64,000 nucleotides of DNA from Bacteroidales bacterium. GTDB lineage: Bacteria > Bacteroidota > Bacteroidia > Bacteroidales > UBA7960. Shown piece by piece: positions 1 to 64,000 of the stretch (positions are counted from its first letter, which is position 1; each line of letters begins with the position of its first letter). The translations under genes and the position numbers were made by a program. Under the pieces are notes generated by a model that saw nothing but the letters and a program-made list of their open reading frames with translations, did no database searches and was not told the origin of the DNA. The stretch is from assembly GCA_012521995.1 (NCBI GenBank), contig JAAYLH010000067.1, positions 16,478-80,477 of the forward strand, written 5' to 3'.

Positions 1-108
1 CCAGCCCTGCATCAGCAAGGCCCGAATCAAAGGAACGCAGCGCGTGGCATGTCCAAGCCCCCATTCCAGCGGGCAAACCAGCACTCTTTCCTGAACCCCT
101 GTTTCCAT
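1..108 (-). CDS. Glycosyltransferase (GT-B, MJ1255/UDP-glycosyltransferase-like). Only the N-terminal 36 codons are in the window; the gene runs off the left edge.
   Basis: The reverse-strand ATG at 108..106 translates to METGVQERVLVCPLEWGLGHATRCVPLIRALLMQGW. The PL-WGLGHATRC motif is typical of the N-terminus of this family. Confidence 0.45.
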   Translation of the reverse strand, partial: METGVQERVLVCPLEWGLGHATRCVPLIRALLMQGW

Positions 109-233
109 GCCGCTAAATTTACCACTTTTTACTGCAGCAATCAGGGAAAATACAATTTGAACTTGCATTGATTTAATTTTTGAATTACTTTTATTTCCCC
201 TTGCGAAGGCAAGCCTTTTTCTCAGATTTCAGG

Positions 234-1340
234 ATGGACCCTCAACTCCGTTTCCAGATTTCATTGAGTTTGATCCCCGGTGTGGGGGGCGTCACCGCCA
301 AAAAGCTCATCAGCTATTGTGGCGGCGTAGAAGCCATATTCACTGAAAAGAAACATGCCCTCCTAAAAATCCCCGGCATCGGTGAGAACATTGCAAGCGC
401 TGTGCTCAGCCACAAAGTCTTTGATCGTGCCGAAAAGGAGCTGCTCTTCATTGAGAAGCACCGCATCAAAACCTGTTTCTTTCTCGACAAGGATTATCCG
501 GCCAGGCTGAAGCACTGCGAAGACGGCCCTGTGATGCTTTTCATCAAGGGTGAGGCCAATCTGAATGCCCCCAAGGTGGTCAGCATAGTTGGCACACGCA
601 GCATGACCGATTACGGCAGGGAACAATGCAATGCCCTGATAGAAGGGCTGGTGGCCCACAATGCCCTGGTGGTGAGCGGACTGGCCTATGGCGTGGATGC
701 CTGTGCCCACAAAAAAGCCCTCGAAACGGGTCTGGAAACCGCAGCTGTATTAGGGCATGGCCTCGACCGCATCTACCCGCCCCTGCATCAGCAACTCGCA
801 AAACGAATCGCCAGGCAGGGCGCCCTCGTCACCGAATTCATCACGGAGACCCAGCCCGACCGCGAGAACTTCCCCAAGCGAAACCGCATCATTGCAGGCC
901 TTTGCGATGCGGTAATCGTCATTGAGGCCGCCGACAAAGGGGGCGCACTCATCACCGCCAACATCGCCAACAGCTACAACCGCGATGTGTTTGCCCTCCC
1001 CGGACGAACCACCGACCCTTACAGCAAGGGCTGCAACGTTTTGATCAAAACCAACAAGGCCAACCTGCTCGAAAGCATTGCTGACCTTGAATACATCATG
1101 GGCTGGGATATGAAGAAAGACGGAAAAAAAGCCTTTCAGCCTGCTCTTTTTGTAGAACTGAATGAGGACGAGGAGAAAATGGTCGGCTTCCTAAGAAAAA
1201 ACCCCGGAGTGGGCATCGATCAAATCGTAACACAGGCCGGGTTTACCGTCAGCAAGACCACATCGATGCTGCTGAGCCTTGAATTTAAGGGCATTGTGAA
1301 ACTTCTTCCCGGTAAGATTTACAGCCTCCTCATCCCCTAA
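234..1340 (+). CDS. dprA: DNA-processing protein DprA (Smf)
   Basis: The translation has a Rossmann-like DprA core (VSGLAYGVDACAHKKAL, HGLDRIYP, PKRNRIIAGL) and a C-terminal winged-helix tail. I prefer the ATG at 234 (MDPQLRF) to the TTG at 180 used by the ORF track. Confidence 0.85.
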   Translation: MDPQLRFQISLSLIPGVGGVTAKKLISYCGGVEAIFTEKKHALLKIPGIGENIASAVLSHKVFDRAEKELLFIEKHRIKTCFFLDKDYPARLKHCEDGPVMLFIKGEANLNAPKVVSIVGTRSMTDYGREQCNALIEGLVAHNALVVSGLAYGVDACAHKKALETGLETAAVLGHGLDRIYPPLHQQLAKRIARQGALVTEFITETQPDRENFPKRNRIIAGLCDAVIVIEAADKGGALITANIANSYNRDVFALPGRTTDPYSKGCNVLIKTNKANLLESIADLEYIMGWDMKKDGKKAFQPALFVELNEDEEKMVGFLRKNPGVGIDQIVTQAGFTVSKTTSMLLSLEFKGIVKLLPGKIYSLLIP

Positions 1341-1351
1341 ACCCCCCGAGC

Positions 1352-2029
1352 CTAAACCTCAACGGCCGAAAGCAAACTGTCGAAATCTTCAAACTTAATG
1401 CGATAGTCTTCCATCGATCGCAGGATCACTTCTTTGGCTTCCTTGGCGTCATAGGTGTGGGTGATCTCCACATCGAGCTTGGTGTTGGGCAGGTCTTTAT
1501 AGGTTAGGAAGTAGTGCTTCAGGCGTTCAATGACGGGAGCCGGGCATTCGGCAATCTCGTGCATTGCCCCATAAACGGCATCATCCTTTAATACCGCGAT
1601 GATCTTATCGTCGGCCTGGTTACGGTCAATAAGCCTGAATCCCCCAATAGGAATGGCCTCTGCCAGGATGTTGCCGTGCGATATGGACTTCTCGGTAAGG
1701 ATGCAGATATCGAGCGGGTCGTAGTCCCCCTTGATGTCTTCGCGCCCGGTCTTTTCCATGGCCATTTCTGCCACCTTCTTATGGCAAAGTGTTTGCGGGA
1801 TAAAGCCATACAAGGCGGGCAAGACGTTGCTGTATTTCTGGGGACGGTCAATTTTCAGGTAACCGCTTACCTTGTCCACTTCATATTTCACCGTGTCGGT
1901 GGTAACCATCTCCACAAAGCAGGTGATCTGCTCCGGGGCGTTCTTGCCAATATCCACACCGTGCCAGGGGTGCGACTTATAACGCAGTCCCATCAGCCTG
2001 CCGATAGGGTCCATGATTCTGTTTGCCAT
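1352..2029 (-). CDS. ppa: Inorganic pyrophosphatase, family I
   Basis: The translation carries the D-x-D-P-x-D signature (GDYDPLDICIL), plus PWHGV and YGFIPQT blocks. The ATG at 2029 (MANRIMD) is preferred to the TTG at 2053. Confidence 0.8.
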   Translation of the reverse strand: MANRIMDPIGRLMGLRYKSHPWHGVDIGKNAPEQITCFVEMVTTDTVKYEVDKVSGYLKIDRPQKYSNVLPALYGFIPQTLCHKKVAEMAMEKTGREDIKGDYDPLDICILTEKSISHGNILAEAIPIGGFRLIDRNQADDKIIAVLKDDAVYGAMHEIAECPAPVIERLKHYFLTYKDLPNTKLDVEITHTYDAKEAKEVILRSMEDYRIKFEDFDSLLSAVEV

Positions 2030-2110
2030 AGGCTTGTGATAATGTTTTGTCAAAGGTACGCAGTTTTCCCTTGCGGGGAAGTTCTTTCTGATGATTGTCG
2101 TACAGCAGCC

Positions 2111-3184
2111 CTATTCCCTGTTTGCAGGCATCAGGGGTGAGAAATTGATGCCATCGGGTTCTTTACCTGCTGCAAAATGTTCCAGGATCTCAAAGGTCTC
2201 CAGGCTGATTACCGTCACGGCGTCCGAACGGGTGTTGGCCACATAGGCAAACCTGTTGTCGGGAACCACCAGCCCTATAGGCACCGAAGTGCCTTCGAAA
2301 TCGGCGAAATACCTTTCGGGGTCTTCCTCCTCGGGCACAGGCGGGGTCATCTTTACCCTGGCCAGCAGGTTTCGTTCGACTGCATCAAATACAGCCACGT
2401 CTCCCGAGCGGGCATTGCTCACCACAAACAGGCTGCCATCTGGTGAAAACTTGCAGCGGATGGGGAAATCACCACATTCAAGGGTCGCCAGGCGCTCAAA
2501 GGTCTTCGTATCGAATACCGCAAGGGTGTTCTCACCGCGGTTGGTAACCCAAACCTCATGACCCTTGGGCGTTACAGCTATGCCTTCAGCTCCTGTGCCG
2601 CTGTATAGCTGTTCCAGCAGCTCACCCGTTTCCAGGTCAAAAACAGTCACATTACCCGTGCGGATGCTGGAAACAAAGGCATGCTTATGATCGGGGGTCA
2701 CCGCAACCATATGCGAAACCTCCTGGTCTGTGGGCAAAGCCTGGAGTACCAAACCGTTTTCAACATCCACCACCAGCAGGCTCTGGCTGCCTTCAGTGGT
2801 AACCAGCATTTTCCCGCTGCCGTCCATCCAGTCCATCCCGTGCGGGCGCGTATGTTCGCCAAGATCAATAGTGCGGACCAGCTCAGCCTGCGCTACATCA
2901 TATACCGAAAGCGTATGGCCCGGATACTCGCGATTTCCGTAATTGCACACCACCACATAGCGGCCATCATCCGACACCTCCACTTCGTGGGGCTCCACAC
3001 CCGTGGGCAGCACGGCAAGGATCTCTCCCGTGCTGCGGTCAAGGAAATACAGATCGTCGCCACTCTTATTGCCGATGATGATGGTCCCTGCCTTTTCCTG
3101 TGTGGCTTCGCGAACCTGCTGGCTGCAGGAAAAAAACATTACCGCAACAAATGCCATTCCTAAAAACCCTGAGATCCATTTCAT
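2111..3184 (-). CDS. YVTN-type beta-propeller repeat lipoprotein
   Basis: Six or seven repeats of the pattern P-x-G-(I/V)-x-(V/F)-(S/T)-P-D-G...V-(V/S/T)-N...V-x-V-(F/I)-D. The internal ATG at 3184 gives MKWISGFLGMAFVAVMFFSC, a lipoprotein signal with a lipobox Cys. Confidence 0.7.
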   Translation of the reverse strand: MKWISGFLGMAFVAVMFFSCSQQVREATQEKAGTIIIGNKSGDDLYFLDRSTGEILAVLPTGVEPHEVEVSDDGRYVVVCNYGNREYPGHTLSVYDVAQAELVRTIDLGEHTRPHGMDWMDGSGKMLVTTEGSQSLLVVDVENGLVLQALPTDQEVSHMVAVTPDHKHAFVSSIRTGNVTVFDLETGELLEQLYSGTGAEGIAVTPKGHEVWVTNRGENTLAVFDTKTFERLATLECGDFPIRCKFSPDGSLFVVSNARSGDVAVFDAVERNLLARVKMTPPVPEEEDPERYFADFEGTSVPIGLVVPDNRFAYVANTRSDAVTVISLETFEILEHFAAGKEPDGINFSPLMPANRE

Positions 3185-3334
3185 TTTTTTCCTTACTGTT
3201 TGAACATAAATACCTAAAGCCTTCGTTTTCATTGTGTCCATAAAAATAAGTTAAAACAACAAAACTATGGAAAAAATATTGGTTTGGTCTGGGTTAAAGA
3301 AGCTTAAAAACCCCTTACAGGGACAATTTTTTAT

Positions 3335-3342
3335 TACTTTTG
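3335..3342 (+). promoter_or_regulatory. Candidate Bacteroidota -7 promoter box (TAnnTTTG) for ftsX
   Basis: TACTTTTG lies 22 nt upstream of the ftsX ATG. Confidence 0.35.
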
Positions 3343-3364
3343 CAGCCATATAAAGCAGGGATCC

Positions 3365-4246
3365 ATGGCCAAAAAGGAAGAAGCCGTATTAGGCAGAAGG
3401 CTTAAAACCTCCTACATTTCGACAGTGGTGAGCATTACGCTGGTGCTGTTTGTGCTGGGGCTGCTGGGGCTTGTCATGCTCCACGCCCGCAAGCTCTCCG
3501 ACCACGTCAAGGAAAACCTGGGCTTTTCCGTCATCCTGCACGACAATGCCAAGCCCGCCGAAATCAACCATCTGCAAAAAACCCTCGACGGCATGCCCGC
3601 CGTGAAAACGACCGAGTATGTGTCGAGTGAACTGGCAGCCGAGACCCTTATGGAGGATCTGGGCGAGGATTTTGTTGAATTCCTGGGATACAACCCCCTG
3701 TTTCCCAGCATTGAAGTAAGGCTTATCGCCAATTATGCCAACCCCGACAGCCTGGTGCTGTTTGAGGGAGAGGTGATGAAAAACCGGATCGTACGCGAGG
3801 TACATTACCAGAAGGACCTCGTCTCTTCCATCAACGAAAACGTCAAAAAGATCGGCCTTGGCTTGTTGGTCTTCAGCCTGCTCTTGCTAGCCATTGCCTT
3901 TGCGCTGATCAACAACACAATCCGCCTGAGCGTGTTTTCTAAACGCTTCCTCATCAAGAGCATGCAGCTGGTGGGGGCCACTCAGTCGTTTATACGCAAA
4001 CCCTTTATCATTAAAGGGATGATACAGGGGCTCATTGGCGCCACCCTGGCCATCCTGCTCCTTCTCGGCTTACTCTATGGAGGGCAACGGCAAATCCCCG
4101 AGCTGATCACCTTCCAGGACACCCGAATGCTGCTCAGCCTCTTTTTGATGGTCATCCTGTTGGGTATTGTGATCAGCTGGATCTCAACCCATTTGGCCGT
4201 CAAGAAATACCTGCGCATAAAAACCGATTACCTTTACCTGTATTAA
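3365..4246 (+). CDS. ftsX: Cell-division protein FtsX (permease-like)
   Basis: An N-terminal TM helix is followed by a periplasmic domain (FSVILHDNAKPAEINHLQKTLDGMPAVKTTEYVS) and three C-terminal TM helices. This is the FtsX architecture. Confidence 0.8.
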   Translation: MAKKEEAVLGRRLKTSYISTVVSITLVLFVLGLLGLVMLHARKLSDHVKENLGFSVILHDNAKPAEINHLQKTLDGMPAVKTTEYVSSELAAETLMEDLGEDFVEFLGYNPLFPSIEVRLIANYANPDSLVLFEGEVMKNRIVREVHYQKDLVSSINENVKKIGLGLLVFSLLLLAIAFALINNTIRLSVFSKRFLIKSMQLVGATQSFIRKPFIIKGMIQGLIGATLAILLLLGLLYGGQRQIPELITFQDTRMLLSLFLMVILLGIVISWISTHLAVKKYLRIKTDYLYLY

Positions 4247-4305
4247 TATTCGGGGCAGCAAGCGCTAACCTGAAAAACGAAAACCAAGAAAAAACCAAAG
4301 ATACC

Positions 4306-4617
4306 ATGAGCAAAAACAAAGAAGAACACGCCCCCCTGTTCGACCGCACCAAATATATCCTGATGATCGTGGGGCTGCTGGTCATTGCCCTGGGCTTTGT
4401 TTTGATGATCGGGGGCGGAAGCAATGATCCCAATGTGTTCAGCTACGACTTGTTCAGCTTCCGCAGGATCACCCTCGCCCCAATGCTTGTCTTGCTGGGC
4501 TTTGGCATTGAGTTCTATGCCATAATGAAAAGAACCACCAACGAAGCGGAGACCAAGGCCACGCCCGGGCCCAAAAAAGCTCCTGCCCCTGCCCAAACCA
4601 AAGCTTCAAGGCGATAA
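4306..4617 (+). CDS. Small two-TM membrane protein (DUF3098-like) that typically follows ftsX in Bacteroidota
   Basis: The 103-aa product is MSKNKEEHAPLFDRTKYILMIVGLLVIALGFVLMIGG followed by a second TM helix. The call also rests on its position after ftsX. Confidence 0.6.
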   Translation: MSKNKEEHAPLFDRTKYILMIVGLLVIALGFVLMIGGGSNDPNVFSYDLFSFRRITLAPMLVLLGFGIEFYAIMKRTTNEAETKATPGPKKAPAPAQTKASRR

Positions 4618-4626
4618 TCAAAGCCC

Positions 4627-5430
4627 ATGCTCCTTATGACCTGGTTTGAAGCATTGATCCTGGGTTTGTTACAGGGTCTGACCGAGTTTTTACCCGTCAG
4701 CAGCAGCGGCCACCTTGAACTGGGCGGAGCCGTTTTCGGCCTGCAAAACCCCGATGCCTTTTTTACCTTCAACATTATGGTCCACGGAGCCACCTTCCTG
4801 AGCGTGGTAGTGGTCTTCTGGAAAGACATCCGCGAGCTGATCGCAAACCTTTTCCGTTTCCGGTGGAATGCCGAGACCCGTTTTGTGATCCTGCTGCTGG
4901 TTTCCGCCATCCCCGTAGGCCTGGTAGGCTTGCTTTTTGAAGAAAAGATTGAAATGCTCTTCGAGGGACGTATCGTCCTGGTGGGCCTGATGCTGCTGGT
5001 CACCGCCCTGCTGCTGTTCCTCACCCGCTTTGCCCCGAAAAACAATAAGGACCTGAGCCTAAAAAGCGCCCTGCTCATCGGCCTGGCACAAACTGTGGCC
5101 GTGATGCCCGGCATCAGCCGCAGCGGCGCAACAATCAGCACGGCCCTATACCTGGGCATTGAACGCAGCAAGGCCATCCGCTTTTCTTTCCTGATGGTCC
5201 TGATCCCCATCTTTGGCGCCAACTTCCTGAAAATCCTCAAAATGTCGGAAAACACAGGGCCTGCCGCCATCGATACCCTCCCCCTGATTATCGGCACCCT
5301 GGCAGCATTCCTCGCCGGACTGGCCGCCTGCCGGTGGATGCTCAGCATCGTACGCAAGGGAAACATTGCCTGGTTCTCTCTTTACTGCCTCATCATCGGC
5401 ATCATCGCCATTATGACGGGCATTTTATAA
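4627..5430 (+). CDS. uppP: Undecaprenyl-diphosphate phosphatase
   Basis: The translation has the GLTEFLPVSSSGHL and PGISRSGATI motifs and is polytopic. Confidence 0.9.
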   Translation: MLLMTWFEALILGLLQGLTEFLPVSSSGHLELGGAVFGLQNPDAFFTFNIMVHGATFLSVVVVFWKDIRELIANLFRFRWNAETRFVILLLVSAIPVGLVGLLFEEKIEMLFEGRIVLVGLMLLVTALLLFLTRFAPKNNKDLSLKSALLIGLAQTVAVMPGISRSGATISTALYLGIERSKAIRFSFLMVLIPIFGANFLKILKMSENTGPAAIDTLPLIIGTLAAFLAGLAACRWMLSIVRKGNIAWFSLYCLIIGIIAIMTGIL

Positions 5431-5440
5431 ACCCTTAAGG

Positions 5441-6160
5441 ATGCAAAAAAACGAACAGATACAAGCATTTATTGAAGGCGAAGTCCTCTGCTTCGACAAA
5501 CCCCTCGGCTGGACATCATTCGACGTGGTCAACAAGGTACGTTCAATGATGCGCTATGTGCTGGGCATCAAAAAACTCAAAACAGGCCATGCAGGAACCC
5601 TCGACCCCCTGGCCTCAGGGCTGCTCATCATCTGTACAGGAAAACAAACCAAAAGCATCGAAAGCTTCCAGGAAATGGAAAAGGAATATACAGGTACTTT
5701 CCTCCTGGGGAAAACAACCCCTTCCTTCGACCTCGAAACCACCGTCGACGGGCATTTCCCTACAGGCCACATCACCCACGAGCTGGCGCTGCAGGCCGCC
5801 CATAAACTCTCGGGCCACCAGGAACAAATCCCGCCCCAGTTCTCAGCAAAAAAAATAGAAGGCGAACGCGCCTATGAATTTGCCCGCCGCGGCGAACACA
5901 CCGAACTCAAAGCCCGCAAGATTGTCATCAGCAAATTCGAAATTACCCGCTTCGAACTGCCCGAGATCGACTTCCGCGTGGTGTGCAGCAAAGGCACATA
6001 CATCCGCTCGCTGGCCCGCGACTTCGGAAAGGAGCTCCATTCAGGGGCACACCTCAAAAGTCTCCGACGAACCCGTATCGGCAACTTCCAGGCCGAAGGC
6101 GCTTGGACCATAGAAGCCTTCGAACAACACTTACAGGCCCTTGCCGACCCAAAAGCCTAA
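5441..6160 (+). CDS. truB: tRNA pseudouridine(55) synthase
   Basis: The translation has KPLGWTSFDVV, the catalytic-Asp block GHAGTLDPLASGLL, and YIRSLARD. Confidence 0.9.
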   Translation: MQKNEQIQAFIEGEVLCFDKPLGWTSFDVVNKVRSMMRYVLGIKKLKTGHAGTLDPLASGLLIICTGKQTKSIESFQEMEKEYTGTFLLGKTTPSFDLETTVDGHFPTGHITHELALQAAHKLSGHQEQIPPQFSAKKIEGERAYEFARRGEHTELKARKIVISKFEITRFELPEIDFRVVCSKGTYIRSLARDFGKELHSGAHLKSLRRTRIGNFQAEGAWTIEAFEQHLQALADPKA

Positions 6161-6486
6161 GCAGAAAATCTCCCTTTTTTTTTATTTCCGACTTTCAGTA
6201 AACCCCTGAAAAACACCGCGAAAGACCTGACAAAGCCATCCGGCTAAATTTTCAGGTCCGGGCTTTAATGATTCGCCACATTGTGGCTTTTTCTTACATG
6301 TTTTATTCTTCTGAAAAATTGCTTACCTCAAAACCCTGAAGCAGCCTTTTTTTCACTCCTCAGCGAAAGGCTCAAGGGCCTGTTACTGCCCTCATTAAAA
6401 TCAAACCGCAACATTTGGAACCATCCCCCGGCAAACCTTAAGGGTTTCCAACACCATTTCTGATTCCTTTATAAAACATATCTAAT

Positions 6487-6610
6487 ACGTATATTAAACG
6501 TAGTTAAGACGTAGGTTAAACGTAGTTTGTACGTCTAAGGTACGTCTTAGGTACGTCTTAGGTACGTCTAAAGTACGTCTTAGATACGTCTGAATCTGGT
6601 CTGAATAATG
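6487..6610. repeat. Tandem array of about 12 units with an exact 11-bp period. The core is the palindrome ACGT.
   Basis: ACGT starts at 6487, 6498, 6509, 6520, 6531, 6542, 6553, 6564, 6575 and 6586, every step being 11 bp. Early units read ACGTAG-type and later units ACGTCTTAGGT-type. The array decays into GTCTGAAT at 6588 and 6599, again 11 bp apart. Confidence 0.9.
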
Positions 6611-6953
6611 ACTCCGGGAAGCGCCTGAAAAGGGTGGAAATTGATCTCTGAAATCCAGTCTCAAGGGGAACAAAAGCAAAGACAATATCGGATGTTTACC
6701 AGGAGGCCACCACAAAAAGAGCCTGACAAATTGGTTAAAAAGAAAATCAGGGGAAAAAAAAGAGCGGACTGCTTCAGCAATTGAAACCACCACATCAACC
6801 CGGAATTTGAATCATTTCCGGGAGGGTTCCGGGGAGTTGATTGGCTTGCCACGACCTGTTCCAAACACCTTGCATCCAAACGCAATTCAAAAACAAACAG
6901 TGATTAAGCAGAAAAATTTGCATCAAGGTATTGACAAGGCCTCTTTCAAGTAT

Positions 6954-6961
6954 TATCTTTG
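6954..6961 (+). promoter_or_regulatory. Candidate -7 promoter box (TAnnTTTG) upstream of queA
   Basis: TATCTTTG is preceded by TTG(ACA) about 21 nt upstream and lies 99 nt upstream of the queA ATG. Confidence 0.3.
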
Positions 6962-7059
6962 CACTCCTTTCCCGGAAAAAATGCGAGTTGTTTAATAATA
7001 AACCTTTTCCGCTTTTGAACCCTGTTTTCAGAGGTGGAGGGAAAAAATTTTATGCCCCT

Positions 7060-8109
7060 ATGAAACTATCTGACTTTAAATACAACCTTCCTCCTGAACT
7101 GATCGCCGAGCGTCCTGAGGACAATCGGGATGAGTCACGCCTGATGGTAATCAACCGTGCCACCCAGACCATTGAGCATAAATTGTTCAAAGACCTCCTC
7201 GGTTATTTTGATGAGGGTGACGTGATGGTTGTAAACAATACCAAGGTGTTTCCTGCCAGGCTTTATGGCACCAAGGAAAAAACGGGAGCCCAGATCGAAG
7301 TTTTCCTGTTGCGCGAGCTGAACCGTGAAACCCGCTTATGGGATGTGCTTGTAGATCCTGCACGCAAGATTCGTATTGGAAACAAACTGTACTTTGGCGA
7401 GGACGACAACCTGGTGGCCGAAGTGATTGACAACACCACTTCTCGCGGACGTACGCTGCGGTTTTTGTTTGACGGCACCTATGATGAGTTCAAGCAAACC
7501 ATCGAGACCCTGGGCGAAACGCCGCTTCCAAGGATCATCAGGCGGCCTGTGGAGCCTGAGGACCGGGAGCGTTACCAGACGGTGTTTGCAAAACGCGAAG
7601 GCGCCGTGGCGGCTCCCACAGCGGGCATGCACTTCAGCCGGCAGCTCATCAAACGCCTCGAGCTGAAAGGGGTTGACTTTACCGAGATCACCCTGCACGC
7701 AGGCCTGGGCAATTTCCGCAGCGTGGACGTGGAAGATCTGAGCAAGCACAAAATGGACAGCGAGGAATTCCTGATTGAAGAAAGGGCTGCAAAGATCATC
7801 AACGCCGCCAAGGAAAAGGAACGCAGGGTCTGCGCCGTAGGGACCACCACCATGCGTGCCCTCGAGTCCTCGGTCTCTATTTCAGGAATGGTAAAGCCCT
7901 TTGAGGGCTGGACCAACAAGTTTATCTATCCTCCCTTCGAGTTCAGCGTGGCCAATTCAATGATCTCGAACTTGCACCTGCCGCAGTCCACCCTGATGAT
8001 GATGGTTTCGGCCTTTACAGGCTTTGACTTGCTGATGAAAGCCTATAAAATTGCAGTAAAGGAAAAGTATCGTTTCTTTACCTATGGCGATGCCATGCTG
8101 ATCATTTAA
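7060..8109 (+). CDS. queA: S-adenosylmethionine:tRNA ribosyltransferase-isomerase
   Basis: The ATG at 7060 gives [30 protein letters not shown], the canonical QueA N-terminus. The ORF-track start at 6931 is an upstream in-frame extension. Confidence 0.9.
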
Positions 8110-8119
8110 ACCCCTTGCG

Positions 8120-8788
8120 ATGCAGAGGTATGTGCTGATCACGGCTGGTGGGTCGGGCACGCGAATGCAGTCGGGCCTTCCCAAGCAATTCATTGAAATT
8201 GCGGGTTTGCCTGTATTGATGCATACATTCAAGGCCTTCATGGAGGCTGAGGCTGATTTCCACTATGTGCTGGTTTTGCCTGAAAGTCACCGGGATTACT
8301 GGAAAGGGCTTTGCGAAAAGCACGTCTTCAGGCAGCCGCATCAGTTGGCCCTGAGCGGCCCCACGCGTTTTCATTCGGTGAAGAGCGGCCTCAGGCTGGT
8401 GCCCGACGATGCCCTGGTGGCCATTCACGACGGGGTGAGGCCGCTGGTTTCTGCATTGGTTATTGAGCAGGTTTTTCATTCTGCCGAACGCTTTGGGAAC
8501 GGCATCCCGGTGGTGGCGGTAAGTGATTCGCTACGCATCGTCGACCATGCCCTGAGCCAGGCCTTGCCGCGCGAACAGGTGCGCAGAGTACAGACCCCTC
8601 AGTGCTTTCGCGCTGAGCTGATCAAAAAAGCCTATAACCGTAATTATTCAGAGGTATTTACGGATGAAGCCACACTTCTGGAAGCCGATGGCCATCGCAT
8701 TTTCCTTGTGGAAGGAAACCCCGAAAACATCAAGATCACAAGGCCTGCTGATCTGAAAATGGCAGAGGCAATGCTTTGGAAAAGCTAA
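8120..8788 (+). CDS. ispD: 2-C-methyl-D-erythritol 4-phosphate cytidylyltransferase
   Basis: The translation has the ITAGGSGTRM...PKQF nucleotide-binding N-terminus, HDGVRP and VQTPQCF blocks. Confidence 0.85.
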   Translation: MQRYVLITAGGSGTRMQSGLPKQFIEIAGLPVLMHTFKAFMEAEADFHYVLVLPESHRDYWKGLCEKHVFRQPHQLALSGPTRFHSVKSGLRLVPDDALVAIHDGVRPLVSALVIEQVFHSAERFGNGIPVVAVSDSLRIVDHALSQALPREQVRRVQTPQCFRAELIKKAYNRNYSEVFTDEATLLEADGHRIFLVEGNPENIKITRPADLKMAEAMLWKS

Positions 8789-9055
8789 GAATAATGAGAA
8801 TTGTTTTTGCGGTATTCCCCATTGTTTCAATGTCAAGAATTTACAAGCCGTCTCAACACCATTAGACGGCCTGAAACGTTAACTCCCTATCACCAGATTT
8901 TAAACCAGTTTTGAAAAGGGTACACCATTTTTTACCTGACCCTAACGCCCTTTTTCAATAAGCCAAAAACCATCTAAATTACATACAGGATAATAACAGG
9001 CTCGTAGTTTATGCGAAGTTTATACACTTTTTTACACCTGAACTACTAGTTAAAT

Positions 9056-9077
9056 ACGTTTAAGTTACGTTTTATCT
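9056..9077. repeat. Two-unit copy of the 11-bp-phased ACGT motif
   Basis: The sequence ATACGTTTAAGTTACGTTTTAT has ACGT at 9056 and 9067, 11 bp apart. Confidence 0.4.
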
Positions 9078-9504
9078 TTTTTATAAAACCAGACTAACCC
9101 ACCCCGGGGAGATTAATGAGTTTGGCTTTATCCACCAGACATCAATGCCGATAAAATAACCTAACACAATCATTCCCGCTTTCCTCGCAGGAGGTTAACA
9201 AAAAACTCATACAAAAGAAAATTAAGATTTTGATTTTAGGTATTTGGTTTAGTAAATACACAGGGCTATCTGACAACTAACAAACCCCAAACCTTGTTTC
9301 ATCAGTAAGCCATAAGCCAGGTCAATTCATTATTAGCCTTATTATCTTATTATTTATGTCGTCGGATATTTTTTCTAAATTAAAAAACACAAAGTGCATA
9401 GGGAAAAGGTATCTACTATAAGTACAATTTAATCCTGTATCAGAATATTTTAACTATTTGCTTTTGACAATTAGCAAAATTTTCAACAGCTAACACGCTT
9501 ATTT

Positions 9505-9546
9505 TAAGTGCTGGTACTTAATTATCAAATTAAGCACCAGCACTTA
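9505..9546. other. Inverted repeat of 19 bp with one mismatch and a 4-nt loop, upstream of the large T9SS cargo gene
   Basis: TAAGTGCTGGTACTTAATT (9505..9523), loop ATCA, then AATTAAGCACCAGCACTTA (9528..9546). No U-run follows on either strand. Confidence 0.8.
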
Positions 9547-9690
9547 TTGCAGAAAAAACCAATTTGACATATTTTTGATTTCTCTATTTTAAATATGAAA
9601 AAAAGGGTAATCCTTGCTCAAAGAATGCTGCCAACCATATCACTTTGCCACCTACTAATTAATTTCTATAAATTCACAAAAATGCAGAAC

Positions 9691-12600
9691 ATGAAGAAAA
9701 GTTTTACTGTTTATTTAATTTTTCTGACAATAAGTATGGGTACTTATGCTCAGATGAGACAAAAAGAATCAATTACCCCCACGGATAACCGGGAACAGCT
9801 CTTAAAAGAAAGAACCCATTTGGGTGAGCGGCTAGGAGTGAGAGACAGGAACCTTCCTGCAGATGCTGCCCGTTTGCAAAAAGACGAAGTTTATGGATAC
9901 GGTTGGGTAACCCAATCCATGTTTTTCCCTACAGGTTCTGTGCGCATCAGTTTTCAGAATGGTGAGGTTACTTATCTTGCCGAAGTTGATGCATCAGAAA
10001 TAAAGATGGCAGGAGGCGACTTTGCCGATGGGACCTGGTATGCTGTTTCATTTGATGAGTTCAATTCGGGCTTATACACCATTGATACAATTAGCGGTGC
10101 TTACTCGCTAATCGGGTCCACTGGGGAGTACCTCTCAGGGCTGGCATATCACCTATCTGACCGGGTAATGTACGCTTCAGGTTTGGAAGGCGGGAACAGC
10201 TTCCTTTATACAGTCGATCTGGCAAGTGGTGAAGCCACACTGGTTGGTGAGATATGCAGCGGCAAAATTGTCGGGATTGCAGCTGATGCTCTGGGAAACC
10301 TCTATGGCATTAATGAGGACGATAACATGTTGTATGCTATCGACCGCCTCACAGGAGAAGGTATAAGCATCGGGAACCTTGGCATTGAAATAATGTTTGG
10401 ACAAGATATTGGTTTTGACAGGGATAACAACACATTATACGGCCATCTCTATGGACCAACCGCGCATAACCCCAATCATTTTGAAGGTGCCCTCTACCAG
10501 ATAAACACCCAAACTGGGCAGGTGAGTCTTGTCTGGTATAATAATTTTGAGATATCCTGCTTCGCCATTCCATATACTGCACCCCTTGCAGATGTGCCCT
10601 CGGCAGTAACTTCAGCGGTGATAACGGCTGATGACCAGGGAGCCTTGCAGGCTGTGCTTTCCTGGACAAACCCTTCGGAGACATACGGAGGCCAACCGCT
10701 GAACGATTTTTCCTCTGTAGTAATTGAGCGCCAGGGGGAGGTGGTGCAAACCATAGAAAACCCTGTTGCAGGTGAACAGGTTGTTTTTACAGACCAGGTT
10801 CCTGAGGAAGGAGTCTATGAATACATGATTTATGCGGTAAATTCTGCTGGTACATCCCCCAAAAGGCCCTTAATCACCTGGGTTGGTCATGATGTGCCTT
10901 CCGCACCCAATAATGTAAGCCTTGCCGCTTCGGAAAACGAGGGTCATATTAGCTGGGATCATCCCTCAACCGGTCTTCATGGAGGCTATTTCACAACAAC
11001 AGGTCTGACCTATACGATCTTCCGTTATCCGGGTGAGGTGACTGTTGCAGAAAACATTACTGATTCAGAATTTTTTGATAATACTGTTCCAGGCATGGGA
11101 ATCTATCAATACAGGGTAACAGCCTCCAATCACGTCGGGCAGGGCGGCTCAGAACTTACAGAATACGAGCTTTTGCAGGCAAGTGATGAGGTACTGTTTT
11201 TTGACAATTTCAGTTATACCCCGGGGCAATTACCTGTGGGCTGGAGCATCATGGGTGAACCTTCAGAGAACTGGACGGTAGAAATGGATAATGGTGCTGG
11301 TGGTGAAATCCCTGAGCTGTGGTTTAACTGGCAACCCAATTTTGATGGGGTAAGCAGGATAATGTCGCCCTATATAGACATTATGGGCAATACAAATCTA
11401 CGGCTGGTATTCAGACAAATGCTGGTAAACTATCCCATCGGGTCTACTGAATTAATAGGCGTAGATATTACAACCGATGGTGGTACTTCCTGGATTGCAT
11501 TATGGGAGAATACCATTGGATATATAGATCTGGAGGCTGCTGAATATGAACTGGGTTTCAGTATTGACCCGGGTGTTGAAGGGATTAATATTGCTTTTCG
11601 CTTTGAAGGATCTTCAACCAATATAAATCAGTGGAAAATAGATGATGTATTACTCACTCCTGCTCTTGAAAATGACCTTCAGGCAGGAGCCCTTGCCGGT
11701 AGCATAGTCATTGCAAGCGAAGAGCCTAACACATTTACTCTGGAGATTACAAATACTGGCAGTCAAACCCAGACTGATTATACCGTGAAGTTAATGAAAG
11801 AAGATGGCACAATACTTGCCACAACTTCCGGTATCCCTGTTGGCTTTACCGAGACAAAATACCTGGAACTTGAGTGGACTCCTTCCAGCCAGGGTCAGGG
11901 GATCACTTCAATATATGGTTTAGTGGAGTTGGCCGGTGATGAGAACCCGGAGAACAACGAGGGCGAATCCTTACAAGTAATTGTAACCCCCCAGGGTACA
12001 GTGCCCGTTGAGATTGGCAATGAGGAAAATACTTCAGGGATCACACCATTCAGCTTTTATAGTCTTTACAGCCTGGCACAAACTATATATTATCCTGAAG
12101 ATCTTGTTTTGAGCATGGGAACCATTACGGGAATAATATACAAAAGCAAATTTCAGGACCCCGTTGAGGATGTACCTGTAAAGATATGGCTGGGGGAAAC
12201 AAGCCTTGCGGACCTGTCCGATGAATGGACTGAAGCAGGCGATCTGGAGTTGGTATTCGATGGTCTTGTTGACTTTCCGGCCGGAATGGGTAATGTCTAT
12301 ATACCCTTCGATGATAACTACATGTATAGCGGAGGGAACCTTTTGGTATTTACATATAAAGAATATGATCAGGAGGTTTATAACAATAGCTTTTTTACTT
12401 CCTGGGATCCCACAAGGATTCGCTCTAGGTATAATTCCGATTCTGAGCCCCTGGACCCCTATCAGACGCCTGATTATCATGGAGACACCTATGATTACCC
12501 AAATATCCATATGTTATTTTCCGCATCTGGCCAGGGAGCAATAGAAGGAACAGTAAACAGTGAAGGGGAGGCCGTTAATGGGGTAAAGGTCACAATCGCC

Positions 12601-14127
12601 GGAACCAACGTTGAAACCTTTACCGGAAACGATGGTTCATTTGTATTTCCTTATGTGAACTCAGGCAATCTCACCCTTGAATTTTCGAAACATGGATATA
12701 TAGATCATAGTACAGAAGTGGTGGTAGAAGAAGGTTCAACAACCAGCCTAGTTGTCACCCTGGATAAGATTGCTGTCGTAACAGTAAACGGAAAACTAAC
12801 AGGGAATGATAACCCGGGGCAGGGCATTTCCAATACAACCATAAAATTGGAAGGATATGATAATTATTCTGTTCAGACCGATGACCAAGGCAATTTTAGC
12901 TTCGGGGATGTATATATCGACAGAAGCTATACCCTGGATATCCTGCTGATTGGATACTACAGATACACTGAAAATATTGAAGTTGGCAGCCAAAACCTGG
13001 ACCTTGGCACAATTGAGCTGGAAAGGATAGCAAACCCAGTAGGCGAAGTACAGGCAACTGAGACTCTCCAGGGTGCTATGATAAACTGGCAGCAACCTGT
13101 TGAACCACAGGAAATGATTTCGCAGCATGATGGAGTTCCTGAGGAGTTTTTCTATAATTACCAGTGGGGGTTCAGAGTCTATGGTACTGTTTTCGACCTG
13201 GAAGATTATCCTGATGCAAAGATCAGCTTTATTGACTTTTATCACCTTTCCTGGGAAATGCCAGAAGATAATTATCCCTACCTGGTACATATTGTTGACT
13301 GGAATAATTTCGAGATACTTACCACGGTGGGACCTCTTAACACCCAGGTAACTGACAACTGGGAAGAACAGGTTGAACTTGGCCATTACGATGTTGGAGG
13401 TTATGATAAGATAGGTATTTTAATTCAGCCCCAGGGCAATGGGGAGGCCAATGCCTATCCCAATATTGCCACCGATTGCCAGGGCACAAACGGGCTTTCG
13501 GTAAATGCCATGGTAGACAATTTACAAGACTATAATATAAATTCTGATAACATGGGGGATTTCCTTATTAACCTATGGGTAACAAGCAACTATGGCAGTA
13601 AACAGCTGATAAAAGCATCTGGGTATAAACAGGAGGCAGAGGCAAAACAAAGCCACGCGAAAGACCTGACAAATTACAGGGTTTTTCGCCTTGCGGAAGG
13701 TCAGGAAGAAGAGACAGAAAGCTGGACAGCGTTAGAAACAAATGTTACAGATACCCTTTATCTTGATTCAGATTGGCTAAGCCTGCCCGAGGGTTCCTGG
13801 AAGTATGCCGTAATGGCAGAGTATTCGCATCAGTACCTGTCGGGGCCGAAGTTTTCCAATACACTGTATAAGCCGTTATCTGCTGTTGAACCAGAGGCTT
13901 CTTACTTTAGGATATTTCCAAATCCAGCAACTCAGGGCTTTAGCATTCACAGTCCGGAGCAAATGATCAGGATAAGTATGATTGACCTCACCGGCAGGAT
14001 GGTTTATTCAACGAACTTGCAGTCGGATCAGCATGAGATAAATACAGACGGTTTTCAACCAGGACTTTATCTTTTACGAATCCAGACCAAAAAAGGGATA
14101 AAGCATACAAGCGTACAAGTGATGTAG
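9691..14127 (+). CDS. Large multidomain secreted or cell-surface protein with a T9SS type-A C-terminal sorting domain
   Basis: The ATG at 9691 gives the signal peptide MKKSFTVYLIFLTISMGTYAQ. Domains that follow are a propeller-like region, Fn3-like repeats, a CARDB-like segment (TFTLEITNTGSQTQTDYTVKL), two carboxypeptidase-regulatory-like domains (GTVNSEGEAVNGVKVTIAG...GSFVFPYV), and the C-terminal FRIFPNPATQGFSI...GLYLLRIQT sorting domain. Confidence 0.8.
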   Translation: MKKSFTVYLIFLTISMGTYAQMRQKESITPTDNREQLLKERTHLGERLGVRDRNLPADAARLQKDEVYGYGWVTQSMFFPTGSVRISFQNGEVTYLAEVDASEIKMAGGDFADGTWYAVSFDEFNSGLYTIDTISGAYSLIGSTGEYLSGLAYHLSDRVMYASGLEGGNSFLYTVDLASGEATLVGEICSGKIVGIAADALGNLYGINEDDNMLYAIDRLTGEGISIGNLGIEIMFGQDIGFDRDNNTLYGHLYGPTAHNPNHFEGALYQINTQTGQVSLVWYNNFEISCFAIPYTAPLADVPSAVTSAVITADDQGALQAVLSWTNPSETYGGQPLNDFSSVVIERQGEVVQTIENPVAGEQVVFTDQVPEEGVYEYMIYAVNSAGTSPKRPLITWVGHDVPSAPNNVSLAASENEGHISWDHPSTGLHGGYFTTTGLTYTIFRYPGEVTVAENITDSEFFDNTVPGMGIYQYRVTASNHVGQGGSELTEYELLQASDEVLFFDNFSYTPGQLPVGWSIMGEPSENWTVEMDNGAGGEIPELWFNWQPNFDGVSRIMSPYIDIMGNTNLRLVFRQMLVNYPIGSTELIGVDITTDGGTSWIALWENTIGYIDLEAAEYELGFSIDPGVEGINIAFRFEGSSTNINQWKIDDVLLTPALENDLQAGALAGSIVIASEEPNTFTLEITNTGSQTQTDYTVKLMKEDGTILATTSGIPVGFTETKYLELEWTPSSQGQGITSIYGLVELAGDENPENNEGESLQVIVTPQGTVPVEIGNEENTSGITPFSFYSLYSLAQTIYYPEDLVLSMGTITGIIYKSKFQDPVEDVPVKIWLGETSLADLSDEWTEAGDLELVFDGLVDFPAGMGNVYIPFDDNYMYSGGNLLVFTYKEYDQEVYNNSFFTSWDPTRIRSRYNSDSEPLDPYQTPDYHGDTYDYPNIHMLFSASGQGAIEGTVNSEGEAVNGVKVTIAGTNVETFTGNDGSFVFPYVNSGNLTLEFSKHGYIDHSTEVVVEEGSTTSLVVTLDKIAVVTVNGKLTGNDNPGQGISNTTIKLEGYDNYSVQTDDQGNFSFGDVYIDRSYTLDILLIGYYRYTENIEVGSQNLDLGTIELERIANPVGEVQATETLQGAMINWQQPVEPQEMISQHDGVPEEFFYNYQWGFRVYGTVFDLEDYPDAKISFIDFYHLSWEMPEDNYPYLVHIVDWNNFEILTTVGPLNTQVTDNWEEQVELGHYDVGGYDKIGILIQPQGNGEANAYPNIATDCQGTNGLSVNAMVDNLQDYNINSDNMGDFLINLWVTSNYGSKQLIKASGYKQEAEAKQSHAKDLTNYRVFRLAEGQEEETESWTALETNVTDTLYLDSDWLSLPEGSWKYAVMAEYSHQYLSGPKFSNTLYKPLSAVEPEASYFRIFPNPATQGFSIHSPEQMIRISMIDLTGRMVYSTNLQSDQHEINTDGFQPGLYLLRIQTKKGIKHTSVQVM

Positions 14128-14387
14128 GTGTTTGAACTGCCCATTCTTTGGGAATACAAAGTTTCCAGAGTTTTTGAAGGAGGGTTGCACGGATGGGAAA
14201 AAGAAATTTCTAAAATCCTGTGCGACTCTCCTTCTTGTTTTCCGGGAGCCTCTGGGAAATTTGCCAAAATCAAAAGCGCAACGAGGCCTGAATGGAACAA
14301 GAAAAAAGAAAAGATGAATATTGCCAACAAACGGTCAACGTTGTTTAGGCATTAACCAAGCTTGAACCGTGAACCAGTAACCCTGAA

Positions 14388-15731
14388 TCAATTCTCCAAT
14401 TCTTCCCCCAGGAGCGTTGCAGCGGTGCAGGAATTTATCCTGACCTTAACATAATCTCCGGGCTTGTACCCCTTGTCGGGGAAGACCACGACCTTGTTGT
14501 GGCTGCTGCGTCCTGAGACATGGGCGGAGGAGCGCTTGGAAAGCCCCTCGACAAGTACCTCGACGGTGGTTCCCACATCTGCTTTATTGCTTTTGAGCGA
14601 AAGCCTCTGCTGCAACTTAATGATCTCCTGAAGGCGGCGGGTCTTTTCTTCTTCGGGGATATCGTCTTTGTATTTTTTGGCGGCAAGGGTGCCTTCGCGT
14701 TCTGAGTATTTGAACATAAAAGCAAAATCAAAGCCAGCCCACTCCATCATATCAAGGGTATCCTGGTGTTCTTCGGGGGTCTCGCCACAGAAGCCCGCAA
14801 TGATGTCGGTGGAGATGGCGCAGCCAGGAAGTGTTTGACGAATGGCCTCAATGCGATCCATATATTCTTCGCGGGTGTATTTGCGGTTCATCCGTTTGAG
14901 CACGCTTGTGCTGCCCGACTGCATGGGCAGGTGAATGGCGCGGCAGATGTTGGGGTTGCGTGAGATGACCTGCAGCAAGGCATCCGACATATCCTTGGGA
15001 TGAGAGGTGGCAAACCTGATGCGCAGCAAGGGGCTTACGCCAGCCACCATTTCCAATAGCTCGGGGAAGCCCGTGGCCTTGCCCATTTCTTCGCCTTCCC
15101 AGAAGTAGGAATTCACATTCTGACCCAGCAGGCTTATTTCGCGATAGCCTGCCTCAAAAAGTTGGCGGGCTTCAGAGACGATGGTACGGGGGTCGCGGCT
15201 GCGTTCCTTTCCGCGGGTGAAGGGCACCACGCAATAAGAACAGAAGTTTTGGCAGCCCCGCATAATGGAAATGAATGCAGTAACCCCATTAGAGGCATAG
15301 CGCACGGGGGTGATGTCGGCATAGGTCTCCTCGGACGAGAGGATGATGTTGATGGCCTTGTGACCACTTTCGGCATCGGGCATCAGCTGGGGGAGGTCGC
15401 GGTAGGCATCGGGGCCTACCACCATATCGACCCGCATACCCAGTTCATTTTCTTCCAGCAGGGCGTCTTTCAGCCTTTCGGCCATACAACCCAGCACCCC
15501 AATGATCAGGCCCGGTTTTTCCCTTCGCAGAGGCTGCAGTTGTTTCAGGCGATTGAGCACTTTCTGCTCGGCATTGTCGCGAATAGAGCAGGTGTTGAGG
15601 AAGATCACATCGGCTTCCTTGTGGTTGTCGGTGGTGGAATACTGATGATCAGTCATGACCGAAGCCACGATCTCGCTGTCGGAGAAATTCATCTGGCAGC
15701 CGTAGGTCTCGATATATAGTTTCTTGCTCAC
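14388..15731 (-). CDS. miaB: tRNA-2-methylthio-N6-dimethylallyladenosine synthase (radical SAM)
   Basis: The translation has YIETYGCQMNFSDSE, the radical-SAM cluster motif CQNFCSYC, and a TRAM-like C-terminus. Confidence 0.9.
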   Translation of the reverse strand: MSKKLYIETYGCQMNFSDSEIVASVMTDHQYSTTDNHKEADVIFLNTCSIRDNAEQKVLNRLKQLQPLRREKPGLIIGVLGCMAERLKDALLEENELGMRVDMVVGPDAYRDLPQLMPDAESGHKAINIILSSEETYADITPVRYASNGVTAFISIMRGCQNFCSYCVVPFTRGKERSRDPRTIVSEARQLFEAGYREISLLGQNVNSYFWEGEEMGKATGFPELLEMVAGVSPLLRIRFATSHPKDMSDALLQVISRNPNICRAIHLPMQSGSTSVLKRMNRKYTREEYMDRIEAIRQTLPGCAISTDIIAGFCGETPEEHQDTLDMMEWAGFDFAFMFKYSEREGTLAAKKYKDDIPEEEKTRRLQEIIKLQQRLSLKSNKADVGTTVEVLVEGLSKRSSAHVSGRSSHNKVVVFPDKGYKPGDYVKVRINSCTAATLLGEELEN

Positions 15732-15913
15732 TTTCTGATTTTCAATTAAATAAGCCGTAAAGACTATTTGATAAGGATGGCAAAATTACTCAAAAAACAG
15801 CTAAATTTTGATAAAAAGACTGGATCGCTGGTGCTCATACTGATGGAAATTCTTTTCTTTGCAATTTTTTCGACGCTCAAAATACTAAAGGGCTCCATTG
15901 AACCTTTATAATA

Positions 15914-15962
15914 CATAAACCCTTATAGTAACGCCAGATCGCCCGCCCAGCAAGGGTTTATG
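15914..15962. other. Perfect 11-bp inverted repeat with a 27-nt spacer in the miaB/topA divergent gap
   Basis: CATAAACCCTT (15914..15924) and AAGGGTTTATG (15952..15962). Confidence 0.7.
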
Positions 15963-16028
15963 AGCGGAGGAGCAAAAGCCGTAATTCAGATTTCAACACC
16001 TCTTTTGTAATATTTATATTTGTTTTAT

Positions 16029-16036
16029 TACTTTTG
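16029..16036 (+). promoter_or_regulatory. Candidate -7 promoter box for topA. A second box, TATATTTG, is at 16015..16022.
   Basis: TACTTTTG lies 20 nt upstream of the topA ATG at 16056. Confidence 0.35.
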
Positions 16037-16055
16037 GACGCGAAAAACCAAAGCT

Positions 16056-18398
16056 ATGATAAAAAACCTGGTCATTGTTGAGTCGCCTGCCAAGGCCAAA
16101 ACCATTGAAGGATTTCTGGGGCAAGACTTCAAGGTGAAGTCCAGTTTCGGCCATGTGCGCGATCTCCCACCCAACAGCCTTGGGATAGAGGTAGAGAAGA
16201 ATTTTACACCATTATATGAGGTGCCCTCCGACAAGAAGTCGCTGCTTGCCGAGTTGAAGAAGCAGGCAGACCAGGCCGAGACGGTATGGCTGGCAACGGA
16301 TGAGGACCGCGAGGGGGAAGCCATCTCCTGGCACCTGGCGGAAAGTCTGAAATTAGATGAGGATCGTTACAAGCGCATTGTTTTTCACGAGATCACCAAG
16401 AAAGCCATCCTGGCTGCCATAGATACGCCCCGCAAGATTGACCAGCACCTGGTCAATGCCCAGCAGGCCCGCAGGGTGCTGGATCGCCTTGTGGGTTTTG
16501 AGCTGTCGCCCTTATTGTGGCGCAAGGTGAAGCCTGCCCTTTCGGCAGGGCGGGTACAGTCGGTTGCAGTAAGGCTTATCGTGGAGCGCGAAAAGGAGAT
16601 TCAGGCGTTTAAGACGAATGCCACTTTTAAGGTCGCTGCCTTGTTTGACGTGGAGCACAAGGGGCAGATGATAAAAGTAAAGGCCGACCTTCCCAAGCGA
16701 TTCAACACCAGGAAGGAAGCCATGGTTTTCCTGGAGGAATGTGTAAATGCCACTTTTACAGTTAAGCAGATTGAAACCAAGCCTGCCAAAAAATCGCCTG
16801 CTGCGCCCTTTACCACTTCCACACTGCAGCAGGAAGCCAGCCGCAAGCTGAACTTTTCGGTGGCCCGCACTATGTCTGTAGCCCAGAAACTATACGAGTC
16901 GGGGAAGATCACATATATGCGTACCGACTCGGTGAACCTTTCGGGCACTGCCATTGGAATGGCCAAGGAAGTCATTGAAAAAAACTTCGGGGCTGAATAC
17001 ATTAAGGTAAGGCAGTATGCTACCAAGACAAAAGGAGCACAGGAGGCCCACGAAGCCATTCGCCCCGTGTATATGAACGTCATGCAAGCCGGTGCTGATA
17101 ATTCAGAACAGCGCCTGTATGAGCTGATCTGGAAACGCACTTTAGCTTCACAAATGGCAGATGCCTTGCTGGAAAAGACCAACATCACCATCGGCATTTC
17201 CACAAACAAGGAAAACCTGATTGCAACGGGTGAAGTACTGAAGTTCGACGGTTTCCTGAAGGTTTACCTGGAATCGACCGACGATGAGGATGAAGAAGCC
17301 ACTGAAGGTATCCTCCCTCCCATGAAGGTAGGGCAACAACTTCCGCTGCTGGAAATGAATGCCACCGAACGTTTCACCAAATCTCCGCCGCGCTATACCG
17401 AAGCCAGCCTTGTAAAGAAACTGGAAGAACTTGGCATTGGGCGCCCTTCGACCTATGCCCCCACAATCAGCACCATTCAGAAAAGAGAATACGTAGTGAA
17501 GGAGAACCGCGATGGAGCGCAGCGTCATTACGATTATTTGCTGCTGAAAAATGGCAAGATCACGGAAAGCAGAAAAACTGAGGTGTTCGGGCAGGAAAAA
17601 AACAAACTCTTTCCAACCGATATCGGCACGGTGGTCAACAACTTCCTGCTGGAGTACTTCCAGGATATCCTGAATTATAACTTCACGGCCAATGTTGAGA
17701 AGGAGTTTGATGCGGTTGCAAGCGGCCAAAAGGAATGGAACCATGTGATTAAGGATTTTTACTGGCCTTTCCACAAGCAAGTGGAGCTAACGCTGAAGAC
17801 CTCGGAGAAATTCAGTGGGGAGCGACTGCTGGGCACAGATCCCAAGACAGGCAGGAAGGTTTATGCCAAGATCGGCCGCTTTGGACCCATGATCCAGATC
17901 GGCGATGCCGAGGAGGAAGACAAGCCCCTGTTTTCGAGCATGCGTAAAGAACAGGGACTGGAGACGATCACCCTGGATGAGGCCCTGGAGCTGTTTAAAC
18001 TGCCCCGCACCGTCGGGACTTATGAAGGTAAGGAGATGGTGGCCTCGGCTGGCCGCTTCGGACCCTATATCCGCCACGACGGGCAGTTCTTCTCCATTCC
18101 TAAGGGAGAGGATCCCCTGACCATTGAAGAACAGCGTGCCATTGAGGTGATTGAAGAAAAACGAGAGAAGGACAGGCAGAAGGTGATCAAGGAATTTCCG
18201 GAAAATCCCGATGTGAAGATCCTGAATGGTCGCTGGGGTGCATACCTGGCCTCAGGGGGGAACAATTACAAGCTTCCGAAAACCAAAAAGCCTGAAGAAT
18301 TTTCGCTGGAAGATTGCTTAAAAATCATTCAGGAGGGAACCTCAACCAAAAAAAACCGTACAACCAAAAAAACCACCCTCCGAAAGAAGGGGAAATAG
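16056..18398 (+). CDS. topA: DNA topoisomerase I (type IA)
   Basis: The TOPRIM N-terminus is MIKNLVIVESPAKAKTIEGFLG. DEDREGEAI and the active-site block ITYMRTDS are present, and the C-terminal tail is basic. Confidence 0.92.
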   Translation: MIKNLVIVESPAKAKTIEGFLGQDFKVKSSFGHVRDLPPNSLGIEVEKNFTPLYEVPSDKKSLLAELKKQADQAETVWLATDEDREGEAISWHLAESLKLDEDRYKRIVFHEITKKAILAAIDTPRKIDQHLVNAQQARRVLDRLVGFELSPLLWRKVKPALSAGRVQSVAVRLIVEREKEIQAFKTNATFKVAALFDVEHKGQMIKVKADLPKRFNTRKEAMVFLEECVNATFTVKQIETKPAKKSPAAPFTTSTLQQEASRKLNFSVARTMSVAQKLYESGKITYMRTDSVNLSGTAIGMAKEVIEKNFGAEYIKVRQYATKTKGAQEAHEAIRPVYMNVMQAGADNSEQRLYELIWKRTLASQMADALLEKTNITIGISTNKENLIATGEVLKFDGFLKVYLESTDDEDEEATEGILPPMKVGQQLPLLEMNATERFTKSPPRYTEASLVKKLEELGIGRPSTYAPTISTIQKREYVVKENRDGAQRHYDYLLLKNGKITESRKTEVFGQEKNKLFPTDIGTVVNNFLLEYFQDILNYNFTANVEKEFDAVASGQKEWNHVIKDFYWPFHKQVELTLKTSEKFSGERLLGTDPKTGRKVYAKIGRFGPMIQIGDAEEEDKPLFSSMRKEQGLETITLDEALELFKLPRTVGTYEGKEMVASAGRFGPYIRHDGQFFSIPKGEDPLTIEEQRAIEVIEEKREKDRQKVIKEFPENPDVKILNGRWGAYLASGGNNYKLPKTKKPEEFSLEDCLKIIQEGTSTKKNRTTKKTTLRKKGK

Positions 18399-18417
18399 GA
18401 AGTGATTTTTGGCACGT

Positions 18418-19605
18418 ATGGAAATCGTTGATTTTTTTGAGCCTCTTGATCTAAAGAAGCTGCATGGCAGCACCAAGACTCATCCGCTGGCCCTGGGCCG
18501 CATCATAAACAGTTATACGCCAGAGAGCGGGTTTCCCGAGCTGCAAGGCGTTGACATAGCCATCATCGGGGTAAAAGAAGACCGCAATAGTCTGAACAAT
18601 GAGGGCTGTGGATTGGCACCCGACTATGTCAGGAAGTACCTGTACCAGTTATTCCAGGGGCCTTTTAAGGTAAGGATTGCCGACCTTGGGAATATCAGGG
18701 CAGGCGACCAGGTGAACGACACCTATTTTGCCGTAAAGACCACTATAGCTGAACTGATCAGAAATAAGATCATACCTGTTATCATTGGTGGAAGCCAGGA
18801 TTTGACCTATGCCAATTACATGGCTTATGAAGACCTGGGTCAGATTATCAATATTGTGTCGGTCGATTCGACTTTTGATCTTGGCCTTGGACGCAATGAA
18901 GAGATCAATCACAGAAATTACTTAAGTACCATATTAACCCATCAGCCCAATTACCTGTTCAATTACACCAACCTGGGCTATCAGACCTACCTGGTGGATC
19001 AGGATGCCATAGAGTTGATGGAGAAGTTGTATTTTGACATCTACCGTTTGGGGGTGGTAAGGAAAGACCTTGAAGAGGTGGAGCCCGTAGTCAGGAGTGC
19101 AGACATGATTTCCTTCGACATTTCGAGCATTCGACAGTCGGACGCGCCGGGCAATGTCAATGTATCTCCCAATGGTTTTTACGGGGAAGAAGCCTGCCAG
19201 ATCATCAGGTACGCGGGGCTAAGCGATAAACTGTCCTCCATCGGGTTTTACGAGATCAACCCGGCCTTTGACCAGGGTGAGCAAACCGCCCACCTGGTAG
19301 CCCAAATGATATGGTATTTCTTTGACGGGTTTTATCAGCGCAAGAACGATATGCCCGACCGTCAGCGCAAAGACTCAGGAGAATACATAAAATATGTGGT
19401 TTCACTGAAGGAATTTAAGAACGAAATCATTTTCTATAAAAGTAAGAAAAGCGATCGTTGGTGGATGGAAGTGCCCTGCCCTGTGGGATTGCAGTTGAAA
19501 TACGAGCGGCAATTCCTGGTGCCCTGCTCTTATCGCGAATACCAGGCAGCCTGCCAGGACGATATTCCCGAGAAGTGGTTGCAGGTGTATCAAAAATTCC
19601 TATAG
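18418..19605 (+). CDS. Arginase/formimidoylglutamase-fold protein with degenerate metal-binding motifs
   Basis: Overall ureohydrolase-family layout. The three motifs read GGSQD (expected GGDHS), DSTFD (expected DAHxD) and SFDISSIRQSDAP (expected SxDxDxxDP). Confidence 0.6.
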   Translation: MEIVDFFEPLDLKKLHGSTKTHPLALGRIINSYTPESGFPELQGVDIAIIGVKEDRNSLNNEGCGLAPDYVRKYLYQLFQGPFKVRIADLGNIRAGDQVNDTYFAVKTTIAELIRNKIIPVIIGGSQDLTYANYMAYEDLGQIINIVSVDSTFDLGLGRNEEINHRNYLSTILTHQPNYLFNYTNLGYQTYLVDQDAIELMEKLYFDIYRLGVVRKDLEEVEPVVRSADMISFDISSIRQSDAPGNVNVSPNGFYGEEACQIIRYAGLSDKLSSIGFYEINPAFDQGEQTAHLVAQMIWYFFDGFYQRKNDMPDRQRKDSGEYIKYVVSLKEFKNEIIFYKSKKSDRWWMEVPCPVGLQLKYERQFLVPCSYREYQAACQDDIPEKWLQVYQKFL

Positions 19606-19942
19606 AGGAGCGTTATTTTGAAAACCAAGGCTCAAAAATTAAGTATCTTTGCCCCTTTTAATTGAATTAAAGCAGGTTTGAGGTGACAGATAAAAAAAAA
19701 TCCAAAGATTTCCCTTGCAATAACCGCGTATTATTACGGATAAAATTCTTTGCTGGTACTAATATTTTTGTTTGGTTGATTTTAGGCCATGACAGATAAT
19801 GGGCCAGTAAGCTCTTTGACATGTTGATTCCGGAAAATATCACTACGGTCTTGTTCGAAGAAAAAAAATATTACTTTTAAGTACCTTCGGAAGCAAGCGA
19901 TGGAGTGGCTTCAAATTTTCAGTATTTTATCAATAATCCCGC

Positions 19943-19950
19943 TATTTTTG
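19943..19950 (+). promoter_or_regulatory. Candidate -7 promoter box for the porP-gldKLMN operon
   Basis: TATTTTTG lies 33 nt upstream of the porP ATG at 19984. Confidence 0.35.
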
Positions 19951-19983
19951 CGTTACAAAAATAAAAGGAAGAAAACACCTACC

Positions 19984-20937
19984 ATGAGATTCAGGGGCTT
20001 TGCCGCATTTTTCATAAGTATCATGTTCAGTACGGTGGTTTTTGCGCAGCAGGAACCGCAGTTCAGCCACAACATGTTTAACAATATGGGGATTAACCCT
20101 GGGTATGCAGGCCTTCGCGGCGCTATTTGTGCCACAGGCCTGGCGAGGCAACAATGGCTGGGTTTTAAGGATGCTGAAGATAACCGCCTCAACCCTGAGA
20201 CCTACCTGCTGAACGTGGACGCCCCCCTTCCATTTTTAAAGGGAGGACTGGCCCTGGGTTTTATGCAGGACAAACTGGGATATGAAAACAGTGTGGGCGT
20301 CAAGCTCTCTTATGCATATCATATAAAGATGTATGGGGGCAAACTGGGAATCGGTGCTCAACTAGGGTTCTTGGACAAGCGAATAGATTTCAGCCAGTTC
20401 AACCCCATTTCGGAAGGTGACCCTGTTTTAACGGGCAGTGCTGAAGAAACCCATATGTTTACCGACTTTGCTTTGGGAGCATTCTTTCTGACCGACAGCC
20501 GTTCGTGGGCAGGTCTTTCCTTCACCCAGTTAAGGCAAGCCAAAGGGCAGATTGGGGAAAGCAACCACTTGCTGAAACGCCACGCTTACTTTACCGGCGG
20601 ATACGCTATGCCATTTCCAAATAACCCAATTTTTGAGCTAACCCCCTCCTTATTGGTAAAAACAGACCTTGCATCGGTACAAATTGACGTAAACGCCATG
20701 GTCACATACAATAAAAGGTTTTGGGGTGGCGTTAGTTACAGACTGCAAGACGCCGTAGTGTTTCTTTTCGGACTCAATATCGAGCAGATCAGCGTGGGAT
20801 ATTCCTACGACTTCACGACCTCCCCCTTGGGAAGAAGAGGCCGCAGTTTCGGAAGCCACGAAATCATGCTCCAATATTGCTTCGATCTGGATCTGGATAA
20901 AATCAGGGAAATACAAAGGAATGTTCGTTTTCTCTGA
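19984..20937 (+). CDS. porP: T9SS outer-membrane protein, PorP/SprF family
   Basis: A signal peptide (MRFRGFAAFFISIMFSTVVFAQ) is followed by the family N-terminal motif QEPQFSHNMFNNMGINPGYAG. The C-terminal region looks like a beta-barrel, and the gene sits directly upstream of gldK. Confidence 0.8.
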   Translation: MRFRGFAAFFISIMFSTVVFAQQEPQFSHNMFNNMGINPGYAGLRGAICATGLARQQWLGFKDAEDNRLNPETYLLNVDAPLPFLKGGLALGFMQDKLGYENSVGVKLSYAYHIKMYGGKLGIGAQLGFLDKRIDFSQFNPISEGDPVLTGSAEETHMFTDFALGAFFLTDSRSWAGLSFTQLRQAKGQIGESNHLLKRHAYFTGGYAMPFPNNPIFELTPSLLVKTDLASVQIDVNAMVTYNKRFWGGVSYRLQDAVVFLFGLNIEQISVGYSYDFTTSPLGRRGRSFGSHEIMLQYCFDLDLDKIREIQRNVRFL

Positions 20938-21014
20938 GTGCCTTCTGGAAACTTTTTAAGCATTTTAACCAATAGATCAACATAATTAAAGTGGTCAATT
21001 AACTTGAGATTACC

Positions 21015-22313
21015 ATGAAAAAACTGATTTTTATTGCTGTGGCGACGGTTCTTTTTGCCAGTTGTGACAAATCTGGTCGCGGACACCTAACCGGTGTGCT
21101 CGATCGACCGGATTCCTTTTATGGCGATCCTCCAGGGATGGTTTTTGTTCCTATGGGGAGTTTCCTCATGGGCCCCTCCGATGAGGACGTTGCATATGGG
21201 CACAACGCCATTTCAAAAACCATCTCCATGCCTGCCTTCTATATGGATGAGACAGAAATCACCAACAATCAGTACCGGCAATTTGTGTTTTGGGTGCGAG
21301 ACTCCCTTGCGCATACCCTGTTGGCCTCTGTTGACGAGAACCATCTCATTGAAGAAGATCAGTATGGCAACCTGCTGGATCCCCCGCTGATTGACTGGAA
21401 GACCAAGATCCGCTGGGATGGTGAAGAGGAGCGTGAAGTGCTTGCCGAGCTATATCTGCCCGAGCATGAGCGTTTTTTCAACAGGCGTGAAATTGACAGC
21501 CGCAAACTGATCTATCGGTATTATACCATTGACCTGACCCGTGCTGCCCGCCGTTCGGAGCGCAACACTCCCCGTAGTGAGCTGGTTTATGAATATCAGA
21601 CGCCGGTATATCCCGACACCCTTGCCTGGATCCACGACTTCACCTATTCGTATAATGAGCCTATGACGGAAAAATATTTCTGGCATCCCACCTATGACCA
21701 CTATCCTGTTGTTGGTGTCAACTGGCTTCAGGCCCGGGCTTTCACCATTTGGAGGACCCAGTACCTGAACAGCTATCTTGCCAGCAAAGATCAGCCCTTT
21801 GCCATGGAGTTCTCGCTGCCTTCAGAGGCACAGTGGGAATATGCCGCCAGGGGTGGACTCGACCTGAACCCCTATCCATGGGGCGGTCCCTACATCCGCA
21901 ACCAAGATGGCTGCTTTCTTGCCAACTTCAAGCCGCTCAGGGGTAATTACATCGATGACGGTGGATACCAGACCGTTATCGTAGGGCACTACCCCCCCAA
22001 CGATTATGGCCTGTATGATATGTCGGGCAACGTTGCCGAATGGACCCGTAATGCTTACGATGAATCGTTTTACGTATTTGGCCACGATATGAACCCCGAC
22101 TTCCAGATTGAAGCTAAGCCCGATGATCCTGAGACCATGAAGCGCAAAGTCGTTCGCGGCGGCTCGTGGAAAGACATCGGATACTTCCTGCAGGTTAGTA
22201 CCCGCACATACGAATACCAGGATACGGCTAAGTCCTACATTGGTTTCCGTTGCATCCAGACTTATCCCGGACGCGACCGCAATGATGGGCGAGGAGCCTC
22301 CAACGTTTACTAA
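21015..22313 (+). CDS. gldK: T9SS/gliding lipoprotein GldK (PorK), FGE-sulfatase (SUMF1) fold
   Basis: The lipobox is MKKLIFIAVATVLFASC. Family blocks GMVFVPMGSFLMG, YPVVGVNWLQA, GNVAEWT and RGGSW are present. Confidence 0.9.
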   Translation: MKKLIFIAVATVLFASCDKSGRGHLTGVLDRPDSFYGDPPGMVFVPMGSFLMGPSDEDVAYGHNAISKTISMPAFYMDETEITNNQYRQFVFWVRDSLAHTLLASVDENHLIEEDQYGNLLDPPLIDWKTKIRWDGEEEREVLAELYLPEHERFFNRREIDSRKLIYRYYTIDLTRAARRSERNTPRSELVYEYQTPVYPDTLAWIHDFTYSYNEPMTEKYFWHPTYDHYPVVGVNWLQARAFTIWRTQYLNSYLASKDQPFAMEFSLPSEAQWEYAARGGLDLNPYPWGGPYIRNQDGCFLANFKPLRGNYIDDGGYQTVIVGHYPPNDYGLYDMSGNVAEWTRNAYDESFYVFGHDMNPDFQIEAKPDDPETMKRKVVRGGSWKDIGYFLQVSTRTYEYQDTAKSYIGFRCIQTYPGRDRNDGRGASNVY

Positions 22314-22376
22314 TATTCAAACAATCCTTTGTAACTCCATTTCTGTTCATTTATTAACCCTTTCAGAAAAAGCCTT

Positions 22377-23411
22377 ATGAAATTCGTAAAAACCAAAGCT
22401 TGGAAAATCTTCATGTCCAGACTATATGGATGGGGCGCCTCAATCGTTATCCTCGGTGCTTTATTTAAAATTCAGCACTATCCTTTTGCCGGCCTAATGT
22501 TGGTTGTAGGTATGGTTACTGAGGCCATTGTATTTTTCTTCTCGGCTTTTGAGCCAATTCACGAAGAATATAACTGGGCTCTCGTTTACCCTGAGCTTGC
22601 CGGACTTGATGATGTTGAACCCCGCAAGCATGATGCTCACCGTTTGGTAAGCCAAAACGTTACGGTATCGAATACCCTTGACAAATTGCTTGAAGACGCC
22701 AATATTGGGCCGGAGCTCATCGGCAACCTGAGCAAGGGCTTGCATAACCTGAGTGAGAATGCAGCAAAGATGGCAGATCTTTCCAATGCAGCTGTAATTA
22801 CCAATGGTTACATTCAGAATGTGGAAGCAGCTTCAAAATCCGTTGTTGAGCTTAGCCATTCCTATAAGAATGCTGCTGAATTCCTCAAGCACGACCTGAG
22901 TCTTTCACAGGAATACGGCAACAGCCTGAAGAGTGCTGTTACCTCAATGAACCAATTGAGCGAGACCTATCAGAAAACCGCCCAGACGGCTAAGGAAAGC
23001 TTGGACGTATCATCGCAGTTCAATAGCAGTATAAAAAATGTTACCTCATATACCGACCAACTTGGTGAGAGCTACAGCAAGAATGCTTCATTGCTGACCA
23101 AAGCTGTTGAGGCCCTGGAAGGGAATGCCACCAGCGGGAAGACCTATAGCGAGCAGCTCCAGAAAACCGCCAACAACCTGATGGCGCTCAACGCTGCTTA
23201 CGAGTTGCAATTACAGGCTGCAGGAAATCAGTCGGATTCCACCGAAAAACTGCATAAGGCTGTAGGCTCTCTTGTTGACAACCTTAACGATTCGCTCAGC
23301 AACACCAAGCAGTACAAGGAGGAAATTGAAAAGCTCAATGCAAACATCCGTGCCCTGAACAGCGTTTATGGCAACATGCTGTCGGCCATGAATTTCAACA
23401 CCCCTCGCTAA
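22377..23411 (+). CDS. gldL: T9SS/gliding motor protein GldL (PorL)
   Basis: Two N-terminal TM helices carry the conserved motif (GASIVILGALFKIQHYPFAG...VTEAIVFFFSAFEP). A long cytoplasmic helical region follows. Confidence 0.85.
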   Translation: MKFVKTKAWKIFMSRLYGWGASIVILGALFKIQHYPFAGLMLVVGMVTEAIVFFFSAFEPIHEEYNWALVYPELAGLDDVEPRKHDAHRLVSQNVTVSNTLDKLLEDANIGPELIGNLSKGLHNLSENAAKMADLSNAAVITNGYIQNVEAASKSVVELSHSYKNAAEFLKHDLSLSQEYGNSLKSAVTSMNQLSETYQKTAQTAKESLDVSSQFNSSIKNVTSYTDQLGESYSKNASLLTKAVEALEGNATSGKTYSEQLQKTANNLMALNAAYELQLQAAGNQSDSTEKLHKAVGSLVDNLNDSLSNTKQYKEEIEKLNANIRALNSVYGNMLSAMNFNTPR

Positions 23412-23459
23412 GATTAAAACATTCGTAAAAGCCAATCTTACAAAGAAAGGATATAAATT

Positions 23460-25052
23460 ATGGCAGCAGGTAAGCTAACACCCAGGCAAAGGATGATCAA
23501 CCTTATGTACCTGGTCTTCCTGGCCTTGATGGCGCTCAACGTCTCTGTCGAGGTGCTGGACTCTTTCCCCTTGATCAACAAGGGGATCGAGCAAACCAAC
23601 ACCAACCTCGACCAGAAGATTCAGACCGTCATGAATGACTTTGAAATGCAGGAAGTCATTAGCGCAGAGAAGGTACAACCCTTCTATGATGAAGCAAAAG
23701 AGGTCAGACAACTGTCGAATGAGTTAATTGAATACATTATCCAATCCAGGGCCCAGATGATTTCGGCGGTTGATGGTATCCCTCTTGAGCAGGCTGCAGA
23801 ATTGAATCTTCTGGACCTGAACAATAAGGATAACTACAGTGTCTCTTCGAAATTCTGGCTACAGGATAATAACCAGGATCCCATGCAACCGGGCGGCCGC
23901 GGCACCCGTGCCCATGAGTTGTACCAGAAATTGTCAGAATTCAAGGAATCGCTCACCAAAGTCCTTGAAGAGCACCAATTGCAGGATGCTGTAAAACTCG
24001 GGCTGGACCTGGATGGGCCTTATTATCTCCCTAACAGTTCAGTAGAGATTAACTGGCAACAGCACATGTTTGACAGGGTAATCCCGGTAGCAGTTGCCAC
24101 CAACCTCACCCGGCTGATCACAGAAATCCGCAACTCAGAATTTGACGTTGTAAACACCTTGTTTGGGGCAATTTCGGCCGATGACTTTAAATTTGATAAC
24201 ATTGCAGCCAGGGTTGTTCCCGTAAGTCAGATCGTGCTTTCAGGCGAAGCCTATGAAGCGGACATCTTCGTGGCTGCTTATGACTCAAAACAGCAGCCCG
24301 AAATTATTGTGAACGGCCAGCGGATTTCTGCCGAAGGCGGTGTGGGTAAACTCCGCATCCCTGCCTCAGGAACCGGCTCAAGATCGTTCAGCGGGGTGAT
24401 CAGAGTTACCAACCCTGCGGGTATCCCCCAGGAATACCCCTTCCAGAGCAGTTTTATGGTTCAACAGCCTTCTGTAACGGTTTCTGCCGACAAGATGAAC
24501 CTATTCTATATAGGGGTAGACAACCCTGTATCGATTTCGGTACCTGGTGTACCCACCGAAAGCGTTCGTCCTTCCATCTCTGCAGGGGCAACTCTCACTC
24601 CCAGAGGAGGTACGGGCTATACGGTAAGGGTTAGCCCAGGCACCACAGAAGTGCGCATTACTGTTAATGCAGTCGTTGAAGGCAGCAGCCGTAGCATGGG
24701 TACCCAGGTATTCAGGGTAAGAAACGTTCCGGACCCCGTGGCTTATATTGCAAATAGAAGGGAAGGCCGTATCACCCGTGAAGAGCTTGCTCTGGCAGGG
24801 GCTATTATCCCTCGTCTGGAGAACTTTGAGTTCGACATGAACTTTGAGATTGCCAACTTCACCATGGCCACCCAGGTAGGAGGAGACTTCAGGACCTTCT
24901 CAGGCGGTGGAAACCGCTTCACCCAGGAAATGCTTTCGGTGATCAACAACGCTTCACGCGGACAACGCATCATCTTTGAAAACATTACTACCAGGCCAGG
25001 ACCAGATGGCAGAACCAGGACCTTGTCGCCCATATCATTTACAATTAACTAA
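23460..25052 (+). CDS. gldM: T9SS/gliding protein GldM (PorM)
   Basis: The N-terminus is KLTPRQRMINLMYLVFLALMALNVS, a single TM helix. A large periplasmic region follows. Confidence 0.9.
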   Translation: MAAGKLTPRQRMINLMYLVFLALMALNVSVEVLDSFPLINKGIEQTNTNLDQKIQTVMNDFEMQEVISAEKVQPFYDEAKEVRQLSNELIEYIIQSRAQMISAVDGIPLEQAAELNLLDLNNKDNYSVSSKFWLQDNNQDPMQPGGRGTRAHELYQKLSEFKESLTKVLEEHQLQDAVKLGLDLDGPYYLPNSSVEINWQQHMFDRVIPVAVATNLTRLITEIRNSEFDVVNTLFGAISADDFKFDNIAARVVPVSQIVLSGEAYEADIFVAAYDSKQQPEIIVNGQRISAEGGVGKLRIPASGTGSRSFSGVIRVTNPAGIPQEYPFQSSFMVQQPSVTVSADKMNLFYIGVDNPVSISVPGVPTESVRPSISAGATLTPRGGTGYTVRVSPGTTEVRITVNAVVEGSSRSMGTQVFRVRNVPDPVAYIANRREGRITREELALAGAIIPRLENFEFDMNFEIANFTMATQVGGDFRTFSGGGNRFTQEMLSVINNASRGQRIIFENITTRPGPDGRTRTLSPISFTIN

Positions 25053-25083
25053 TACCAGATTAAATCATTTGGAGGTTATTCCC

Positions 25084-25929
25084 ATGGCTAAAAATGCAAT
25101 AGTAATCACAATGCTGGGACTCTTGTTCTCCCTGCAATCCGTTGCCCAGGTTATAGAAACCACACGTGATGGTTTCTATGACAAAGTAACGATAGAAGAA
25201 AAAGAACCCGCTGTATTGCCTTACGTAAGAGAAGCTGATGTCTTCATGGCAAAAAGGGTATGGCAGGTAATTGACATGCGGGAGAAAATGAACCAGCCCC
25301 TGTATTTCCCCATCACCCCCACCAACAGCCGCCGCAGCCTCATGCAGGTTTTGGTCGATGCAATCAGGGAAGGATCTGTTACAGCCTACAGCGTTGATAA
25401 TGATGAGTTTACAATCCCCATGACGCCTGAACAATTGTTCTCAAACCTTGAGCGGAAGCAAACCATCACCATGCAACGACCAGAACCTCCGTACCTGGAA
25501 TATGACACAACCCTAACCATTTCCTTTAACCCTGCGGATGTGATCCGTTTCAGGATCAAGGAAGAATGGTTCTTCGACAGCAAGCGTTCTGTCCTTGATG
25601 TCAGAGTCCTAGGGATTTGCCCTGTAAGGGACAACATCGACCCTCTTACCGGTGAGTCGCGTGGTGATGAGCCCCTGTTCTGGGTCTATTACCCCGATGC
25701 AAGGAAAACCCTGGCGAATGCCGAGGTATTTAACCGTCATAATGATGCACAGCGCATGTCGTATGACGATATGTTCCTGCGCAGATTCTTCAGTAGCTAC
25801 GTATACAAGGAGTCGAATGTTCACGATCGCCGTATTCAGGATTACTACAGTGGCCTGGATGCCCTGCTCGAGGCGGAAAGAGTGAAGGAAGCCATTCGCA
25901 ATTTTGAACACGACCTCTGGGAATACTAG
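25084..25929 (+). CDS. gldN: T9SS/gliding periplasmic ring protein GldN (PorN)
   Basis: The ATG at 25084 gives the signal peptide MAKNAIVITMLGLLFSLQSVAQ. The EEWFFD and WVYYPDAR blocks are present and the gene directly follows gldM. The ORF-track start at 24976 would overlap gldM. Confidence 0.85.
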   Translation: MAKNAIVITMLGLLFSLQSVAQVIETTRDGFYDKVTIEEKEPAVLPYVREADVFMAKRVWQVIDMREKMNQPLYFPITPTNSRRSLMQVLVDAIREGSVTAYSVDNDEFTIPMTPEQLFSNLERKQTITMQRPEPPYLEYDTTLTISFNPADVIRFRIKEEWFFDSKRSVLDVRVLGICPVRDNIDPLTGESRGDEPLFWVYYPDARKTLANAEVFNRHNDAQRMSYDDMFLRRFFSSYVYKESNVHDRRIQDYYSGLDALLEAERVKEAIRNFEHDLWEY

Positions 25930-25944
25930 TATTGCCAAGCCAAA

Positions 25945-25983
25945 GAAAAAAAGCTGCAACCTAAAGGTGGGCAGCTTTTTTTC
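25945..25983. terminator. Bidirectional rho-independent terminator between gldN (+) and fumC (-)
   Basis: An A-run is followed by AGCTGC...GCAGCT (25952..25957 and 25971..25976) and then a T-run. Confidence 0.6.
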
Positions 25984-25994
25984 TTTTTGGGGCC

Positions 25995-27374
25995 TTATAT
26001 CATTTTCGAAGGATCTACCCAGCGATCGAAATCCATTGCCGTCACCAGCCCAAGCTGAATGGCAGCTTCCTTAAGGCTCAGGTTCTCTTCATAAGCCTTT
26101 TTAGCCACCTTTGCCGCATTGTCGTACCCAATGTGTGGGTTAAGCGCGGTGACCAACATCAGGGAGTTGTTCAAGTGCTCCCTGATACGGGGTTTATTTG
26201 CCTCAATGCCGCTAACAGCATTGTCTGTAAATGAATGGCAGGCATCAGCAATCAACCGCGCTGACTGCAAAAGATTGTATATCATTACAGGTTTGAACAC
26301 ATTAAGCTGGAAATGTCCATTCATTCCTCCTGCCGTAATTGCAGCATCATTGCCGATTACCTGTGCCGCAACCATTGTAATGGCTTCCGACTGCGTGGGG
26401 TTAACCTTGCCTGGCATAATGGAGCTTCCCGGCTCATTGGTAGGAAGGATGATCTCCCCTATCCCACTGCGTGGGCCTGAGGCCAGCATCCTGATATCAT
26501 TGGCAATCTTCATCAGGCTGACTGCAATGGTTTTCAATGCACCGCTTGTCTCCACAATGGCATCGTGAGCCGCCATGGCTTCAAACTTATTGGGTGCAGT
26601 TACAAATGGGTGGGCCGTAAGTTCGGCAATCTTTTCAGCCACTTTCTTGGCAAAACCTTTAGGGGCATTTATTCCCGTTCCCACAGCAGTGCCCCCCAGG
26701 GCAAGTTCACTTAAGTGATCCAGCGTATTTTTCAGAGCCTTGATGCCATGGTCAATTTGTGCGGCAAATCCCGAAAACTCCTGGCCAAGAGTCAAGGGGG
26801 TTGCATCCATCAGATGGGTGCGGCCAATCTTTACGATATCATTGAACATTTCAGCTTTCTGGTCGAGGGCATGCTGAAGTTTTCTCAGGGCAGGAATGGT
26901 CTTTTCAACAATCATGGAATAGGCTGCTATGTGCATAGCAGTAGGAAAGGTATCGTTAGAAGACTGGGATTTGTTGACATGGTCATTCGGGTGTACTTTT
27001 TTCTCGCGTGCTCCCAATTGCCCCCCCATAATCTCGTGAGCACGACTGGCAATGACCTCATTCAGATTCATATTGGTCTGGGTTCCACTGCCAGTTTGCC
27101 ATACCACCAGGGGGAAGTTGCCTTCCAGATGACCATCAAGTATTTCATCACAAGCCTGGACTATTGGCTCCATCAAGGCCCTGGAGAGCACCCCCAAGTC
27201 GTGGTTAACGATGGCTGCAGCCTTTTTCAGGATGGCAAAAGCCGGAATCACTTCGCGCGGCATCAGTTCCCCGCCAATTTTAAAGTTCTGCAATGAGCGC
27301 TGGGTTTGAGCACCCCAGTAACGATTATCAGGAACCTCAACAGGACCCATGGTATCATATTCCGTTCTGTACAT
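25995..27374 (-). CDS. fumC: Fumarate hydratase, class II
   Basis: The translation has [15 protein letters not shown]...YWGAQTQRS and the signature [15 protein letters not shown]. Confidence 0.92.
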
Positions 27375-27485
27375 CTCTATTGTTGTTTTTGTTGAACAAA
27401 AAACACCCCGAGTCCTTCCCCGGGATGATTTAATCCCTGGATTGATGTTTAAACGAAAGGCCTGCTGAAGATGTTCAACCCTCCC

Positions 27486-29102
27486 TCAGATCATACGGTA
27501 GAAATCATTTCCTTTATCATCAACCAGGATAAAAGCCGGAAAATCCTCCACTTCAATGCGGTATATGGCTTCCATACCCAGTTCGGGGTATTCCAGCAGT
27601 TCAACTTTATGAATATTCTCTTCGGCCAGGGCGGCAGCAGGACCTCCAATACTTCCCAGGTAAAACCCACCATACTTCTTGCAGGCATCCGTCACCTGCT
27701 GGCTGCGGTTACCCTTGGCAATCATGACCATACTACCCCCATGCTGTTGAAACAAGTCAACATACGAATCCATCCTACCAGCCGTAGTGGGGCCAAATGA
27801 ACCTGAAGGCAGGCCCTGAGGTCTCTTGGCAGGACCTGCATAGTAAATGGGATGATCTTTCAGGTATTGCGGGAGACCTTCTCCTTTCTTGAGCCGTTCT
27901 TTAAGCTTGGCATGGGCTATGTCGCGGCCCACGATGATTGTTCCCGTAAGCGACAAGCGTGTGCCCACAGTATGTTTTGAAAGCAAGGCCAAAATTTCCT
28001 TCATGGGTTGGTTGAGGTCGACCCTTACCCCTCCCCCTTCACCAGCCTTACGATAAGCCTGGGGAATGTAGCGTCCGGGGTTATCTTCGAGCTTTTCTAT
28101 CCATAACCCATCCTTATTGATTTTGGCTTTAATGTTGCGATCTGCCGAGCAAGACACGCCCATACCCACGGGACAGGAAGCCCCGTGACGTGGCAAGCGA
28201 ATAATACGGATATCAAGGGCAAAATGTTTCCCCCCAAACTGTGCACCAATACCCAGTTTATAGGAAGTTTTCAGCACCATTTCTTCCAATTCCCTGTCAC
28301 GAAAAGCTTGTCCGTGTTCATTGCCTGTGGTTGGCAGGGCATCGTAATACCCGGCACTGGCCAGCTTTACTGTTTTCAGGCAGGCCTCGGCCGAAGTGCC
28401 TCCAATCACAAATGCTACCCGATAAGGAGGACAAGCTGCCGTTCCAAGCGAGCGAAGCTTCTCCGTTAAATACGATTCCAATTTCTCAGGATTCAGCAAG
28501 GCTTTGGTCTCCTGGTAAAGAGCCATTTTATTGGCCGAGCCGCCCCCCTTGGCAACAAACAGAAAATCGTACTCCATCCCCTGGCTGCTGCGGATATCAA
28601 TTTGGGCGGGCAGGTTGGTGCCTGTGTTCTTTTCCTTATACATGTCGAGCGGCACAGTTTGCGAATAGCGAAGATTCTCTTCAGTATAGGTCTGATACAC
28701 CCCTTTGGAGATGGCTTCATAATCATTAATGCCAGTCCATACCTGTTGTCCTTTGTGGGCAAAGACGGTTGCGGTTCCCGTGTCCTGACAGATTGGCAAG
28801 ATCCCTTTGGCTGAAATCTCGGCATTGTGTAACAAGGTGAGGGCAACATACTTATCATTGTCGCTTGCCTCAGGGTCATTGAGGATAGCCGCCAGTTGTT
28901 TCAGGTGTTTGCTGCGAAGCAGGAAGGCTGCATCGCGAAAAGCGGCACGACTGATCAGCGTCAGGGCTTCCGCAGAAACCTTAAGAATGGGCGTGCCCTC
29001 AAATTCCGAGATGCTCACATAGTCGCCACTTAGTTTGAAGTATTGCGTTTTGTCTGGCCCTAAAGGATAGGGTTCCTGGTAAAAAAAGGCTGGTGTTGCC
29101 AT
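27486..29102 (-). CDS. Fumarate hydratase, class I (Fe-S type hydro-lyase, fused alpha/beta)
   Basis: The 538-aa product has the ICQDTGTA block, GGGSANK, and a C-terminal beta-domain. Confidence 0.85.
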
Positions 29103-29265
29103 AGCTCATGGTTTTTAGTGGTACGGCCCGGGATTTTTAATGGATGCTTAAAAATAGGGCAAAATTTAATAATATCACAAATTTTGAGACCATAAAAACC
29201 TGAAATCCACTTAAATTTGCTCAAAAGCCTGTATTGCCATAAATCTGGCCTCAGTCTTTTTTAAC

Positions 29266-29273
29266 TATCTTTG
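29266..29273 (+). promoter_or_regulatory. Candidate -7 promoter box 5 nt upstream of the rbfA ATG, which implies a leaderless or near-leaderless mRNA
   Basis: TATCTTTG ends at 29273 and the ATG is at 29279. Confidence 0.3.
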
Positions 29274-29278
29274 CACCT

Positions 29279-29614
29279 ATGGAATCAAATCGACAAAAAA
29301 AGATTTCCCGTCTGCTGCAAAAAGACCTGGGAGAGATCCTGCAACAAGAAGGCCGCAGCTGGTTTCCGGGTGCCCTGATCACCGTCACTAAAGTGCAAGT
29401 TACCAGTGACCTGGCCCTTGCCAAGACCTATCTCAGCATCTTCGGCAAACCTGCTCCCGAGACCCTAAAACAGGTTGAAATCCATACCAAAGAGATCCGC
29501 CATAATTTGGGCCTGAGGGTAAAAAACCAGTTGCGACACATTCCCGACCTGCGGTTCTATATTGATGACAGCCTCGACTACATCGAAAACATAGAACGTC
29601 TGCTAAAAGAATAA
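29279..29614 (+). CDS. rbfA: Ribosome-binding factor A
   Basis: The 111-aa product has RQKKISRLLQKDLGEILQ and a VQVTSDLALAKTYLS block. Confidence 0.85.
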   Translation: MESNRQKKISRLLQKDLGEILQQEGRSWFPGALITVTKVQVTSDLALAKTYLSIFGKPAPETLKQVEIHTKEIRHNLGLRVKNQLRHIPDLRFYIDDSLDYIENIERLLKE

Positions 29615-29625
29615 ACAAGGGCCCG

Positions 29626-30453
29626 ATGAACTACGACCCCATAAAAAAAACCTTAGGCAGACTGTTCAATCATTCCCCTTTCTCGCGTAAGGTTTTTTAT
29701 CATTTGCTCGATATCCTTTTGTTGCGTACATGGCACGTTCATAAGGCTTTACGGCACTTTAGCCGCAATAAACCTGCTGCTGGAATAAGCGTTCTGGATG
29801 CAGGGAGCGGTTTTGGACAGTACACCTATTACCTGGCGCGCAAACATCCTGAATGGATCATCCTGGCACTCGATGTGAAAACCGAGGAAATTGAAGCCTG
29901 CAATGTCTTCTTCAATCAGGCAGGCCTGAGCAATACCCGTTTTAAAGTGGGCGACCTTACTGAATTCACTCAGGAAAAGGCTTTCGACCTGATCCTGTCG
30001 GTCGATGTCATGGAACACATTAAAGATGACAAACAGGTGTTCCGAAATTTCTACAAGTCACTCAAGGATGGGGGCATGCTTTTGATCAGCACCCCTTCTG
30101 ATCAGGGGGGTAGCGACGTCCATGACCCTGAACAGGAGTCCTTTATTGGAGAGCATGTGCGCGATGGCTACGGGAAACAGGAAATTGAAGAAAAACTCAA
30201 ACACGCTGGGTTTGGCAAGATTATTACCCAATATACCTATGGAGCGCCAGGAAAGATATCCTGGAGATTATCCATGAAATATCCCATCCTCATTTTGGGT
30301 GTTTCTAAATGGTTCCTACCCTTACTTCCCTTCTATTATCTTCTGGTGATGCCTTTTTCCTTGTTGTTGAATGCAATGGATGTAAGGCAAACGCACAAAA
30401 CAGGCACGGGATTAATGGTAAAAGCGTTTAAACTTAATTCGGATCAGCTTTGA
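29626..30453 (+). CDS. Class I SAM-dependent methyltransferase with a hydrophobic C-terminal tail
   Basis: Motif I is VLDAGSGFGQYT, post-I is LDV, and DLILSVDVMEHI is present. The C-terminus is ISWRLSMKYPILILGVSKWFLPLLPFYYLLVMPFSLLL. Confidence 0.7.
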   Translation: MNYDPIKKTLGRLFNHSPFSRKVFYHLLDILLLRTWHVHKALRHFSRNKPAAGISVLDAGSGFGQYTYYLARKHPEWIILALDVKTEEIEACNVFFNQAGLSNTRFKVGDLTEFTQEKAFDLILSVDVMEHIKDDKQVFRNFYKSLKDGGMLLISTPSDQGGSDVHDPEQESFIGEHVRDGYGKQEIEEKLKHAGFGKIITQYTYGAPGKISWRLSMKYPILILGVSKWFLPLLPFYYLLVMPFSLLLNAMDVRQTHKTGTGLMVKAFKLNSDQL

Positions 30454-31673
30454 AATTTCCCTTTTTCATAGCACGGCGGTATTTGTTTGCAAAGAAATCG
30501 CACAATGCCATCAATATTATCACCCTGGTTTCGGTGATAGGGGTTGCAGTTGGCACCATGGCCCTGGTGGTGGTGCTGTCCGTTTTCAACGGCTTTGAAA
30601 AACTGATCCTCTCCTTGTTCAATGCCTTTAATCCCGATATGGAAATTCGCCTGAAAGAAGGCAAGGTGTTTTCCGTAGAGGACCTCCCGCTTGAGGAGCT
30701 GAGAAATATCCCTGGTATTGCTCTTTATAGTGAAATGCTTGAAGAAACAGCCCTGATTACCTATCGCGACAAGCAACACCTGGTCACTATGCGTGGGGTA
30801 AGCGACGACTATATCAAGATCACGGGCTTGGATACCATGCTGGTTGCTGGCCAATTGGTCCTTGAGGATGGCGATGCTGATTACCTGATACTGGGCCAGG
30901 GAGTAGAATATGTGCTTGCAGCCAATTTGAACGATTTCCTTAACCCCCTGAACCTCTATGTCCCCCGAAGGGGAAGAAGTACGGGGCTGCAACCCTCGCA
31001 GGCATTCAATGCCTCGAGCAATTATGCCAGTGGTGTTTTCGGCATTCAGTCTGAATTCGATATGGAATATATCCTGGTACCCATTCGCCTTGCCCGTCGC
31101 CTGCTCAACTATGAAAATCAGGCGACCTCCCTGGTCATTGGCCTCGAACCGGGAGCAAACACTTCAAGGGTACAAAAAGAATTGGAGAATCTCCTGGGAA
31201 ATGATTTCCAGATAAGAAACCGTCTCCAGCAGCAGGACTTCCTCTATAAGGTGATGCGTTCCGAAAAATGGGCCATTTTCCTTATCCTTTCCTTTATTCT
31301 GATTATTGCCACCTTTAACGTGATTGGTTCTCTGACCATGCTTATCATCGAAAAGCAACGCGACATCCGTATCCTTCACAACATGGGAGCCCCGCAAAAA
31401 ACCATCCGCCAGATCTTCCTAACAGAAGGGGTCCTCATTACCCTTGGAGGTGCACTGGCAGGCATCCTGTTCGGCGGAATCATCAGCTGGCTCCAAATGC
31501 GCTTTGGCATTATCTCCATACAAGCCGAAGGCAATTTTATTATTGATGCTTACCCCGTTCACATCAAGGCCATTGACTTCCTGCTGGTTGCCATTACCGT
31601 TTTTGGAATCGGATGGCTGTCTTCTTTATTGCCCGTTCGAAATATTTCTCTCCTGCTGGAAAAAAAGATTTAA
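30450..31673 (+). CDS. LolC/LolE-type (FtsX-like, MacB-fold) ABC transporter permease
   Basis: The FIARRYLFAKK N-terminus and TM1 are followed by a large periplasmic domain and three C-terminal TM helices. The start is TTG and overlaps the upstream stop as TTGA. Confidence 0.75.
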   Translation: MKFPFFIARRYLFAKKSHNAINIITLVSVIGVAVGTMALVVVLSVFNGFEKLILSLFNAFNPDMEIRLKEGKVFSVEDLPLEELRNIPGIALYSEMLEETALITYRDKQHLVTMRGVSDDYIKITGLDTMLVAGQLVLEDGDADYLILGQGVEYVLAANLNDFLNPLNLYVPRRGRSTGLQPSQAFNASSNYASGVFGIQSEFDMEYILVPIRLARRLLNYENQATSLVIGLEPGANTSRVQKELENLLGNDFQIRNRLQQQDFLYKVMRSEKWAIFLILSFILIIATFNVIGSLTMLIIEKQRDIRILHNMGAPQKTIRQIFLTEGVLITLGGALAGILFGGIISWLQMRFGIISIQAEGNFIIDAYPVHIKAIDFLLVAITVFGIGWLSSLLPVRNISLLLEKKI

Positions 31674-31917
31674 CACGGCTCTTTTTTCTGACTATTGAAC
31701 AAGGGAAGTACCCTGAAAAACACAACCGTTTTTTCAAACAAAACAGCGTTTTTTTTCGCTTCATAAAGAAATCCTTATGGAAAAATCTCATTTACATATG
31801 AATACAAGGGTCTGAAGCGATAATCCGTTCAAAAAAGGATTGGTAAATAGAATCAATTTTCGTACTTTTAGCGCGCCAACAAACACAAATTTTTAATTTT
31901 CAATTTTTAAAATTACC

Positions 31918-34900
31918 ATGAAGAGATTTCTACCTTTTGGGCCTGCTGCAAAATTTTTTTTGCTGCTGGTATTGGTTATTGGGTGGCATCAGTCTAACGC
32001 ACAAGATGCCCGCATCGACTTCAGGAGTGAAAAAAGCACAGTCGAAGTAAAAGCCAACAATTTTCAAAGCACCAGAATTAATTTTCAATTTCAGGGTGTA
32101 CGTGCCATTGACGTAAAAACGCAACAAGGCACTTTCTCCGAATTGATGCTCGACAGGGGCTACTCCATTGGAGAATTAGGCACCCCAAAACTCCCCGCTG
32201 ACAAGCATCTTCTCGACATCCCCTTCGGAGCAGATGTTGAGGTAGAGGTCATCAAATACACTGCGACCGAATACCGTCTGGCAGATTTTGGGATCCACAA
32301 CCCACTGATGCCGGTTCAGCCCTCCATTCGCAAAGATCAGGATGCAAGCCAGATTCCGTTTGAGTTCAAGGCTGAAGCCTTCACAAAGAACCAGTTTACC
32401 GAGAATCCCATTGCACATGTAGAAATCCTTGGCGTTATGCGTGGCGTTCGTATTGCACGCCTCACTATTGCTCCCGTGAGCTACAACCCCGTTGATGGGA
32501 CCATCAGGGTTTTCAACGACATTGAAGTAGAAGTGAAATACCCAGGTGCCGATATGGCCCTGACCAATCACATTAAATCAGCCACTTTCTCCCCTTATTT
32601 CGATGTTGTTTACAACAGCTTGCTTAATGCCCGGGGCAACAAGGATGCTTTCGACGACCACCCCGACCTCACCAAAAACCCGGTGAAAATGGTTGTGGTT
32701 GCCAACCGTATGTTTGAAGAAACCCTTCAACCTTACCTGGAATGGAAAACCCAACAGGGCTTTTTCCTGACTGTGGCCTATACCGATGAGATCGGCACCA
32801 ACGCCACCGCCATCAAGAATTTTATTCACGACCAGTACAATGCCGCCACCCCTGATGACCCTGCTCCCACTTTCGTGGTGCTCGTAGGAGACAGGGCAAG
32901 GTTACCCGAATCTGCAATGGGTAGCTCTTCGGCCAAAGTGACCGATCTGTATTATGCTTCTGTAGATGGGGACTATTTTCCCGAAATGTATTATGGCCGC
33001 CTCTCGGCAGGAACCGTTCAACAGCTCCAAAACCAGCTCGATAAGATCCTCTATTACGAACAATATGAGTTTGAAGACCCCACTTATCTCAATGATGTGA
33101 CCCTGATTGCTGGGGCCGATGGAACCTGGAATCCCCGCGTTGGACAGCCAACCATCCATTATGGTACCCAAAACTATTTCAATGCCGCTCATGGCTTTGA
33201 TAATGTCAATACTTACCTGACCAATTACACAGGATGTTATGACAACGACAGGATTTCAGTTAGTATGATCAACTACACTGCACACTGCAACGAGACTTCC
33301 TGGGGCACGCCCGCACTGTCCGTTTCGGGGGTATACAACTTTACCAATACCGGTAAATATCCCCTGGCCGTTGGAAATTGCTGCCTTAGCAGCAACTTTG
33401 GTTATGGTTCTGAAAGTATCGGTGAAGCTTGGGTCAGGGCTCAAAACAAGGGTGGTGTGGCCTATGTAGGCTCTGCTCCAAGTACTTACTGGTTTGAAGA
33501 CTTCTACTGGTCAGTTGGAGCCTTCCCTATCCAGGGAACCAACAATGGCTACATCCCTACTGCCACCGAAACATCCCTCGGGGCCTATGATGCTCCTTTC
33601 GTGTCTGATTATGTAGCCGTAGGCGCCCTCCAGTTTGTAGGAAACCTGGCTGTGACTGAAGTCCATCTCCAGAGCTACCCCAGCCACTCCAGCCCGCTTT
33701 ATTACTGGCAGGCATATCACACCTTTGGCGACCCCTCCACCTTCATCTATCTTACCGAGGGCGAAGACAACCAGGTATCTCATATGCCGATTGTGCCTAT
33801 TGGACTTGACACTTATACCGTCAGCGCCCTGCCGGGTTCCTATGTGGCCCTCTCTATGGATGGCGTGCTCCATGGTGCTGCTTTTGTTGATGAATCGGGA
33901 GAAGTGGAAGTGCCCATCGAGCCTATCCTTGATGGCGGCGACGTACGCATCGTGGTAACCAAATACCAGCACATCCCCTACATCGTGGATGTCCCTGCTG
34001 CAGCCCTCGAAGGCCCCTTCATCGTGCTCGACAGCTATGTTGTCAATGACAGCGAAGGCAATGGCAACGCCTTGGCTGACTACGGCGAAAACCTAAGCCT
34101 CCACGTGACCCTCAAGAATGTAGGTGCAGACCCCGTCGAAGAAGTATCCGTTACCCTACTGGGCGAAGATCCTTACTTTACACTGGTTAACCCTGGTGAA
34201 ACCATCACCTTCGATGGCATGCAGGCTGGCGAAGAAGGCAACACCTCCACCGTTGAAGACGCTTTCTCCATGATGATCGACCCCAATGTCCCCAACCAAT
34301 ATCAGGCTACCTTCCAGGTGAAGGTCGTCAATGGTGACGATGAATGGATCTCCAACCTGCGAATCAATGCCAACGCCCCTGAATATGCCATTAACCCCGC
34401 TTTTGAGGTGGATGACAGCGAAGGAGGCGATAACAACAACCGCCTGGATCCGGGCGAAACAGCAAACCTGGTGTTCAGCGTAACCAACAATGGCGATGCC
34501 ACGGCTAATCTCCCAATCATCAACATCCAGGCCGACTCCCCATACCTTACCATTACCCAGAACGTCATTGAAATGGCACCCCTTGGCCCTGGTGAAACCG
34601 TTGCGGTTCCCTTTGAAGTGGCTGCCCACCCATCCGTTATTGACGGCACTTTCGTGAATCTGGATGTGGAAATTGAAGATGGCCATTGGTTTGGTATAGA
34701 ACCCATCCTTGTCATTGGCCAGGTCCCCGAAGCTGAAATCGGAGAAGGAAACGCTCAGTCATCCCAGTATCCTTTCTACAACTATTACAAGGCCAATCGC
34801 ACGCAGATGCTTTACAAGGCCAGTGAACTGGGCGCAGGCGAAAAGGTGATCACTGAACTGGGATTCAACATCATCCAGGTTGCTGACAATTACCGCGACC

Positions 34901-35994
34901 TCCCCAACTTCAAAATCCTTATCAAACCCACCGCCCTCAACACCTTACCTTCAGGTTCATTCCAGGATATGACCGATGCCACCGAAGTCTTCTCGGCAGC
35001 TACCTATTCCATGCCCGCATCTACCGGATGGAACACATGGGATATCCAGGACTATGCTTATGATGGCGAATCCAACCTGATCATTGAAGTGGTTTGGGGT
35101 CAGCTCGGCAACTGGACTTCAACCTATTACAAGGTTGCCTGCACTACCTATCCCGATAACATGGTAGCTTATGGGTACAGCGATTCACAGGTTGTTCCTT
35201 CCTACAGCGGCGTTACAGGTAACCGCCCCAACCTCTTCCTGGCATTTGCCGCTGAGCAAACAGAAGAAGCAAAGGAAGTTACCTTTATTGCCAAAGCCGA
35301 TGAGTTGTTCCTGGAAGATGTAAGCGTGAAAATCGGAACCCTGGTTAACAATACCAATGCCGAAGGATCCACCAGCTTCACCCTTATGCCAGGCACTTAT
35401 GACTATATCGCAACTTCAGGCATCATGGATCCCATTACCGGAACCCTTGAGGTAGCCGATGAAGACCTGGAAATCGTTCTGAATTTCGTTCCGCTCTTCA
35501 GCGTTAACTTCAATATTGATGATACCTGGGGCAACCAGGTCAATGACGCCGTGATCATGGTGGAAGACGAAACCCATAACCCTGGCGTTTACGACATCGT
35601 TGGCCTGCCTGTAGGAACCTACAGCTATACCATCAAGCGCGAAAGCTACTTTGATTTTACGGGTTCTTTCGAAATCATTGATGCCAACCTTGAGATTGAC
35701 GTCACCATGACTCCTGATGGAACCTCCATCACCGAACTCACTGAAGGCCTAACCTTAGAGGTTTATCCCAACCCCACACACGGACCCCTTAACCTCCGTG
35801 TGAACACCGGTGGTGAAAGCGCACTGATAAGCCTGACCAATTATCAGGGTCAAACCCTAAGCCAGGAAACACTGAGCCCGCGCTTCGGTGAAACTGAACT
35901 CAGCTTCAACCTCCGCGGTTACGCCAACGGCATTTACTACATTAAAGTGGTCGCAGGCGATCATACACAAATTCGAAAAATTATCCTTCAGTAA
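31918..35994 (+). CDS. Gingipain-like cysteine peptidase (family C25) with a T9SS C-terminal domain. The active-site context is Kgp-like.
   Basis: After the signal peptide come an N-terminal C25 propeptide-like region and the catalytic core (FVVLVGD, TDLYYASVDGDYFPEMYYGRLS). The catalytic His context is INYTAHCNETSWG (His about 33283) and the Cys context is AVGNCCLSSNF (about 33379). CARDB-like repeats follow, and the C-terminus is LEVYPNPTHGPLNL...GIYYIKV. Confidence 0.85.
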   Translation: MKRFLPFGPAAKFFLLLVLVIGWHQSNAQDARIDFRSEKSTVEVKANNFQSTRINFQFQGVRAIDVKTQQGTFSELMLDRGYSIGELGTPKLPADKHLLDIPFGADVEVEVIKYTATEYRLADFGIHNPLMPVQPSIRKDQDASQIPFEFKAEAFTKNQFTENPIAHVEILGVMRGVRIARLTIAPVSYNPVDGTIRVFNDIEVEVKYPGADMALTNHIKSATFSPYFDVVYNSLLNARGNKDAFDDHPDLTKNPVKMVVVANRMFEETLQPYLEWKTQQGFFLTVAYTDEIGTNATAIKNFIHDQYNAATPDDPAPTFVVLVGDRARLPESAMGSSSAKVTDLYYASVDGDYFPEMYYGRLSAGTVQQLQNQLDKILYYEQYEFEDPTYLNDVTLIAGADGTWNPRVGQPTIHYGTQNYFNAAHGFDNVNTYLTNYTGCYDNDRISVSMINYTAHCNETSWGTPALSVSGVYNFTNTGKYPLAVGNCCLSSNFGYGSESIGEAWVRAQNKGGVAYVGSAPSTYWFEDFYWSVGAFPIQGTNNGYIPTATETSLGAYDAPFVSDYVAVGALQFVGNLAVTEVHLQSYPSHSSPLYYWQAYHTFGDPSTFIYLTEGEDNQVSHMPIVPIGLDTYTVSALPGSYVALSMDGVLHGAAFVDESGEVEVPIEPILDGGDVRIVVTKYQHIPYIVDVPAAALEGPFIVLDSYVVNDSEGNGNALADYGENLSLHVTLKNVGADPVEEVSVTLLGEDPYFTLVNPGETITFDGMQAGEEGNTSTVEDAFSMMIDPNVPNQYQATFQVKVVNGDDEWISNLRINANAPEYAINPAFEVDDSEGGDNNNRLDPGETANLVFSVTNNGDATANLPIINIQADSPYLTITQNVIEMAPLGPGETVAVPFEVAAHPSVIDGTFVNLDVEIEDGHWFGIEPILVIGQVPEAEIGEGNAQSSQYPFYNYYKANRTQMLYKASELGAGEKVITELGFNIIQVADNYRDLPNFKILIKPTALNTLPSGSFQDMTDATEVFSAATYSMPASTGWNTWDIQDYAYDGESNLIIEVVWGQLGNWTSTYYKVACTTYPDNMVAYGYSDSQVVPSYSGVTGNRPNLFLAFAAEQTEEAKEVTFIAKADELFLEDVSVKIGTLVNNTNAEGSTSFTLMPGTYDYIATSGIMDPITGTLEVADEDLEIVLNFVPLFSVNFNIDDTWGNQVNDAVIMVEDETHNPGVYDIVGLPVGTYSYTIKRESYFDFTGSFEIIDANLEIDVTMTPDGTSITELTEGLTLEVYPNPTHGPLNLRVNTGGESALISLTNYQGQTLSQETLSPRFGETELSFNLRGYANGIYYIKVVAGDHTQIRKIILQ

Positions 35995-36008
35995 TTTTTA
36001 ACTTTTCT

Positions 36009-36040
36009 AGCAACGGGCTTAAAAGCCCGTTGCTTTTATT
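36009..36040 (+). terminator. Rho-independent terminator after the first C25 peptidase gene
   Basis: AGCAACGGGCTT / AAGCCCGTTGCT forms a stem of 10-12 bp followed by TTTTATT. Confidence 0.7.
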
Positions 36041-36062
36041 ACTTAACCAAGAAACCATTACA

Positions 36063-39000
36063 ATGAAGAAAAACGTTTTTACTTTTTGTCTTGTCCTGTT
36101 TGGGATAATCGGTACTCTGACTGCCCAATCATCGTGGGTAGGCATCACTCAGGCCCGTCCGCAACCTGCTGATATCCATATGATAAACAGCAACATTCAA
36201 AGTACACAAATCCAGTTCAGTGTCGATGGATTTTTCTCCACCGACATCCGTACCCCCCAAGGCATCCAGCAACTCATTACCCTGGATAACGGTGTACAGA
36301 TTACGGAAAAGGGAGCGCCTGATCTGGCAAAACTTTTCACCTCCATCATTATTCCCGACACCGAGGAGATGGAAGTACGCATCGTAAGCAGCCAGTACCA
36401 GGACTTTGAAAACATTGAAGTGCTCCCCTCTAAGGGACATTTTACCCGTGACATCAACCCCGATGATGTTCCTTTCATTTATGGCGATGCCTACCAGAAA
36501 AACGAATTCTGGCCGGGATCCCTCGCCCAGCTCGAAGATCCCTTCATTCTAAGGGATTTCCGCGGGCAAACCGTGACTATTTTCCCCTTCCAGTATAACC
36601 CCGTTACCAAAACCCTCAGGGTCTATACCGACATTGTCGTGGAAGTAACCAGTACAGGAAAAACCGGCGAAAATATCCTGGCACGCACCAGGGATATGTC
36701 TAGACTGGAAAGCGAATTCCGCCAGATCTACAACCGTATGTTCCTCAACATGGAATATTATGAAACCGGCAAATACATCATCGATGAAGAAGGCAGCATG
36801 CTCATCATCGTGTTTGATGACTTTGCTGAAGCCATGCAACCTTTTGTTGACTGGAAGCGAACCATCGGCCGCAAAACCGAAATGGTCCTCAAGTCAGAGG
36901 TAGGCTCAACCGCTGCAGCAATCAAATCCTATGTACTGAATTACTACCAGGAAAATGAGGACTTCACCTATCTGCTGATCGTTGGCGATGCCCCGCAGAT
37001 ACCTGCCAACGCTACTTCCAACGGTGCCTCTGATAATGCTTATGGTTTTCTTGTTGGAACCGATTCCTACAGCGAGGTCTTTGTAGGCCGTTTCTCGGCT
37101 GAAAACGTTGCCCATGTTGAAACCCAGGTTCAGCGAATGATTTATTACGAAAGGGATATCAGCGAAGCCGATACCTGGCTCAGCACCGGTATGGGCGTTG
37201 CCCGCAATGAAGGTGTTGGCCAGGGTCACCTCGGAGAAGGTGACTATGTCCACATGAACTTCATCCGCGACACCCTCCTCAACTTTACCTATGATGTAGT
37301 GTACCAAGAATATGACGGCAATGTCCCCGGAATGACAAACACCACCGCTGCCCAGATCTCGGCAGGCATCAACAACGGGGTATCCATCATCAACTATATC
37401 AACCACGGTTCCGTAACTGGCTGGAGTGTTGCCAACTACAACATTACCCACGTCAACCAGCTCACAAATGTCAACAAGCTGCCCTTTATCTGGTCAGTAG
37501 CCTGTGTTAACGGGTCCTTTGTAAACAATTTCTGTTTCGCAGAAGCCTGGTTGCGCGCCACTCACAATGGTGAACCCACCGGATCCATTGGAACCATGAT
37601 GTCGACAATCAACCAGGCCTGGACACCTCCTATGACAGGACAGGATGAAATGGTTACCATCATGGCCGAAAAACGCGACCACATCAAGCGCACCTTTGGT
37701 GGCCTCTCCATCAACGGCAGCATGATAATGATCGGTGCACACGGAAGCCTCGGCATCGAAACCCACGACACCTGGAACCTCTTTGGCGACCCCAGCCTCC
37801 TGGTTCGTACCGCAGTGCCTGAACCCATTGCCGCATCCTACAACCCCGTGATTCTAATCGGAATGTCGGAGTTCGAAATTACCGTTGAAAATGCCGAGGG
37901 GGCTACCGTGGCCCTCTCACGTTTCAACGAAGTCGATGAACAAATAGAGATTATCGCCACGACCACCGTTGAAGATGGCACCGCAACCATAAACTTCAGC
38001 GAGCCTCTTACCGAGCCCGGAACCGTTACCCTGGCAATAACTGCTTTCAATAAAGTTACTCTCATCGATGATGAGATCCAAGTGATTCCTCCCGATGGCC
38101 CTTATGTGATTTTCAACCAATTGGTCATCGAAGATGAAAGCTGGAATGGCAACAGCCAGGCCGACTATGGCGAGACCCTGAACCTGAATGTCTCCCTGAA
38201 AAACGTTGGGATTGACCCCGCTCAGGAAGTCCACGCCACTATTACCACCGAAAGCCCTTATGTGACCATTATCCAGAATGAACAGGCTTATGGCCTGATC
38301 GAAGAAAGCGGACAGGTCATGATGGAAGGCGCTTTCACCATTGAGGTGGCCGAGCTTATCCCCAACAACCATTCTGTGTTATTTACCCTGAATGCAGTGG
38401 ATGCTGAAGAAAATGAATGGTCATCCAATTTCGTCATGCGCATTTTCTCGCCCATGTTTGCCATTAGTCCCCTGGTCATTGACGATGTTGAAGGCGATGG
38501 CAACAACCGTCTCGATCCCGGTGAAACTGCCGACCTTGTGATTCGCTATACAAACAACGGCGGCGCCCCTGCACGGGCTCCCATCACCACTTTCGAAGCC
38601 GAAAATCCCTACTTCACGGTTTACGATTATGAACCAGAGCTTCCCGTCATCGCTGCCGGCGAATACCTCGAAGTACCCTACACCGTTTCTGCCCACCAAG
38701 CCATTATTGATGGTACTATGATTCCTGTCTCGTTCTCCATTGAAGACGGTCACTTATTTGAGTCACAACAGGACCTCATCGTTGGGCAGGTTCCCGAAAC
38801 CACCCTGGGCGATGGGAATGGTACTTCTGCGCAGTACCCCTTCTATAACTACTATAAAGCCAATCGCAGCCAAATGATCTACCTGGCCAGCGAACTGGGT
38901 GAAGGCGAAAAGACAATCCTTGAACTGGGCTTCAACATCGTACAGGCGGCTTCCCAGTACAACAACCTGCCCAACTTCAATATCCGCATCAAGCACATTG

Positions 39001-40058
39001 AGCAAGCTGCCTTCACCTCAAGCGCTTATGTTGACATGAGCGATGCATCAGTAGTATTCACTGCACAAACCTACCAGATGCCCACGGTAACAGGTTGGCA
39101 CACCTGGGAAATTGAGCCCTTTGAATACGACGGCACCAGCAACCTGGTGGTTGAAATCACCTGGGGCATCTTATCAAACTGGACCTCCACCTATTACAAG
39201 GTAGCCACTACAAACCAGTCAGCCAATATGGTGGCATATGGATACAGTGATTCCAATGCCTTGCCCTCAATTAGCGGAACCACAGCCAACAGGCCCAACC
39301 TTTGGCTTGCCTTTGCTGCCGAAGATCCCGCCGGCGAACAAGTCGTTACTTTCCAGGTGAACAATCAGCTCGGTGAAATCCTCGAAGGTGCTGAAATTAA
39401 GATCGGAAGTTTTGGTCAGGTAACCAACGAAGAAGGCGAAACAGAATTTTCCCTCATGACCAGCCCTGAGATCTACTGGTATACCGCTTCGGCAGAAAAC
39501 CACAGGCCCATCACCGACCAGCAATTCAACGTAGAAGAAGAAGCCCTGACAATAGAAGTTACCCTCGACAGGGTCTTTAAGATGAACTTCTCGGTCATTG
39601 ATGAGTGGGATAATGTCCTTACTGATGCCATCATCCATCTTGATGATGAAGCCTATGAGGCCGGCAAATACAACTTTGACGACCTCCTGCCGGGGGTTTA
39701 CAATATCGTGGTTGAACACGAATTCTATCACTCCTATGAAGGCAGCGTTGAAATCGTTGATGCCGACCAGGATGTTGAGATCATCCTGAATGCTGATGGT
39801 ACTGATGTGGAAGAAACCCTCGCCGCGCAAATCGAGGTGTACCCCAACCCTGCCCGCAACCAATTCAGGCTTGACCTGCCCGCAGGACAAACGGCCGATG
39901 TATACCTGGTGAATGTGATTGGTCAAATCATCGACACCTACAACGACCTGAGCGGAAGCAACACCCTGGGTGTTCGTCACCTGAAAACCGGAAATTATTT
40001 TGTTCGCATTGTTATGGCTGATGAGATCATTGTCAAAAAACTCAGCGTATTACAATAA
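36063..40058 (+). CDS. Gingipain-like cysteine peptidase (family C25) with a T9SS C-terminal domain. The active-site context is Rgp-like.
   Basis: The ATG at 36063 gives the signal peptide MKKNVFTFCLVLFGIIGTLTAQ. The catalytic His context is INYINHGSVTGW (about 37404) and the Cys context is LPFIWSVACVNGSF (about 37503). The C-terminus is IEVYPNPARNQFRL...GNYFVRI. The ORF-track start at 36030 lies inside the upstream terminator. Confidence 0.85.
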   Translation: MKKNVFTFCLVLFGIIGTLTAQSSWVGITQARPQPADIHMINSNIQSTQIQFSVDGFFSTDIRTPQGIQQLITLDNGVQITEKGAPDLAKLFTSIIIPDTEEMEVRIVSSQYQDFENIEVLPSKGHFTRDINPDDVPFIYGDAYQKNEFWPGSLAQLEDPFILRDFRGQTVTIFPFQYNPVTKTLRVYTDIVVEVTSTGKTGENILARTRDMSRLESEFRQIYNRMFLNMEYYETGKYIIDEEGSMLIIVFDDFAEAMQPFVDWKRTIGRKTEMVLKSEVGSTAAAIKSYVLNYYQENEDFTYLLIVGDAPQIPANATSNGASDNAYGFLVGTDSYSEVFVGRFSAENVAHVETQVQRMIYYERDISEADTWLSTGMGVARNEGVGQGHLGEGDYVHMNFIRDTLLNFTYDVVYQEYDGNVPGMTNTTAAQISAGINNGVSIINYINHGSVTGWSVANYNITHVNQLTNVNKLPFIWSVACVNGSFVNNFCFAEAWLRATHNGEPTGSIGTMMSTINQAWTPPMTGQDEMVTIMAEKRDHIKRTFGGLSINGSMIMIGAHGSLGIETHDTWNLFGDPSLLVRTAVPEPIAASYNPVILIGMSEFEITVENAEGATVALSRFNEVDEQIEIIATTTVEDGTATINFSEPLTEPGTVTLAITAFNKVTLIDDEIQVIPPDGPYVIFNQLVIEDESWNGNSQADYGETLNLNVSLKNVGIDPAQEVHATITTESPYVTIIQNEQAYGLIEESGQVMMEGAFTIEVAELIPNNHSVLFTLNAVDAEENEWSSNFVMRIFSPMFAISPLVIDDVEGDGNNRLDPGETADLVIRYTNNGGAPARAPITTFEAENPYFTVYDYEPELPVIAAGEYLEVPYTVSAHQAIIDGTMIPVSFSIEDGHLFESQQDLIVGQVPETTLGDGNGTSAQYPFYNYYKANRSQMIYLASELGEGEKTILELGFNIVQAASQYNNLPNFNIRIKHIEQAAFTSSAYVDMSDASVVFTAQTYQMPTVTGWHTWEIEPFEYDGTSNLVVEITWGILSNWTSTYYKVATTNQSANMVAYGYSDSNALPSISGTTANRPNLWLAFAAEDPAGEQVVTFQVNNQLGEILEGAEIKIGSFGQVTNEEGETEFSLMTSPEIYWYTASAENHRPITDQQFNVEEEALTIEVTLDRVFKMNFSVIDEWDNVLTDAIIHLDDEAYEAGKYNFDDLLPGVYNIVVEHEFYHSYEGSVEIVDADQDVEIILNADGTDVEETLAAQIEVYPNPARNQFRLDLPAGQTADVYLVNVIGQIIDTYNDLSGSNTLGVRHLKTGNYFVRIVMADEIIVKKLSVLQ

Positions 40059-40083
40059 TACTGGTAATTCAAAAACATGAAGG

Positions 40084-40113
40084 CCGCTTCCCCCTTGGAA
40101 GCGGTCTTTTTTT
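40084..40113 (+). terminator. Rho-independent terminator after the second C25 peptidase gene
   Basis: CCGCTTCC (40084..40091) pairs with GGAAGCGG (40097..40104) and is followed by TCTTTTTTT. Confidence 0.75.
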
Positions 40114-40172
40114 ATAAATAATTTTTCTTTTTTGGAAATTTTTTCTATTTTGCAGAAAAAAGAGGAAAAGTA

Positions 40173-40901
40173 ATGAAACAATCTGGTATTTTTCTGCTGG
40201 TATTCCTGTTTGGAATCTCCTCCATGTCTTTTGGCCAGAGGTCGCAAAACATCCGTACCTCCAGTTCGCGCGTGCAGGTAGAAGAACTGGCCGATTCAAG
40301 CCTGGTCTTTCTTTACGGGGAGATGAAACCCGGGGTCATTACCTATAACGACGGCAGCACTTCTGAAGTCCTGCTCAATTACAGCATCCTGCTCGACCGC
40401 TTTGAATTTCAGTCGCATCGTGAAAGCGGTCACCTCAACTTCCGTGGGCTCAGTAAACTGGACGTGGAAGGCACTTCCTTCATTTACCATCATCAAGAAG
40501 GATTCCTTGAAGTCGTGGAACAGGGCAAATATCCCCTGTACCTGAAACGCCTCATCAGGGTTTCTAGCATGCCCGTACGCAGGGGAGCCTACGGCGGTAC
40601 CGATCACACCTCGGCCATCGACATAGCATCTAACATTACCACCGAAAGTTCAGGCGACTTTGACCGTCAGATCTTTCTCGACAATCCTTCTGGCCAGGAA
40701 ATGGACATCACCCTTCGCTACAACGAATATTTCGTGATTGGGAAAGGAGAAAGCCTGGTGAAAATCAGCAACCAGCGACAACTTCTGCGCGATTTCCCCG
40801 AATTCCGCAATGAGTTGCGCAATTTTGTCCGTAATGAAAAAACCAACTTCACCAAGCCTGAGGACTTGATTAAGCTCGTCGAATACCTGGGCACCCTCTA
40901 A
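40173..40901 (+). CDS. Secreted protein of unknown function (paralog A)
   Basis: The signal peptide is MKQSGIFLLVFLFGISSMSFGQ. The protein is clearly similar along its length to the next ORF, for example RGAYGGTDHTSAID and MDITLRYNEYFVIGKGESLVKISNQRQLLRDFPEFRN. Confidence 0.65.
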   Translation: MKQSGIFLLVFLFGISSMSFGQRSQNIRTSSSRVQVEELADSSLVFLYGEMKPGVITYNDGSTSEVLLNYSILLDRFEFQSHRESGHLNFRGLSKLDVEGTSFIYHHQEGFLEVVEQGKYPLYLKRLIRVSSMPVRRGAYGGTDHTSAIDIASNITTESSGDFDRQIFLDNPSGQEMDITLRYNEYFVIGKGESLVKISNQRQLLRDFPEFRNELRNFVRNEKTNFTKPEDLIKLVEYLGTL

Positions 40902-40987
40902 GGCAGATCATCCCCCCCACTTTTTGCACAGAGTTCTTTCGTCTTCTCCTTAAATTTTTATAATTTGCAGGCTAATATACCCTTGCC

Positions 40988-41707
40988 ATGAAACCTGCCT
41001 GTTTCGCCTTGCTGAGTCTTTGGCTTTTGACCCCTCAGGCTTCCCTGGCTCAACGGTTCCAAACAATCAGCATAGCAGAAGAAAAAGTCCTCTTAGAGGA
41101 AGTGGCTGATTCCTCGCTAATTTTCTTGTTTGAAGGGATGGAACAAGCCGTTATCACCCTCGACAATGGAACCCCCTACACGGCAAGCATTAATTACAAC
41201 ATTCTGGGCGATGCGATGCAAACCCAAACTCGCCGTGGCATCCAAACCATCGACCCACATCAGGTTAACCGGGTGGAGCTTGCCGGTTCAGTATTTATCC
41301 ATCACTGGGAAGAAGGCTACCTGGAAGTGCTATCCGAAAAAAGATTCCCGCTGTTCCTGAAGCGAACCATCCAGATTTCAGCTGTGCCTGTGGTACGCGG
41401 AGCTTATGGAACCAAAGACCACACCTCTTCCATCGACCAGGCCTGCTACATCACAACAGGGCCCAGTGGAGAATTTTACCTTACCAACAGTACAGGTAAG
41501 GAAATGGATATTACCCTGCGCTACAACGAATATTTCCTGATCGGAAAAGATGAACGCCTGCTTAAAATTAGCAACCAGCGCCAATTGCTGCGCGATTTCC
41601 CTGAATACCGAAACCAAATACGCGACTTTCTGCGAAAGAAAAATTTCAACTTCCAGGATTCTGACGATCTGAAAAAACTGCTTACTTTCCTGGAAGAACT
41701 GCCTTAA
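40988..41707 (+). CDS. Secreted protein of unknown function (paralog B)
   Basis: The signal peptide is MKPACFALLSLWLLTPQASLAQ. Blocks shared with paralog A include RGAYGTKDHTSSID and MDITLRYNEYFLIGKDERLLKISNQRQLLRDFPEYRN. Confidence 0.65.
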   Translation: MKPACFALLSLWLLTPQASLAQRFQTISIAEEKVLLEEVADSSLIFLFEGMEQAVITLDNGTPYTASINYNILGDAMQTQTRRGIQTIDPHQVNRVELAGSVFIHHWEEGYLEVLSEKRFPLFLKRTIQISAVPVVRGAYGTKDHTSSIDQACYITTGPSGEFYLTNSTGKEMDITLRYNEYFLIGKDERLLKISNQRQLLRDFPEYRNQIRDFLRKKNFNFQDSDDLKKLLTFLEELP

Positions 41708-41846
41708 AAATTCCCCGTTTTAGATACCCCCTGTTTAACCTTTATTTAATTAATTCTTCATTAATTTTCACCAGGTCTTTTATTGGACCTTCCACCCTCC
41801 AGGGTCCTACCACGGTCGTGTGCCCCCGAAGCCGATTCAAGGAGGG

Positions 41847-41883
41847 TACGAGGGTTATACGAGGATGGTACGAGCATGGTATA
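41847..41883. repeat. Array of three to four units with an 11-bp period and a TACG(A) core
   Basis: In GGTACGAGGGT TATACGAGGAT GGTACGAGCAT GGTATAACAGG, TACG starts at 41847, 41858 and 41869, and a degenerate TATA sits at 41880. Confidence 0.7.
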
Positions 41884-42035
41884 ACAGGAGTGAGCTTTTT
41901 TTGTTTAAAAAAGATTTTTTTAAAGACAAATAAACTTTTTTCCACTTTTTGAGAAATCCAGCAAACCAAGGCATTAAATCACACTGAATGATTTATTTAA
42001 CCCTGCCGAAGCAGAAAGGGGAAGGTCCCTGGGGC

Positions 42036-44501
42036 TTATTTCCTGATTTCAGCGCCTAGTTCTTTTTCAAAGTTCCAGGCAAGTTTCTGCATGATCTTGT
42101 CAATTTCCTTGTCGGTAAGGGTTTTTCGCTCATCGAGCAGGGTGAAGCTCAGGGCGTACGATTTTTTGTTGTGGCCCAGGCGTTCGTCCTGGTACACATC
42201 GAAGAGGCGCACGGCTTTCAAGAGTTTTCGTTCGGTGTGGAATGCCAGTTTCTCAAGCTGGGCAAATTTTACCGAGTGGTCGAGTAGCATGGCCAAGTCG
42301 CGACGTACTTCAGGGAAGCGGGGAATTTCGGCATAAAGCAGCTGTTGGCGATCGGCATATTTCATCAGGGGTTCCCACTCGATGATGGCATAATACACCT
42401 CCTGTTTGATGTCGAAATCCTTGACAAGGTTTTTTGCGACCTTACCTAATGCGGCAACTTCCCGGTTGTTCAAGGTAAATACAAGGCCATACTCAAATAC
42501 GGGGCTGAGGCCTTCATCGGTGGTTTGCAGCGCGGCTTCGGCGGCTCCCATCCTGGAGAGGATGGCGAGAACTGCCGCTTTGAGATCGAAAAAGTCGACA
42601 ACGCTTTCCTTCATGCGCCAGGTCTCTGGTTGGCGGTTTCCGCTTACGAAAATGCTGAGCTGCATCTTTTCGCGGAAAGGCGCCAGGACATTGTTGCCAG
42701 CATCCTTTTCATGATCTCTCCAATAAACATTGCCAAGCTCATACACTTTTATGTCGGTAAGCTTTCGGTTCTGGTTGTAGGCAATGGTTTCGAGCCCACC
42801 GAACAACAGGCTCTGGCGCATCACGTTCAGGTCCTGGCTCAGGGGGTTAAGAATCTGCACCGAGTTTCTGGCATCAAAGCCGGGGTTTTCGAAATAAGTA
42901 CCCCTGGTAAGTGAGTTGTTCATGATCTCGTTGAAACCGCGTGCCGAGAGCATATCGGAGATTGTATTCTGAAGCTTTTCCTTATCGGGGCGGGGGGTGA
43001 GCACCATGGAGGAAAACAGGCGTTCGGGGAGGTCGATGCGGTTGTAACCGTAAATGCGCAGCAATTCTTCAATCACATCTGCCTCGCGAGTCACATCAAC
43101 CCTGTAAGTGGGTATGGACAGGCGAAGCAACGCGCCCAGGTCTTCAATTACCTTGATGTCGAGGCTTTCAAGGATGTTTATAAGTTCTTCACGGGGGATG
43201 TTCTTTCCAATCAGAACGGCGGCCCGCTCCAGGTTGAGATCAACCACGGCAGGCTCTATCTTGCCGGGATAAACATCCACAATCTCCGAGCTTATCTGTC
43301 CACCAGCCACTTCTTTGATCAATAGGGCAGCCCGCTTGAGGGCAGGAATTGTGATGGCAGGGTCGGCGCCGCGTTCAAAACGGAAGGAGGCATCGGTTTT
43401 GAGGCCATGGGCCTTGGAGGTCTTGCGAATGGATACGGGGTTGAAATAAGCGCTTTCGAGAAAGACGGCCGTAGTTTCGCGCGTCACCCCCGAGTCGACC
43501 CCGCCCATGACTCCGCCGATACACATCGGGGTTGTGGAGCTGCATATCATTAGGTCGTCACCCGTAAGCTTGCGTTCCTCGTGGTCAAGAGTAATGAACA
43601 GGCTTCCTTTTTCAGGTTTCCTGACCACCACTTTCTGTCCGTCAATCCTGGCTGCATCGAAGGCGTGCAGGGGGTGGCCCATTTCGTGCAAAACGAAATT
43701 GGTGACATCCACCACGTTGTTGATGGGCTTTTGCCCAATGGATAAAAGCCGTTCCTTAAGCCAGGCGGGGGAATCCCCTACCCTGACGCCCGAAATGGTG
43801 AGGGCGCTGTAACGGGGGCAGGCTTCAGGATCTTCAATGATGACAGGGATAGGAAGGGCATTGTTATCTACCTTAAAATGGTCGGTGATTGGTTTTTTGA
43901 GGCTCAGGGTGCCTTTGCCCTCGCGATGGTTGATAACGGCCACCACATCACGGGCCACGCCCAGGTGGCTAGCTGCATCGATGCGATTGGGGGTGAGCCC
44001 AATCTCGAAGATATAATCGGTTTTGATGTCCAGGTATTGAGCAGCGGGTATCCCAATGGGGGCCTCGGCAGGCAATACGATGATGCCTTCGTGGTCATCG
44101 CCCAGGCCCAGTTCGTCTTCGGCACAGATCATCCCCTCGGAGAATTCCCCACGTATCTTGACTTTTTTCAGTTCCAGCTCGCCCTTGGGGGTGTGGAGGG
44201 TTGTGCCCACCACGGCCACAAACACTTTCTGGCCTGCAGCTACATTGGGCGCCCCGCAAACGATGGGTAACAGCGAGCCCGATCCAATGTCAACGGTGGT
44301 TACCGACAGGCGATCGGCATCGGGGTGAGGATGGCAGGTTTTTACCTCGCCCACGAAAACACCCTGAAGGCCTCCCTTCACAGTTTCGAATTTTTCAATG
44401 GATTCCACCTCCAGCCCGCAGTCTGTGAGGATCACACCCAAGGCCTCAGGGCTCTCCCTGAATTCGGCATATGTCTTGAGCCAGTTGTAAGAAATCTTCA
44501 T
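42036..44501 (-). CDS. pheT: Phenylalanine--tRNA ligase beta subunit
   Basis: The 821-aa product starts MKISYNWLKTYAEF. It has the tRNA-binding OB domain, B3/4 and B5 regions, and a C-terminal anticodon-binding-like domain. Confidence 0.92.
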   Translation of the reverse strand: MKISYNWLKTYAEFRESPEALGVILTDCGLEVESIEKFETVKGGLQGVFVGEVKTCHPHPDADRLSVTTVDIGSGSLLPIVCGAPNVAAGQKVFVAVVGTTLHTPKGELELKKVKIRGEFSEGMICAEDELGLGDDHEGIIVLPAEAPIGIPAAQYLDIKTDYIFEIGLTPNRIDAASHLGVARDVVAVINHREGKGTLSLKKPITDHFKVDNNALPIPVIIEDPEACPRYSALTISGVRVGDSPAWLKERLLSIGQKPINNVVDVTNFVLHEMGHPLHAFDAARIDGQKVVVRKPEKGSLFITLDHEERKLTGDDLMICSSTTPMCIGGVMGGVDSGVTRETTAVFLESAYFNPVSIRKTSKAHGLKTDASFRFERGADPAITIPALKRAALLIKEVAGGQISSEIVDVYPGKIEPAVVDLNLERAAVLIGKNIPREELINILESLDIKVIEDLGALLRLSIPTYRVDVTREADVIEELLRIYGYNRIDLPERLFSSMVLTPRPDKEKLQNTISDMLSARGFNEIMNNSLTRGTYFENPGFDARNSVQILNPLSQDLNVMRQSLLFGGLETIAYNQNRKLTDIKVYELGNVYWRDHEKDAGNNVLAPFREKMQLSIFVSGNRQPETWRMKESVVDFFDLKAAVLAILSRMGAAEAALQTTDEGLSPVFEYGLVFTLNNREVAALGKVAKNLVKDFDIKQEVYYAIIEWEPLMKYADRQQLLYAEIPRFPEVRRDLAMLLDHSVKFAQLEKLAFHTERKLLKAVRLFDVYQDERLGHNKKSYALSFTLLDERKTLTDKEIDKIMQKLAWNFEKELGAEIRK

Positions 44502-44654
44502 CCCGTATCAAATGTATTTAGTGCTTCAAAAAAACCGGGATCCGCAGGTCACCAGGAATGGAGATTTTGCCGGATCCGCTGGCTTGGTATTAAGCCTAAA
44601 TGCAAAAGTAATCATTTTGCAAAAAGGAATGGGAGGAGTTATTGGCCAACCAAA

Positions 44655-44686
44655 ACAAAAAAACCGGCCGAAGCCGGCTTTTTTTT
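44655..44686 (-). terminator. Rho-independent (structurally bidirectional) terminator after the 44701..45648 gene
   Basis: AAAAAAACCGGCCGAAGCCGGCTTTTTTTT: stem CCGGC/GCCGG with loop CGAA, flanked by an A-run and a T-run. Confidence 0.75.
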
Positions 44687-44700
44687 ATGGAATGGGCAGA

Positions 44701-45648
44701 TTATTTCAATTCGAACAACTGGGTTCCCAGTTCGCTGTTTTCGCTATAAACAGTAACCCTGTAAATGCCTTTATTGATAGGATCACGGGGCACAAAGTTC
44801 ATGCAGGCCACCATTTGCTGATTTTGGTAATCGAAGGTTTTAGAAATGGAGTAGGGCACTTGGCTTTCTATCAACTGGAAAGTCTCGGGATGTCCATTGG
44901 AAAGCAAGTTCCCATCAGGGTCAGTGATTCTGACATAGAAGTTGCGCGGGCCTGGTCTGGAAAGGATGTTCTCGAGGATTGTGAAACAAACCTGTATCTT
45001 CTCCACCCGCCTGGCCCGATCCGTCTCGCGCTCACCGGCACGTGCAGGTCGCGTGGTAATCACCTCAACATTCATGATTTTCAACGCACTGGCATTGTCT
45101 ATAAGGTCTTCCAGGCTTTTGTTCTTCAGCTCAATTTCAACAACCTGCTCTTCGGAAAAAGCCAGGGTGTTTTTCATTTTTTCGTTTTCACTGGAGAGCT
45201 GGTTTTTTTCTTCTGTGAGGAGTTGCGCCTTTTCCTGAAACTCAGCCAGTTGGGTCTCCAGTTGTTCCACGTGGGCTTTCACTTCATCAACAGTCTGACT
45301 GCCTGCAAGCTGAAGGATTTGACCCTTGAGGCGGTTGATTTCGATCCGTTGCTGGTTGGCCAGGTTTTCGAGTTCGGCGTGCTCGCGGCTAAGGCTTTGG
45401 AAATCGGCATCGAGCTGATTAAGCTTTACCACCAGGCTATCGGCACGGGCTTGGCATTCGTTACGCTCCACAGCGGTAGCCACTGCCAGTTCGCGCGCCT
45501 CAAAATACTGACGCAGCACCAATGCAACGGCAATGGCCAGAATGAGGGCAATGACCGAAAGGAAGACAATGGGTGCTATGTTTGCAGAACTGGAAGAACG
45601 AGAAAACCCTTTTCGCTGGGAAGTGTCAGATAGTCTCTGTTTACCCAT
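44701..45648 (-). CDS. Membrane-anchored coiled-coil protein of unknown function (paralog 2)
   Basis: The ATG at 45648 gives MGKQRLSD. One TM helix (IAPIVFLSVIALILAIAVALVL) is followed by a long heptad-rich region and a C-terminal domain of about 110 aa (KIQVCFTILEN...FYVRITDPDGN). Confidence 0.6.
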   Translation of the reverse strand: MGKQRLSDTSQRKGFSRSSSSANIAPIVFLSVIALILAIAVALVLRQYFEARELAVATAVERNECQARADSLVVKLNQLDADFQSLSREHAELENLANQQRIEINRLKGQILQLAGSQTVDEVKAHVEQLETQLAEFQEKAQLLTEEKNQLSSENEKMKNTLAFSEEQVVEIELKNKSLEDLIDNASALKIMNVEVITTRPARAGERETDRARRVEKIQVCFTILENILSRPGPRNFYVRITDPDGNLLSNGHPETFQLIESQVPYSISKTFDYQNQQMVACMNFVPRDPINKGIYRVTVYSENSELGTQLFELK

Positions 45649-45738
45649 ATAGATTTTGTTTTGGTTACTCAAAAGTAAGGAATTGAGTGAACCAAACCAC
45701 AAAAAAGGCAGAAAAAAAAGCAAAAAAGCGTCTGAGCT

Positions 45739-46641
45739 CTATCTCAGGTTAAGGGCAGCTTCACCCAGGCGGAACTCATCGGTGAACAAGGAGATGAGAT
45801 ACAGGCCGGGTTCAAATTCTTCTATCCGTTGCCAATAAAGGCAAGCTTCGGTAACCTGGTTTCGGTAGTCGACCACGGTAGAGGATGAATACTGCAGGGT
45901 GTCGCCCTCTATCACGAAGGAATAGGCTGCGTCGTCGCTAACGCGCATAATCGAGCCGTCGGGTTTTGCAATACGCAGGTAGACATTATGGTTGCCAGTA
46001 CGGGCAACGGGATTGTCGGGAAGGGTAAAACAAACCTTGATCTGCTCGGCCCTGTTGGCCCTGTCGGTCACTTCCTCACGGCCGCGGGTCCGCATGCGGA
46101 TGGCCTCAGCTCTGATTTGGTAAGCACGAAGGGCTGAAGCCACTTCAACCTTTGAAGAAAGCTCTTCTTTATCCTGTTCCAGTTCGGTGGTGCGGACGGT
46201 AGCCCTTTGAATCTCCTGCTGAAAGGCAATGTTCTCATCTTTCAGCACCTGGTTTATGGTCACCAGGCTGTCAATATCGCGGACATAGTTCTTAGTGACC
46301 TCCTGCAGCAGGTTGAGCTGACGGCGGATGCGGTAATAATCAGCCTGGGAAGCAATCAGTTTCTGGATCTCGTCAGCATTGGCCATGATGATGCTGTCCT
46401 TATCCACAAGGATGCTGTCATATTCCATCTTTGTGGCGTTGTAATTGGCCATCAGCGAATCGAGTTCATGCTGAAGCTCCGTATTGACCAGGGTAGCAGC
46501 TTCCTTTTCGACCTTGAAGGACTGCCTGCTTGTAAAAAGCATCACGGCAAGCACGCCAATGATCAGCAAAAGAACAATAATTGTCCCTTTGTAGATCTTC
46601 TCATTTCTTTTGTCCGAACCAGTTTGGCTTCTATTTTCCAT
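45739..46641 (-). CDS. Membrane-anchored coiled-coil protein of unknown function (paralog 1)
   Basis: One TM helix (GTIIVLLLIIGVLAVMLF) and a coiled coil are followed by a C-terminal domain matching the neighbouring gene (QIKVCFTLPDN...VYLRIAKPDGS). Confidence 0.6.
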   Translation of the reverse strand: MENRSQTGSDKRNEKIYKGTIIVLLLIIGVLAVMLFTSRQSFKVEKEAATLVNTELQHELDSLMANYNATKMEYDSILVDKDSIIMANADEIQKLIASQADYYRIRRQLNLLQEVTKNYVRDIDSLVTINQVLKDENIAFQQEIQRATVRTTELEQDKEELSSKVEVASALRAYQIRAEAIRMRTRGREEVTDRANRAEQIKVCFTLPDNPVARTGNHNVYLRIAKPDGSIMRVSDDAAYSFVIEGDTLQYSSSTVVDYRNQVTEACLYWQRIEEFEPGLYLISLFTDEFRLGEAALNLR

Positions 46642-46908
46642 GTCAGCGTGTTTTAAGGGTTTTTCGTTCTTGGGTTAAATAGTTATGGTTGATGTTTTTT
46701 GATTTTAAAACGCCACAAGCGGCTTCCCCATTGCGGGCGTTGATCACTTTGGCAGGCAATTGATTCATTTTAATTTTTGTTGAAAAAAACACAAACTTAA
46801 TTGAACCAAATTGACCACTGGACAAAACAGCGACCCGGTTTTTTTTCTTAACTGAGTCTTTTGTTTATGCAAATTTAATTAATTTTAAAGAACAATAGGG
46901 CTACAACG

Positions 46909-47604
46909 ATGAAAGCGGAGGTATTCCTGAGGAATTTTTTCTCTTTGTTTTTTCCGCGGGTTTGTCCTGCCTGCAGCATAAACCTTGTTGCAGAAGGAAG
47001 TTGTTTATGCGCTGCCTGCCAGGCACGCCTGCCCTTTGCTCACCTTGCCGAAGAACCCGAGAACCCGATGACTCAATTGTTCTGGGGGCGGGTGCCCATC
47101 GAAACGGGGGCTCCCCTGTTTTTTTTCCGTAAGGGAGAAAAAGTTCAGCATCTGATCCATGCCTTCAAATACAAGGGTTACCGCGAGGTGGGGCCTTATC
47201 TGGGTCGGATTCACGGGCACGATCTGAAGCGCTCAGCCCTCTACCAGGGGCTGGATATGGTAGTGCCTGTTCCATTGCATCCCAAAAAGGAGCGTAAGAG
47301 GGGATACAACCAAAGCGTGCTTTTTGGGCAAGGCCTTGCCGAAAGCCTGGGGGTTCCACTGGTGGAAAACCAGTTGCTGCGCATTGTCCCAACAGCTTCC
47401 CAAACCCGAAAAACGCGCTTCAGACGATGGGAGAATGTGGCAGCTGTATTTCACATTCCCGACCTCAGCGTTTTTGATGAGAAAAACATCTTGCTGGTGG
47501 ATGACGTGATTACCACCGGTGCCACGCTAGAAGCCTGCTGCCATAAGCTATTGGAGGCAAAAAAAGTAAAGATATGGCTGGCCACCATCGCCCTGGCTCA
47601 ATAA
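46909..47604 (+). CDS. comF: ComF-family protein (phosphoribosyltransferase domain)
   Basis: The N-terminal zinc-finger-like region is CPAC...CAAC. The C-terminal PRPP-binding block is ILLVDDVITTGATL. Confidence 0.8.
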   Translation: MKAEVFLRNFFSLFFPRVCPACSINLVAEGSCLCAACQARLPFAHLAEEPENPMTQLFWGRVPIETGAPLFFFRKGEKVQHLIHAFKYKGYREVGPYLGRIHGHDLKRSALYQGLDMVVPVPLHPKKERKRGYNQSVLFGQGLAESLGVPLVENQLLRIVPTASQTRKTRFRRWENVAAVFHIPDLSVFDEKNILLVDDVITTGATLEACCHKLLEAKKVKIWLATIALAQ

Positions 47605-47684
47605 GGAGGAAAGCAAGAAAATAGAATCTTTTTACGTTTGAAGCCCTTTGGTTTTTGCTGGAAATCACTGGCAGGGACTGTTTG

Positions 47685-50291
47685 TTATTTCGCGGCCAGC
47701 ACGGCAGCCTTCCTGAGCCGCTGAATATGGCCTTCCAGATCGATGACGTCCATTTGGATCATGTAAATGCCAATGGGCGCCTTGAGGAAAGCATCGGTAG
47801 TGCCGTCCCAGTTGAATACGCCTTCTGCCGCAAGCAGTTCTGCATGAACAAGCCTGCGGACAAGGCGGCCGCGGCTGTCGAAAATCTGAAGGCTGGCTAC
47901 ATAACCGGGCTTTTCAAAACGGTAGTGGATGCACAGCAGATCCTGATATCCGTCATTATCCGGTGAAAAGACCTCTGAGCCCAGCACCAGCTCCCCTTCT
48001 TCAAAACTCAGGGCAGCATGGTATTGAGAGTTCTGATAGCCAGGGGTTCCAAAACCAACACTTTGGGCCGCAGAATGCCAGTTTGTACGATCGCAGGCAG
48101 GCATATTATAGTTTACCCGTTCGAGCGCAACGCCTTTATTGCTGGTCAGCAGGGCAAAATGCATATCTTCATCGAATGCAAACACTTCTACCTCTTCCAG
48201 GCTTTTGCCTGCCAGGGCAATAACACCCCCTGAAGTGGTCATTGAAGGCAGGGCATCAACACCCAGGAAGGCATTGGGGTTGTTGGTCATAAAGGACGTC
48301 TTTACCGCATCAGGGTTAGTGGTAAGCACTGCAAAATCCCCCGGAAAGAACAGGCAGCTTTCGGGGCTGATCTCATGAACCTGAGTCAGGAAACCCAGGG
48401 TAGTGTCCTTGGAAGCCAGGCAAAGGTCCTGCAGGTCAAGGACCTTGCCGGATCGATTATAGATTTCGATGTAACGGCTGCCCCCTTCAGGAGGGTTAAA
48501 CAGCACCTCATTGATTGCCACATCGAAGGGCTGTGCTTCAAGGGGGACGGCAACCCTGGCCGTTCTGCCTTCGAGGGGGTTGCCAGCACAATCGGTAAGA
48601 AAGGACGGCAGGGTAAACTCGTAAATTTCGCCAGGGCTCATAGGGGTTTCAAGGACCAGCAGGGTGGAAGAAAAATCCGGTCTTTGCGGAAGCACTGCCA
48701 GAATATTACCTAGCCCGAAGTCGCCAGCCTGGGGCAGGGACAAAAGGCTGCCCTCATCGAGGGACTCACTGAAAACCAGTTTGACAGTATCTTCAGCCAG
48801 GAATCCAGTCCTAAGCAATGCAGGGGGAGTGGTGTCGGGGTTAAACGCCAGGACTGAATTGGACGTCCCGGGCGTTCCTCCTGAAGGATGGCTGGAAGCG
48901 GTCCAGTTGTTTGCACCCTCACAATAGTTCAGCATGTCAATCTTTTCAAGGGACCATCCTCCCTGGCTTTTTGCGGGCTGTCCATACCAGCCATCGCTGT
49001 AATTGACGAATGCCACCAAGCGTTCTTCGTGATCGAACAACAACAGGCTGTTGCCCGCATTGGTCAAGGCATTGGAAGGCAAACCAGGCACAGCAACTAC
49101 TGCACCATAGTCTTGGAGAGCTGAAACTGCATCTTCACAGGCCAGCAGCAGATATCCACCAGCCCCGATAAAGGATTGAGGCAGAACCCGGTTACTGCTG
49201 CCATGCTGCAGGACCCAGCCTTCCAGTGAGATGGAGAAATTGGTATTATTGAACAGTTCAATGTATTCATGGGCAGGCAAACCTAGTTGTGGAGTGGGAT
49301 CAACCATAAGCTCATTGAAAACCACATCGAAACGTTGCGACACATACAAAACAAAAGGCAGGACACAGGCTTGCATGGCATTACCGAAGAGATCCTCAAC
49401 ATGCTGAATTTGCAGGGTATATTGCAGGTTCTCCTGGAAGGTTTGCGCAAAGAGCAGGCTTACCATTTGGGGTTGCATCGGATCAAGGCAAGCAATCATT
49501 GGGGACCCTGCACCCTGATCTACGGAATAGTTTGTGGTTTGCTCAGCGGTATTCTGATCGACTGCTTCGCTGAAATGAATCAAAAGCTGATTGGCAGAGA
49601 CGACCTCAAGGCGGATTACGGAAGGGGGCTCCAGGTCGGGGACTCGTTCCTGAACGATGAAATCATCAAAATAAAAGCGGTTGCAATTTGAAATGGTATA
49701 GTTGCAAACCAGGCCAAACCATCCGGAAACCGAATACGTTGCATCAAGCACAGAACCCTGGGGCACGAAAAGCTGGCCTCCCCCTGCATCTGCCATAACC
49801 TCCCAAAAGCCTTGGCTGTTGCGGGTGACCCGAATGCGGATCAGGTTATTGCTTGCGCTGGCCAGGTTCTGAAATCCAGCAAGGAGTTCGACAGCCTCTT
49901 CCCCATCCTGGCGAAACAGGAAGAGGCGTTTGTTTTCACCCCCGTTTTTTCCTATCTGCAGGTAATATCCGTTCAGAGGCCCTTTCAGGTTGGGGGTATC
50001 GCTGAGTAAGTAAATTTTTGGGTGGTTGTTGTCGGTGGGAGAAAAAGCGAGCCTCACCCAGAACTCCCATTGAGCCTCAAGGGCTAAGGTACAGGAAGTG
50101 GCAAGGCTTGCCTGCCCGGCCTCCTGATCGCTGAGGCGCAGTACCCCTTCCTGCACGGAGAACTTCTGAATGTCGCCCACCCACTCGGGGTTCGAGGTAC
50201 AGTTACCGTCACTGAAGTCGTCCGTGAACTGTGCCTTTCCGACCACAGGAAGGATTAAGATCAGCAAGAAGATTTCCCGCCTGATCATCAT
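47685..50291 (-). CDS. Secreted lamin-tail-domain (LTD) protein with a C-terminal Ig-like sorting-type domain
   Basis: The signal peptide is MMIRREIFLLILILPVVGKAQ. Two LTD-like segments are present (FNELMVDPTP...EYIELFNNT and INEVLFNPPEGGSRYIEIYNRS). The C-terminus reads EVFSPDNDGYQDLL...NWDGT...GIYMIQM. Confidence 0.6.
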   Translation of the reverse strand: MMIRREIFLLILILPVVGKAQFTDDFSDGNCTSNPEWVGDIQKFSVQEGVLRLSDQEAGQASLATSCTLALEAQWEFWVRLAFSPTDNNHPKIYLLSDTPNLKGPLNGYYLQIGKNGGENKRLFLFRQDGEEAVELLAGFQNLASASNNLIRIRVTRNSQGFWEVMADAGGGQLFVPQGSVLDATYSVSGWFGLVCNYTISNCNRFYFDDFIVQERVPDLEPPSVIRLEVVSANQLLIHFSEAVDQNTAEQTTNYSVDQGAGSPMIACLDPMQPQMVSLLFAQTFQENLQYTLQIQHVEDLFGNAMQACVLPFVLYVSQRFDVVFNELMVDPTPQLGLPAHEYIELFNNTNFSISLEGWVLQHGSSNRVLPQSFIGAGGYLLLACEDAVSALQDYGAVVAVPGLPSNALTNAGNSLLLFDHEERLVAFVNYSDGWYGQPAKSQGGWSLEKIDMLNYCEGANNWTASSHPSGGTPGTSNSVLAFNPDTTPPALLRTGFLAEDTVKLVFSESLDEGSLLSLPQAGDFGLGNILAVLPQRPDFSSTLLVLETPMSPGEIYEFTLPSFLTDCAGNPLEGRTARVAVPLEAQPFDVAINEVLFNPPEGGSRYIEIYNRSGKVLDLQDLCLASKDTTLGFLTQVHEISPESCLFFPGDFAVLTTNPDAVKTSFMTNNPNAFLGVDALPSMTTSGGVIALAGKSLEEVEVFAFDEDMHFALLTSNKGVALERVNYNMPACDRTNWHSAAQSVGFGTPGYQNSQYHAALSFEEGELVLGSEVFSPDNDGYQDLLCIHYRFEKPGYVASLQIFDSRGRLVRRLVHAELLAAEGVFNWDGTTDAFLKAPIGIYMIQMDVIDLEGHIQRLRKAAVLAAK

Positions 50292-50319
50292 TTATCTTTT
50301 TTCTGGGCTATAAATATAG

Positions 50320-50327
50320 TAATTTTG
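50320..50327 (+). promoter_or_regulatory. Candidate -7 promoter box for asd
   Basis: TAATTTTG lies 55 nt upstream of the asd ATG. Confidence 0.3.
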
Positions 50328-50382
50328 CAGGAATTTACCATCAGGCAAAGCACAAAAAGCGAATCCTAAAACACTGAGTATT

Positions 50383-51375
50383 ATGAAGATTGCACTGGTT
50401 GGAGCCACCGGGCTTGTCGGCACTGTCATGATGAAAGTGCTGGAAGAAATGAATTTCCCCTGTACAGAGTTTATCCCTGCTGCATCAGAGCGGTCGGTTG
50501 GCAAAACAGTAAACTTCAGGGGCAAGCCGCATATCATTGTCAGCCTCCAGGAAGCTGTGGATGCAAAGCCTGCCCTGGCCATTTTTTCAGCAGGGGGTTC
50601 TGTATCGAAACAATGGGCCGAAAAATTTGCCGGGCAAGGGACTTATGTGGTCGACAACTCTTCGGCCTGGCGAATGGACAAAAGCGTGCCTCTTGTGGTT
50701 CCTGAGGTCAACGCCCACACCCTGAAGAAGGACACAATGATCATTGCCAATCCCAACTGCAGCACCATTCAATTGGCGCTGGCCTTGGCGCCCTTGCACA
50801 AAGCCTACGGCATCAGGCGACTGGTGGTGTCCACATACCAGTCTGTTACAGGCACAGGGGTAAAAGCCGTAAGACAAATGGAAGATGAGCGCGCGGGACA
50901 CGAGGGCGAGAAAGCCTACCCCCACCCCATTGACCTGAACTGTTTTCCCCATGGCGGGGACTTTGCCGACAATGGTTACACCAGTGAGGAGCTGAAGCTG
51001 CTCCACGAAACCCGTAAAATCCTGGAAGCCCCTGAGATGAAGGTGACCGCCACAGTGGTGCGCATCCCTGTGGTGGGAGGGCATTCGGAAGCTGTAAATA
51101 TTGAATTTGAACGTGATTTCGAACTGAAGGAAGTGCGTCATTTGCTGGAAACCATGCCCGGAGTAGTGATACAGGATGATCCTGCACGTAACCTTTACCC
51201 CATGCCCCGCTTTGCACACAACAAGAATGAAGTGTTTGTGGGACGTCTGCGCAGGGATACCACCATTCCGTACGGACTGGACCTCTGGGTGGTGGCCGAC
51301 AACCTGCGCAAGGGAGCCGCCACCAATGCCATCCAGATCGCTTGGAAACTAGTCGAAAAAAAGTTTATTGCCTGA
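50383..51375 (+). CDS. asd: Aspartate-semialdehyde dehydrogenase
   Basis: MKIALVGATGLVG forms the Rossmann N-terminus. The active-site context is IIANPNCSTIQ and QSVTGTG is present. Confidence 0.9.
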   Translation: MKIALVGATGLVGTVMMKVLEEMNFPCTEFIPAASERSVGKTVNFRGKPHIIVSLQEAVDAKPALAIFSAGGSVSKQWAEKFAGQGTYVVDNSSAWRMDKSVPLVVPEVNAHTLKKDTMIIANPNCSTIQLALALAPLHKAYGIRRLVVSTYQSVTGTGVKAVRQMEDERAGHEGEKAYPHPIDLNCFPHGGDFADNGYTSEELKLLHETRKILEAPEMKVTATVVRIPVVGGHSEAVNIEFERDFELKEVRHLLETMPGVVIQDDPARNLYPMPRFAHNKNEVFVGRLRRDTTIPYGLDLWVVADNLRKGAATNAIQIAWKLVEKKFIA

Positions 51376-51434
51376 CTCAAGATTGCTCTCCCATGAGTAT
51401 TTCCTGCAATGAGCTGGGGTTGACCTAATTTTCG

Positions 51435-51442
51435 TATTTTTG
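51435..51442 (+). promoter_or_regulatory. Candidate -7 promoter box for the lipid-kinase/glyQS pair. It overlaps a small palindrome, TTTGCA-ATC-TGCAAA.
   Basis: TATTTTTG lies 54 nt upstream of the ATG at 51497. Confidence 0.3.
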
Positions 51443-51496
51443 CAATCTGCAAAAAACACAGGTCACCCTGTTTCGCTGTAACACAAAACGCCTTTA

Positions 51497-52471
51497 ATGA
51501 CGCAACCACAAACGAAAGAATGGCTGGTACTGGTCAATCCCAATGCCGGCATTGGTAAGGGAAAAAAGGACTGGGGCAAGATCAGTCAACTATTGGATGA
51601 ACAAGGATTTGTTTATCAAGCTGTCTTTACCGAAAGGAAACTCCATGCCATTGAACTGGTCATCGAAAACATTACCCTGGGGTACCGAAAAATCATTGTG
51701 GTAGGCGGTGACGGCACCATGAACGAGGTGGTCAACGGCGTATTCTCACAGCAGGTAGTACCTACCACGGCCATTACCCTTGGGATGATTTCTATAGGCA
51801 CAGGCAACGACTGGGTGCGTACCTATAACATCCCGCTCGACTACTTGCAAGCCATCGAAATCATTAAAAGAGGGAATACCCTGGAGCAGGATGCAGGAAT
51901 TGTGCAATATTCTAACGATAACGGACTGGAAAAACGCTATTTTGCAAACATGGCAGGATTGGGTTTTGATGGTCTGGTAGCCAAAAAAACAAATGCCGAC
52001 AAAGAGAAGGGCAGCGTTTTGCCTATGCTTTTTCTGGTCAATTTGCTGAGCTCCATGTTCTCGTATAACTCATCCAACATCCGGGTTAACATTGACGGGC
52101 GCGAAATCAAGGCAAAGGTGTTCAGCATTGGCGTTGGCATCGGACAATACAACGGGGGTGGTATGATGCAGGCTCCTGACGCCCGGCCCAATGACGGCCT
52201 ACTTGACCTGACCATCATTAAACACATTTCCGTATTATCCATCCTCGCAAATATCCGAAGGCTTTATGATGGAAAGATCCACAAGGTAAAACAGGTCGTT
52301 TTGCTCACGGGGAAAAACATCCGCATTGAATCTGATGTTATCATTCCACTGGAAGCGGATGGGGAATACCTGGGGCACTCGCCTTTTGAATTTAACATCA
52401 TCCCAAAAAGCATCAAAATCATTATGAACCACTTGGGCGAAACTGCCCAAAAAAGCACTGAATCTGCATGA
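51497..52471 (+). CDS. Diacylglycerol/lipid kinase family protein (YegS/BmrU-like)
   Basis: The translation has LVLVNPNAG...K and the family motif VVGGDGTMNEVVNG. Confidence 0.8.
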   Translation: MTQPQTKEWLVLVNPNAGIGKGKKDWGKISQLLDEQGFVYQAVFTERKLHAIELVIENITLGYRKIIVVGGDGTMNEVVNGVFSQQVVPTTAITLGMISIGTGNDWVRTYNIPLDYLQAIEIIKRGNTLEQDAGIVQYSNDNGLEKRYFANMAGLGFDGLVAKKTNADKEKGSVLPMLFLVNLLSSMFSYNSSNIRVNIDGREIKAKVFSIGVGIGQYNGGGMMQAPDARPNDGLLDLTIIKHISVLSILANIRRLYDGKIHKVKQVVLLTGKNIRIESDVIIPLEADGEYLGHSPFEFNIIPKSIKIIMNHLGETAQKSTESA

Positions 52472-54000
52472 CCAAAGGAGAAGATATTTTCAGAAAGATC
52501 ATTTCGCACTGTAAGGAATACGGGTTTATTTTCCCTTCCAGTGAAATTTATGACGGGCTGAGCGCCGTTTACGATTACGGCCAGAACGGCGCCATCCTGA
52601 AAAATAACATCAAGGACTACTGGTGGCGTTCGATGGTGCAATATCAGGAAAACATTGTCGGCATCGACTCGGCCATTTTCATGCATCCCACGGTTTGGAA
52701 AGCCTCGGGGCATGTGGACGCATTCAACGATCCCCTTATCGACAACAAGGACTCGAAGAAGCGGTACCGTGCCGATGTCCTCATTGAAGATCACCTTGAA
52801 AAACTCAACGAGAAGATCGAAAAAGATGTGGTAAAAGCCGCCAAGCGCTTTGGTGACAGCTTTGATGAGGCAATGTTCCGAAAAACGAACCCCCGGGTTC
52901 TTGAAAACCAGGAAAAGATAGAAAACATCAACCGCCGTTTTGTTTCGGCTCTTGAAGAGAATCGCCTGGACGACGTCAAGGCCCTGATCGAGGAGCTAGG
53001 GATTGTTTGCCCCATTTCGGGATCGCGCAACTGGACAGATGTGCGTCAGTTCAACCTGATGTTCAGCACGCAAATGGGATCGCTAAGCGAGGATACCAAC
53101 CAGATTTTCCTGCGCCCTGAAACCGCACAGGGAATTTTTGTAAACTACCTCAACGTCCAGAAAACGGGCCGCATGAAGCTGCCTTTCGGGATTGCCCAGA
53201 TAGGAAAAGCTTTCCGAAACGAAATCGTAGCCCGACAGTTTATCTTCCGCATGCGGGAGTTTGAGCAAATGGAAATGCAGTTCTTTGTGAAACCGGGGCA
53301 AGAAATGGAATGGTATGATTACTGGAAGCAGGAACGCTTGCGCTGGCATTTGGCCTTGGGCATCCCTGCCGAAAAGTACCGTTTCCACGACCACGAGAAA
53401 CTGGCCCATTACGCTAATGCAGCCGCGGATATCGAGTTTGAGTTTCCCTTCGGGTTCAAGGAACTGGAAGGCATTCACTCGCGTACCGACTTTGACCTGG
53501 GCGCCCATCAGCAATACAGCGGCAAGAAGCTGCAGTATTTTGACCCTGAAACCAATGAAAGCTATGTGCCCTATGTGGTGGAAACCTCCATTGGGCTCGA
53601 CCGTACTTTCTTGGCCATCCTTTCGTTTGCCTATCGTGAAGAGAAACTGGAGGATGGCTCCGAGCGCGTGGTGCTGAGCATCCCGCCCGTATTGGCACCC
53701 ATAAAGGTGGCGGTGCTTCCCCTGGTGAAAAAAGACGGCATGCCTGAAAAGGCACGCGAGGTCTTTGACAGGCTCAAGTACGATTATATGTGCCAGTATG
53801 ATGAAAAGGATGCTATAGGCCGTCGCTACCGCAGGCAAGACGCCATTGGCACACCTTATTGCATCACAGTGGACCATCAGACCCTGGAAGACAATACGGT
53901 AACCATAAGAGAACGCGACAGCATGAAACAGGACCGCATCGCCATCGATGAAATTGCCCAAGTGGTGGCTCGCCGTATTGACATCAGACCCGTTTCCTGA
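52468..54000 (+). CDS. glyQS: Glycine--tRNA ligase (dimeric class II, GlyQS type)
   Basis: The translation has GFIFPSSEIYDGL...YDYGQNGAILKNNI and class II motifs (FRNEI...R, GLDR), plus a C-terminal anticodon-binding domain. The start overlaps the upstream stop as ATGA. Confidence 0.9.
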   Translation: MTKGEDIFRKIISHCKEYGFIFPSSEIYDGLSAVYDYGQNGAILKNNIKDYWWRSMVQYQENIVGIDSAIFMHPTVWKASGHVDAFNDPLIDNKDSKKRYRADVLIEDHLEKLNEKIEKDVVKAAKRFGDSFDEAMFRKTNPRVLENQEKIENINRRFVSALEENRLDDVKALIEELGIVCPISGSRNWTDVRQFNLMFSTQMGSLSEDTNQIFLRPETAQGIFVNYLNVQKTGRMKLPFGIAQIGKAFRNEIVARQFIFRMREFEQMEMQFFVKPGQEMEWYDYWKQERLRWHLALGIPAEKYRFHDHEKLAHYANAAADIEFEFPFGFKELEGIHSRTDFDLGAHQQYSGKKLQYFDPETNESYVPYVVETSIGLDRTFLAILSFAYREEKLEDGSERVVLSIPPVLAPIKVAVLPLVKKDGMPEKAREVFDRLKYDYMCQYDEKDAIGRRYRRQDAIGTPYCITVDHQTLEDNTVTIRERDSMKQDRIAIDEIAQVVARRIDIRPVS

Positions 54001-54074
54001 TTTTGCAAACAATATCCAACATTATTTGTTGGGTTTAATATACTTTTATACTCCGCAAACCGAGGTTACGGATT

Positions 54075-55046
54075 ATGACCCTGAATGAAATAAAGGCGCC
54101 TGTAGAGGGGCAGATTAAAGCTTTTGAGACCCTGTTCAGGGATTCGATCAAAAGCAACATCCCCCTGCTCAACATCATTATGCGTTACATCGTGAAACGC
54201 AAGGGCAAGCAAATGCGGCCGCTGTTTGTATTTTTCTCTGCAGGGCTGTTTTCCGAAATCAACGACAGAACCCTCCGGGCCGCTACACTCATTGAAATGC
54301 TTCACACCGCAACCCTGATTCATGACGATGTGGTAGACGACAGCAACGAGCGCCGCGGGTTCTTTTCGCTCAATGCTCTCTGGAAAAACAAGATATCTGT
54401 TTTGGTAGGCGATTTCCTGCTCTCACGCGGATTAATCCTGGCACTCGAAAACGATGATTTTGACCTGCTCAAGATTGTGTCGCATTCAGTACGTGAAATG
54501 AGCGAAGGCGAGTTACTTCAGATTGAAAAGGCCCGCACCCTCGACATTGAAGAGTCGGTATATTTCGAGATCATCCGCAAAAAAACAGCTTCCCTGATCG
54601 CCTCATGCCTGGCCAGCGGTACTGCTGCCACGGGTGCCAGTGCCGACACCATAGAAAAGATGCGCCAGATCGGCGAGAAGATAGGCATCGCCTTCCAGAT
54701 CAAAGACGACATCCTCGATTTTGACCTCAGTGCAGATAAGGGAAAACCTTCGGGCGTGGATATCAAGGAACGGAAAATGACCCTCCCGTTGATTTTTATC
54801 CTGAATAAATCAAGCTATTTCCAAAAGCGGAAGATCATCAACATTGTTAAGAATCACAACACCAACAGGGAAAAAGTGGATTGGCTCATGCAAGAGGTGG
54901 TTCTTGGCGGAGGCATTGAATATGCCGTAGAAATGATGACCAGGTACCGCAATGAAGCCCTTGAAATGCTTGAGCAGATGCCCGACAGGCCGGCCAGGGA
55001 ATCCCTCAGGCAACTCATTGATTTTACCATCCAGCGAAAAAGCTGA
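54075..55046 (+). CDS. ispB: Polyprenyl diphosphate synthase (trans-isoprenyl, IspB-like)
   Basis: The two Asp-rich motifs are LIHDDVVDDSNERRG and FQIKDDILD. Confidence 0.85.
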   Translation: MTLNEIKAPVEGQIKAFETLFRDSIKSNIPLLNIIMRYIVKRKGKQMRPLFVFFSAGLFSEINDRTLRAATLIEMLHTATLIHDDVVDDSNERRGFFSLNALWKNKISVLVGDFLLSRGLILALENDDFDLLKIVSHSVREMSEGELLQIEKARTLDIEESVYFEIIRKKTASLIASCLASGTAATGASADTIEKMRQIGEKIGIAFQIKDDILDFDLSADKGKPSGVDIKERKMTLPLIFILNKSSYFQKRKIINIVKNHNTNREKVDWLMQEVVLGGGIEYAVEMMTRYRNEALEMLEQMPDRPARESLRQLIDFTIQRKS

Positions 55047-55119
55047 TCTTCTTCCCTTCTTGTATAATTATCTTTTCTGCAGTTTAGATTATCTATGCAG
55101 AAAATAAAAGCTGAACTCC

Positions 55120-56652
55120 ATGAAGAAAAAACGGATTTCTCTTTATACGAAAACCTTGCTGCTGTCGGCCGCAATGGGCTTTCTTACCACCTTGAGCTTG
55201 CAAGCACAAGCCCTTCCCGAAATCAAAAAACACGATCCTTCCCTGATTGGCAAGGGAACCACCCTTGAGGGCGTTAAACAAGGACTCTGGAACTATTTCG
55301 ATGAACAGGACCATTTGCTTGAAAGCGGCCATTATGCTGATGGCAAGCGCATTGGTCTTTGGACCTTCTTCGATGAGCAGCAACAGAAGTCAGCGCAAAT
55401 AGATTACGACAGCCTGTATTATCGCGAATTCTTCCCAAACGGCGATGTTTCAGTTCAGGGTCCCCTGAATGATACTCTGGAAAGATCAGATCTTTGGACC
55501 TACTACCACCTGGAAATGCAGCCCTGGGCTAGGGGCCATTATCGCAAAGGAAAACAAACAGGCACCTGGAAATTCTGGTATCCCGACGGCAAGAAAAACG
55601 CTGAAGTCGTCATGGAACAAGGCATCACCACCTGGTGGTATTATAATGGAAATATCGAGATGACAGGACCTGTGAAAGCAGGCCAGCTCGACGGTGAATG
55701 GACTTACTATTATGAGTCGGGTGTCCTCAGGGAAAAGAGCGTATACAAAAACAGTAGGCAAGAAGGCATCTCGCGATTGTATTATGAAAACGGGCAACCT
55801 GAATTTGAAGGCAACTTTAAAGAAGGCATGCTCAACGGGTTTTCAAAATGGTATTATGAAAACGGACAGCTGGAATCGGCTGGTAAGTCTGTCATGGATG
55901 TACAGGACAGCACCTGGACCTTTTATTACCAGAACGGGAACATTTCCTCGCATGGGGATTTCGTGGACGGGAAGGAAAACGGCACCTGGACATTCTATTA
56001 CACCACCGGTGAGAAGCTGCGTCAGGGTCCTATGGTCAATGGGGGGCGCAACGGCGAATGGACCACTTGGTATACAGGAGGCGAGGTAAGTCATCAGGGC
56101 CCCTTCGTCAACGACCAGGAGCATGGCCTGTGGGCCAGCTTTTACGAGAACGGACAGATGCAGGATCGCGGCACTTTTACCAATGGGAAAATGGATCAGC
56201 TTTGGGAAGGATGGTTTGTCAACGGAACCAAACGCTATGAGGTACGCTATGCTAATGGTGAACGTCATGGCCTGTCGAGTCACTGGTACGAGAATGGGAA
56301 ACCCCGCCAGAGTGCCGAATACCGGGAAGGCCTCAACCACGGACGCTGGATTCGCTGGCAAGACAATGGCAACATCCTGGAGGAAGGTCCGTTTTCCCTG
56401 GGTGAGCGTTCGGGATTATGGGTGTATTATGACGGCGGAGGCAGAAAATTCAGGGAACAGGAATTCAATGCCAGCAAAGCCCATGGACGCTTCACCACCT
56501 TTTACCCAGATGGCAGCAAGGAACAGGAAGGATTCTTTGTCGAAGGGCAGCGCCACGGAAACTGGACCTCCTGGGGGCCCGATGGAAAGGTGGAACGGAA
56601 CATGACATTTGACATGGGAAAGATGGTCAACCAAAAGGATCACACCAGATAG
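55120..56652 (+). CDS. MORN-variant (YwqK-like) repeat protein, secreted
   Basis: After the signal peptide there are about 17 repeats of the pattern G-x-W-x-x-(Y/W)-Y-x-N-G-x...G-x-(F/Y)-x-x-G-K-x-x-G. Confidence 0.7.
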   Translation: MKKKRISLYTKTLLLSAAMGFLTTLSLQAQALPEIKKHDPSLIGKGTTLEGVKQGLWNYFDEQDHLLESGHYADGKRIGLWTFFDEQQQKSAQIDYDSLYYREFFPNGDVSVQGPLNDTLERSDLWTYYHLEMQPWARGHYRKGKQTGTWKFWYPDGKKNAEVVMEQGITTWWYYNGNIEMTGPVKAGQLDGEWTYYYESGVLREKSVYKNSRQEGISRLYYENGQPEFEGNFKEGMLNGFSKWYYENGQLESAGKSVMDVQDSTWTFYYQNGNISSHGDFVDGKENGTWTFYYTTGEKLRQGPMVNGGRNGEWTTWYTGGEVSHQGPFVNDQEHGLWASFYENGQMQDRGTFTNGKMDQLWEGWFVNGTKRYEVRYANGERHGLSSHWYENGKPRQSAEYREGLNHGRWIRWQDNGNILEEGPFSLGERSGLWVYYDGGGRKFREQEFNASKAHGRFTTFYPDGSKEQEGFFVEGQRHGNWTSWGPDGKVERNMTFDMGKMVNQKDHTR

Positions 56653-57368
56653 TTTTCCCTATTGTCCCCCCCCTCAAGGTATGCTTTCAGCTTTTGCTCA
56701 ACCAGCAGGGCGTGTTCCTCCTTAATCACTGAAAACTTCACTTCAAGCTGAGGCTTATCCCGGGCATCACGCACCAAGTGCACCAGAGGTTCATTTTCCA
56801 GGATGATCCAGGGCAAATTGTATAACACCTGCTTGATTTCTTCGGGCAGGCCGGGGGTATCCTTTCCCTGACTTAGGCTAAACCTCAGCATCTGGCTGTG
56901 GCCCTGGCCCTTTTCAGGAGGACTTGAAATGATGGCATCGCCAAGCCTGGCAAAGGGAATCCGCACTTTCTCCCCCTTTTCGGTCTCAACTTGCACAGTA
57001 CGGTATCCCACCCTTGCCACCTTTCCTGAAACCAGTGGGGTTTTGATGATCTGACCCTTTTTGAAATCACTTTCAGACTTGAGCAGAACACCGTTTAGAA
57101 AATCCCTGAGCACATACCAGCCCAAAGCCACTATCAGCACCAGGGCCATTGCGCTCTCGACCACTCCGCGATAAGGCAGACCTGAGAACACGATACGGGC
57201 CGACCAGAAAGCAAAAGCAAGCCATACCACAAACTCTAGTAAGGGCAGGGAACGAAGCAAAAAACTACGCCAGCTGCCCTCTCCGGGGATAAGCAGGGCC
57301 AGGCGGTTGATGAGTTGAAGGGCAAAAAACAGTGCAAAACCCAGGATTACTATATACAGCAGGTTCAT
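56640..57368 (-). CDS. MscS-family mechanosensitive-channel-like protein (short form)
   Basis: Three N-terminal TM helices are followed by a beta-domain-like segment (GQIIKTPLVSGKVARVGYRTVQVETEKGEKVRIPFARL). The ATG overlaps the upstream stop as ATGA. Confidence 0.55.
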   Translation of the reverse strand: MNLLYIVILGFALFFALQLINRLALLIPGEGSWRSFLLRSLPLLEFVVWLAFAFWSARIVFSGLPYRGVVESAMALVLIVALGWYVLRDFLNGVLLKSESDFKKGQIIKTPLVSGKVARVGYRTVQVETEKGEKVRIPFARLGDAIISSPPEKGQGHSQMLRFSLSQGKDTPGLPEEIKQVLYNLPWIILENEPLVHLVRDARDKPQLEVKFSVIKEEHALLVEQKLKAYLEGGDNRENYLV

Positions 57369-60300
57369 AGCAGATTTTTACTTTTAAGTTTTTCCACCAG
57401 GTAAATATCCAGGGATGGATGAATGGCATAGACCCCTTCAAACTTCTCAATGATCAATCCTGCTCTGGACAAGTCATCCAGGCGGGCCTTAACCACAGCC
57501 TCAGAGGTCTGCAGGCTTTCCGCAAGGCTTTCAATCGAGTGCCTGCGGTGCATGATAAACTGCAGAAGATAAAACAGCTGCTCGTGGGTAAGCACATCAA
57601 AGACGCTGTCAGGAGGTACTTGTATGGGTTCCATGTATATGGTCCTTGCCGATATCTTCTTGATCGAGCTGAGCCATAGCGAGATCAACAAACCGGGGTT
57701 CCCATATGACTGGTCAAAGAAACGGTTAAACATCCTGGCAAAATCCCAGGCGGTCATTCTTTCTTCCTCTTTCTTATGGTACACGAATTTGAGGCCGCCC
57801 GCATGATGCCTAAGCATGATCAGGTCGTGAAGTTCACGTGCATCGAAAGGCTTGCATACCACGGCGGCAAGGGAATAGTTCAACAATCCCGTTGACTTCT
57901 CCAGAACCTTAAGGGCATGCTCGTTAATATTGATCAGAAACAGGAATTTCTTCCCATATTGGCCGATGAGCTCCTTGATCCATTCAATAACCTGCAATCC
58001 TCCTGTTTTCCGTTCCCACCAAAGCTCAAGGTCGTGAATGATGATAACCTTACCTGCAGGAAGAGCGGTCATCACATCCAACAACTTGTCAGGCTGTACA
58101 TGCAGCGCTTGGGCAAGTGCTTCACGGAAGACTTCCAGGCTGGCCTCACACGATTTTGGAGCACGGACAATGTGAACATGCTCCTGGGAAAAGTGCTTGC
58201 GCGCAAGGTATTTCGAAAGGCTCGACTTCCCTGAACTGCGCTCCCCTGAAATGATCAGGGCACCAGGAATGCCCGACTTAAAGCGCGCTATGGCCTGGTT
58301 GCCCTCGGCAATCTGCTCATGCATGCCCACCCAGAAGTCATCGCTGGTACCCGACAGGCCAGAGAAAAGGGTGGCATAGTAATAAGGCAGTTCCTTCATG
58401 ATCTGCTGGCGTGGTGATACCGCTTCAACAAAACCCAGCAGGTCGCGGTTGGCCAGTTTCCCCGTCTGGCTTTTCTCAAAGCGGTTGGCCCATACGATAC
58501 CTTCGCTCTTGCTGTAAAGCAGGTTCACCAGGTTCTTTTGCCCTGTTTCACTGATCTGGTTTATTTGACGGTTCATCCAGCGCGAGAATTGCCCATTGCC
58601 TTTTTCCCGCATTTTCTTCTTCAGATCCAGACTCGTCTGATTGATCACAGCCGATGACAGGGGCTCAAACGATTGACGCAAGCCTTCATCAAAAATCTTG
58701 AAAAAACCGCTCTGAATCGCCCTGGACTTCCCTTCTTCTTCCTTAAGCTTGCCTATGAAATCCTTCAGCAGTTTGGCGGTTTCCTCCTGGTAACCTTCCT
58801 TTTCACTGCCCTCCATAAATTCCACGTCCCTGAGCAGGCTGAAGTTGATCAGGCGCAACAGGTCCTTAATTCGTGTTGCGCTTAACTGGAGCTGGTATTC
58901 CGTATTCTGTCCCTGCTCCTTTACCTTGTCGATCAAAAGGCTGCTCAGATAAAAACCCGAGAGCTTCCTGACGTTTACTGCCACCGGCTCGGGCTCGGGC
59001 AAGGCCCCTTTTTCAATGGCATCGAAAAAGTTTTGCCCGCTGATCTCAATTTCTTCAGGAAGTTCAGCCATCAACTCATTTACCTCCTGGAAGAATCCTT
59101 CATAGAGCTCCAGCACCTGGGGGTTCTTCAGCAAGCTTTGGTCCAGTTGGTTCTCAACAGGTGCTCCTGTTTCACTGGTCTCCAATGCTTCGAGAAGTTC
59201 TGACTGGTAAGCCTTTAGCGGCCTGAACATCCTCGCTTCCAACAGTTGGCTGAAATCGAGATTGTATTTCCTTATCTTCGAATGGATCCGACTGCGCAAG
59301 GAAAGGAACATGAAGTCGAGCACTCCCTTGTTGATAAAAAGATTCATGCTTTTTTCCCAGCGGACAGGCATTTCCATAAAGGTGGCCTCCTGCTCCTGCT
59401 TCTTTTCAACAAGGGCTTTGAGGTATTTCTTCATGCGCGGATCCGTGCCGGCATTGTCCAGAAAATTGCTGAATTGCTGAAGGTCTTCGAGCAAGTTGTC
59501 GAACAGTTTATTGCCCGCTTCTATGCGGAATGCGCGCGCTTCCGATTCCAAAACCGATATCTGGGCTTTTATCCTGTCTTTCTCCAGCGAAAGTTTTTCA
59601 AGAGCTTTATCCTTATCGCCTGCCTCCAGCCGGGTCATCTCAATAATCTCGTGCATACTGATGAAGATCTTGCGCAAAGCCACCACGTCGCCAAAAGCAT
59701 CAATGGCATAGTCATTCATCAACTCACCGGCCACTTCCATTCGCCTCAGATAAAGGAAATAACGGGCCACCTCCGAAACCCTGATCTTTTTGGTGACCTT
59801 CCGGCCCGTAAGCCTGATTTTAAACCGCTGCAAAGCTTTGTAGGTGCGCGTCCAGAAATGATCCTTGTTTTCAGCCTCAAATTCCTCCCGATCCAACTGG
59901 ATTCGAAGAAACTCAGGCAGCGAGGCCAGCATTGCCTTGCTATCCCTTACATACATCGTATTGGCCGTCTCCAGGTGCTGTTCCTGGTTGTGAACAATGA
60001 TACGCTTCAGGTAATCGATGCGCTTCCGGGCCTGGAATGAAAAGTCGTTAAGCACCCTTAGAAATGCCTTGGGTTGGGCTGCCGGCTCAACGGTTTTCAG
60101 GATCTTCTTCAGCTGATCGATGATCTTTCCTGAATAAAGGGCAAGCTCCGAATAAAATTGAAAGACTTCCCCCGAAACGGCTTCATAGGCTTCTGAATAA
60201 TAAACCTTCGTCAGGTTTTCCATAGTCTCACCCACTTTGAACACTTCCTTGGCAACGATTTGCCTTGTGGGAGAGGTGAGTTTGGCCAGCACATCAGGGG

Positions 60301-62512
60301 TATGCTTCTCCATGGCAGCAGGGTCCTTCTCCTTGATCTTCCTGCCTGGGCTGAGGTTCACTTCTTCAAAGAATGAAGAAGCCCTGATCAGCAGACAGGT
60401 CTTCAGCCCAATCACCAGCTCATTGGTTTTCCCTATAACGGTGACTCCCTTCTGAAGGGCCTCAGGCAGTTCAAGGATGCTCAGGTCGGTGTCTGAGGAC
60501 TCAGCCAGGATGACCTCGGCTTCGGGCAATTGTTCCACCCCATTATTGATGACTTTCACCCTGGCCTGCAAGCGCGCCTGATCAAGCAACTGGTTAACCA
60601 GCATATACAGGCTTTCGGTCTTTGAGCTGTCCTGATTAATGACCAGGATGCGTAAGCTGGCATTCATCCATTCCTTACTTGAAGTAATGAACCGCAGCAA
60701 GGTAAGAGCCAGCGAAAGATTACGCCCGCTTCCCGTCCACCAGAAATCAATTTGCTTATACTTACCAAAGCCGTTTTCAGCGTTATAGTTCAAAAAAACA
60801 GTGTTATAATCCTGCTTCTTGAAATTTTCCAGCAGCTGGGCAAACTTCTCAGGATTACGGGTTTTCCTTCCCCAGCCCATAAATATGGTATTGGGCTCAA
60901 AACCAGAAAAGCCATAGACCCTCGAGATGAGATCAATGCCTTCATAAAAATCGTGGCAGTGGTGACGGCGGGTAAAAACGCCCTGTTTTTTCGTTACAGG
61001 GGTATTGAAGGTATTTTTGTCGTGTTCCCTGAAAATGCCATCTGCCTTGGGGTCTTCTATCAATTCGAAATTGGTGAAGATGCCCAGCTTGCCTACCAGC
61101 GATTTCCCCATTTCGATCAGATGGGGCCGGTTCAGCTCACCCCCGCTGAACAGGATCACATTGGGCCTCCAGTTACGGGGCTCGTGGCTGGTAATGGTAA
61201 GTTTCTCAAGGCCTGTCTTCACCAGTGAAGTCCAAACGCTGTTCCAGGTATCTCCTGTCTGGAGGGTCAGCTCTTTGCGCTTCAGAAAGAGGAAGAGCGC
61301 AATGAGCACAACCGAGGCCACCAGCAAAGCGACCAGGTCAAGCAGTATCATTACCACAATACAGGCAAGCGCCCCAATGATGCTTACAATGCGCGGAATT
61401 TTGAAAGAGGGCCTGAAATCGCTGCTGGCCCAACTCTCAATGGCGTAGGTAATATTCAGAAAACCATAAGTCAGGATAAAAAAGATAGATACAATACGGG
61501 CTATTACGTTCAATTCTCCGATCAAGATCCCTGCCTGTGCGATCAAATAGGTCAGTAAAAGCGCATTGCGAGGTTCGTTTGAAGCCCCGTAGCCCTTGGC
61601 AAAAAACCTTGGGATTATCCTGTCGATGGCCACAGCCTGCAAAATACGCGGTGCGCCAAGTATGCTTCCCAAAGCCGAGGAAAGGGTTGCACCCAGGATT
61701 CCTGCAACCACCAGCTGTGGCAGCCAGGAAGCATCAAATAAAATATCAGGATTGTTAACAAGGGATTCCCTGTCGATTGTAAAGGCCAGAAAAAAAACCA
61801 AGCCCACGTAAATCATCAAGCCAACCACAATTGCCGCAATGGTGCCTACAGGAATGGATTTTCGGGCGTCCCTAAGGTCTCCCGACATGGAAACCCCCGC
61901 CATAAAACCAGTTGCAGCAGGGAAGAAAATGGCAAACAGGGTAATCCAGGGTAATGCCCCATCCATGGACTCCAGCACTGGCACACTTGGCGTAAAATCA
62001 TGATTTCCAATAAAAATGGATAATAGTGACAGGCCAATAATTGTCAGGATAAAATATTGCGACTTGATGGCCAATGATGTGCTGATAAACGTGATGGCCG
62101 CTACCAGGAAAAGTGTAATGGAGCCCACCAGCCGTATGGTCTGGAGGCTTACTTCAAATCCAAAATAAGAAAGAAAGGTCTCAGAAAAACCTATCAGGTA
62201 TAGGCTGATGCTGAATGAAAACCCAACAAACAGGGCCAAACCCATGGTCCCCCCGATGGGAAGACCCAGACTGCGCGAAATGATATAATAGCCGCCTCCA
62301 ACCCCAACTTTTTTGTCGGTGGCCACCGATGAAACACTCAATCCTGTGCTAATGGAAATAATATGAGCAATCAGAACAATTCCCAGTGTCGCCCATAATC
62401 CTGCCTGTCCAACAATCCAGGGAAGTCGCAGGTACAGGATCACACCCACGATGGTAAGGATGGAAGGCGTGAACACCCCTCCAAATGTCCCAAATTTCTT
62501 TGCTTTTGCCAC
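57365..62512 (-). CDS. Fusion protein: cation-chloride-cotransporter-like (APC superfamily, SLC12-like) permease plus its cytoplasmic C-terminal domain, a long helical region, a P-loop ATPase and a C-terminal winged helix
   Basis: Residues 1 to about 430 are polytopic (FGTFGGVFTPSILTIVGVILYLRLPWIVGQAG, YYIISRSLG). The NWRPN hallmark sits near residue 447 (about 61161..61175), and the cytoplasmic domain runs to about residue 720. Residues 720 to 1390 are helical or coiled-coil. Walker A is GERSSGKSS (about 58220..58248) and Walker-B-like is VIIIHDLE (about 58030..58052). The last 75 aa or so look like a wHTH (SIESLAESLQTSEAVVKARLDDLSRAGLI). The ORF is uninterrupted over 5148 nt. Confidence 0.75.
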   Translation of the reverse strand: MAKAKKFGTFGGVFTPSILTIVGVILYLRLPWIVGQAGLWATLGIVLIAHIISISTGLSVSSVATDKKVGVGGGYYIISRSLGLPIGGTMGLALFVGFSFSISLYLIGFSETFLSYFGFEVSLQTIRLVGSITLFLVAAITFISTSLAIKSQYFILTIIGLSLLSIFIGNHDFTPSVPVLESMDGALPWITLFAIFFPAATGFMAGVSMSGDLRDARKSIPVGTIAAIVVGLMIYVGLVFFLAFTIDRESLVNNPDILFDASWLPQLVVAGILGATLSSALGSILGAPRILQAVAIDRIIPRFFAKGYGASNEPRNALLLTYLIAQAGILIGELNVIARIVSIFFILTYGFLNITYAIESWASSDFRPSFKIPRIVSIIGALACIVVMILLDLVALLVASVVLIALFLFLKRKELTLQTGDTWNSVWTSLVKTGLEKLTITSHEPRNWRPNVILFSGGELNRPHLIEMGKSLVGKLGIFTNFELIEDPKADGIFREHDKNTFNTPVTKKQGVFTRRHHCHDFYEGIDLISRVYGFSGFEPNTIFMGWGRKTRNPEKFAQLLENFKKQDYNTVFLNYNAENGFGKYKQIDFWWTGSGRNLSLALTLLRFITSSKEWMNASLRILVINQDSSKTESLYMLVNQLLDQARLQARVKVINNGVEQLPEAEVILAESSDTDLSILELPEALQKGVTVIGKTNELVIGLKTCLLIRASSFFEEVNLSPGRKIKEKDPAAMEKHTPDVLAKLTSPTRQIVAKEVFKVGETMENLTKVYYSEAYEAVSGEVFQFYSELALYSGKIIDQLKKILKTVEPAAQPKAFLRVLNDFSFQARKRIDYLKRIIVHNQEQHLETANTMYVRDSKAMLASLPEFLRIQLDREEFEAENKDHFWTRTYKALQRFKIRLTGRKVTKKIRVSEVARYFLYLRRMEVAGELMNDYAIDAFGDVVALRKIFISMHEIIEMTRLEAGDKDKALEKLSLEKDRIKAQISVLESEARAFRIEAGNKLFDNLLEDLQQFSNFLDNAGTDPRMKKYLKALVEKKQEQEATFMEMPVRWEKSMNLFINKGVLDFMFLSLRSRIHSKIRKYNLDFSQLLEARMFRPLKAYQSELLEALETSETGAPVENQLDQSLLKNPQVLELYEGFFQEVNELMAELPEEIEISGQNFFDAIEKGALPEPEPVAVNVRKLSGFYLSSLLIDKVKEQGQNTEYQLQLSATRIKDLLRLINFSLLRDVEFMEGSEKEGYQEETAKLLKDFIGKLKEEEGKSRAIQSGFFKIFDEGLRQSFEPLSSAVINQTSLDLKKKMREKGNGQFSRWMNRQINQISETGQKNLVNLLYSKSEGIVWANRFEKSQTGKLANRDLLGFVEAVSPRQQIMKELPYYYATLFSGLSGTSDDFWVGMHEQIAEGNQAIARFKSGIPGALIISGERSSGKSSLSKYLARKHFSQEHVHIVRAPKSCEASLEVFREALAQALHVQPDKLLDVMTALPAGKVIIIHDLELWWERKTGGLQVIEWIKELIGQYGKKFLFLININEHALKVLEKSTGLLNYSLAAVVCKPFDARELHDLIMLRHHAGGLKFVYHKKEEERMTAWDFARMFNRFFDQSYGNPGLLISLWLSSIKKISARTIYMEPIQVPPDSVFDVLTHEQLFYLLQFIMHRRHSIESLAESLQTSEAVVKARLDDLSRAGLIIEKFEGVYAIHPSLDIYLVEKLKSKNLL

Positions 62513-62720
62513 GTCGTTCCTTTTATGGATTACTTCTGTTCAAAGATAAAATAAATTGAACGGTTTGTTTCTTTCAGCCCGGCTTTTATTGCAAGTCATC
62601 TCCTTCCATTCATACAGACTATGAAGATAATTTTTTTATTTTTGTTAGGCCTGATTCGTTTTAAGAAACCTGCGAAAAAGGAGTTTTCCGGATTTTTGAA
62701 TAAATGAAATAAACCACCCC

Positions 62721-63953
62721 ATGGACGTGCAAACCACTTTAATCATAGTCTTTGTAGGGGTTTTGGTTTTCCTCGCCCATCTCTTTGCCGAATTTTTCCG
62801 CAGCCAGAAAATTCCCGATGTCTTAATGCTTATTATTATTGGCTTGGTGCTGGGGCCCCTGACCGGATTCGTTAACCCCAAATCCTTTGGAGGGATTGGC
62901 AGTGTCTTTGCCAACATTACTCTGGTCATTATATTGTTTGAAGGAGGAACCAGCCTGCGATTCGATGTCCTGCGAACAGCCATCAGGGGTTCAGCCAGCC
63001 TGACAACCGTAAATTTTGTTATCAGCGCCATCATTATTGGCATAGTGACCCTGACCGTATTCGGTTTCGATCCCATTCTCGCATTTATGCTGGGCGCCTT
63101 CCTGGGCGGAACAGCTTCGGCAATTGTAATCCCAATGGTGGGGCAGCTTAATATTCAACCCGAATCTAAAACAATCCTGATCCTTGAGTCAGCCGTCAGC
63201 GATGTTCTTTGCTTAGTGGTCGGATTAACCTTTTTTGAAGCCTTAAACCTTGGTCAACTTAGGTTCGGAAGTATGCTGATGAGCATTATAGCAGGGTTTG
63301 CCTTCTCAACAGTCATAGGCATACTGGGAGGATTTGGATGGTCATTCCTGATCAATAAAGTCCGCAACCTGCAAAACTCAATCTTTACCACGCCCGCTTT
63401 CGTGTTTATCGTTTACGGCATAGCCGAACTCCTGGGATTCAGCGGGGCCATCGCAGCCCTTATGTTTGGCATTACCCTGGCGAACATTGACGTGATACCA
63501 AAACCCCTCCTGCAGCGGTATACCCGTTTTATTCCTCATACCCTAAATGAAACAGAGCGGATTTTCTTTTCTGAGGCAGTCTTCCTGCTCAAAACCTTTT
63601 TCTTCGTTTATATTGGCATTTCGATTGTCCTGACAGATTACTTCTCTATTGCCATTGGAGGTATACTAACCCTGCTGGTATTCACGTTCCGAATCCCCAT
63701 TGTCAGGATCTCCGTAAGACCCTCTATTCCTGTCTACGACCGGATAATCATGTCGATGATGGTCCCAAAGGGTCTTGCCGCAGCCGTGCTGGCCTCCCTG
63801 CCCGCACAGGCAGGCCTGCCCGGGGGCGAACTCATCCAGAACATCACCTATTCCACCGTCCTGATCAGCATCGTCCTCAACTCAATCCTTATTATGCTCA
63901 ACAACAGGGTGCCCCTGATGGGAAAAGCTTACACCTTCCTGTTGAAACCTTAA
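62721..63953 (+). CDS. Cation:proton antiporter (CPA1/NhaP-like Na+/H+ exchanger), transmembrane core only
   Basis: The 410-aa polytopic product has FFRSQKIPDVLMLIIIGLVLGP and ILFEGGTSL blocks typical of the Na_H_Exchanger family. Confidence 0.8.
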   Translation: MDVQTTLIIVFVGVLVFLAHLFAEFFRSQKIPDVLMLIIIGLVLGPLTGFVNPKSFGGIGSVFANITLVIILFEGGTSLRFDVLRTAIRGSASLTTVNFVISAIIIGIVTLTVFGFDPILAFMLGAFLGGTASAIVIPMVGQLNIQPESKTILILESAVSDVLCLVVGLTFFEALNLGQLRFGSMLMSIIAGFAFSTVIGILGGFGWSFLINKVRNLQNSIFTTPAFVFIVYGIAELLGFSGAIAALMFGITLANIDVIPKPLLQRYTRFIPHTLNETERIFFSEAVFLLKTFFFVYIGISIVLTDYFSIAIGGILTLLVFTFRIPIVRISVRPSIPVYDRIIMSMMVPKGLAAAVLASLPAQAGLPGGELIQNITYSTVLISIVLNSILIMLNNRVPLMGKAYTFLLKP

Positions 63954-64000
63954 TGGCGATAAAACACGGGGCTTCTTGTTAAAAGTTTCTAAAATCCTGG

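Follow-up and report, generated by a model that had tools for sequence, protein, structure and literature searches.

Gene organization of the locus

Within the window, by which we mean the whole 64,000-nucleotide stretch of Bacteroidales DNA analyzed here, a single open reading frame of 1715 aa occupies positions 57365..62512 on the minus strand, running from a GTG start codon at 62512 to a TGA stop codon at 57365-57367 (Table 1). A first-pass annotation had reported this frame without stating its strand, and all the motifs that it listed are in place: RNWRPNV at residues 446-452, GERSSGKSS at 1423-1431, VIIIHDLE at 1489-1496, and SIESLAESLQTSEAVVKARLDDLSRAGLIIEKFEG at 1659-1693. The stop codon is overlapped by the ATG of a gene for a small MscS-family protein (ATGA), and the two genes are translationally coupled; a CPA-type Na+/H+ exchanger gene lies on the other side.

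Table 1. Domains of the fusion protein and the adjacent genes, in window coordinates
Feature	Position	Strand	Details
CCC (SLC12-like) transmembrane domain	61193..62512	-	residues 1-440; Pfam AA_permease, NKCC1 alignment
SLC12-type cytoplasmic C-terminal domain	60368..61192	-	residues 441-715; RNWRPN at its start
Variable acidic linker	60263..60367	-	residues 716-750
Helical domain	58613..60262	-	residues 751-1300; AlphaFold model m732920acb9e9, pLDDT 78.5
Second linker	58346..58612	-	residues 1301-1389; two near-invariant short motifs
AAA+ nucleotide-binding base	57848..58345	-	residues 1390-1555
AAA+ lid	57617..57847	-	residues 1556-1632; invariant R1568-H1569, G1604-N-P-G1607
C-terminal winged-helix domain	57368..57616	-	residues 1633-1715
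Small MscS-family protein	56640..57368	-	242 aa; Pfam MS_channel_2nd 35 bits, cut-off 20.2
CPA-type Na+/H+ exchanger	62721..63953	+	410 aa; divergent; Pfam Na_H_Exchanger 7.6e-38

Conservation of the fusion

At least 118 full-length orthologues of 1680-1763 aa, 45-100% identical to the window protein, align with it nearly without gaps over all 1715 aa, with a column identity of 0.3-0.8 across the extension, and this alignment indicates that the protein is under constraint along its entire length. The fusion is widely conserved in Bacteroidales. All carriers found are metagenome-assembled genomes.

The frame could in principle be an artefact, in which adjacent CCC and ATPase genes were merged by a frameshift or by loss of a stop codon in the assembly. 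Direct support for such an error was not found, and the existence of free-standing extensions in other taxa makes a two-gene ancestor plausible. On the other hand, the 118 orthologues come from independent assemblies, the junction is in frame in every aligned sequence, the GC content is equal between the halves of the gene (0.483 vs 0.493), and residues 1-1715 form one uninterrupted ORF at 59 of 81 independent genome loci. The remaining 22 comprise 20 that are cut by contig ends only and two that are split elsewhere than at the junction, so that 59 of the 61 loci reaching far enough upstream carry a single ORF. Two merged genes, a concern that the first-pass annotation had raised, are refuted as far as sequence comparison goes, and we consider the probability of an artefact to be negligible.

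The cation-chloride cotransporter

The hydrophobic segments of the protein are confined to the region before residue ~410, where Pfam AA_permease matches residues 13-411 (1.8e-43). The N-terminal part also matches TIGR00930 (4e-114) and, among PDB sequences, human NKCC1 (5e-76), chain 7d10_A being alignable from TM1 to TM12. KCC4, KCC1, and KCC2 chains align with residues 174-656, through their C-terminal domains (HMMER), and the C-terminal domain of NKCC1 aligns with residues 445-549 and 586-627; the Pfam SLC12 match to residues 585-666 (21.4 bits) falls under its cut-off of 27. With ion-site residues defined as in PMC9713717, the side-chain ligands of Na+, K+, and Cl- in NKCC1 are all invariant among the 118 orthologues (window = NKCC1: Y105=Y383, P198=P496, T201=T499, A275=A610, S278/S279=S613/S614, Y349=Y686). 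These alignments identify residues 1-715 as a genuine cation-chloride cotransporter of the Na-K-Cl type, and the AA_permease, TIGR00930, and NKCC1 scores bear out the complete CCC-type transporter that had been annotated.

Like NKCC1 and the KCCs (SLC12, TC 2.A.30), the window protein has a LeuT-fold domain of 12 TM helices and, after it, the SLC12 cytoplasmic domain, and it binds Na+, K+, and Cl- with the same ligand residues as NKCC1, to judge from the alignment. It differs from them in that it has neither the long N-terminal phospho-regulatory tail nor the large extracellular loop, in its short C-terminal domain (about 270 aa), and in ~1000 extra residues (helical arm, AAA+ unit, and winged helix) that are present in no described CCC. 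The stand-alone prokaryotic MaCCC of Methanosarcina acetivorans, whose C-terminal domain structure (Warmuth et al. 2009) is cited in PMC4301019, can be compared by description: as far as that description goes, it is roughly the size of residues 1-720, has a compact dimerising C-terminal domain, and stops after it, whereas the window protein continues. MaCCC was absent from the PDB sequence matches of the window protein.

The extension: linkers and helical arm

No Pfam or NCBIfam model spans the extension, so that it is no described standard appendage of this transporter family; the libraries and papers searched contained no description of it. It begins with the acidic linker, which has the lowest conservation in the whole protein, is in frame in all orthologues, and has pLDDT < 50 at positions 16-39 of the modelled segment. 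For the helical stretch, annotated as ~650 aa, AlphaFold predicts ~550 residues of long helices, 50-78 residues each, with two beta-hairpin inserts. The domain has no Pfam match and no PDB sequence match, and its comparison with PDB folds gave nothing significant (best E 0.02). It is probably an internal duplication: hhalign detects a weak internal repeat (E 0.007), and the motif LPExIxI ... V.VRK..FYL is present twice.

The two motifs of the second linker, LLYSKSEG (1331-1338, in a model region with pLDDT < 50) and LPYYYxxLFSG (1375-1385), recur in free-standing and CPA-fused relatives; in the orthologue alignment, Y1333, S1336, P1367, L1375, P1376, Y1379, L1382, F1383, and G1385 are invariant.

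The Orc1/Cdc6-like AAA+ unit

The model of residues 1390-1715 (m9b1b5d34f8cd, pLDDT 87.3) predicts a P-loop domain, a lid, and a winged helix, in line with the P-loop NTPase and terminal winged helix first annotated. Its best Foldseek matches are archaeal Orc1/Cdc6 proteins, led by 2qby_B (1.7e-8, probability 1.0) and followed by 1w5t, 2v1u, and 1fnn; 2qen (PABY2304) is matched at 1.7e-6, and the base is grouped with Orc1/Cdc6, ORC, RFC, and RuvB. The fold is predicted with confidence, and on this model the region has the base, lid, and winged helix of an Orc1/Cdc6-like AAA+ unit; the earlier comparison with Orc1/Cdc6 and archaeal-ATPase/DUF234 proteins is thus upheld at the level of fold.

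The base/lid/winged-helix layout is the same as in archaeal Orc1/Cdc6 (2qby, 2v1u, 1w5t, 1fnn; 1.7e-8 to 1.8e-7), and the model places two helices between beta2 and beta3, which we take to be an initiator-clade feature. In contrast to this likeness, sequence identity is 10-13% with no sequence-profile matches, Walker B is without DE, the third helix of the winged helix is acidic, and the partners of the module, fused or separate, are membrane transporters rather than replication origins. The lid has GNPG where Orc1/Cdc6 presumably carries the sensor-2 arginine motif. A P-loop, helical lid, and winged helix are also common to ATPase_2 (PF01637)/DUF234, 2qen, and AAA_16/STAND proteins, and the GxP-like motif of the lid resembles the latter, GNPG presumably occupying the place of their GxP. 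However, all such Pfam matches (AAA_16 in 24/24 members, nSTAND3 in 15/24, ATPase_2 in 7/24) are under the curated cut-offs, the window protein is without a C-terminal repeat sensor, and its large helical arm precedes the ATPase in the sequence.

Among the 118 orthologues, G1423, G1428, and K1429 of Walker A are invariant, position 1430 is S or T, and N1530 is invariant. Walker B is deviant, reading hhhh-[N/Q/H]-D1494-L-[E/G/A], and ATP hydrolysis is uncertain because the canonical DE is missing; the CPA-fused form carries E-D at this motif. No arginine finger could be assigned in the AAA+ unit.

Sub-threshold matches to nSTAND3, nSTAND5, and nSTAND6, together with Apaf-1 and plant NLRs among the fold matches (about 1.6e-6), recall anti-phage or conflict systems, in which a STAND-like NTPase would sense infection and the transporter or channel would act as a membrane-depolarising effector. 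We regard this as very improbable: PADLOC gave no system match and only faint winged-helix matches, the protein lacks a C-terminal array of sensor repeats, conservation is highest in the transporter, whose ion sites are invariant, and the gene sits stably beside housekeeping genes rather than in variable islands. These neighbors include polyprenyl synthetase (28 loci) and class II tRNA synthetase (25 loci).

A mobile module paired with an MscS-family gene

Free-standing extensions of 946-996 aa without membrane segments occur in Cyclobacteriaceae; both profiles match them, that of the helical domain at 3e-40 and 5e-19 and that of the ATPase/winged-helix region at 1e-100. Two further proteins of 1498 and 1505 aa (51% mutual identity), from another lineage, carry a Na_H_Exchanger domain (PF00999, 6e-25 and 1.4e-22) followed by the ATPase/winged-helix module; one (P0282) matches the ATPase/winged-helix profile (6e-36) and the other (L090) has sub-threshold AAA_16/AAA_22 matches. 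The ~700 residues between their exchanger and ATPase gave no match to the helical-domain profile. The extension is therefore an autonomous, promiscuous module, occurring free-standing, CCC-fused, or CPA-fused, which answers the earlier question of whether other fusions or split versions exist.

An MscS homologue lies directly downstream in 80/81 CCC-fused loci, overlapping by 4 nt in 58 of them, and directly behind the extension in every free-standing and CPA-fused locus examined; across the three forms the two genes usually overlap as ATGA. The divergent CPA exchanger is a possible functional neighbor; a CPA gene takes the same position in every free-standing locus (L082-L088). Other ion-transport genes nearby are a second CPA-Usp gene at one free-standing locus, TrkA-TrkH directly upstream and co-directional at a CPA-fused locus, and, at CCC-fused loci, extra upstream MscS paralogues (27 ORFs) and TrkH/TrkA (4 loci). 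Isolates named CSSed, T3Sed, GEM2, or DLM2 account for about 30 of the best 80 genome loci and presumably represent soda-lake sediments and mats; such an origin would agree with a function in adaptation to salt, and the enrichment may reflect sampling.

Transcription regulator, scaffold, or transporter switch

Divergent pairing of a regulator and its target gene is the classic layout of transcription factors, and MalT is an example of the large ATP-binding regulators that carry AAA_16 domains. The main idea of the first-pass annotation, a membrane-anchored one-component system, was of this kind. In such a reading the protein would be a membrane-tethered, or in the free-standing form soluble, ATP-dependent transcription regulator, with the transporter as sensor and the winged helix binding DNA, for example at the promoter of the divergent Na+/H+ exchanger. 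The winged helix (H-beta-H-H-beta-beta in the model) weakly resembles HlyU/ArsR (E about 0.01 with the ATPase/winged-helix profile) and Pfam HTH_11, the top fold matches are Orc1/Cdc6 proteins, whose winged helices bind DNA, and the free-standing form, like the window gene, is always divergent from a CPA gene. Against this, (i) the winged helix carries almost no net charge, +0.9 on average, and its third helix exposes mainly E, D, T, or Q, at positions that vary among orthologues; (ii) only 4/81 CCC-fused loci have the divergent CPA gene; (iii) the transport neighbors of CPA-fused loci are co-directional; (iv) the MscS gene, present in 80/81 loci, is left unexplained; and (v) the winged helix of Orc/Cdc6, AAA+, and STAND modules belongs integrally to the nucleotide switch. 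The membrane-anchored, DNA-binding one-component system is unsupported by this evidence, and we hold transcriptional regulation to be decidedly unlikely.

Initiator-clade AAA+ and STAND modules oligomerise upon nucleotide binding, and the extension might accordingly be a scaffold or assembly factor, in which oligomers of the arm and AAA+ unit gather transporters and MscS-like channels together, or position them in the membrane, without gating them directly. The ~550 residues of long helices, the conserved pairing with heptameric MscS-family proteins, and the fusion to two unrelated transporter folds, suggestive of a generic role, would suit such a function. Translational coupling and covalent fusion to the CCC regulatory tail are, however, equally consistent with direct control. 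We consider scaffolding unlikely; it overlaps with the explanation that we prefer and does not exclude it.

That explanation, which we favor as somewhat better than an even bet, is a nucleotide-dependent cytoplasmic switch linking monovalent-ion transporters to an MscS-like channel. The module consists of a flexible linker, a helical arm of ~550 residues that is probably built of two repeats, and the Orc1/Cdc6-like AAA+ unit at its tip. The AAA+ unit would bind ATP, with hydrolysis slow or regulated at most, and the bound nucleotide would set its conformation or oligomeric state, as in Orc/Cdc6 and STAND switches. In eukaryotic CCCs the C-terminal domain governs dimerisation and the cytoplasmic gate; here the arm would relay the AAA+ change to the corresponding domain, and the MscS-like partner may receive it from the arm as well, at its cytoplasmic cage. 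Physical contact among the parts, the nucleotide dependence, and the direction of regulation are what we infer beyond the observed domains, invariant ion sites, module promiscuity, and MscS pairing. The suggestion of an ATP-gated transporter regulator, made earlier as a second option, fits better than DNA binding. Overall, the first-pass annotation was right about the domain make-up and missed the autonomy of the module and its MscS pairing.

In concept, this switch would resemble KefC-KTN, Trk/Ktr-RCK, CLC-CBS, OpuA-CBS, and the ProP coiled coil, where a cytoplasmic domain sensing nucleotides or ionic strength sets transporter activity. To our knowledge, all of these lack an AAA+/Orc-like module, a ~550-residue helical arm, and an obligatory MscS-family partner gene.

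To conclude, the CCC may serve as the transporter, the arm/AAA+ module as the nucleotide switch, and the MscS-like channel as the release valve of a three-part cassette for ion and volume homeostasis, in which salt uptake and solute release would be set reciprocally by energy charge, ionic strength, or turgor. If this is true, bacteria would have in the extension a built-in control of their salt and volume balance that has so far gone undescribed.

Results

The 1715-aa ORF that the first-pass annotation had described as a transporter running without a stop into an ATPase and winged-helix extension was borne out: it lies on the minus strand, opens with a GTG at 62512 and closes with a TGA at 57365-57367, and every motif quoted from it was found at the expected position of its translation. 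Hydrophobic segments were confined to the first ~410 residues, and beyond residue 450 no transmembrane-like hydropathy score was seen. A frameshift or lost stop joining two genes was refuted by the comparison of orthologues and loci. Among 5.8 billion proteins searched, more than 120 full-length relatives were found (45-100% identity, 100% coverage, lengths of 1683-1763 aa), all of them from Bacteroidota metagenome-assembled genomes (MAGs) and entered, in the records looked up, under the generic names "hypothetical protein", "amino acid permease" and "AAA family ATPase". Orthologous fusions had been proposed as a check, and their 118-sequence alignment is almost gap-free along its whole length, the junction (residues 716-750) being variable yet in frame throughout. 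The ORF is continuous over residues 1-1715 in 59 of the 81 genome loci with this architecture, is cut by contig ends only in 20 and is split, at positions other than the junction, in 2; GC content is equal in the transporter half and the extension half. The two interrupted ORFs, L076:4101-9167 (break between residues 1551 and 1566, within the ATPase) and L055:4022-9164 (break near residue 85, within TM2-3), are probably sequencing errors or pseudogenes.

When the ATPase profile was run exhaustively against representative sequences, it gave 2884 clusters (50% identity) at E <= 1e-3, of which 559 reached E <= 1e-30; the 150 matches listed, which do not extend into the range from E 1e-30 to 1e-3, all belonged to the same family or were fragments of it, and the family spans at least 286 species genomes. 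One MAG, JAWOHT01 (Bacteroidales CWP5-1.bin.146), holds three separate copies of the fusion (L053, L066 and L067), each with its own MscS-like gene; these copies could be paralogues that differ in specificity, or else the bin may be mixed. A very divergent fusion from a low-GC organism outside the window, P0280 (1635 aa), retains the full architecture; it matches the ATPase profile at 5e-75 and has no match to the helical-arm profile, which argues that the arm diverges far more rapidly than the parts on either side of it.

Residues 1-715 are, judged by sequence, a genuine cation-chloride cotransporter (CCC). They match Pfam AA_permease with 149 bits (1.8e-43), TIGR00930 (K-Cl cotransporter) at 4e-114, with 383 bits against a model cut-off of 953, and the PDB chains of NKCC1, KCC and NCC at 1e-57 to 5e-76, the best value being that of human NKCC1, with KCC1-4 and NCC nearly equal. 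The cytoplasmic domain starts at RNWRPN, and its alignment to KCC C-terminal domains reaches residue 656; Pfam SLC12 scored 21.4 bits, just under its cut-off of 27. Ion sites were mapped by alignment to full-length human NKCC1 (7d10_A), using the Na+, K+ and Cl- site definitions of PMC9713717. The K+ site is represented by Y105, P198 and T201 (Y383, P496 and T499 of human NKCC1), the tyrosine being the position that holds His in NCC, the Na+ site by A275, S278 and S279 (A610, S613 and S614), and Cl- site 2 by Y349 (Y686). All seven residues are invariant in 118 orthologues, so that every side-chain or position-specific ligand is kept. Since this ion-ligand signature matches that of NKCC1, the transporter appears to be a Na+/K+/2Cl- carrier of the NKCC type and not of the KCC or NCC type.

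The helical arm that follows had no Pfam match, a sequence-profile search of the PDB returned nothing for it, and Foldseek against the PDB gave no significant fold match. For residues 690-1345, AlphaFold (alignment of 19 sequences, pLDDT 78.5) predicts a disordered linker that leads into helices of 50-78 residues with two small beta-hairpin elements between them, and a weak repeat relates the arm halves (LPExIxI ... V.VRK..FYL; hhalign E 0.007, probability 5%). The best Foldseek matches, to membrane pyrophosphatases, dynein stalks and ClyA-type toxins (E 0.02-2, TM ~0.1), were rejected as generic long-helix noise. Ahead of the ATPase, an otherwise flexible linker carries the near-invariant motifs LLYSKSEG and LPYYYxxLFSG, which recur in the free-standing and exchanger-fused forms described below and are candidate docking or hinge elements.

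The P-loop NTPase and terminal winged helix claimed from the sequence were both recovered by AlphaFold for residues 1330-1715 (alignment of 24 sequences, pLDDT 87.3, pTM 0.84): the model combines a P-loop domain of alpha/beta type with a helical lid and a winged helix. The suggested likeness to Orc1/Cdc6 or archaeal ATPases held at the level of fold: the top Foldseek match was 2qby_B (1.7e-8, probability 1.0), aligned over ~390 columns that cover base, lid and winged helix, followed by 1w5t, 2v1u and 1fnn and then by eukaryotic ORC and Cdc6 subunits, RFC and RuvB, while Apaf-1, plant NLRs and the archaeal ATPase PABY2304 (2qen) were found at ~1.6e-6. At the level of sequence, the ATPase/winged-helix profile retrieved no Orc/Cdc6 chain from the PDB at E <= 10, and matches were sub-threshold only (AAA_16 in 24/24 members, with 25-27 bits against a cut-off of 32.6, AAA_14, nSTAND3, AAA_22 and ATPase_2); those to nSTAND3, nSTAND5 and nSTAND6 all fell under their cut-offs. 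STAND NTPases end in a C-terminal repeat sensor (TPR, WD40 or LRR), whereas the fusion protein stops at the winged helix, at residue 1715. The most fitting description of the module is an AAA+ switch of Orc1/Cdc6-like (initiator/STAND-related) type, outside every curated family.

Of the two Walker motifs reported earlier, Walker A proved intact (G1423, G1428 and K1429 invariant, S or T at 1430 in 118/118), but Walker B is deviant and has no DE pair, reading V-I-I-I-[N57/Q32/H26/D3]-D1494(118)-L-[E72/G39/A7] in the 118 orthologues, with a single invariant acidic residue. Also invariant in these orthologues are N1530 at the end of beta4, the expected sensor-1 position, and, in the lid, R1568-H1569 and G1604-N-P-G1607. 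Because Walker A is invariant and Walker B deviant, the module is very likely to bind nucleotide, and efficient hydrolysis appears doubtful. The winged helix is weakly ArsR/HlyU-like (E ~0.01), has a mean net charge of +0.9 across orthologues and, by composition, carries mostly E, D, T or Q at the exposed, poorly conserved positions of its third helix; the corresponding domain of Orc/Cdc6 and STAND modules belongs to the switch. Given this charge, this acidic and variable third helix and the place of winged helices in such switches, the DNA-binding role entertained in the first-pass annotation is not supported.

The fusion gene is followed by a gene for a 242-aa MscS-family protein, in which PF00924 matches as the MscS beta-domain profile after a TM3-like helix, with a weak YnaI match over residues 77-153, and whose ATG overlaps the fusion-gene TGA as ATGA. 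A homologue lies directly downstream in 80 of the 81 loci, with a 4-nt overlap in 58; the divergent CPA (Na+/H+ exchanger family) gene found upstream in the window occurs in 4 of the 81 only. Two motifs in the intergenic region (62513..62720), TATCTTTG and TATTTTTG, are presumably candidate Bacteroidetes-type -7 promoter motifs (TAnnTTTG), one for each divergent gene. An ORF without a Pfam match, antisense within the start of the exchanger gene, is almost certainly not a gene, and the exchanger is the true upstream neighbour. In nine and seven loci, respectively (L013, L020 and five to seven others), genes for proteins of ~263 aa and ~122 aa recur as a pair upstream of the fusion gene; judging from their sequences, we take them to be a putative encapsulin-like shell protein and its ferritin-like cargo.

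Features in and around the fusion gene and its MscS-like partner (positions in the window)
Feature	Position	Strand	Remarks
868-aa protein	47685..50291	-	lamin-tail, Big_5 and CHU_C domains
Class II tRNA synthetase	52468..54000	+	convergent to the cassette; same position in 25 related loci
Polyprenyl synthetase	54075..55046	+	convergent to the cassette; same position in 28 related loci
MORN-repeat protein	55120..56652	+	convergent to the cassette; same position in 17 related loci
MscS-family protein, 242 aa	56640..57368	-	PF00924, 35 bits against a cut-off of 20.2
Fusion protein, 1715 aa	57365..62512	-	
TATCTTTG	62541..62548	-	28 nt before the fusion-gene GTG
TATTTTTG	62637..62644	+	76 nt before the exchanger start
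143-aa ORF	62645..63076	-	almost certainly not a gene
Divergent Na+/H+ exchanger	62721..63953	+	

The fusion gene and its MscS-like partner, together referred to as the cassette, occupy a stable chromosomal neighbourhood, since the MORN-repeat, polyprenyl synthetase and tRNA synthetase genes recur beside them. This synteny with housekeeping genes speaks against an anti-phage defence system, an explanation that is unlikely on several further counts: (i) PADLOC-DB 2.0 gave no defence-system match, only faint Csa3/CasR winged-helix matches at E >= 4e-4, and none of any kind to the MscS-like protein; (ii) there is no sensor repeat array; and (iii) the transporter is the most conserved part. Elsewhere in the 64-kb window, in which no tRNA or Rfam match was found, the 868-aa protein is unrelated to the fusion; CHU_C being a type IX secretion sorting signal, it is probably a surface protein secreted by the T9SS.

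A search for split versions had likewise been proposed as a check, and free-standing forms of the extension exist. Some short matches to the ATPase profile proved to be complete genes and not fragments, and free-standing forms were traced through such matches with unaligned N-termini and then through their contigs. P0223 (986 aa) and P0235 (946 aa) correspond to the extension by itself, match the helical profile at 3e-40 and 5e-19 and the ATPase/winged-helix profile at 1e-100, and are without a membrane segment. The clade of P0223 comprises at least 14 clusters (879-996 aa, one partial record), whose members with a family name are Cyclobacteriaceae, and that of P0235 at least 2 members; these counts come from word-index homologue searches started from the free-standing proteins (15 and 3 matches) and are lower bounds. 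All seven free-standing loci share one order: a divergent CPA exchanger, the free-standing protein and then an MscS-like gene of 222-241 aa that overlaps or abuts it; one pair of loci adds an Na_H_Exchanger-Usp gene just downstream.

A third architecture was found in P0282 (1498 aa) and L090:3962-8479 (1505 aa), which are 51% identical over their full length and begin with an Na_H_Exchanger domain (PF00999, 6e-25 and 1.4e-22); in P0282 the whole-protein Pfam scan did not report this domain, and the N-terminal 417 residues alone gave the value quoted. The exchanger is followed by ~700 residues without a match to the helical-arm profile and then by the terminal ATPase/winged-helix module, recognized by its profile in P0282 (6e-36) and by sub-threshold AAA_16 and AAA_22 matches in the L090 protein. 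An MscS-family gene (443 or 422 aa) is again next downstream, and upstream lies a co-directional Na+/H+ exchanger in one locus and an immediately adjoining TrkA-TrkH in the other; the members of this architecture number two, one of them added by a metagenome scan for the exchanger fusion. The extension is thus an autonomous module, joined to two unrelated transporter folds and also found unfused, with an MscS-family protein as its one constant partner.

Discussion

The company that the module keeps, monovalent-ion transporters and an MscS-like release valve, points to a role in ion and volume homeostasis, as do the many carriers that, to judge by their isolate names, probably come from soda-lake sediments and mats. 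The most economical mechanism would be a nucleotide-dependent switch: the long helical arm would pass on the state of the AAA+ module, either to the C-terminal regulatory domain of the CCC, or to the MscS-like partner at its cytoplasmic cage, or to both. A transcription regulator is a possible alternative, to which the terminal winged helix and the divergent CPA gene would lend themselves, but it accounts neither for the constant pairing with MscS nor for the acidic third helix or the co-directional operons of the CPA-fused form. A pure scaffold would overlap with the favoured switch. Extending the switch model, we tentatively suggest, as a possibility rather than an expectation, that the helical-AAA+-winged-helix protein may be the core of an unrecognized bacterial osmotic or ionic homeostat, which would be nucleotide-driven, would dock on an MscS-family channel and, by fusion or association, on monovalent-ion transporters with unrelated folds (CCC, CPA), and would control uptake and release reciprocally.

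The extension is not a known standard appendage of the transporter family, as no Pfam or NCBIfam model lies over it; nor does any Pfam, NCBIfam or PADLOC model match the cassette, or any PADLOC model the extension, and neither a CCC-AAA+ nor an AAA+-MscS cassette was described in the full-text literature searched, a body that mostly excludes subscription journals. Transporters with fused nucleotide-binding regulatory domains, such as KTN/RCK and CBS, are already known, and CCCs themselves have a nucleotide-binding C-terminal domain; the AAA+ module and the helical domain are unprecedented in a transporter-regulatory role. Should the three proteins prove to be a single machine, the cassette would deserve a category of its own.

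To our knowledge, on/off control of CCC transporters is understood in animals only, through WNK-SPAK phosphorylation, and bacterial CCCs have hardly been studied. The proposed homeostat, if real, would do in prokaryotes, without kinases, what WNK-SPAK control does for animal NKCC and KCC, and its basis would be a helical domain without a known structural relative. The fusion protein, with a helical domain of ~550 residues unmatched among solved structures, offers a compact bacterial system for structural study of CCC gating through the C-terminal domain, and the Orc1/Cdc6-like branch of AAA+ proteins would gain a new cellular job in the control of membrane transport. Here, an NKCC-like transporter whose four ion sites are all intact has a predicted ATP-binding switch of its own; the same switch has been adopted by a Na+/H+ exchanger and is always partnered with a homologue of mechanosensitive channels, which points to a self-contained and testable regulatory logic in Bacteroidota that would set the uptake of salt against the release of solutes, many of the carriers probably coming from saline or alkaline sediments.
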